A stretch of DNA of 31,921 bases. It comes from an uncultured Desulfovibrionaceae bacterium. Lineage in GTDB: Bacteria > Desulfobacterota > Desulfovibrionia > Desulfovibrionales > Desulfovibrionaceae. Position 1 is the stretch's first letter, and the number at the start of each line of letters is the position of its first letter. The notes beneath the pieces are model-generated. The model ran no database searches and was not told where the DNA came from. It saw only the letters and a list, made by a program, of their open reading frames with translations. Of the stretch, positions 1-31,921 are shown one piece after another. Both the position numbers and the translations under genes were made by a program. The stretch lies in assembly GCA_949427775.1 (NCBI GenBank), contig CASQEL010000001.1, forward strand, positions 1 through 31,921, written 5' to 3'.

Positions 1-1141
1 TGACCTCTTCGCCCACGCAGAAGGCCAAACGGAAATAGCCGGGACACCCGAAGCCCGATCCGGGAACGGCCAGCACGCGTTCTTCCTGCAGGCGACCCAC
101 GAAAGCCACGTCATCTCCGCCGGGAGCCTTGGGGAAGAAATAGAACGCGCCCGCGGGTTTTTGGAATTCATATCCGGCGTTTTCCAGCACTTCGGCCATG
201 GCCTGGCGCCGTGCGGCGTAGACGCCCACGTCCACCTGGGAACCGAGCGCGGCGGCCATGAGATACTGCCCCACCACCGGCGGATTGACGAAGCCGAGAA
301 TCCGGTTGCACAGGGTCAGACCGGCCATCAATGCGGCGCGTTCCTCCATGCGCGGGGAGAGCGCCACATACCCCAGCCGTTCTCCGGGCAAGGAAAGATT
401 TTTGGAAAAGGAGCTTATGGCCACGGAATACGGGTACAGCGGCAGGACCGAGGGCACCTCCACGCCGTCGTAGGCCAGAAAACGGTACGGTTCGTCCGCC
501 GCCAGCCAGATGGGACGGCCGTATCGGCGCGACTGCCGTTCCAGCACATCGACAAGCGCCGTCAACTGCGCCTTGTCGTAGACTACGCCTGTGGGGTTGT
601 GTGGGGAATTGATCAGCAGCACCCGCGTTTTTTCCGTGATGGCGGCCTCCAGTGCCTCGGGATCCGGAGCGAAGGTTTCGGGCTGGGAAGGCACCGTGCG
701 GAACACGCCGCCGTGATTGGCGGTATAAAATCCGTACTCCACGAAGTACGGAGCAAAGGCCAGCACTTCCTCGCCGGGATCAAGCACGGTGCGGAAGAAG
801 GCGTTGAGTCCCCCGGCCGCGCCGCAGGTCAGAATGACGTCTTCGGCGTTCAGCGTCACCGCCTGTTCTTTGGACAGATGGGCGGCCAGCTGCCGGCGCG
901 CCCAGGGAAAACCGCCGTTGGCCATATAGCCGAACGCGAAGGGCTCTCCGGCTTTGTCGGCCAGGGCGCGCAGCCCTTGTTCCACGGCGGCCGGCGCGGG
1001 GAGATCGGGATTGCCCAGGCTGAAGTCGCAGACGGCGTCTTCGCCGTATTGCTGTTTGAGCACGGCGCCGGCTTCGAACATGCGCCTGATCCAGGAAGAA
1101 CATGTGAGATACCCTGCCACCTGCTGTGAAAGAATTGTCAT
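1..1141 (-). CDS. PLP-dependent aminotransferase class I/II (aspartate aminotransferase-like), 3' end outside window
   Basis: Manual translation of the minus strand from ATG 1141: MTILSQQVAGYLTCSSWIRRMFEAG..DFSLGNPD, with INSPHNPTG and the PLP-lysine motif SFSKNLSLPGERLGY. Missing from the ORF track because it has no stop inside the window. Confidence 0.92.
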   Translation of the reverse strand, partial: MTILSQQVAGYLTCSSWIRRMFEAGAVLKQQYGEDAVCDFSLGNPDLPAPAAVEQGLRALADKAGEPFAFGYMANGGFPWARRQLAAHLSKEQAVTLNAEDVILTCGAAGGLNAFFRTVLDPGEEVLAFAPYFVEYGFYTANHGGVFRTVPSQPETFAPDPEALEAAITEKTRVLLINSPHNPTGVVYDKAQLTALVDVLERQSRRYGRPIWLAADEPYRFLAYDGVEVPSVLPLYPYSVAISSFSKNLSLPGERLGYVALSPRMEERAALMAGLTLCNRILGFVNPPVVGQYLMAAALGSQVDVGVYAARRQAMAEVLENAGYEFQKPAGAFYFFPKAPGGDDVAFVGRLQEERVLAVPGSGFGCPGYFRLAFCVGEEV

Positions 1142-1233
1142 GTTGCCTGCTCCTGAGTATGGATTGCCTTTACGGCAAGGATGGTTTACGAGAATAAGTC
1201 TGGGTCGGTATTTGATGAAGTTGGAGGAAGCTG

Positions 1234-1629
1234 ATGCGCTTGTTACCCTTGTTTTTCATACTGCTTCTTTTGCCGGGCTGCGGTTCCCGGCAGGCGGGAG
1301 AATCCGATGGAATGGACGCCACCGTCGCTTTGAGAGCCGTGCACCGTTGCTCTCGTATTTCCCCTGAAATTGATGTTGTCAACTATCCGGCCGCCACGGA
1401 TCGCTTTGAAGTACGCCTTGAGGACAGATCCGATTCCCGCAAGTTTCACGGCGGCGGCAGTTGGAAGAACGACGGCACCGGCGTGATTCCGGAAGGCGCG
1501 CTGATGCAGCACTATATGGGGCCTTGCCCGCCCGCGGACGCCGAGCGCTCGTACCAATACGTGATTACGGCCGTGGATGCCGAGGGCAATCCGTTGATGG
1601 CCAGGCATATCATCTTCGTGCAGGACTAG
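1234..1629 (+). CDS. Small lipoprotein with YbhB/YbcL (PEBP)-like motif
   Basis: Hydrophobic signal ending in the lipobox-like LLPGC; YMGPCPP..RSYQYVITAVD resembles the PEBP GPCPP..HRY motif. Confidence 0.7.
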   Translation: MRLLPLFFILLLLPGCGSRQAGESDGMDATVALRAVHRCSRISPEIDVVNYPAATDRFEVRLEDRSDSRKFHGGGSWKNDGTGVIPEGALMQHYMGPCPPADAERSYQYVITAVDAEGNPLMARHIIFVQD

Positions 1630-1778
1630 TACAGCATAACACAAAATACTTCGTATTTTGCGTCAAGATCATTCGCCGAAAAACGTGGTTTTCAGCTTAT
1701 TCACGGCGACTATGCCGCCGCGCCATGCTCTCGCATGGCGGCTAGTACACAGAAACTTTAAATGTTTCTGTGTACTAG
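1626..1778. repeat. 153-bp CTAG-bounded multi-hairpin element (MITE/REP-like), copy 1
   Basis: 12 mismatches in 153 bp versus 21761-21913 by manual alignment. Ends in a perfect 15-bp inverted repeat CTAGTACACAGAAAC/GTTTCTGTGTACTAG (1742-1778). Confidence 0.9.
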
Positions 1779-1798
1779 CGCCGCACACTACGGCGTTT

Positions 1799-2077
1799 TC
1801 ATGAGGGCCAGCCCTGATGAAGCACTGCGCCGCCTTCCCGGAGCTGACGACGGATGCGTACCTTGCGCAGCTCTTTGCGCGTTTCCAGCATCAGCTTTCG
1901 TTGCCGAAGGGCATGGATTTCCTGCGCGCGGAACAGGCCCGCCGCCGGATCTTCCGCGGCCATCAACTGCCGCAGAGACACGTCGAGTTCGTCCAGGGCG
2001 GCGTCAATCGTCGTTATCTCCGCTTCCAGTTCCGGGATGGCTTCCGGCAATGATGCGTCGTCTGACAGGTTTTTCAT
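1799..2077 (-). CDS. Hypothetical coiled-coil protein (92 aa)
   Basis: GGAG RBS 7 nt upstream of ATG; heptad-like ELEAEITTIDAALDELDVSL; overlaps the end of the upstream gene by 74 nt. Confidence 0.65.
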   Translation of the reverse strand: MKNLSDDASLPEAIPELEAEITTIDAALDELDVSLRQLMAAEDPAAGLFRAQEIHALRQRKLMLETRKELRKVRIRRQLREGGAVLHQGWPS

Positions 2078-3821
2078 GGACAGGCTCCGTGATGTTCCGT
2101 TTGAGATCAGGGCAGGGCAGGGCGTTGTACAGCGCCCAGAATCCGGGATAGAGCGTGGTCATGACGCCGGGATTGGCCAGTTTGAGGCCGGGGCGGGCAT
2201 AGGCGGTCAGCGCCAGAGCCATGGCCCAGGCCGGGGACGGAGCCGTCCACGCGTTCTGAAGCCCCCGGGCATGTTCCGGCTGTTCGCCGTCCGCGGAGAG
2301 GCATAAGCGTCCCGTGTCGTCAACCTCCAACCCTACATGGCGCAGAAAGCTTTCCACTTCGACAGGATCTGCCGCCGAAGGCAGCAACGGCATGCGGCCT
2401 TCGCGTTGCCGCAGGGCGGGCAGGGCGGCGCAGGCCAACGCCAGCGGCGCGAAGCGTTCCGGCAGCGCCGAGGCATCCAGCGGGATCGCGGCGGATTGTC
2501 CCGCCCGCGCGGCGCGGATTTCCCCGTCCGCGCATTCCGTGCGCACGCCTGCCTGTTCCAGCAGCGTCAACAGTTGTCGCGCCGCGGCGCAGGCGGGCCA
2601 ACGCCCGGCCAGCCGCACTTCGCCGCCGGCCGCTCCCGGCAGGGCCAGCAGCGTGGCGGCCAGAGTCAGCTCCATGTCCAATGCGGGTTCCGCGGGCACG
2701 CGCAACGTGCCCGGCGTGACGCGGATCAGGGCGTCATCAACGGAAATGTTCGCGCCGCAGTCCCGCAGCACGGCCACGGCCTCCGCCAGAATATCCTGAA
2801 ATCCCGGATGCGTCGACAGGTTGAACGTCACGGGACGCTCCCAGAAGGGCGCGCCCAGCAGCAGTCCCGTAACGGCGTCGACGGACAGATCGGCGGGCAC
2901 CTCCACCCTGTCGGGCAGGATGCCGGAGCATTCCAGCCGCACGGGCAGGCCGTCGGATTTGGGGACCACATTGGTCAGGCGGGCTCCCAGGCGGGGCAGA
3001 AAGCGGCGCAACGCGGAGAAATCCGCCAGTTTGAGGGTGGAGTCCCCGGTGAATTTGGCGCGCGAGGGACGTCCCGCATACTGTCCCAGCAGCAGATGGA
3101 AATTGAGAGCGTCGTCGCCCACAAAGATGACTTTGTCGGCCAGGGTCAGGCCGCCGCCCTCGCGGGCGCGCAATGCGCCGTTCTCGTCCCAGGCCACGGA
3201 CGTGCCGCACTGGTTGAGCATTTTGACGCATTCCACAGCCGGGTCGTTGAGCAGACTCGGGGAAATGCGGCAGGCGCAACCGGCCACGGCGGCCAGCATC
3301 AGATACAGGCGGCTGCGGCGGCAGGCCGGTGGCGCGGTCATGCGCAGATCCGCAGGCTTCCGTACCGGGGCCAGGTTGAAGGCCGGGCGGCGCTCCTCGC
3401 CTTCCACAGGACGGGGCAGAAATTCCACCTCCTGCAGCAGGGCGAACATCTGGCGGGTCAGTCGGGCATCGCGGCTCATGCGGCCCGCGGCTTTTTCCCA
3501 GGCGGCGCGGAGTATTTTCTCGTCCCCGGCGTCCATCCGCTCCCGGCGGCCGCGCAGACGCTCCAAAAGATTGGACCGCCGCGCCAGAAGTTTGAGAATG
3601 TCCCTGTCCAGATCCATGACGGCATCCAGAAGAGATGTGCCGCGGGAACGCCTGTCGTCGTCGCGACGGGGTCGCCGATCGCCGTCTCTCCGGAACGACC
3701 TCGGAGCGTCGTCGTGCGGGGAGCGGGCGTCGCCGGACGGAGGGAAGGAGCGTTCGCGGTCATGCCGCGGCTGTTCCCCGCTGTCGGGGCGCGGAGTTCG
3801 GGTGTCGTTGTCGTTGCTCAT
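2004..3821 (-). CDS. Chorismate-mutase-like (AroQ) helical domain fused to a degenerate EPSP synthase (AroA)-like domain
   Basis: LDRDILKLLARRSNLL resembles AroQ helix 1. SLLNDPAVECVKMLNQCG, LPVRLECSG and PGLKLANPGVMTTLYPGFW follow the EPSPS scaffold, but catalytic motifs are missing. Confidence 0.72.
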   Translation of the reverse strand: MSNDNDTRTPRPDSGEQPRHDRERSFPPSGDARSPHDDAPRSFRRDGDRRPRRDDDRRSRGTSLLDAVMDLDRDILKLLARRSNLLERLRGRRERMDAGDEKILRAAWEKAAGRMSRDARLTRQMFALLQEVEFLPRPVEGEERRPAFNLAPVRKPADLRMTAPPACRRSRLYLMLAAVAGCACRISPSLLNDPAVECVKMLNQCGTSVAWDENGALRAREGGGLTLADKVIFVGDDALNFHLLLGQYAGRPSRAKFTGDSTLKLADFSALRRFLPRLGARLTNVVPKSDGLPVRLECSGILPDRVEVPADLSVDAVTGLLLGAPFWERPVTFNLSTHPGFQDILAEAVAVLRDCGANISVDDALIRVTPGTLRVPAEPALDMELTLAATLLALPGAAGGEVRLAGRWPACAAARQLLTLLEQAGVRTECADGEIRAARAGQSAAIPLDASALPERFAPLALACAALPALRQREGRMPLLPSAADPVEVESFLRHVGLEVDDTGRLCLSADGEQPEHARGLQNAWTAPSPAWAMALALTAYARPGLKLANPGVMTTLYPGFWALYNALPCPDLKRNITEPVHEKPVRRRIIAGSHPGTGSGDNDD

Positions 3822-4246
3822 GTAAAGATTCCTCTGCGATCCGCGAACTTTCCCCGGAGGAGCGGGGAAGGCCGGAAGCGCGGTGAAGCCGGTAGGGGGG
3901 CGAACCGACGTTCCGCGAAGGAAACACTGTCCGCCCGAACCTCCTGCCGAGGCCTGCGAGGCGGCGTCAGGGGAAACCGGCTGTATGACTTGTCATTAAG
4001 GGCCGGAAACACGTATTGCGGGGTTGGTAGCCTGAAAACGGCGGCGAGGCAAGGGGCGGAAGAGGTGCTTTCGGGACGATTCCCGCGGAGATCCCGTCAC
4101 TGGGCGGGCGCTGCAATGAAGGCTTGCCGCCGTGCGTCCGGAGGCGACGGGGATATAAGGAAAAAGAGGAAAATGACACATGGGGCTGGACGCAACCGGA
4201 CAAATGCGGTATGAACGGACATGCGCCATCTCAGTTTCCGCACGTC

Positions 4247-4299
4247 TTGTGAAATTTTGCATGAGAGGCTTGACGAAAAGGTATCCTGCTTGTTATTTT
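4247..4299 (+). promoter_or_regulatory. Putative aprBA sigma70 promoter with adjacent Rex-like operator
   Basis: TTGACG (4270-4275), 18 nt, then TGn-TATTTT (4294-4299). TTGTGAAATTTTGCATGA (4247-4264) matches the Rex consensus TTGTGAA-N4-TTCACAA at 7/7 and 4/7. Confidence 0.55.
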
Positions 4300-4443
4300 C
4301 CGCGCAAGCGCGGGGGTACGCGCGGCGCCGGGGGCGGAGGCGATAAAAGGCGGGGGTACTGCCTGCCTTTTTAGGCTCCGCCGGCGGGTGTTTCTGCCGG
4401 ATGTATAAAGCCCGTTCAACACTTTAAGAGTTGGAGGATACGT

Positions 4444-4932
4444 ATGCCGACGTTTGTCGATCCGTCCAAATGCGACGGCTGCAAGGGTGGCGAAAAGACT
4501 GCCTGCATGTACATTTGCCCCAACGACCTCATGATCCTCGACCCTGAGGAAATGAAGGCCTACAACCAGGAACCTGATGCATGCTGGGAATGCTACTCCT
4601 GCGTGAAAATCTGCCCGCAGGGCGCTATCACGGCCCGTCCGTACGCCGACTTCGCGCCCATGGGCGGTACCTGCATCCCCATGCGTTCGGCCGACTCCAT
4701 CATGTGGACGGTCAAATTCCGCAACGGCAGCGTGAAACGCTTCAAATTCCCCATCCGCACCACGGCTGAAGGTTCCATCAAGCCCTATGACGGCCGTCCC
4801 GAAGGCGCCAACCTGGACGACGAACTTCTGTTCACCGAAGAAAAGCTGGCCACTCCTCAGGAAGTGCTGAACAAGAAGTTCGAAGTTACTGATGCCGGCA
4901 AGACCGTTACGGAAATGGAACAGGGCCGCTAG
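4444..4932 (+). CDS. aprB: Adenylylsulfate (APS) reductase beta subunit
   Basis: MPTFVDPSKCDGCKGGEKTACMYICP and CWECYSCVKICP, two [4Fe-4S] motifs; GGAGG RBS. Confidence 0.99.
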   Translation: MPTFVDPSKCDGCKGGEKTACMYICPNDLMILDPEEMKAYNQEPDACWECYSCVKICPQGAITARPYADFAPMGGTCIPMRSADSIMWTVKFRNGSVKRFKFPIRTTAEGSIKPYDGRPEGANLDDELLFTEEKLATPQEVLNKKFEVTDAGKTVTEMEQGR

Positions 4933-4975
4933 GCTCATTGCATGACAGCTCAAGTGCGAGCAAGGAGATAAGACT

Positions 4976-6964
4976 ATGCCGATGATTCCTTCCAAGGAAG
5001 TGAACAAGGGTGTCGCCATCGCCGAACCGGTGGTGAAAGAGCACGACGTTGACCTGCTGATCGTTGGCGGCGGGATGGGTGCTTGCGGCACCGCCTATGA
5101 AGCGGTGCGCTGGGGCGAAAAACACAATCTGAAAATCATGCTGTGCGACAAGGCCGCCCTTGAACGTTCCGGCGCCGTGGCGCAGGGTCTGTCCGCCATC
5201 AATACCTATCTCGGCAAAAACAACGCCGACGACTATGTGCGCATGGTCCGTACCGACCTGATGGGTCTGGTTCGCGAAGACCTGATCTTCGACGTGGGCC
5301 GGCATGTGGACGACTCCGTGCATCTGTTCGAAGATTGGGGCCTGCCCTGCTGGATCAAGGACGAAAACGGCCACAATCTGAACGGCGCCGCCGCCAAGGC
5401 CGCCGGCAAATCCCTGCGCAAGGGCGACGAGCCTGTGCGTTCCGGCCGCTGGCAGATCATGATCAACGGCGAATCCTACAAATGCATCGTGGCTGAAGCG
5501 GCCAAGAACGCCCTGGGCGAAGACCGCATCATGGAGCGCATCTTCATCGTGAAGCTGCTGCTTGACGCCAATACCCCCAACCGCATCGCCGGCGCCGTGG
5601 GCTTCAACCTGCGCGCCAACGAAGTGCACATCTTCAAAGCCAACGCCATCATGGTGGCCGCCGGCGGCGCGGTGAACGTGTACCGCCCCCGTTCCACCGG
5701 TGAAGGCATGGGCCGCGCCTGGTATCCCGTGTGGAACGCCGGTTCGACCTACACGATGTGCGCTCAGGTCGGCGCCGAAATGACCATGATGGAAAACCGT
5801 TTCGTGCCCGCCCGCTTCAAGGACGGTTACGGTCCGGTCGGCGCGTGGTTCCTGCTGTTCAAGGCCAAAGCCACCAACTCCAAGGGTGAAGATTACTGCG
5901 CCACCAACGCCGCCATGCTCAAACCCTATGAAGAGCGCGGCTACGCCAAGGGCAAAGTCATTCCCACCTGCCTGCGCAACCACATGATGCTTCGCGAAAT
6001 GCGCGAAGGTCGCGGTCCCATCTACATGGACACCAAGACCGCTCTGCAGAACACCTTCGCCACGTTGAACGAAGAACAGCAGAAAGACCTTGAGTCCGAA
6101 GCCTGGGAAGACTTCCTCGACATGTGCGTCGGTCAGGCCAACCTGTGGGCGGCCTCCAACATCCAGCCCGAAGAACGCGGCTCGGAAATCATGCCCACCG
6201 AACCTTACCTGCTCGGTTCCCACTCCGGCTGCTGCGGCATCTGGGTGTCCGGTCCCGACGAAGCGTGGGTGCCTGACGACTACAAAATCAAGGCTTCCAA
6301 CGGCAAGGTGTACAACCGCATGACCACGGTTGAAGGCCTGTTCACCTGCGCCGACGGCGTGGGCGCTTCCGGCCACAAGTTCTCCTCCGGTTCCCATGCT
6401 GAAGGCCGCATCGCCGGCAAGCAGATGGTGCGCTGGTGCGTGGACCACAAGGACTTCAAACCTTCCTTCAAGGAAAGCGCCGACGAGCTGGCCAAGCTGA
6501 TCTATCGTCCGTACTACAACTTCCTGGAAGGCAAGGCCGCTTCCACCGACCCGGTGGTCAACCCCAACTACATCACGCCGAAAAACTTCATGATGCGTCT
6601 TGTGAAGTGCACCGACGAATACGGCGGCGGCGTGTCCAACTACTACACCACCTCCAAGGCCCTGCTGGACACCGGCTTCCATCTGCTGGGCATGATGGAA
6701 GAAGACTCCTACAAGCTGGCCGCCCGCGACCTGCACGAACTGCTGCGCTGCTGGGAAAACTACCATCGCCTGTGGACCGTGCGCCTGCACATGCAGCACA
6801 TCGCCTTCCGCGAAGAATCCCGCTACCCCGGCTTCTACTACAGGGCCGACTTCCTGGGCATCGACGATTCCAAGTGGAAGTGCTTCGTGAACTCGAAGTA
6901 TGATCCCGCCACCGGCGAGACCAAGATCTTCAAGAAGCCTTACTATCAGATCATCCCCGACTAG
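4976..6964 (+). CDS. aprA: Adenylylsulfate (APS) reductase alpha subunit (FAD)
   Basis: GGGMGACG FAD motif, ERSGAVAQGLSAINTY, EPYLLGSHSGCCG, HKFSSGSHAEGR, REESRYPGFYYRADF. Confidence 0.99.
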   Translation: MPMIPSKEVNKGVAIAEPVVKEHDVDLLIVGGGMGACGTAYEAVRWGEKHNLKIMLCDKAALERSGAVAQGLSAINTYLGKNNADDYVRMVRTDLMGLVREDLIFDVGRHVDDSVHLFEDWGLPCWIKDENGHNLNGAAAKAAGKSLRKGDEPVRSGRWQIMINGESYKCIVAEAAKNALGEDRIMERIFIVKLLLDANTPNRIAGAVGFNLRANEVHIFKANAIMVAAGGAVNVYRPRSTGEGMGRAWYPVWNAGSTYTMCAQVGAEMTMMENRFVPARFKDGYGPVGAWFLLFKAKATNSKGEDYCATNAAMLKPYEERGYAKGKVIPTCLRNHMMLREMREGRGPIYMDTKTALQNTFATLNEEQQKDLESEAWEDFLDMCVGQANLWAASNIQPEERGSEIMPTEPYLLGSHSGCCGIWVSGPDEAWVPDDYKIKASNGKVYNRMTTVEGLFTCADGVGASGHKFSSGSHAEGRIAGKQMVRWCVDHKDFKPSFKESADELAKLIYRPYYNFLEGKAASTDPVVNPNYITPKNFMMRLVKCTDEYGGGVSNYYTTSKALLDTGFHLLGMMEEDSYKLAARDLHELLRCWENYHRLWTVRLHMQHIAFREESRYPGFYYRADFLGIDDSKWKCFVNSKYDPATGETKIFKKPYYQIIPD

Positions 6965-6984
6965 TCGTCGGCCGGAAAAAGTCT

Positions 6985-7017
6985 GGGGCGACCGCCCGTC
7001 GCGGTCGCCCCTTTTTT
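6985..7017 (+). terminator. Intrinsic terminator after aprA
   Basis: GGGGCGACCGC/GCGGTCGCCCC 11-bp perfect stem followed by T6. Confidence 0.85.
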
Positions 7018-7111
7018 CTTCCACACTGATTCGGACGCTGGAGGTCCTGCGCGAAGCGGCGTCCAGCCTCCAAATCAGTGTGGGAGCACTAACGCAGGGA
7101 GGATATCCAGG

Positions 7112-8350
7112 ATGTCCAACTCCATACTCGTCGTGGGCGGCGGCTTCTCAGGTCTTACTGCCGCCATTGAAGCGGCGGAACTGGGCTATGACGTCTATAT
7201 TGTCGAGAAAACGCCTTTTCTGGGCGGTCGCGTAGCTCAACTCAACAAATATTTCCCCAAACTTTGTCCCCCCTCCTGCGGTCTGGAAATCCAGTTCCAG
7301 CGCATCAGGAAAAACCCTCGCATCAAATTCTTCACTCAGGCCGAAGTGGTGGGTCTTACGGGCCAGAAGGGTGATTACACCGTCAAGGTGCGCATCAGCC
7401 CCCGCTATACCGCGCCGCAGAATGTGGATTTCGGTTTGCTGGCTTCCACGCTGGAAGGAGAGGTCTGCAGCGAATTTGAATTCGGGCTGGGCAAGCGCAA
7501 GGCCTTGTACCGTTCCATGCCTTTCGCTTTCCCCGGACGGTATGTGCTGGACCCGGCGGCGCTGTCCAAAACCGACGCGGTCAGGCTTGCGGGCAACCAG
7601 TTCATCAATCTCAACGAGCAGCCCCGGACTATAGAGCTGGGCGTCGGGGCCATTGTCGTGGCCACAGGCTGGAAGCCCTACGACGTGACCAATCTCACCA
7701 ATCTGGGCGCGGGTTCCGTGAAAAACTGCATCACCAACATGCAGATGGAGCGCCTGGCTTCGCCTTGTGGCCCCACGGGCGGCCACATCGTCCGTCCCGC
7801 CGACGGCCGCGCTCCCAAACGGGTGGCCTTTGTGCAGTGCGCCGGATCGCGGGATCAGAATCACCTGAATTTCTGCTCGTACATCTGCTGCATGGCCTCC
7901 CTCAAACAGTCGCTGTATGTGGCCGAGCAGTATCCTGATGCGGAAATCACCATCTTCTACATTGATCTGCGTACTCCCGGTCGGTACATGAACGTGTTGG
8001 AAAAGGTGAAAGCCTCCCCCAATGTTCGGTTCATCAAGGGCAAAGTGGCCGACGTGCAGGACGATCCGGCCACGGGCAATCCTGTGCTGACCGTGGAAGA
8101 CGCCGTGCGCGGCGAAAAACTCACCCTGGCCTACGACCTGGTCGTGCTGGCTACAGGCATGCAGCCCACACTGTCCGGCGAAACGCTGCCCCTTCCCGTG
8201 TCCGTGGATGAAGACGGCTTCATCTGCGGCGGCGAGGAGGCGGGCATCTTTGCCGCCGGGTGTGCCCGTATGCCCCTGGATGTGATGCGCTCCGCGCAGT
8301 CGGGAACAGCGGCTGCGTTGAAAGCTGTGCAAACGGTGAAAGGGAGGTAG
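7112..8350 (+). CDS. qmoA: QmoA (HdrA-like flavoprotein)
   Basis: VVGGGFSGLTAA, KYFPKLCPPSCGLE, FVQCAGSRD..CSYICCMASLKQ; directly downstream of aprBA. Confidence 0.96.
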   Translation: MSNSILVVGGGFSGLTAAIEAAELGYDVYIVEKTPFLGGRVAQLNKYFPKLCPPSCGLEIQFQRIRKNPRIKFFTQAEVVGLTGQKGDYTVKVRISPRYTAPQNVDFGLLASTLEGEVCSEFEFGLGKRKALYRSMPFAFPGRYVLDPAALSKTDAVRLAGNQFINLNEQPRTIELGVGAIVVATGWKPYDVTNLTNLGAGSVKNCITNMQMERLASPCGPTGGHIVRPADGRAPKRVAFVQCAGSRDQNHLNFCSYICCMASLKQSLYVAEQYPDAEITIFYIDLRTPGRYMNVLEKVKASPNVRFIKGKVADVQDDPATGNPVLTVEDAVRGEKLTLAYDLVVLATGMQPTLSGETLPLPVSVDEDGFICGGEEAGIFAAGCARMPLDVMRSAQSGTAAALKAVQTVKGR

Positions 8351-8355
8351 GCGGC

Positions 8356-10629
8356 ATGGCCACCAAGATTGGCGTCTATTTTGACCAACAGAACATCGGC
8401 GGCGGCCTTGACGTGCAGGCGCTGGCCGACGGCGTGAGCAAAAAATGGGGGGACTTCGCCCCCGTGGTGAAAGTCTATCCCGTGCTGGCCAACGCCGAGG
8501 CCGATATTCAGGCCGATATTGAGGCCCAGGGTCTTGACGGCGTGCTGGTGTGCGGTTGCTCGCCCCGCTACGACTGGAATCTGTATCAGTTCCCCGGCAT
8601 TCAGGTGGAACGCGTCAACCTGCGCGAACAGTGCGTGCTGGCGTATAAAAATCCCGACGGTTCGGCCGCGCCCGCGGGGGCGGCTCCGGAACTGCTGGTC
8701 GCCATGGCCCAGGACTATGTCAACATGGGCGTGGTCAAACTCCAGAAATCCACGCTGCCGGAAGGGGCCGCCGTGGAAGGCGTCAAGCGCGTGCTGGTGC
8801 TCGGTGGCGGTTGGACAGGGCTGCATGCGGCCCTGGAAGTGGCCAAGACCGGGTATGAAGTGGTGATCGTCGAAAAAAGCGCCACCATGGGCGGGCATGT
8901 GCAGAACATTCCCACAGCGACGCCGTTGTCCGCGCCCTGGACCGAGCCTCAGGAATCCGGTCTGGAAGCGAAGATTGCCCAGGTCAAGAGCAACAAGCTG
9001 ATCACCATATACACCTCATCCACCATCGCCAGGCTGGAAGGCCAGCCGGGCGAATTCACCGCCACCATCGCCACCGCCAAGGGCGAGGAGCAGGTGCAGG
9101 TGGGAGCCGTGGTTCTGTCCACGGGCTGGACGCCGCTGGCGGGCAAGTATCTGGAGCCCATGGGCTACGGAAAACTGCCCGGCGTGGTGACGGCTGGCGA
9201 ATTCGGCAAAATGCTGCGCGAAGGCAAGATGGACGCCAAGCGCGTGGCCTTTGTGCTGGATACCACGCTGGCCGAAGAAGCCGCCAAAGCGCAGGCCGCT
9301 GCCGCCGCTGAAGCCGCCGCGGAAGAAAAACCCGAAGCGGCCGCACCCGCGGAAGGCGAGGCGGAGACGCCCGCGTTCGTCAAGCAGGATCTGGAAAGCA
9401 TCAAACATCTGGGGTACTCCAACTCCGTATCCGGCGTGGCCGCCCTGCGGCTGGCCAACGCGGTGTGCGACAAGTTCGACGGCGCGCAGGTGTTCATCCT
9501 GTACAAGGATATGGTGGTGCAGGGCCTGTTGGAGCGTTACTACAAGCATGCGCAGAACCGCCTGGGCATCATGATGACCAAGGCCGACGTGACCGACATC
9601 GCCAGGTCCGGGGACGCGCTGAAGGTGTCCTGCGCCAACACGCTCTTGGGCATGGACTTCGATGTGGAAGTGGATATGGTCGTGCTGCCCACGGGCATCG
9701 TGCCTACCACGGCCAAGGACGCCGTGGTGCAGTTCGCCTATCGTCAGGGGCCGGATTTCCCGGATCTGGATCTCTTCGACGGTTTTACGGATTCCAACTA
9801 TATCTGCTTCCCGTATGAAACCCGGCGCACGGGCGTATACGCCGCCGGGTGCGTGCGTCAGCCCATGACCATGGACGCTTGCGCCGAAGACGCCGCGGGC
9901 GCGGCCCTCAAGGCCATTCAGTGCATTGAGGCGGCCACGCGCGGCGTGGCTGTGCATCCTCGCTCCGGCGATCTTTCCTACCCCATATTCAACTTCGTGC
10001 GCTGCACCCAGTGCAAACGCTGCACGGAAGAATGTCCCTTCGGGGCGCTGGACGATGACGAGAAAGGCACGCCCAAGCCCAATCCGGCGCGTTGCCGCCG
10101 TTGCGGCACCTGTTTCGGAGCCTGTCCGGAACGCGTCATTTCCTTCGCCAACTACAACATCGATCAGATCGGTTCCATGATCCGCGAAGTTGTGGTGCCC
10201 AAGGATTTCCAGACGGAGGGGCCGCGCATTCTGATCCTGGCCTGCGAGAACGATGCCTATCCCGCGCTGGATATGGCGGCCATGCGTCGCAAATCCTGGA
10301 GCCCGTACGCGCGCGTCATTCCCGTCCGTTGCCTGGGATCGGTCAATGCCATATGGGTATCCGACGCCATGTCCAAAGGCTTTGACGGGGTCATGCTGTT
10401 GGGCTGCAAATACGGCGACGACTACCAGTGCCACTTCGTCAAGGGATCGGAAATCTGCAATCGCCGCAAGGAAAACATCGCCGAGACGCTCAACCGTCTG
10501 GGCGTGCAGCCCGAGCGTGTCGAGCAGCTTGAAGTGGCCATTGACGAATACGATAAGGTTCCCGACATGATCGACGGCTTTGTGGCCCGCATTGTGGATA
10601 TGGGACCCAACCCGTTCAAGGGCATGTAG
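8356..10629 (+). CDS. qmoB: QmoB (HdrA-like + MvhD-like domain)
   Basis: Start reassigned to ATG 8356 (MATKIGVYF, GGAGG RBS). CTQCKRCTEECP and CRRCGTCFGACP; C-terminal RCLGS..GCKYGDDYQCHF MvhD motif. Confidence 0.96.
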   Translation: MATKIGVYFDQQNIGGGLDVQALADGVSKKWGDFAPVVKVYPVLANAEADIQADIEAQGLDGVLVCGCSPRYDWNLYQFPGIQVERVNLREQCVLAYKNPDGSAAPAGAAPELLVAMAQDYVNMGVVKLQKSTLPEGAAVEGVKRVLVLGGGWTGLHAALEVAKTGYEVVIVEKSATMGGHVQNIPTATPLSAPWTEPQESGLEAKIAQVKSNKLITIYTSSTIARLEGQPGEFTATIATAKGEEQVQVGAVVLSTGWTPLAGKYLEPMGYGKLPGVVTAGEFGKMLREGKMDAKRVAFVLDTTLAEEAAKAQAAAAAEAAAEEKPEAAAPAEGEAETPAFVKQDLESIKHLGYSNSVSGVAALRLANAVCDKFDGAQVFILYKDMVVQGLLERYYKHAQNRLGIMMTKADVTDIARSGDALKVSCANTLLGMDFDVEVDMVVLPTGIVPTTAKDAVVQFAYRQGPDFPDLDLFDGFTDSNYICFPYETRRTGVYAAGCVRQPMTMDACAEDAAGAALKAIQCIEAATRGVAVHPRSGDLSYPIFNFVRCTQCKRCTEECPFGALDDDEKGTPKPNPARCRRCGTCFGACPERVISFANYNIDQIGSMIREVVVPKDFQTEGPRILILACENDAYPALDMAAMRRKSWSPYARVIPVRCLGSVNAIWVSDAMSKGFDGVMLLGCKYGDDYQCHFVKGSEICNRRKENIAETLNRLGVQPERVEQLEVAIDEYDKVPDMIDGFVARIVDMGPNPFKGM

Positions 10630-10642
10630 GAGGAAAGGCACC

Positions 10643-11806
10643 ATGGCACAATGTACTCTGAAACCGGATATGGAGTTCGTCCGCGAGCTTCAGGCGGCCG
10701 GCGGCGAAACGCTCAAGAAGTGTTATCAGTGCGCCACCTGCTCCGTGGCCTGCCCCATATCCCCGGCCAACAATCCCTATCCCCGCAAGGAAATGGTGTG
10801 GGCGTCCTGGGGGCTGAAAGACAAACTCAGGACGGATATCGATCTGTGGCTGTGCCACAATTGCGGCAACTGCGCCGATTTGTGTCCGCGCGGAGCGCGT
10901 CCCGCCGATCTTATGGGCGCCGCCCGCAACATGGTCTACAAGGAACTCACCGAGCCTGCCGTCGTAGGCAAATGGATGAGCTCGCCCAAGGGACTGCCTG
11001 TCCTTTTCGCCATTCCGGCCGTCCTGTGGCTGGTGATCTGGTGGATTCGCGCCGGATTCAACGGCGGGCAGTGGTTCCCGCGCGCCGCTGACGGGCGCAT
11101 CGTGTTCGGCCAGATCTTCTACGGCGACTACACCATCGACCCCATCTTCATGATCACGTTCTTCGGAGCGTGCTTCATCCTCTATAAAGGAGTGAGGAAA
11201 CTCTTCGGCATGTTCAAGCCGGAAGGCAAACTGCTGGTGATCGGCAAGACCAAGCCGTGGTACATGCATCTGTATGATGTGATCGTCGAAGAAATCATCA
11301 CCCATAAAAAATTCAGCGAATGCGGCGCGGACAAGAGCGATCGGAAGATCGGGCACATGGCCGTGTTCTACAGCTTCGTGATTCTGGCCATCGTCACGGC
11401 CATTGTGGCGGGCGGGCACTGGGTCGGCAAGGTCATTCCCTGGCTCAAGGTGGAAACGCCCATGCCCCTGACGTATCCCATCAAGGTGCTGGCCAACGTG
11501 GGCGCGCTGGCGCTGCTGTACGGCCTGGGATCGCTGACCCTGCGCCGCCGCAAGCTCAACCCCAAGTATCAGGCGTCGAGCTTCTATGACTGGTATCTGC
11601 TGGGCATCATCTGGGCGGTGGCGCTGTCCGGCGTTCTGAGCCAGGTGTTCCGGCTCATGGACGCCGTGAAGCCGGCCTTCTGCGTGTACTACCTGCACCT
11701 GGTGTTTGTGTGGATGCTTTTCGCCTATCTGCCCTGGTCCAAGCTCGGACACTTCGTGTACCGCACGGCGGCGCTTGTATATGTCCGCATGTACGGCAGG
11801 TCGTAG
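10643..11806 (+). CDS. qmoC: QmoC (HdrC-like FeS domain + membrane heme b domain)
   Basis: Start reassigned to ATG 10643. CYQCATCSVACP and CHNCGNCADLCP, multiple TM helices, YYLHLV and SKLGH heme-ligand His. Confidence 0.96.
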   Translation: MAQCTLKPDMEFVRELQAAGGETLKKCYQCATCSVACPISPANNPYPRKEMVWASWGLKDKLRTDIDLWLCHNCGNCADLCPRGARPADLMGAARNMVYKELTEPAVVGKWMSSPKGLPVLFAIPAVLWLVIWWIRAGFNGGQWFPRAADGRIVFGQIFYGDYTIDPIFMITFFGACFILYKGVRKLFGMFKPEGKLLVIGKTKPWYMHLYDVIVEEIITHKKFSECGADKSDRKIGHMAVFYSFVILAIVTAIVAGGHWVGKVIPWLKVETPMPLTYPIKVLANVGALALLYGLGSLTLRRRKLNPKYQASSFYDWYLLGIIWAVALSGVLSQVFRLMDAVKPAFCVYYLHLVFVWMLFAYLPWSKLGHFVYRTAALVYVRMYGRS

Positions 11807-11941
11807 ACGCGTCTTTTTGCCCGGAGGCTTGTCAGGCGGCGTGTTTGAGACGCTTGCGTTCTCTGCCTCCGAGCGCCATGACGCGCTTGCGGAAGTAATG
11901 ATGACCTCAAGAAACAATCGATCTCCGAGGAGGAGGCCGTT

Positions 11942-12673
11942 ATGTCTGATGTAGCTCGCAAAGTCTTTCCGATGGAAACCGTCCTTGCCCTGGTTATGGG
12001 CAAAGAAGACGTGGATGTCAGGGACCTCGCCGGATACTTGGCCGGGCGCTCCATCGCCTGCTGCTGTTGCGCCAAGATCATCGCGCCCATGGCCGCCGGT
12101 TGGCTGGCCAGCGTGTATCCCCAGTTTGTGGGGCTGGAGTGGGATGAATCCGCCTCTTGGGAAGATTTTGTCTCCCAGATGAAAAGCGCGCTCGGCGACA
12201 GTGTTTCCGTGACGCCGATGGGCGCGCGTCAGCAGGCCATGGTAGGCAAGGTGCTTGACGGCGCCGCCGACATCCAGGGCACTGTCGATGCGCAGGCCAA
12301 GGAAATCGTGGCCATGCGGGCCAGGGTGGAAACGCTGGAACCCTTCCAGGCCAAGGCGCAGGAACTGGAAAAGAAGTGCGCGCAGTTGGAAGCCAAGATC
12401 AAAACCCTGACCACCGACGCGGGCAACCTGCGTAAACAGTTGCTGCCTTTCCAGGGCAAGATGGCCGTGGATCAGGAAGAGCTCGAAACCATTATCAAGG
12501 ACGCCATCAAAGCCAATATGAAGGGTTTGGTGGTGGGCGGAGCCGTTGCGGCGGCCGGTGCGGCCGGAGCCGAGGAAGCCGCGGCTGAGCCCGCCGCTGA
12601 AGAAGAAAGCGGTCCCGCGCCCGAGTTCGGTTTCGGATCTTCCGGAGCGAACAACGACGGTTTCGGTTTCTAG
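11942..12673 (+). CDS. Conserved hypothetical protein downstream of qmoC (QmoD-like), with coiled coil and acidic tail
   Basis: GGAGG RBS; RKVFPMETVLA N-terminus; position matches the fourth gene of Desulfovibrio qmo operons. Confidence 0.85.
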   Translation: MSDVARKVFPMETVLALVMGKEDVDVRDLAGYLAGRSIACCCCAKIIAPMAAGWLASVYPQFVGLEWDESASWEDFVSQMKSALGDSVSVTPMGARQQAMVGKVLDGAADIQGTVDAQAKEIVAMRARVETLEPFQAKAQELEKKCAQLEAKIKTLTTDAGNLRKQLLPFQGKMAVDQEELETIIKDAIKANMKGLVVGGAVAAAGAAGAEEAAAEPAAEEESGPAPEFGFGSSGANNDGFGF

Positions 12674-12714
12674 AGTAGTTCGCTTTGAAGTTGCCTAACT
12701 AATCTCAAAAAGTC

Positions 12715-12765
12715 CAAAGATGCCTATTTAGCGTGTAATTTCATCATGTTAAATAGGCATCTTTG
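12715..12765. terminator. Long hairpin between the qmo operon and the convergent island genes (probable bidirectional terminator)
   Basis: CAAAGATGCCTATTTA/TAAATAGGCATCTTTG 16-bp perfect inverted repeat, extendable to 21 bp with two G-U pairs. Confidence 0.65.
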
Positions 12766-12806
12766 CTTCATACCATCTACTAAAATCCCCAGAATCCACA
12801 AAAACC

Positions 12807-12837
12807 GTTGGTAGACACGTTGGTAGTCTTTTGGTAG
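12807..12837 (+). repeat. Three tandem TTGGTAG motifs (tyrosine-integrase arm-site-like)
   Basis: TTGGTAG at 12808, 12820 and 12831 (11-12 bp period). Confidence 0.55.
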
Positions 12838-12928
12838 GTCTGAGCTGTCAATGATGGCGTTTCCCAAAGCCGGACAGTGCAACCCCGGCCTTGGGAAATT
12901 GAGAGGGGTATTCCCTGCCCCTCGCATT

Positions 12929-13160
12929 TTACCATGAATATCGCCAATAAAATTTAAAAAACATATAATTATTATCGCTGTCTTTATCCGGAAAATTCAT
13001 TTTGGATAATGGATGGATAAACGCCTCCATCATGTACTCCGATAAAATTCCAATTCCGATGCCGTCCAGTATCATATTGATGGCGGTTTCCGCCATTTGT
13101 ACCTGAAGAATCTGTTCGGTGGGAATTGGCTGCCGGACATGCTCTAATAGTAAAATTGCC
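12929..13160 (-). pseudogene. C-terminal fragment of a LysR-type substrate-binding domain
   Basis: ILQVQMAETAINMILDGIGIGILSEYMM..FKFYWRYSW parallels the LysR pattern LEVDSxEAxxxLVxxGxGIAxLP..YLVWRK. No N-terminus. Confidence 0.55.
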
Positions 13161-14489
13161 TTATCCAAAGTCGCACTGACCGTCAAAACCGTCTTGCACG
13201 GTGCCGCGCAACACAAGCCAATGACCGCCAAGGGCTTCATCAGCATCATGAAAAATAAATTCAAATTCCCCGCTGCTGTTCACTTTCAGCTCTTCAAGGC
13301 GTCTGCCGTCCAAAAAACATTGCTTTGTGATTTGCTCTTTATCAAGCCAGTCATCGTCATCGTCATAGAACTTCGCAATAAGGGGTTTTGCCCTTTCATG
13401 CCATATGGCTTGTTCGTTATGCAACTTCCGGGCAAAATTGAAAGCCAGGTCGTTCAGTTCCTTGTCACCCTCATCCTCACAGTATATGGTAACCTTTCCC
13501 TTGCCCCAGGTCACGGAAGCCTCAAACCACTCATAATCATAGTCTGCACTCCTGATGAACTTTATGGGTTTCGGTACGGGCACGTCTCCAATTTTTTTGA
13601 TGAACTCCGCCTCCGTCATAATCTCAACGCCTTGTTCTCGCGCTTTTTCCATCTTGCTTCCGGCGTTTTTACCCACAATCAAGAGATTCACCTCGGAAAC
13701 AATCTTGTCCGACGTTCTTCCGCCCAAATCCCTGATGATGGCTTTTGCCGCGTCGCGGGCACATAATTCGAGTCTGCCTGTAAAGGCCACGGTTTTGCCG
13801 GCAAAAATACTATTGTGGTTACCGGCTACAATCGTTTCCTGTCCTTTGGGCCGCGTATCCTCTATTCTTTTATTCCATTCTTCATACGTTTCCGTTTTGT
13901 CGCCGGTGGTTATCATTAAATCCTTGTGGCATTTTTTAAAAACAAATTTTCCTATATTTATTAATGATTCAGGCAAAGTTACACTTACCAGATTCTTGCA
14001 ATCTAAAAATACTTTATCTCCGATAAATGTTACACTATCCGGAATGACAACGCTACGTAAACGACTGCATTCCCAGAATGCCCGTTTTTCTATGCGCTCA
14101 ACGCCATGGGAAATGACAACGCTCTCTAATTCAGGACAACAATAAAAAGCCTCACGTCCGATGATTTTTACGCTCGGTGGAACAATAAATCTTTCCAGGC
14201 TATAACAGCAGCGAAATGCATTATCATCTATATGCACAACACTATTAGGAATATTGACTTCAAATATGTTGTAGCGATCATTGCAGGATTTTCCGATTTT
14301 TGTAATCGGCTTCCCTTTAAAACATGAGGGAATAACAATGGCGAAAACATTGAATATTCCACCACGACGTGGAACTTCTTTTTGAGAGACTATCTCCGGT
14401 ACGAATTTTTCGCAATTATAACAGCACAACTCTGACACAACTTCATATTCGTTATCATTATTTATCGGCTTTAACCGGAAAAAATCCAT
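13161..14489 (-). CDS. BspA-type leucine-rich repeat + BRCT + DUF2262-like fusion protein (442 aa)
   Basis: Repeats such as IPNSVVHIDDNAFRCCYSL and IPDSVTFIGDKVFLDCKNL. FAGKTVAFTG..LGG..LIVGKNAGSKMEKA is a ligase-type BRCT. C-terminal ITKQCF..GEFEFIFHD..GGHWLVLRG. AGAAAGGT RBS. Confidence 0.8.
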   Translation of the reverse strand: MDFFRLKPINNDNEYEVVSELCCYNCEKFVPEIVSQKEVPRRGGIFNVFAIVIPSCFKGKPITKIGKSCNDRYNIFEVNIPNSVVHIDDNAFRCCYSLERFIVPPSVKIIGREAFYCCPELESVVISHGVERIEKRAFWECSRLRSVVIPDSVTFIGDKVFLDCKNLVSVTLPESLINIGKFVFKKCHKDLMITTGDKTETYEEWNKRIEDTRPKGQETIVAGNHNSIFAGKTVAFTGRLELCARDAAKAIIRDLGGRTSDKIVSEVNLLIVGKNAGSKMEKAREQGVEIMTEAEFIKKIGDVPVPKPIKFIRSADYDYEWFEASVTWGKGKVTIYCEDEGDKELNDLAFNFARKLHNEQAIWHERAKPLIAKFYDDDDDWLDKEQITKQCFLDGRRLEELKVNSSGEFEFIFHDADEALGGHWLVLRGTVQDGFDGQCDFG

Positions 14490-14749
14490 GTTACCTTTCT
14501 CCCTGTTGCGTTACCCTCATTTTCTTGTCGCCTCACTTCTCCAGTCCAACTACTCACACTTGTGTCGTCAATTGACGAATTGGTAAGTAGGCCAATAAAA
14601 TTATTTAAGTATCACTCTCAAAAAAGTAATACGGAACAGCCATACACGCAAAGATATGTTTTCAGGTTCAATCTGGTAGGCGTTGATGGCCACAAAAAAG
14701 TTATTTCGTGACTATCCGTTGATGACGGGGTTTGGCGTGTTCCGGTTGC

Positions 14750-14843
14750 GGGATAATCATCGTAGCAATTTCCCACCCATTCCCGCACATTGCCGTACAT
14801 GTCGTACAGGCCCCACGGGTTGGGCTTTTTCTGCCCTACCCCG
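14750..14843 (-). pseudogene. Fragment of a formylglycine-generating enzyme (FGE/SUMF1) family domain
   Basis: [30 protein letters not shown] is the family hallmark. The upstream domain and the downstream RGGSW/GFR motifs are absent. Confidence 0.8.
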
Positions 14844-16328
14844 TCAGGACAGTTTTTGCAAGGCGGCCACCAGTTCCCGTGTTTTGAGTAGTCTATGGTA
14901 CTCCTCATCCCATCTGTTGTTTTCCAGTTTGCTTTCCTGCCAGGCCGCCAGGCGCGAATCCTTGTTCAATGCCAAATAGCCAAGGATATTTCGGTAGAAA
15001 TGGGTGGAACAGTTGCGAAATCCTTCAGAAATGGCGCTTTCGGCCCCAAAGCATGTGCCCGGCCCGTACTCTAGAAACTGGCGAAGCTGAAGCAGGGTAT
15101 CTGGAGCGGAAACAAGAAAAAGCATCACGTCCGAGCAAAAGGCGCGTCGGAACTGGGCGAACTCCAGGACATACCAGTCCGGCGTGGCGCGGTATTGATT
15201 ATAGAGGTGGTAGCCATATCGGAACAGGGACGCTCCCAGCAGTTCCTGAAAACGGGGGTTCTTGCGCCCGAACTCCACCAGCTTCACCTGATCCCTGACA
15301 TTAAGACGACGAGGTGCAAAGGCCAGATCATACATAGCGGCCAGACCGGGTATGCCCATGTATGCTTCCACCCGCTGACGAATGCCGGCATCGGCAAAGC
15401 ACATGAGCAGCAGGGGAAAATCTTCCGGCAGCTCCGGCAAGGCCTTGAATATCTCTTCCAGATAGCCGCACTTTTTCAGAATATACAGCAGGTAAACGGT
15501 ATCGCTGTTGGAGCAGCAATTCACATTCCGTTCGTCCGCAAAAAGGACGGGATCTCCCCAGCCCGGTCCGGTGGCGAGCTTGTAGGTGAACTCTCCTCCA
15601 CGTTCCGTGGCGGCCTTGCGCAGCAGCGCCTTGAGATCGAAGGTTTCCGGCTCGCAGGTGGCCAGAAAATGATTGATAAAAGGTGCGTGGAATCGAGGGT
15701 GGGGAGTGCGGTAGTCACGCAGATCATACGCCTCATGCTCGTACTTGCGCCTGTTTTCGGTCATGAGCGGATCAGCGTCGAACAATTCCGGGCTGGCCGC
15801 CAACGCATCGTCGCCGGACACGGAATAACAGCGAAACAGATACACATCGTCACCCTTGAGAAGGGTTTTGCGATGTGCCTTGTGATTGAAAACATCCCAT
15901 TCCCGTTTAATGGGCAGGGGGCGGCGTTCCAGCCAGGTCAGAGGCTGAACCAGGACGCGCTGGTGAGTATCATATGGCTTGTCGGGACATTGTCGCGCGT
16001 AACGCGTGTTCGCCTCCAGCACCACAGGGGATTTCTTAAGCAGAGCAAGCAGGTTGGGGTCATAACCTGTTGCCCCGGCGCCGTACATTCGGCTGGCGAT
16101 CCATGCGTCGGCCGCCTCCTCGTGATGTTCCAAGCGAAGAAGCCACATCGTCTTTACGTGCAGGAACGTGGTGCAGTAGCCCAAGTAGGCATCCGGTTCG
16201 GCCGCCAGCCGATCCACAAAAGCCGCCGCCTGCTCAGGCGCGAGTTCCGGATCCTGCAAAAATTCCAGATAGCGATCCCAGGTGGCTTTAAGCGCCCTGT
16301 CCATGCTCATAAGTTCATCGATCATCAT
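14844..16328 (-). CDS. Hypothetical protein (~494 aa), no family recognised
   Basis: Long uninterrupted ORF with protein-like composition; start taken at ATG 16328 (the track uses TTG 16358). Confidence 0.75.
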
Positions 16329-16517
16329 TGCTCGGCGCGAAGTTTGCCCCGTTGGCAAGCCAAGAAATCATCCCCTGACAGGGAACAGGTAATGACTTCT
16401 ACTCGTTGCCGGTTTATACATCATTGGGCGTGTTGTTCCGAATCCCAGCGAACTCCCTCTCATTATCCGGATCCGCACCAGCGGAATAGGCGTCGTTGTA
16501 CACCTGATAGACGCCTC

Positions 16518-16610
16518 CCCAAAAACGCTATTCGTATTGCAGACCCCAAGCACTTTTTCTTGCTCTCTCAGCCGCGCTGCCTCGACTCTCTTATTCATTC
16601 TTCATATTTC
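16518..16610 (-). pseudogene. Frameshifted paralogous fragment of the LRR-BRCT linker
   Basis: YEE[W]NKRVEAARLREQEKVLGVCNTNSVF versus YEEWNKRIEDTRPKGQETIVAGNHNSIF in the 442-aa gene; one G lost from the TGG codon. Confidence 0.6.
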
Positions 16611-16646
16611 TCTTCATCTTTGACCTGCGCAGGGGTTATTCCATTT

Positions 16647-16840
16647 TTAAATTAAAAGTGATTTAATTATCCAATCCCAAGAAGAGATTGATCGAGTTAT
16701 CTCCGGATTCGACTCCAAATGAATTAACCCTTGCAGGAGATGTCCTCTACGGCGTCCAGACTCGGAAATACTCGGTTATAAAAGTACTTTTCACGCAATT
16801 CTTCCCATATATTTTCTACCGGATTCAATTCAGGTGAATA
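16647..16840 (-). mobile_element. IS630-family transposase C-terminal remnant with a -1 frameshift
   Basis: YSPELNPVENIWEELREKYFYNRVFPSLDAVED/[H]LLQGLIHLESNPEITRSISSWDWII; the YSPELNPxExxW motif is diagnostic of the IS630 DDE domain. Confidence 0.85.
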
Positions 16841-16953
16841 ATTCCGAAAAGGAAACGATGCCGATATATTGCCTTTATCGTGTTCGTATGGAACCGCGCG
16901 CATGCCTTGCGCGTATGCCTTCGCGGTCGTCCGCTCCCGCAGGCGACCGCGCG

Positions 16954-17190
16954 TTAATACCGTTCGGGCACGCTGTGCGGCGGCACCGTGGCCTCGCCGC
17001 CGTCGTCCAGCAATTCCTGAAGTGCGCGCAGGCGCTCCTCGCTGACGGCCAGACGTTTTTCCAGGGCGTCGATTTGGAACTGCTGGCGTGTCAGCGCGTC
17101 ATTCAGGGCCTCGATGGCAGTTTCCTGAAAGAAACTGTTTTCCTCAAGGCGACTCAAGCGTTCATCAAGTGTGGACAGCGTTCCGGGCAT
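16954..17190 (-). CDS. slyX: SlyX family protein
   Basis: LDERLSRLEENSFFQETAIEALNDALTRQQFQIDALE..ATVPPHS pattern. Confidence 0.85.
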   Translation of the reverse strand: MPGTLSTLDERLSRLEENSFFQETAIEALNDALTRQQFQIDALEKRLAVSEERLRALQELLDDGGEATVPPHSVPERY

Positions 17191-17191
17191 G

Positions 17192-19048
17192 TCAGGTTCC
17201 TCTGCGTCGTCGCGCGGGAAGATCTGTATGACGGGATGCCGGACGCCGCGCGCCGTCGGCCGGTTTCCGCGGGGTGTCCCGTCCGAAAGAGGGCATCAGA
17301 ATGCGATGCTGGCGCAGACGCTCGGCGTCGGTGCGGGCTACGTACAGTGGGTTGCCCCGTTCGTCCGCGCCCGCGTAAAACATGGCCGTAGCCACGGTGC
17401 CCGGCGTGGGGATGAAGCACTGCACCTGTTGCGGCTTCCAGCCGCGCACGGCCAGCCGGCGCGCCAGCTCCCGCATGTCCTCGTCCGTGCAGCCGGGAAA
17501 GCCGCTCATGAGATAGGGAACCACATACTGTTCCCGTCCGGCCTGACGGCTGTTGCGGCGGAATGCCGCCAAAAAACGCTCGAATATTTCCAGAGGAGGT
17601 TTGCGCATCAGGCGCAGTACCGCGTCGGAACAATGTTCCGGGGCCACCTTGAGCTGACCGCCCGTAAATTCTTTGGTATAGGCGTACACGGCCTCGTCGT
17701 CCCGCAGGGCCAGGTCGGCGCGGATGCCGCTGGCCACACGGACGTGTTTGATGCCGGGCAGATCGCGGATAGCGCGCAGCAGCGCCACGTGGCGACGCTG
17801 CGGAGTGATGAAGGATTTGCAGGGCGTGGGGTGGCAGCAACTGGCGCGACGGCAGGATGCGCCCCCCAACGCGCAATGGGCCTGCCACATGTTGGCCGTG
17901 GGCCCGCCTACATCGGAGATAGCTCCGGAGAACCGCGGGCGCCGGGCCATGCGCCGCACTTCCTCCAGGATGGATTCTTCGGATCGTGAACTGATGCGCC
18001 GTCCCTGATGCAGAGCCAGAGAACAGAAGCTGCATCCGCCGCCGCAGCCGCGGTGGCTGGTCACGCTGGCGCGCAGCATTTCCTCGGCCGGTATGGCGGC
18101 GGTATAGGAGGGGTGCGCGGCCCTGGCGAAGGGCAGTCCGTACAGACGGTCCATTTCTTCCGTGCTTAGCGGCGCGGCGGGCGGAGCCAGAATGACGGCT
18201 CGCGTTCCCACGGACTGCACGGCGTAGCTGTCGCCCTTATGGACCTGACGTTCCAGGGCCAGCGTGGCGTGCAGCAATTGGAGGGGGTCGGCTTCCATGG
18301 CCTCGTGGCTCGGCAGACGGATCACCGGCGCATCGGTCGGCAGCTGATCCGGCGCGGCGATTCGGGCCGTGCCGGGAATGTCGGCCAGGGATTCTCCCGC
18401 GGCGCAGCGCCGTGCCGTCTCCAGCACGGCCCGTTCGCCCATGCCGTAGATCAGCAGATCAGCCTTGGCGTCCAGCAGAATGGAGCGGCGGAGAGCGTCC
18501 GTCCAGAAATCGTAGTGGGTGATCCGGCGCAACGAGGCTTCGATGCCTCCCAGAATGACGGGAAGTCCGGGAAACGCCCGACGGACGAGATTGGCGTAGA
18601 CGATGCATGCCCGATTGGGGCGGGCTCCGGCGTTGCCGCCCGGCGTATAGGCGTCGTCATGCCGTTTTTTGCGAAAGGCCGTGTAGTGAGCGAGCAGAGA
18701 GTCCAGCGCTCCGGCCGTGACCCCGGCGAACAGACGGGGACGCCCCATGCGGGCGATGTCTTCCGCGTCCTGCCAGCGCGGTTGGGCGACGAGTCCCACC
18801 CGGTAGCCGTGCGCCGTCAGCCAGCGCCCCAGCAGGGCGACGCCGAAGGCCGGGTGATCCACATACGCATCCCCGGTCACAAAAAGAATATCCAGCGCAT
18901 CCCAGCCGAGAACCCGCATTTCCTCCCGCGACATGGGCAGGAATGCGGGTTGCTCTCCGGCATGCGAGGCGGTTCCGCGCCCGGGCGGACACACGTCCTG
19001 TCCGGGTACGGGAAAAGAAGGCTGCCGCCCTGTGCGTCGGGCAGACAC
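17192..19048 (-). CDS. ygiQ: YgiQ (UPF0313) family radical SAM protein
   Basis: [46 protein letters not shown] (CxxxCxxC), [16 protein letters not shown]. Start is uncertain. Confidence 0.93.
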
Positions 19049-19050
19049 GG

Positions 19051-19530
19051 CTACCTGGAGGGGGGCATGATCATGGGTTTGCCTTCGGGGGCCTTGCCTC
19101 GCGCCGGGGCCATGCCCTTGTGGTGCTGTTCAAGAAAGCGTGCCCACTCTTCCATGGAAATCTTTCCGTTCTTGTCCGTGTCTATGCTTTCAAACGCGCC
19201 CTTCTGCATTTTGGGAAAAACACGCTGAAAATCTTCCCAGGAAGCGTACCCGTCGCCATCTGTATCCATTTGCAGGAATCTGCCCGCGGCGCGCTGCCAT
19301 TCCTCGATGGAAATGCCGCCGTCCCTGTCGGCGTCCAGAGCATCAAAAACGTTTTGGGAGAGGCCGGGATAGGTTTTTCGGAATTCTTCCCAGGTGACTT
19401 TGCCGTTCTTGTCGGCGTCCATCCGCACAAATTTTTTCGCGGCATCCGTCGTCGGCGCGGTATCCGCCGCCAGGGCCGGAACAGCTTCGATCAGCAACAA
19501 ACACAGGGAGATCAGGAGCAATTTTTTCAT
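19051..19530 (-). CDS. Secreted protein with four EF-hand motifs
   Basis: Signal peptide [21 protein letters not shown]; loops [48 protein letters not shown]. Confidence 0.88.
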
Positions 19531-19561
19531 ATTTTGCCTCGTCGAAAGAGGATCGTTGCTT

Positions 19562-19912
19562 TCAATCATCCTTTTCCCGGACCTCTTTCCAGGGGGAAGG
19601 ATTGCCGCACCTGGAACACCGTTCCTGCCCGGCCCAGACGGCGTCCCCGCAGTAGCGGCAGAGCGTGGAGCGGGGCGGCGGCACGTCGCGGCGACAGTGG
19701 GAACACACGCCGGCCTGCCAGGGAATGATCCGCAGGCAGAAAGGGCAGGGACGCCATACGCCTTGCTGCGGCAGGCGCGGCAACGCCGACAGAATCAGCA
19801 GCATCAAAGGGAGAAGCCCGCAGGCCACCGTCCAGAAAAAAACAGCGCGCCCCTTGTTGTAGGCCACAACGCCGCCCAGAATGCCGCCCAGGATCATCGC
19901 CGCCAGGTACAT
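19562..19912 (-). CDS. Membrane protein with double zinc ribbon
   Basis: Two N-terminal hydrophobic segments; CPFC..CSHC and CRYC..CSRC. Confidence 0.8.
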   Translation of the reverse strand: MYLAAMILGGILGGVVAYNKGRAVFFWTVACGLLPLMLLILSALPRLPQQGVWRPCPFCLRIIPWQAGVCSHCRRDVPPPRSTLCRYCGDAVWAGQERCSRCGNPSPWKEVREKDD

Positions 19913-19935
19913 GACATCCCCTTCAGCATACGCGC

Positions 19936-20856
19936 CTATGCGCGGTCAAACAGCGCGGTGGAAAGATAACGCTCTCCCGTGTCGCAAATCAAGGTGACAA
20001 TACGCTTCCCGGCCATTTCCGGCCGCCGGGCGAGCTGGAGAGCCGCCCAGACGTTGGCCCCGGAGGAAATGCCGCCGTTGATGCCTTCCCGAGAGAGCAG
20101 TTGCCGGGCCGTTTCCAGGGCGTCGTCGCCTTCCACTGTGATGATTTCGTCCAGCAGGGCGCGATCCAGCACCGCGGGCACAAAACCCGCGCCGATGCCC
20201 TGGATGGGGTGCGGACCGGGCTTGCCGCCGGAAAGCACGGGCGACGCGGCGGGTTCCACGGCGCAGACGCACAGTCCGGGGATGTGCTCTTTCAGATAGC
20301 GCCCGGCGCCCGTAATCGTGCCGCCGGTGCCGACCCCGGCCACCAGAGCCGCCGCCTGTCCCTGTGTTTCCCGGAAGATTTCCGGTCCCGTGGAGACATA
20401 ATGGGCCGCCACCACGTCGGGATTGGTGAACTGCCCCAGCAGGACCGCGCCGGGCGTGGCCGCCGTCAGCCGCTCGGCTTCCCGGACAGCTCCGCCCATG
20501 CCTTCGGCGGCGGGCGTCAGCACGAGTTCCGCTCCCAGGGCGGCCAGCAGCTTGCGGCGCTCCAGACTCATGCTTTCCGGCATGGTCAGCACGCATTTCA
20601 GACCCTTGACCGCGGCCACCATGGCCAGGCCGATACCCGTGTTGCCGCTGGTGGGTTCCACCAGCGTGCCGCCGGGCGGCAACGCGCCGCGCTCCAGAGC
20701 CCGTTCCACCATATAGACGCCGATGCGGTCCTTGATCGAACCGCCGGGATTGCGATTCTCCAGTTTGACCCATACTTCGGCGGCGCAGTCGGCGGCCAAA
20801 GCGTGCAGCCGCACCAGCGGGGTCGCGCCGACGGCTTCCAGTATATGTTGCAACAT
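19936..20856 (-). CDS. cysK: Cysteine synthase A (O-acetylserine sulfhydrylase)
   Basis: KLENRNPGGSIKDRIG, EPTSGNTGIGLA, GVGTGGTITG, PHPIQGIGAGF, GISSGA. Start reassigned to ATG 20856 (GAGGGA RBS). Confidence 0.96.
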   Translation of the reverse strand: MLQHILEAVGATPLVRLHALAADCAAEVWVKLENRNPGGSIKDRIGVYMVERALERGALPPGGTLVEPTSGNTGIGLAMVAAVKGLKCVLTMPESMSLERRKLLAALGAELVLTPAAEGMGGAVREAERLTAATPGAVLLGQFTNPDVVAAHYVSTGPEIFRETQGQAAALVAGVGTGGTITGAGRYLKEHIPGLCVCAVEPAASPVLSGGKPGPHPIQGIGAGFVPAVLDRALLDEIITVEGDDALETARQLLSREGINGGISSGANVWAALQLARRPEMAGKRIVTLICDTGERYLSTALFDRA

Positions 20857-20941
20857 GAAGTCCCTCGCATTTTTTATGGAATGTACGTCAAACGGCGGCA
20901 AAGCGGAAGATGCTTTTGCCTGCCGACGGCACGAAGCGGGA

Positions 20942-20970
20942 TTGACAAAAACTTCATCCCATTACACCAT
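20942..20970 (+). promoter_or_regulatory. Putative sigma70 promoter of the ABC permease
   Basis: TTGACA, 17 nt, then CACCAT, ending 8 nt before ATG 20979. Confidence 0.45.
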
Positions 20971-20978
20971 TCTTCATT

Positions 20979-21764
20979 ATGAAATCGCTTTTCCGTCGCC
21001 GCCGAATCTTCTGGACTCTCGTCGTCCTTGCGGCGATCTGTCTGATGATCCGGGTATGGTCGGGCGATGACGGCGGCGTGTCCTATGATTGGCAGTGGCG
21101 GCGGGCGTTGCGGCAGCTGGGCGTCTTTCGGGAAGGGCATTTTCAGCCCGGCCCGTTGCTGGAGGGCCTGGCGTTGACCCTGCGCATTGTGGGCGCAAGT
21201 CTCGTTCTTGCGGTCTGCATGGGGCTGGCCTCAGCCGTGTTGCGCGTCGCGCCGTCGGCTGTGGGACGCCTGCTGTCTCTGTTGTATGTGGGCACGGTGC
21301 GGAATACGCCGTTGCTGATGCAGTTGTTTGCGGTCTATTTTGTGGCCGCTCCGATATTGGGACTCTCGCCGTTCTGGGCCGCGGTATTGGCCTTGTCGGC
21401 CTTTGAGGGCGCATACATGGCGGAAATATTCCGCGCGGGCATCGAAGGGGTGCCCCGCCGGCAGTGGGATGCGGCCTACAGTCTGGGCATGCCGCCGTAC
21501 ATGGCGTTTGTTTGGGTGGCGCTGCCCCAGGCGCTGCGGCGGGTGTTGCCGCCGCTGGTCGGACAGACGGTGTCCCTGATCAAGGATTCCGCTCTGGTCA
21601 GCGCCGTCGCCCTGCCCGATCTGACCATGCGCGCTCAGGCCGCCATCGCGGATACCTTTCTCTCGCTGGAATTGTGGAGCATGGTGGCGGCGATATATCT
21701 CCTGTTGACATTGGCCGTGTCCTTGCCCGCCCGCTGGCTGGAAGGGCGGCTGGCCTGGGACTAG
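20979..21764 (+). CDS. Polar amino acid ABC transporter permease
   Basis: VRNTPLLMQL; EGAYMAEIFRAGIEGVPRRQWDAAYSLG (EAA loop); LIKDSALV. Confidence 0.92.
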   Translation: MKSLFRRRRIFWTLVVLAAICLMIRVWSGDDGGVSYDWQWRRALRQLGVFREGHFQPGPLLEGLALTLRIVGASLVLAVCMGLASAVLRVAPSAVGRLLSLLYVGTVRNTPLLMQLFAVYFVAAPILGLSPFWAAVLALSAFEGAYMAEIFRAGIEGVPRRQWDAAYSLGMPPYMAFVWVALPQALRRVLPPLVGQTVSLIKDSALVSAVALPDLTMRAQAAIADTFLSLELWSMVAAIYLLLTLAVSLPARWLEGRLAWD

Positions 21765-21913
21765 TACCGCATAACACAAAATACTTCGTATTTTGCGTCA
21801 AGATCATTTGCCGAAAAACGCGGTTTTCGGCTCATTCACGGCGACTACGCCGCTGTGTCATGCTCTCGCATGGCGGCTAGTACACAGAAACTTTAGATGT
21901 TTTTGTGTACTGG
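21761..21913. repeat. 153-bp CTAG-bounded multi-hairpin element, copy 2
   Basis: Same length and orientation as 1626-1778; its first CTAG contains the permease stop codon. Confidence 0.9.
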
Positions 21914-22227
21914 TAGGCGGATGCCGAACAGGCGGCTTGTCTTGCATGACCGTATCCGGGTATATCTGATGCCCGGCACGGCGGATTTTTTAACCGGCGT
22001 TCTTTCTCCGAAGATTCTTTGCTCCCGGAGTTCCCTTGGCGGGTCGCTTGCGCATGACGCCCCGCGTTCCGTCGACGGACAGTTTCCTGGACTTTGGGAA
22101 GGGGCAATCGATGACAGCCCGGCGATGGAAATCCGGACGGAGGAGCCGGGCCTCCGGCGGTGTCCCCGCGGGCTTTCGACGTCCTGACGGGAGAGAGCGC
22201 AGATCATAATCATAAAGGAAGTTTGTC

Positions 22228-23037
22228 ATGCAACGATTGTTTTCTCTGATGATGGTTATGGCGTTGTGCTGCGTCGCCGCTACGGCATGGGCCGCCTCCG
22301 GGCAGACGCGGGGCGCTCTGGACGAAGCCGCCGGACGGGGCACGCTGCGGGTGGGCATTTCCTCGTTCGTGCCCTGGGCCATGCAGGATAAAACGGGAAA
22401 ATACGTGGGGTTTGAAGTGGATGTGGCGACACGGCTGGCCCAGGATCTCGGCCTGGAGCTCGAACTGATCCCCACGCGCTGGTCGGGCATCATCCCCGCG
22501 CTGCTCACCGGGAAGTTCGACGTGATCATCTGCAGCCTGTCCGTCACCCCGGAACGGGCGCTGAAAGTGAATTTCTCCATCCCTTATGACTATGCGGGCA
22601 TCGAGGCCGTGGCCCACCGCAAGGCCGCCGCGGGCAAGACGACGCTGGAAGATTTCAACACGCCCGAGACCGTGGTGGCCCTGCGCACGGGGAGCACGCC
22701 CGTGGCGGTGGCCAAGCGGATATTGCCCAAAGCCGCCTTGCGCCTGTTCGATGAGGAAGCCGCCGCCGTGCAGGAAGTGCTGTCCGGCCGGGCGCAGATA
22801 TTTTTTACGTCCGCGCCGCTGGGCACGCTGGAAGCGCTCCGCGCTCCGGACACGCTGTCCGTCGTGACCAGGGAGCTGCTGAGTCCCCAGCCTGTGGCCA
22901 TGGCGGTGCGCAAGGGGGACTTCAACACCATCAACGTGCTGGACAGTTGGATACGGCTTGTGGACGCCGAAGGCTGGTTGGACGCGCGCCGGAAGTACTG
23001 GTTCAAGGGCCGGGATTGGGAAAAGGCGATGCAGTGA
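22228..23037 (+). CDS. Polar amino acid ABC transporter substrate-binding protein (family 3)
   Basis: Signal peptide; YVGFEVDVATRLA, WSGIIPALLTGKFDVII, NFSIPY. Confidence 0.92.
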   Translation: MQRLFSLMMVMALCCVAATAWAASGQTRGALDEAAGRGTLRVGISSFVPWAMQDKTGKYVGFEVDVATRLAQDLGLELELIPTRWSGIIPALLTGKFDVIICSLSVTPERALKVNFSIPYDYAGIEAVAHRKAAAGKTTLEDFNTPETVVALRTGSTPVAVAKRILPKAALRLFDEEAAAVQEVLSGRAQIFFTSAPLGTLEALRAPDTLSVVTRELLSPQPVAMAVRKGDFNTINVLDSWIRLVDAEGWLDARRKYWFKGRDWEKAMQ

Positions 23038-23864
23038 TGTTTGTCGCAACGGAGCAGTTTTCGGAACAGGTGCGCGCCGCCGTCAATCCGGCCGGTCGAA
23101 TTTCGGAAGTCGCGTTGCGGGATCTGGCCGCCGCGGCTGATCTGACGCTTCTGGAAGCGCAGCAGCACGCCTGCGCCGCGGGCGTGCTGCCGGAGCGCTA
23201 TGCCCGGAACATGCGGCAGTTGACCGTGGAGCAGCAGGGGCGTCTCCTGGGGGGACGTGTGCTGGTGGTGGGTCTGGGCGGCCTGGGCGGCCATGTCGTG
23301 GATATGCTGGCGCGTATGGGCGTGGGCAGGATCAGCGGAGCGGACGGCGATGTTTTTGAAGAGTCCAACGCCAACCGGCAGATGCTGGCGGATACGGCCA
23401 CGTTAGGCCATCCCAAAACCGAGGCCGCCGCCCGTCATATCCTGCGGGTGAATCCCGCCGTGCAGTTTACGCCGCTGCATACGTTCCTGAGGGGAGCGGC
23501 GCTGGACGCCGCGGCCCGCGAGGTTGACGTGGTGGTGGACGCCCTGGGCGGCCTGCGCGATCGGGGCGCTGTGGAGGCCGCGGCCGCGCGGGCGGGTGTG
23601 CCTCTGGTCAGCGCCGGCATCGCCGGATTGACCGGGTGGTGCATGGTCGTGCGGCCGGGCGAACGCGGTCCGGCCATGCTGCTGGGCGATCCGGACGGCC
23701 CGGGCGGCGCGGAAGAACTGTTGGGCAATCTCGCGCCCACAGTGGCCATGGCCGCCGCTCTCCAGAGCGCGGCGGTCATGAAGCTTCTGACAGGGTTGCC
23801 TGTGCGGGAGGGAATGATCATCTTCGATCTGGAAGATGCGACCATGGACCGTATCACGTTATAA
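23037..23864 (+). CDS. HesA/MoeB/ThiF-family (E1-like) adenylyltransferase
   Basis: RYARN, VVGLGGLGG, DGDVFEESNANRQ, PKTEAA, VVVDALG; lacks the Zn-binding CxxC pairs. Start at ATG 23037 overlaps the SBP TGA. Confidence 0.88.
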   Translation: MFVATEQFSEQVRAAVNPAGRISEVALRDLAAAADLTLLEAQQHACAAGVLPERYARNMRQLTVEQQGRLLGGRVLVVGLGGLGGHVVDMLARMGVGRISGADGDVFEESNANRQMLADTATLGHPKTEAAARHILRVNPAVQFTPLHTFLRGAALDAAAREVDVVVDALGGLRDRGAVEAAAARAGVPLVSAGIAGLTGWCMVVRPGERGPAMLLGDPDGPGGAEELLGNLAPTVAMAAALQSAAVMKLLTGLPVREGMIIFDLEDATMDRITL

Positions 23865-23904
23865 TCTATAACAGAATTTGTTACCGGCAATTCCGGAGGC
23901 ATAT

Positions 23905-24084
23905 ATGGAATGGCAATCAGTCGTGTTGCTCATCGTGGCGGTGCTTGTCACGGCGCTGGTCGGGCGCGTGTTCGGGAAGCCGGGAGGTCTGGGAGGCGGT
24001 TGAGGTCTGCGTCCTCCCGTCCGGCGGACGGAAGACGCCGCGCATGCAAAGGATTCGGAGCATAAAGACGGAGGCGGCGCATGA
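23905..24084 (+). CDS. Unannotated small membrane protein: 32 aa to UGA 24001, or 59 aa if that UGA is read as selenocysteine (GGG-U-G)
   Basis: GGAGG at 23895-23899, TATAAT at 23860-23865, TM helix SVVLLIVAVLVTALV, SECIS-like hairpin after the UGA, terminator-like hairpin plus T-run after 24084. The ORF is well supported; Sec decoding is inference. Confidence 0.6.
24009..24038 (+). promoter_or_regulatory. Bacterial SECIS-like stem-loop
   Basis: Lower stem GCGTC/GACGC, upper stem CCGTCC/GGACGG, apical loop GGC starting 20 nt after the UGA. Confidence 0.45.
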
Positions 24085-24115
24085 GCGTCCCTTTCGGATC
24101 GCCTTTTTGTGTTTA

Positions 24116-24292
24116 GGGTCAGCCCCCGGTAAAACGCCGTCCGCGAAAAACCGAAATTTTTCGGCCTGCAAGGCGCAAGGCAAACATTGGCCGAAGCCGC
24201 CGTGAACCTGCCGCAAGGTCAATGACGGCCGTGCAAGGCCGCGGGACGGAAAAAGGCGGCTTTGCGGCAGGCGGATTCATGAGGGCTGACCC
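24116..24292. other. Candidate structured RNA in the long intergenic region upstream of coo
   Basis: Closing stem GGGTCAGCCC/GGGCTGACCC plus several internal 7-12 bp stems. Confidence 0.3.
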
Positions 24293-24742
24293 CGGGACGG
24301 CGGTGGAGTTTGCGGTACGAAAATTGCGGCGCGGGCATGGGATGCATTCTCTGTGCCGATCATGGAAAATAGTGACGGGGACGGGGGACGCGCCGCCCCT
24401 GACCCGGGTGACGGCATTGCCGGCATATTTTTTTGTTTTCTTTGCCGTGAAAATCGCCTATGTTAGTGAGAAATTTATTCAGGGTGGTTTGCCGTACCGC
24501 AGCGAAACGCTCCGGGAAAGAACGGACCGGGCATGTTCGGGAATACGGACGCGAGGATGCGCCGTTTCTTTCAAGATTTCGACAAGGCGATAATAGCGTG
24601 GCTGCTGCGTGAACGAACTCTTGCCGACCTGATAACGTATGACGGCGGAACATTCCGGTTGTCGGCGGGCGGCAGTGGATGCTTTTTCCGGCAGCGCGCA
24701 TTATGCGCAGACAAACAGTGTTTGAATGTGCAAGCAGGTATA

Positions 24743-24758
24743 AGGCGTTGCGTTTGCA
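24743..24758 (+). promoter_or_regulatory. Possible sigma54 -24/-12 element upstream of cooM
   Basis: AGGCGTTGCGTTTGCA gives GG-N10-GC with TTGCA, about 45 nt before ATG 24804; the -24 half is imperfect. Confidence 0.3.
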
Positions 24759-24803
24759 TTGCGCGGACGCATTTTTCCCGACTTCTCATCTTGGGGCAAC
24801 GAC

Positions 24804-27800
24804 ATGACGCAATCTCTTTCCGTCACAGGGGACATCTCCGTGCTGTTCCTGCTCGGAGTTGCGCTTCTGCTGTACGCCACGGTGCAGGCCGTGCTGCGCA
24901 GAAGCGACTACCGACAGTTCATCCTCTGGGGTGCCGCGGCTGATGCCGGCCTGATCTGCATGGGCCTCGGCGCGGCCGGGAATGTGGCCATGCTGGGCGC
25001 GCTGCTGTTTGCGTGCTTTCAGTTGGCGTCGCGCGGTCTGGCGTTCACAGCGCTGGGCGCGTTGACCGACAACGGCGCGTCCGCGGCGGGGGCGTTGCGT
25101 TCGGCCGGAGTCCGGCGGCCCGTAGCGGGCTGGATGTTCGGGCTGGGCCTTTTGGCCGCGCTGGGCGGCACGCCGTTTCTCGCTCCGGAAGGTCGCCTGT
25201 TCCTTATGCAGGGCATCGTCGCCGCCGCGCCGTGCGGCATGTTGGCGGGCCTGTTGCTGGCGGCGGCCTGCGCCACCATATTTATCTGGCTGTCTGTGGA
25301 GGCCGTGCGCGGCGTGTGCCTGGAAAAAGCCGATGTTCTGCCCGCGGAATCCGCGCCCGTACCGGCGTCCGCCGTCGCCTGCGGCGCGGCCGTAGCCGTG
25401 CTGGGGCTGTGGCGCACGCCGCTGACGGGCATGCTGGCCGGAGCCCTGGGGCCGGATTCCCTGAGCCACGCCGTCTACATGCATCCCGCCTTCGCGGTGC
25501 TCTACGGCGGCGCGTTCGTGACGGCGGCGCTGGGGTGGAAACTGCCCCGGTGGCGCGACAAGGTTGCTGTGCTGATCATGGCTCTGGCCTTCGGCCTGGC
25601 TTTGGGAGTGAGCGACATTCCCGCCGTCTCGCGGCTGTTCGCGGTGCTCGTGACGGGTGTCGGGCTGGTGGTAAGCCTCTATTCCGTGGGGTATATGGCG
25701 CATGCCCATCGGGTGACATCCTATCAGTTTTTCCTGCTGCTGACCTTCTCGTCCCTGGTGGGCATCGTGACCACGCCGGACATGGGAGCGTTCTACGGCT
25801 ACTGGGAACTGATGACTTTCGCCTCGTATTTCCTGGTCGTGCATGAAGGCGACCGGGTCGCGTTCAACGCGGGTCTCAAATATTACGTCATGTGCGCCGG
25901 CGGCGCATTCCTGATGCTGCCCGGTCTGCTGCTCCTCGGCGGCGGAAGCACGGCGCTGGCGGCCGTGCCCGCGGCTGCCATGGAACTTCTGGCGGCCCAG
26001 CCCTGGCTGCTCAAGGCGGCGCTGCTGCTGGTGCTGGCGGGGTTCGCCGTCAAAGCCGGTCTGGTGCCGCTGCACAGTTGGTTGCCCGACGCCCACCCGG
26101 CCGCGCCCTCGTCGGTGTCCGGTCCGCTGTCGGGCGTGATCACCAAAATGGGGATCTTCGGCATTGTGGTCGTCATATTGGGGCAGGCGGGCTACGCCGC
26201 CCAGAGCATGCCCGGTCAGTCCGGCCTGTCCTGGATCGGCTACGGCATCACCTTCATGGGCGGGATCACGCTGGTCTACGGTGAGATCATGGCCCTGAAG
26301 CAGGACGACATCAAACGCATGCTGGCCTACTCCACGCTGGGGCAGTTGGGCGAGATCACCCTGATTCTGGGCCTCGGCACCTGGTTGTCCACGGTGGGGG
26401 CGCTGGCCCATGTGGTCAACCACGCCATCATGAAGGATCTGCTCTTCCTCGGCGCGGGCGCGCTCATTCTGCGCGCGGGCACGCGGCGTCTGCCGGAACT
26501 GGCGGGCCTGGGGCGCTGCATGCCCTGGACCGTGACCTGCATGGCCGTGGGGCTCGTCGCCATCAAGGGCCTGCCGCCGTTCGCGGGCTTTTTCAGCAAA
26601 TACCTGATGATCCAGGCCGCTGTGAACTCGGGCTACATCGCGCTGGCCGCCCTGGTGCTGGCGGGCAGTCTGGTGGGGGCCATCTACTACACGCGCATTC
26701 TGCGGGTGCTGGTGTTCGAACCTCGGCCCGACAATCTGCCCGCGGTCGCGGAAGCGCCGTGGTCCATGCGCATCGCTCTGGCGGTGCTGGCCGGTCTGAC
26801 CGTGCTGCTGGGCATCGCGCCGCAGCTCTCTCTGGCGCTCATCGTGCCGGTGGCCAACGCCTGCTTCTTCGCGCAGGGCAATGAGTCGCTGATCCTGAAT
26901 TCGGTGATCATTCCCTGGCCCATCTATGTGGTGACGCCCATCATCGGCGCGGCGCTGCCCGCCTTGTTCCGCAACAATCGCATCCGGGCGGGCTGGTCCG
27001 CCGTGGCCGTGCTGCTGCTGACGTTCTTCCTGGTGCTGCTGTTCGGGCGGGAGTTGGACACGCTGTCCTTCTGTTTCGCGCTCATCGTGCCGCTCATCGG
27101 CGCGCTGAACATGGCCTATGCCGTGGGGTATATGGAACACAGCCACACCCAATGGCGTTTCTACACCGTGTTCTGCTGCATGTGCGGCGGATTGATCGGT
27201 GTGGCGTCCAGTCAGTACCTGTTCAGCTTTTTCCTGTTCTGGGAAATCATGAGTTCTTGGACGCTGTACATGGCCATCGCCCACGAGGGCACTAGGGATT
27301 CACTGCGCGAGGCCTTCAAGTACTTCTTCTTCAACGTGCTGGGGGCCGGATTCATCTTTGTGGGCGTGTGCATTCTGGGAGCCTACACCCCGTTCACCGC
27401 GGATCTCATTCGGGCGGCCGTGCCCAACCTGCCCAACGGGGCCGCCGTCGCCGGCGTGGCGCTGCTGGCTGTCGGTTTCGTGATGAAGGCGGCGCAGTTG
27501 CCCTTCCGTATCGACTGGCAGATGCATCCGGCTCTGGCGCCCACGCCGGTGTCCGGCTACATCTCCTCCGTGCTGCTGAAGAGCGCCGTTCTCGGCCTGA
27601 TCAAGCTGTTCATGCTGCTGGGCGGCGGGCTGCTCATGGCGGGAATTCTGGAAACAAGCCAGGAAACCTTCATTCAGACCGTGGTCATGTGGATCGGCGG
27701 CATCACCATCATCATGGCTTCCATCCAGGCCCTGATGGCTTCCAACCTCAAGCTGGTGTTCATCTATTCCACGGTGAGCCAGATCGGCTACATGGTGCTG

Positions 27801-28568
27801 GCCGTGGCCGTGGGATCGGCGCTGGGCTATGCGGGCGGCATGCTGCATGTGGTCAACCATGTGTTCTTCAAGGATCTGCTCTTCCTCATCTGCGGGGCCG
27901 TCATGTTCCGCACGCACAAGGACAGTCTGGACGATCTCGGCGGCATCGGCCGCAAAATGCCGGTGACCCTGGGCATGTTCGCCATTGCGGGCCTGTCGCT
28001 GGTCGGCGTGCCGCCCACCAGCGGTTTCTCCTCCAAGTGGCTCATCTACCACGCGCTCATGGCGGCGGATCAGCCCTTCCTGGCGCTGCTCTCGCTCATC
28101 GGCAGCGTGATTACTCTGGCCTACATCGCCAAGTTCCTGCACGCGGCCTTCCTGGGGCAGCCGTCGCCGGAACTGGAGCATGTGGAGGAAGCCCCCCGCG
28201 TCATGCTGGCGCCCATGGTGCTGTTGGGCGCGGGCTGCGTCGTTACCGGCGTGTTCCCCGGTCTGGCTTTGACGCCCATCAATGCCATCCTGGGCGAATA
28301 CGGCCTGCGCGGGCTGGACGTCTCCCTGTCGGGCGTGAATTCCGGCCCCGGCGCGTGGAACGCCACGGTCATGGCCGTGATGACGGGCGTGGCCCTGTGG
28401 GGCGGCTGGAAGTTCGTCACCTGCTTTGTGAACAGCAACAGCCGCGTCACCGATGTACACTCCTGCGGCCTTGACGTGAACACCTCCACCAGCCGCATGC
28501 GTCCGGCCAGCATCTATGCGGGCCTCATGGGCATCCTGACCCGTCGCAACGCCCCCAAGGAGAACTAG
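24804..28568 (+). CDS. cooM: Energy-converting hydrogenase large membrane subunit (fused antiporter-like NuoL/M modules)
   Basis: FYGYWELMT, PLHSWLPDAHPAAPSSVSG, KRMLAYSTLGQLG, FFLFWEIMS, YSTVSQIGYM. Start reassigned to ATG 24804. Confidence 0.92.
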   Translation: MTQSLSVTGDISVLFLLGVALLLYATVQAVLRRSDYRQFILWGAAADAGLICMGLGAAGNVAMLGALLFACFQLASRGLAFTALGALTDNGASAAGALRSAGVRRPVAGWMFGLGLLAALGGTPFLAPEGRLFLMQGIVAAAPCGMLAGLLLAAACATIFIWLSVEAVRGVCLEKADVLPAESAPVPASAVACGAAVAVLGLWRTPLTGMLAGALGPDSLSHAVYMHPAFAVLYGGAFVTAALGWKLPRWRDKVAVLIMALAFGLALGVSDIPAVSRLFAVLVTGVGLVVSLYSVGYMAHAHRVTSYQFFLLLTFSSLVGIVTTPDMGAFYGYWELMTFASYFLVVHEGDRVAFNAGLKYYVMCAGGAFLMLPGLLLLGGGSTALAAVPAAAMELLAAQPWLLKAALLLVLAGFAVKAGLVPLHSWLPDAHPAAPSSVSGPLSGVITKMGIFGIVVVILGQAGYAAQSMPGQSGLSWIGYGITFMGGITLVYGEIMALKQDDIKRMLAYSTLGQLGEITLILGLGTWLSTVGALAHVVNHAIMKDLLFLGAGALILRAGTRRLPELAGLGRCMPWTVTCMAVGLVAIKGLPPFAGFFSKYLMIQAAVNSGYIALAALVLAGSLVGAIYYTRILRVLVFEPRPDNLPAVAEAPWSMRIALAVLAGLTVLLGIAPQLSLALIVPVANACFFAQGNESLILNSVIIPWPIYVVTPIIGAALPALFRNNRIRAGWSAVAVLLLTFFLVLLFGRELDTLSFCFALIVPLIGALNMAYAVGYMEHSHTQWRFYTVFCCMCGGLIGVASSQYLFSFFLFWEIMSSWTLYMAIAHEGTRDSLREAFKYFFFNVLGAGFIFVGVCILGAYTPFTADLIRAAVPNLPNGAAVAGVALLAVGFVMKAAQLPFRIDWQMHPALAPTPVSGYISSVLLKSAVLGLIKLFMLLGGGLLMAGILETSQETFIQTVVMWIGGITIIMASIQALMASNLKLVFIYSTVSQIGYMVLAVAVGSALGYAGGMLHVVNHVFFKDLLFLICGAVMFRTHKDSLDDLGGIGRKMPVTLGMFAIAGLSLVGVPPTSGFSSKWLIYHALMAADQPFLALLSLIGSVITLAYIAKFLHAAFLGQPSPELEHVEEAPRVMLAPMVLLGAGCVVTGVFPGLALTPINAILGEYGLRGLDVSLSGVNSGPGAWNATVMAVMTGVALWGGWKFVTCFVNSNSRVTDVHSCGLDVNTSTSRMRPASIYAGLMGILTRRNAPKEN

Positions 28569-28570
28569 CC

Positions 28571-29533
28571 ATGGTCGATACCTTACTGGCGCTTCTGCAC
28601 ATGATTATCTTCCCCGGCGGGGTTTTCGCCCTGGCGGTGGGATTCTTCTTCAAGGGCCTGGACCGGCGCTTTGAGGCCCGGTTGCAGCGTCGGGTGGGGC
28701 CGCCGCTCAAGCAGCCTCTGCTGGACATCGCCAAACTGCTGACCAAGGAGACGCTGATCCCCAACACGGCCAGCCGCACCGCCTTTCTTATGGCGCCGGT
28801 GCTCGGTTTTGCGGGCATGGCCGTGTGCGCGGCCTTCATTCCCGTGCCCGGCGTGTACCACGGGCTGACCAATATGGGCGACCTGCTGGTCATCTTCTAC
28901 CTGCTGCCGGTACCGGCCATCGCGTTGATGCTGGCCGGGTCGTCCTCCAGTTCGCCTTTCGGGGCGCTGGGCTTCTCGCGGGAAATGCTCATGATGCTGG
29001 CCTACGAAGTGCCGTTGCTGGCCGTGCTGCTGTCTGTGGCCATGGTGGTGGGCAAGGGAACGGGGGCCGGGGCCGAATTCTCGCTGGCCGAAATCATCCG
29101 CTATCAGGCCGCCGCGGGGCAGTTGGGCTTCAATCCGATCATGATGCCCGCTCTGGCGGCCTACCTGATGTTCCTGCCGGGGACCATGGGCGTGGCGCCG
29201 TTCGACATCCCCGAAGCGGAAACCGAAGTGCTGGAAGGCCCGCTGCTGGAATACGGCGGACCGCCGCTGGCCATGTTCCAGATCGGTTCGGCTCTCAAGA
29301 CCTTCGTGGTGCTCGGCCTGGGAGTGGCGTTGTTTTTTCCCGGTACATTAGGTGACTTTTGGCTGGTGAACCTTATATGGTTCTTATGCAAGTGCCTGGC
29401 GCTCATGGTGCTGTCGCTCACGCTGGTGAAGGCGGCCACGGGGCGTTTCCGCATCGATCAGGCATTCTGGTTCTATGTGAAGTATCCCACCGCGCTTTCG
29501 CTCGTCAGCCTTGTGCTGGTGTGGGTGCTGTAG
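28571..29533 (+). CDS. cooK: Hydrogenase membrane subunit (NuoH-like)
   Basis: DRRFEARLQRRVGPP, PFDIPEAETEVLEGPLLEYGG, GRFRIDQ. Confidence 0.93.
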   Translation: MVDTLLALLHMIIFPGGVFALAVGFFFKGLDRRFEARLQRRVGPPLKQPLLDIAKLLTKETLIPNTASRTAFLMAPVLGFAGMAVCAAFIPVPGVYHGLTNMGDLLVIFYLLPVPAIALMLAGSSSSSPFGALGFSREMLMMLAYEVPLLAVLLSVAMVVGKGTGAGAEFSLAEIIRYQAAAGQLGFNPIMMPALAAYLMFLPGTMGVAPFDIPEAETEVLEGPLLEYGGPPLAMFQIGSALKTFVVLGLGVALFFPGTLGDFWLVNLIWFLCKCLALMVLSLTLVKAATGRFRIDQAFWFYVKYPTALSLVSLVLVWVL

Positions 29534-29646
29534 GCAGCGCCGTCGCCGCCCGAAGGGCGGCGGGCGCGATGATGCCTGCGCCAGGCGAAAGCGAGTGTCG
29601 CACAGAAAGGATGCGACCGAGCGTCACCATATTAAGGAGGCTTTTT

Positions 29647-30090
29647 GTGAACAGCCTTTTGAAAAAACTTTCCGTACGTTCGCCCTGGCTTTTTCGCATC
29701 AATGCGGGGTCGTGCAACGGTTGCGACGTGGAACTGGCCACCACGGCCTGTATTCCCCGCTATGATGTGGAGCGCCTGGGGTGCAGATATTGCGGCAGCC
29801 CGCGTCATGCCGACGTGGTGCTGATCACCGGCCCTCTGACGGCTCGGGTCAAGGATCGGGTGCTCAAGGTATGGGAGGAAATTCCCAATCCCAAAGTGAC
29901 GGTGGCCGTGGGCATTTGCCCCATCTCCGGCGGGGTGTTCCGCGAGGGATATTCCATTGAAGGCCCTCTGGACAAATATATCCCTATCGACGTCAACGTG
30001 CCCGGTTGCCCGCCGCGCCCGCAGTCCATTCTGGAAGGGGTAGTGCTGGCGCGCAAGATCTGGCTGCAACGTCTGGGTGTGGAGGAGTGA
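29647..30090 (+). CDS. cooL: Hydrogenase small subunit (NuoB-like)
   Basis: GSCNGCDVE, SPRHAD, AVGICPISGG, VPGCPPRP. GTG start with AGGAGG RBS. Confidence 0.94.
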   Translation: MNSLLKKLSVRSPWLFRINAGSCNGCDVELATTACIPRYDVERLGCRYCGSPRHADVVLITGPLTARVKDRVLKVWEEIPNPKVTVAVGICPISGGVFREGYSIEGPLDKYIPIDVNVPGCPPRPQSILEGVVLARKIWLQRLGVEE

Positions 30091-30091
30091 C

Positions 30092-30700
30092 ATGGCAGGT
30101 TTTTTGAAAGTTCTCTTCCACAACGTGTTGGATGGTCCCAGCACCGATCCTTTTCCGCTGGGGGAAACCTTCACACCGCAGCGTTTCCGGGGCAAAGTGG
30201 TGGTGGACCCCGACATCTGCATGGGCTGCGGCATCTGTCGCCACGTCTGCGCGGCCGGGGCCATCAGTATCAGCCCGCGCCCGGATCAGTCCGGTTATGA
30301 CTTCACCGTTTGGCATAACAGTTGCTGCCTCTGTGCCCAATGCCGCCACTACTGTCCGGTGGGGGCCATCACGCTGACCAACGACTGGCATAATGCCCAT
30401 CCGCAGGAAGAGAAATACAACTGGGTCGAGCGCAAATTTGTGCCCTATGTGCCCTGCGCGGATTGCGGCACGCCCATGCGGCCGCTGCCGCTGTCGATAG
30501 CCAGGCGTATCTATCTGAACAATCCGGACATCAATGTCGAGAGGATCATCACGCTGTGCCCCAAGTGCCGCCAGGTGGAAGACGCCCGCACGCACAGCAG
30601 TTGCGCCTGGCCCGCCGCGGCCAAGCCGGGAAAGACGGCCGGGGAAGGCGCGCCCGCCAAGGCGGACGCGACGGCCGGAGATGCCGCCCCGAAAGAATAA
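30092..30700 (+). CDS. cooX: Hydrogenase ferredoxin-like subunit (NuoI-like)
   Basis: CMGCGICRHVC and CCLCAQCRHYCP, plus CADC..CPKC. Confidence 0.92.
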   Translation: MAGFLKVLFHNVLDGPSTDPFPLGETFTPQRFRGKVVVDPDICMGCGICRHVCAAGAISISPRPDQSGYDFTVWHNSCCLCAQCRHYCPVGAITLTNDWHNAHPQEEKYNWVERKFVPYVPCADCGTPMRPLPLSIARRIYLNNPDINVERIITLCPKCRQVEDARTHSSCAWPAAAKPGKTAGEGAPAKADATAGDAAPKE

Positions 30701-30769
30701 GCGTATACTTACTACTTATGCCCGACGTCCCGACAGACACTCGAATCGGGGCGTCGTGTGGAGCACACG

Positions 30770-31330
30770 ATGCAAACATATACGACTCATGATCATGCCG
30801 CGCTTGTGGAAGGGCTTTCCGCCCTGGCCACGGGAACGGATGCCGTGCGCAGCAGCGGCGACGCCTACGGCAACGCCTACCGCTGGTTTCATCTGGACAC
30901 GCCGCGGCACATGACCCGCGCGGCCGAACTGTTGGCCCGGGCCGGCGCGCGTCTGGCGACGACCACGGCCTACAATCTGCGTCTGGCCGAACCCGTGCAG
31001 GAAATCTGCTACCACTTCGAACTGGACGGCGTCGTGTACAACGTGACGGTGCGTCTGGACACCGAATGGCCCGCCGTGCCGTCCATCACGCCGTTGTTCG
31101 CCAACGCGGACTGGAACGAGCGGGAAATGATGGAACTGTACGCCGTGCAGGTAGAAGGGCATCCCAATCCCCGGCGGTTGTTCCTGGATGAGACGCTTGA
31201 GGAAGGTTTGCTGGGCGAGGCCGTGCCTCTGTCCGTCATGATGAACGGCGCCAGCACTGTGGATCTGTGGGAGCGCATTCTGCAGGATCGCGAAAAAGCT
31301 GAATGCGCCGCAAAGGAGAGCCGGTCATGA
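30770..31330 (+). CDS. cooU: Hydrogenase subunit (NuoC-like)
   Basis: ICYHFELD, VPSITPLFANADWNEREMMELY..GHPNPRRLFL. ATG 30770 with GGAG RBS. Confidence 0.92.
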   Translation: MQTYTTHDHAALVEGLSALATGTDAVRSSGDAYGNAYRWFHLDTPRHMTRAAELLARAGARLATTTAYNLRLAEPVQEICYHFELDGVVYNVTVRLDTEWPAVPSITPLFANADWNEREMMELYAVQVEGHPNPRRLFLDETLEEGLLGEAVPLSVMMNGASTVDLWERILQDREKAECAAKESRS

Positions 31331-31921
31331 GCGCCACCGAGATCAAAACGTTTGAAATTCCCCTGGGGCCCGTGCATGTGGCGCTGGAAGAACCCGTCTA
31401 TTTCCATCTGGAGGTGGAGGGGGAAACCATCCGCAACGTCACGTTGACCTCCGGGCATGTGCACCGCGGCATGGAGGCCATGGCCACCCAGCGCAATCTG
31501 CTCAAGAACACCACGCTCTGCGAGCGGGTCTGTTCCCTGTGCTCCAACAGCCATTCCTTCACCTACAGCATGGTTGTGGAAAACGCCCTGCATATGGTCA
31601 TTCCTCAACGCGCGCGCTACCTGCGCGTGCTGGCGGAAGAGATCAAGCGCGTGGCCTCGCATCTGTTCAATCTGGCCATTCAGGCGCACATCATCGGCTT
31701 CAAGTCGCTGTTCATGCACGTGATGGAAGTGCGGGAAATGATGCAGGACGTGAAGGAAACCGTGTACGGCAACCGCATGAATCTGGCGTCCAACTGCATC
31801 GGCGGCGTCAAGTGCGACGTGCCGCCCGAACTGTTGCGGTACATTACGGACATGGTGGACAAAATGGAACCGGCGGTCGAAGAGATCATGAATATCTACG
31901 CTACCGATCCCATGGTTCTGG
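31327..31921 (+). CDS. cooH: [NiFe] hydrogenase large subunit (group 4), 3' end outside window
   Basis: Manual translation: MSATEIKTFEIPLGPVHVALEEP..GHVHRGME..ERVCSLCSNSH (L1 RxCxxC)..EEIKRVASHLF. ATGA overlap with cooU. Confidence 0.94.
   Translation, partial: MSATEIKTFEIPLGPVHVALEEPVYFHLEVEGETIRNVTLTSGHVHRGMEAMATQRNLLKNTTLCERVCSLCSNSHSFTYSMVVENALHMVIPQRARYLRVLAEEIKRVASHLFNLAIQAHIIGFKSLFMHVMEVREMMQDVKETVYGNRMNLASNCIGGVKCDVPPELLRYITDMVDKMEPAVEEIMNIYATDPMVL

What the first reader, a model, noticed from the sequence alone, without database searches (positions are those of the whole stretch)
23905..24084. Candidate membrane-anchored micro-selenoprotein (TM helix - GGG-U-G) missed by ORF calling
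Seen: TATAAT, then GGAGG-5nt-ATG, then MEWQSVVLLIVAVLVTALVGRVFGKPGGLGGG-[TGA 24001]-GLRPPVRRTEDAAHAKDSEHKDGGGA-stop. Directly 3' of the UGA is a two-tier hairpin (GCGTC/GACGC; CCGTCC-GGC-GGACGG) whose loop begins with G 20 nt downstream, the geometry of bacterial SECIS elements. A terminator-like hairpin plus T-run occurs only after the second stop. Established: many Desulfovibrionaceae decode UGA as Sec via SelAB/tRNA-Sec, and eukaryotic SELENOK/SELENOS are single-TM, Gly-rich proteins with a GGUG motif (analogy only, no homology claimed). Inference: a possibly undescribed bacterial selenopeptide for membrane redox or Se/metal handling, lying between a cysK/ABC/ThiF cluster and the Coo hydrogenase.
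Basis: partly seen in the sequence, partly recalled or inferred. Interest (0 to 1): 0.82.

Follow-up and report, generated by a model that had tools for sequence, protein, structure and literature searches.

The report
Probable small membrane selenoprotein gene
A 32-codon membrane-peptide gene in a mouse-gut sulfate-reducer relative very likely reads through its UGA "stop" as selenocysteine to make a 59-residue membrane-anchored selenoprotein of an undescribed family, though this rests on sequence comparison only.

Summary
The window has an SD, an ATG and 32 codons (one TM helix, GGLGGG), then TGA at 24001, a hairpin, 26 more open codons and a second TGA.

One genome alone proves little. 57% of TGA-ended ORFs here stay open for 26 or more codons, and about 2% of all TGAs are followed by a loosely SECIS-like hairpin.

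Comparison makes the case. I found seven distinct alleles in three lineages, all in the same gene order (ThiF, this ORF, CooM).
- All keep the TGA and exactly 26 further codons.
- The three codons after the TGA change only synonymously (Gly 2, Leu 4 and Arg 3 codon types).
- The hairpin CCGUCC-GGC-GGACGG is invariant.
- Its GGC loop starts at nt 23 from the U of UGA, the same loop and distance as in this genome's HesB/ErpA-like selenoprotein gene.
- selA, selB, tRNA-Sec and a Sec-containing selD are present.

Weaknesses: tail codons 13-26 evolve almost neutrally, there is no covariation, no clear Cys homologue and no expression data. Similarity to FeoB-associated Cys-rich membrane proteins (PF12669), with U on their first Cys, is below threshold.

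Selenoprotein reading: about 0.6.

The parts
23895..23899 (+). Shine-Dalgarno GGAGG, 5 nt before the ATG
   Evidence: Read directly. CCGGAGGCATAT is conserved in all lineages.
23905..24000 (+). ORF1, codons 1-32: short N-terminus, one TM helix, basic residues, Gly-rich GGLGGG
   Evidence: Translation. It has the best dicodon score of the six frames, 0.64 per codon. Seven alleles show excess synonymous change, column-shuffle P = 0.003. It is called as a 32-aa gene in public assemblies.
24001..24003 (+). In-frame TGA, candidate Sec33
   Evidence: TGA in all seven alleles. In a family HMM alignment it falls on the invariant first Cys of PF12669 members, but that score is weak.
24004..24081 (+). 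26-codon tail read only if the UGA is recoded (GLRPPVRRTEDA plus a variable hydrophilic end)
   Evidence: No indel in any allele. Codons 1-3 vary only synonymously. Allele pairs within a lineage: L127/L144 5 of 5 differences synonymous (P = 0.002); L096/L141 2 of 2 changed codons synonymous (P = 0.02); window/L140 0 of 3. Dicodon score is 0.24, the best of the six frames.
24017..24031 (+). SECIS-like hairpin CCGUCC-GGC-GGACGG (6-bp stem, loop at nt 23-25 from the U of UGA)
   Evidence: Folds at -8.2 kcal/mol. Invariant in all alleles apart from one loop change, GGC to GUC in L144. Same loop and distance as the SECIS of the genome's HesB/ErpA-like selenoprotein gene. The 15-mer occurs only once in the genome.
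24009..24038 (+).
   Evidence: Folds at -16 kcal/mol, z = -2.2 in the window. The lower stem is lost in L096, which folds at -10.6, z = -0.5.
24082..24084 (+). Stop codon of the read-through frame, overlapping the ATG of ORF2 (ATGA)
   Evidence: TGA in four of the first six alleles (lineages A-C) and TAA at the same place in all three D-lineage alleles.
24081..24116 (+). Remnant of ORF2. Relatives have an intact 31-aa TM protein (MIVLFF.LWI.ILYFGWRWSL..ENRGAG.G). Here it is cut to 11 codons.
   Evidence: Alignment and translations. The window carries a 13-nt deletion and then the repeat below. GGAGG at 24070-74 serves as its SD.
24113..24293 (.). MITE-like repeat of about 180 nt with inverted ends GGGTCAGCCC / GGGCTGACCC, inserted where ORF2 continues in relatives
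   Evidence: 96 blastn rows in the draft genome at 78-93% identity. Many metagenome contigs pile up on 24108-24200. Assemblies of this species break here.

Best explanation
The locus encodes a 59-residue single-pass membrane selenoprotein.

Translation (inferred): it starts at ATG 23905 behind a strong SD. After 32 codons the ribosome meets UGA 24001. SelB carrying Sec-tRNA(Sec) is held by the hairpin 24017-24031, whose GGC loop lies at nt 23-25. SelB inserts selenocysteine, and translation runs 26 more codons to UGA 24082. Some ribosomes probably terminate at the first UGA and release the 32-aa peptide.

Protein (inferred): by the positive-inside rule the N-terminus faces out. The Gly-rich linker, Sec33 and the basic/acidic tail face the cytoplasm, so one selenol sits on a flexible arm at the inner face of the membrane.

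Origin and role (inferred, low confidence): the layout copies the FeoB-associated Cys-rich small membrane proteins (PF12669), with a single Sec where they have the first Cys of a CGCGC cluster. My best guess at function is therefore a (probably dimeric) selenol site for metal or redox handling at the membrane.

What is shown: the Sec machinery, the conserved UGA, hairpin and frame, and the synonymous-substitution bias. What is inferred: Sec insertion itself, the topology and the function.
For: 1. Machinery and positive controls in the same genome.
- selB 332 bits, selA 608 bits, tRNA-Sec 81 bits.
- selD carries one in-frame TGA.
- A HesB/ErpA-related gene has the motif LGGGUH (NF033940, 91.8 bits).
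- A [NiFeSe] hydrogenase has the motif DPUMSCATH.

2. The hairpin fits the published bSECIS model (PMC13188914, read): loop of 3-9 nt, stem of 4-16 bp, G in the first two loop positions, 16-37 nt spacing, MFE at or below -7.5 kcal/mol. It folds at -8.2 to -19.7 kcal/mol. Its GGC loop at nt 23 equals that of the HesB-like SECIS, and selD has GGU at nt 24.

3. Seven alleles from three lineages share the synteny. All have 32 codons, TGA, 26 codons and a stop, with no indel. The flanking spacers do have indels.

4. Coding signature after the UGA.
- Codons 1-3 use GGT/GGC, CTG/CTA/TTG/CTT and CGT/AGG/CGG with no amino-acid change. The two invariant bases in that stretch are the two second codon positions.
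- Allele pairs within a lineage: 5 of 5 and 2 of 2 changed codons are synonymous (P = 0.002 and 0.02). A third D-lineage allele adds 2 synonymous changes and 1 non-synonymous.
- The + frame 0 is the best of the six frames, and only it fits both of those pairs.

5. A family HMM built from 29 PF12669 members ranks five of the six candidates 2nd-7th among 42,019 six-frame ORFs. The alignment for L096 is ungapped and places U on the invariant first Cys.
Against: - Tail codons 13-26 show no codon periodicity (7/8/8 variable columns by position). They diverge to 52-64% identity, close to the 49% of non-coding DNA.
- The whole-tail column-shuffle test gives only P = 0.15, or 0.04 when the absence of stops is also required.
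- The window/L140 pair has three changed codons, all non-synonymous.
- The stem never varies, so there is no covariation.
- An open frame of at least 26 codons after a TGA is common, 57%.
- No convincing Cys homologue exists. The Pfam hit is 14.4 bits against a cut-off of 27. Without a C placed at U, the HMM scores fall to 5-13.5 bits.
- Part of the tail's conservation (GGAGGCGGCG) can be explained as the SD of ORF2.
- Only three closely related lineages are known, and there are no RNA, Ribo-seq or proteomic data.
Confidence: 0.6

Rival explanations
1. ORF1 is an ordinary 32-aa small membrane protein that ends at UGA 24001. The conserved hairpin is an intercistronic RNA element between ORF1 and ORF2, for example for mRNA stability or processing, or to control ORF2 translation. 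The coding-like pattern behind the UGA is then coincidence plus RNA and SD constraints.
For: - Gene callers annotate 32 aa.
- The second half of the tail evolves at a near-neutral rate without periodicity.
- GGAGG at 24070-74 is the SD of ORF2, whose ATG overlaps the second stop.
- The five variable bases right after the UGA all lie in the loop of a possible small GAGG/CCUC stem.
- TGA is the commonest stop codon here, 842 of 1638 ORFs.
- An open frame after a TGA is common.
Against: - Six substitution events in codons 1-3 without any amino-acid change. My estimate is P of about 0.005, even if variation is confined to that loop.
- In the allele pairs within the C and D lineages, all changed tail codons are synonymous.
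- There is no indel in 78 nt, although the neighbouring spacers have several.
- The hairpin has the same loop and distance as a proven type of SECIS in the same genome.
- In the window species ORF2 is dead, yet the hairpin and frame are intact.
Confidence: 0.3
2. The 32-aa peptide ending in Gly-Gly-Gly is a substrate or partner of the adjacent ThiF/E1-like enzyme, a membrane-anchored stand-in for ThiS/MoaD. In this reading the UGA is a true stop.
For: - ORF1 starts 40 nt after the ThiF stop and ends GGLGGG.
- In more distant relatives the ThiF orthologue is followed by a 74-aa ThiS/MoaD-family gene, then FdhD, an NTP_transf_3 (MobA-like) gene and a Radical_SAM/Mob_synth_C (MoaA-like) gene. One such gene product ends VGGG.
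Against: - There is no PF02597 match.
- 32 residues with a TM helix cannot form a beta-grasp fold.
- A ThiS-family gene exists elsewhere in the genome.
- This reading does not explain the conserved hairpin or the coding signature after the UGA.
Confidence: 0.05
3. Nothing here is a gene. ORF1 and its extension are chance open frames in GC-rich intergenic DNA, or the constraint comes from an antisense gene.
For: Long antisense ORFs are called over this region in two relatives, 251 aa and 188 aa. GC-rich DNA has many spurious ORFs.
Against: - ORF1 shows a strong excess of synonymous change (P = 0.003), a conserved SD and ATG, and the best coding score of the six frames.
- The antisense open frames differ in extent in every lineage, from 34 to 344 aa, and fail the within-lineage pair test.
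Confidence: 0.03

Closest known systems
Bacterial SelB/SECIS-decoded selenoprotein genes, in particular this genome's HesB/ErpA-related selenoprotein (G000 C77, motif LGGGUH)
   Same: Both have an in-frame UGA followed by a short G+C-rich hairpin whose GGC triloop starts at nt 23 from the U. Both have a Gly-Gly-Gly-Sec motif. They sit in the same genome, with selA, selB, selC and selD.
   Different: There is no sequence homology. The stem is 6 bp rather than 8. The product is a 59-aa membrane peptide, not a soluble Fe-S assembly protein. It matches no curated model in NCBIfam or Pfam. A search of a 2026 review of 119 prokaryotic selenoprotein families for 'transmembrane', 'FeoB' and 'membrane protein' found nothing (PMC13188914).
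FeoB-associated Cys-rich membrane protein family (Pfam PF12669)
   Same: - The size is similar, 50-90 aa.
- The TM helix starts at residues 3-6.
- Arg/Lys residues follow the helix, then a Gly-rich linker.
- The first Cys lies at residue 30-33, often as GGGCG, against GGG-U-G at residue 33 here.
- The tail is variable and hydrophilic.
- The family is common in Desulfovibrionaceae, 118 of 151 genomes, and this genome has a canonical copy.
   Different: The score is below the Pfam cut-off, 14.4 against 27 bits. The candidate has no Cys cluster, only one Sec and no other Cys. It is not next to feoB, whereas the canonical copy at C307 lies upstream of feoB. The function of the family itself is untested.
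Eukaryotic SELENOK / SELENOS
   Same: From my own knowledge: these are single-pass membrane proteins with a Gly-rich, disordered cytosolic part and Sec in a G-U-G-like context.
   Different: No homology is claimed or found. In SELENOK and SELENOS the Sec is at the extreme C-terminus and is decoded through a 3'-UTR SECIS. Here 26 residues follow the Sec, and the element lies inside the coding region.
ThiS/MoaD sulfur carriers next to ThiF/MoeB
   Same: The position right after a ThiF-family gene is the same. The C-terminus would be Gly-Gly if the UGA terminates.
   Different: No beta-grasp domain is possible. A TM helix is present. There is no PF02597 match.

Membership tests
Bacterial selenoprotein gene (SelB/SECIS recoding) | Genome encodes SelA, SelB, SelD and tRNA-Sec | tested here: met
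   TIGR00474 608 bits, TIGR00475 332 bits, RF01852 81 bits and TIGR00476 321 bits, all over their cut-offs.
Bacterial selenoprotein gene (SelB/SECIS recoding) | In-frame UGA kept in orthologues, never TAA or TAG | tested here: met
   TGA in seven alleles from three lineages. The weight is limited, because TGA is also the commonest stop codon.
Bacterial selenoprotein gene (SelB/SECIS recoding) | [quoted passage not shown] | tested here: met
   6-bp stem, GGC loop at nt 23, -8.2 kcal/mol for the 15-mer. About 2% of all TGAs meet a loose version of the model.
Bacterial selenoprotein gene (SelB/SECIS recoding) | Protein-level conservation downstream of the UGA in the same frame | tested here: met
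   GLRPPVRRT(E/G)D is conserved with synonymous codon changes. Within-lineage pair tests give P = 0.002 and 0.02. The last 14 codons are barely constrained.
Bacterial selenoprotein gene (SelB/SECIS recoding) | Homologues with Cys aligned to the Sec position | tested here: inconclusive
   The only link is a sub-threshold alignment to PF12669 that puts U on the invariant first Cys. phmmer over 1.84 billion representative proteins found no Cys form.
Bacterial selenoprotein gene (SelB/SECIS recoding) | Compensatory changes in the SECIS stem | tested here: inconclusive
   All 6 stem pairs are invariant, which speaks neither for nor against the structure.
Bacterial selenoprotein gene (SelB/SECIS recoding) | Selenium demonstrably incorporated | not testable with these tools
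   This needs 75Se labelling or mass spectrometry. No RNA runs hold the locus.
PF12669 FeoB-associated Cys-rich membrane protein | Score at or above the Pfam gathering threshold | tested here: not met
   P0007 scores 14.4 bits (E = 0.047) against a cut-off of 27. The window's own protein is not reported at E <= 0.01.
PF12669 FeoB-associated Cys-rich membrane protein | N-terminal TM helix, basic stretch, Gly linker, first Cys near residue 30-33 | tested here: met
   Seen in the 30 extracted family sequences and in the HMM alignment, if U is counted as Cys.
PF12669 FeoB-associated Cys-rich membrane protein | Cluster of several Cys (CxCxC..C) | tested here: not met
   A6 has four invariant Cys columns. 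The candidate has one U and no Cys.
PF12669 FeoB-associated Cys-rich membrane protein | Gene next to feoB | tested here: not met
   The candidate's neighbours are ThiF and a CooM-like gene. The canonical copy in this genome lies upstream of FeoB_N.
ThiS/MoaD sulfur carrier | PF02597 beta-grasp domain with C-terminal Gly-Gly | tested here: not met
   No Pfam hit. The genome-wide PF02597 search finds C442, not this locus. Only the Gly-Gly end would fit.

The most novel reading that the evidence does not exclude
The UGA and hairpin act as a selenium-dependent gate that yields two products: a 32-aa Gly-Gly-ended peptide when Se is scarce and the 59-aa selenoprotein when Se is available. In the relatives that keep ORF2, read-through ribosomes would also drive translation of the overlapping second membrane peptide (ATGA / TAATG overlap). 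The locus would then be a translational selenium sensor upstream of the Coo-type hydrogenase genes.
Probability: 0.1. Interest if true: 0.75.

Novelty: new member of a known kind. Interest (0 to 1): 0.58.

Why it matters
If this is real, it adds a new bacterial selenoprotein family of an unusual kind: a 59-residue single-pass membrane protein. A 2026 review covering 119 prokaryotic selenoprotein families contains neither 'transmembrane' nor 'membrane protein' (PMC13188914).

It would also show a blind spot in the usual way of finding selenoproteins. That method looks for Sec/Cys pairs with longer, well-conserved proteins, and micro-proteins cut off at the UGA escape it.

It would give a handle on the untested FeoB-associated Cys-rich peptides, because one Sec would stand in for their Cys cluster.

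The known range is narrow: three lineages of gut Desulfovibrionaceae. That limits the reach of the finding.

Tried and rejected
**Searches that found no further relatives**
- DNA search of 60 relatives gave only chance matches. The 21-nt hit in the same-genus genome lies inside a 569-aa membrane-protein ORF that looks like a lactate permease by eye; I did not test it.
- tblastn of the peptides against the fetched loci and the own genome gave noise.
- A profile of the read-through protein against 400 Desulfovibrionaceae genomes gave only weak hits. Several of them later proved to be PF12669 genes.
- The word-index protein search cannot see 32-aa proteins.
- Scans of genome contigs and metagenome contigs by peptide and by degenerate DNA patterns that allowed TGA, TGC or TGT found nothing, apart from one chance hit in a Patescibacteria MAG.
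- Rfam at gathering thresholds found nothing in the window.
- The ESM Atlas gave no named look-alike.
- The genome behind L096 is not held, so its Sec machinery could not be checked.

**Expression**
- There are no RNA runs holding the locus. The RNA runs offered carry only the coded organism label of one DNA holder and are polyA or single-cell libraries, and none holds the locus.

**Checks that ruled something out**
- Two other PF12669-like matches with an inner TGA (G163, G140) are ordinary stops.
- My crude dicodon scan for in-frame TGAs was swamped by antisense frames. A hairpin-first scan worked better.
- No small TM ORF follows ThiF in relatives whose ThiF is 58% identical or less.
- Rejected readings: a promoter at TATAAT, a terminator after the second stop, an antisense gene, and a ThiS-like carrier.

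Full report
**1. What is there**

GGAGG lies at 23895-99, followed by 5 nt and ATG at 23905. The 32 codons read MEWQSVVLLIVAVLVTALVGRVFGKPGGLGGG, then TGA at 24001. 26 open codons follow, then TGA at 24082.

The neighbours are a PLP enzyme on the minus strand, an ABC permease, a family-3 solute-binding protein and a ThiF-family gene that ends at 23864. Downstream lie a 1269-aa double Proton_antipo_M protein, an NADHdh subunit and a [NiFe] hydrogenase large subunit, which together make a Coo/Ech-type hydrogenase. The DNA comes from a mouse-gut metagenome organism. The genome is a 477-contig draft, 89.5% complete.

**2. A single genome proves little**

- TGA is the commonest stop codon, 842 of 1638 crude ORFs.
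- 57% of TGA-ended ORFs stay open for at least 26 codons.
- A loosely SECIS-like hairpin follows 2.1% of all TGAs and 17 of 830 gene stops. I defined this as a perfect stem of at least 6 bp and a 3-6-nt loop with G in its first two positions, starting at nt 20-27. A strict version follows 51 of 62,833 TGAs and 1 of 830 gene stops.
- A 66-nt piece around the hairpin folds no better than shuffles (z = +0.45). The 30-nt two-tier hairpin does fold better (-16 kcal/mol, z = -2.2).
- The promoter and terminator scan supports neither the TATAAT nor the 'terminator'.

**3. The Sec system is present and in use**

selB, selA and tRNA-Sec are all found over their cut-offs. Three genuine selenoprotein genes serve as positive controls:
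- selD has one in-frame TGA.
- A HesB/ErpA-related gene on C77 has the motif LGGGUH (NF033940, 91.8 bits).
- A [NiFeSe] hydrogenase large subunit on C168 has the motif DPUMSCATH.

Their hairpins are as follows:

| Gene | Stem | Loop | Loop start (nt from the U of UGA) |
|---|---|---|---|
| selD | 8 bp | GGU | 24 |
| HesB-like | 8 bp | GGC | 23 |
| [NiFeSe] hydrogenase | 6 bp | UGGAU | 26 |
| Candidate | 6 bp | GGC | 23 |

So the candidate has the same loop sequence and the same distance as the HesB-like gene. It also fits the published bacterial SECIS model (PMC13188914). From my own knowledge, the loop bases that SelB needs in E. coli fdhF are G23 and U24.

**4. Homologues**

phmmer of the read-through protein against 1.84 billion representative proteins found one 32-aa relative at 78% identity. 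Its 75-kb contig has the same gene order.

Relatives of the ThiF protein led to more contigs. In all there are seven distinct alleles in three lineages:
- window and L140
- L096 and L141
- L127, L144 and L181-183

ThiF identity between lineages is 77-94%. All alleles sit between ThiF and the CooM-like gene.

Every allele has 32 codons, TGA, exactly 26 codons and a stop (TGA or TAA) at the same place. By contrast, the 40-nt spacer before ORF1 and the DNA after ORF2 carry several indels. The DNA after ORF2 falls to 49% identity between deep lineages.

**5. Is the stretch after the UGA translated?**

Evidence for translation:
- Codons 1-3 after the UGA read GGT/GGC, CTG/CTA/TTG/CTT and CGT/AGG/CGG. 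That is six changes, including two at first codon positions, and the residues are always Gly-Leu-Arg. The only invariant bases in that 7-nt stretch are the two second codon positions. I estimate a chance of about 0.005.
- Codons 4-11 are invariant even at wobble sites, because they hold the hairpin. The exceptions are a synonymous CGG to CGT, which changes the loop GGC to GUC in L144, and a GAA to GGA change, which lengthens the stem in the L127 lineage.
- In the within-lineage pair L127/L144, 5 differences are all synonymous (simulation P = 0.002).
- In the pair L096/L141, 3 base changes fall in 2 codons, both synonymous (P = 0.02).
- A third allele in the L127 lineage adds 2 synonymous changes and 1 non-synonymous.
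- Among the six frames, + frame 0 has the most synonymous and fewest amino-acid types and no stop. It is the only frame that fits both informative pairs.
- The dicodon score of the tail is 0.24 per codon, the best of the six frames. True genes score 0.47 ± 0.46 and shifted frames about -0.9.

Evidence against translation:
- In the pair window/L140, three codons changed and all three changes are non-synonymous (P = 0.76).
- Codons 13-26 show no periodicity and diverge almost as fast as non-coding DNA.
- The whole-tail column-shuffle test is weak, P = 0.15, or 0.04 with the no-stop condition.
- The last codons double as the SD (GGAGG 24070-74) of a second ORF.
- The stem never varies, so covariation says nothing.

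Antisense ORFs called in two relatives differ in extent in every lineage and fail the pair test.

**6. A second small gene and a repeat**

In five of the six alleles first compared (all but the window's), and in the later L182/L183 allele, the second stop overlaps the ATG (ATGA or TAATG) of a conserved 31-aa TM peptide. An example is MIVLFFLLWIVILYFGWRWSLRDENRGAGMG.

In the window species this ORF2 is cut to 11 codons by two events. One is a 13-nt deletion. The other is a MITE-like repeat of about 180 nt at 24113-24293, with inverted ends and 96 blastn rows in the draft genome. The hairpin and the 26-codon frame have stayed intact although ORF2 is dead.

**7. What family?**

Pfam and NCBIfam have no model that reaches its cut-off.

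One allele gives a weak Pfam hit to PF12669, the FeoB-associated Cys-rich membrane protein (E = 0.047, 14.4 bits, cut-off 27). That family is common in Desulfovibrionaceae, 118 of 151 genomes. The genome's own canonical copy lies upstream of feoB.

Family members share the candidate's layout:
- a TM helix starting at residues 3-6
- Arg/Lys residues after the helix
- a Gly linker
- the first Cys at residue 30-33, often as GGGCG
- a variable hydrophilic tail

An HMM built from 29 members ranks five of the six candidates 2nd-7th among 42,019 six-frame ORFs of this genome. The best scores 18.6 bits (E = 0.003), and the window's own copy only 9.4 bits. The L096 alignment is ungapped and puts U on the invariant first Cys.

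About 5 bits of that score come from writing C for U. Without it the scores are 5-13.5 bits. hhalign gives 94.6% probability, but only over the TM helix.

I treat this as a lead, with about even odds. If it is true, a single Sec has replaced a Cys cluster. The fast-evolving tail would then be normal for the family.

**8. Verdict**

The selenoprotein reading is the best-supported explanation, at about 0.6. The main rival, at about 0.3, is a 32-aa membrane peptide followed by a conserved intercistronic hairpin.

The idea of a Gly-Gly peptide as a ThiF substrate is unlikely. In more distant relatives this ThiF sits with a real ThiS/MoaD gene in what looks like a molybdenum-cofactor cluster (FdhD, a MobA-like and a MoaA-like gene). 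That reading does not explain the hairpin or the frame.

The function remains inferred: a selenol on a flexible arm at the cytoplasmic face of the membrane, probably acting in pairs, for metal or redox handling.

The mechanism is well known. The family and its micro-membrane format appear new, and are known so far only from three gut lineages.

Noticed in passing
window 24113-24293: A MITE-like repeat of about 180 nt with inverted ends GGGTCAGCCC / GGGCTGACCC. It gives 96 blastn rows at 78-93% identity in the 2.48-Mb draft genome. Many gut-metagenome contigs pile up on it, and assemblies of this species break here.
   Followed up: partly
window 24081-24116; intact in L096:3177-3272 and L127:4052-4147: A second small gene, a 31-aa TM peptide (MI.(L/V)FF.LWI.ILYFGWRW.L..ENRGAG.G), is conserved in the two other lineages and in L140. 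Its ATG overlaps the stop of the read-through frame. It is a pseudogene in the window species. There is no Pfam family above threshold.
   Followed up: partly
G000 C77 4887-5231 (-), C12 210-1142 (-), C168 about 3840-5263 (+): Three genuine selenoprotein genes in the same genome: a HesB/ErpA-related gene (LGGGUH), selD, and a [NiFeSe] hydrogenase large subunit (DPUMSCATH). The hydrogenase runs off the end of its contig.
   Followed up: yes
L133:2501-5687 and L136:2501-5729: In relatives whose ThiF is 61-63% identical, the ThiF gene is followed by a 74-aa ThiS/MoaD-family gene, FdhD, an NTP_transf_3 (MobA-like) gene and a radical-SAM (MoaA-like) gene, which looks like a molybdenum-cofactor cluster. 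In the window's clade ThiF has moved next to an amino-acid ABC transporter.
   Followed up: partly
G000 C307:1622-1738 (-) = L168:1417-1623: A canonical FeoB-associated Cys-rich membrane protein (69 aa, ...KGGGCGCGCGGC...) lies about 550 nt upstream of feoB on the same strand.
   Followed up: partly
window 23860-23865: The TATAAT read as a -10 box is made by the ThiF stop codon (TAA 23862-64) and its context. It is not kept in the other lineages.
   Followed up: yes
window 24002-24016: A possible 4-bp stem GAGG/CCUC would enclose the UGA's GA and the first four codons. It is invariant in all alleles, and all variable bases lie in its 7-nt loop. It could matter for recoding efficiency or be an accident.
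   Followed up: no
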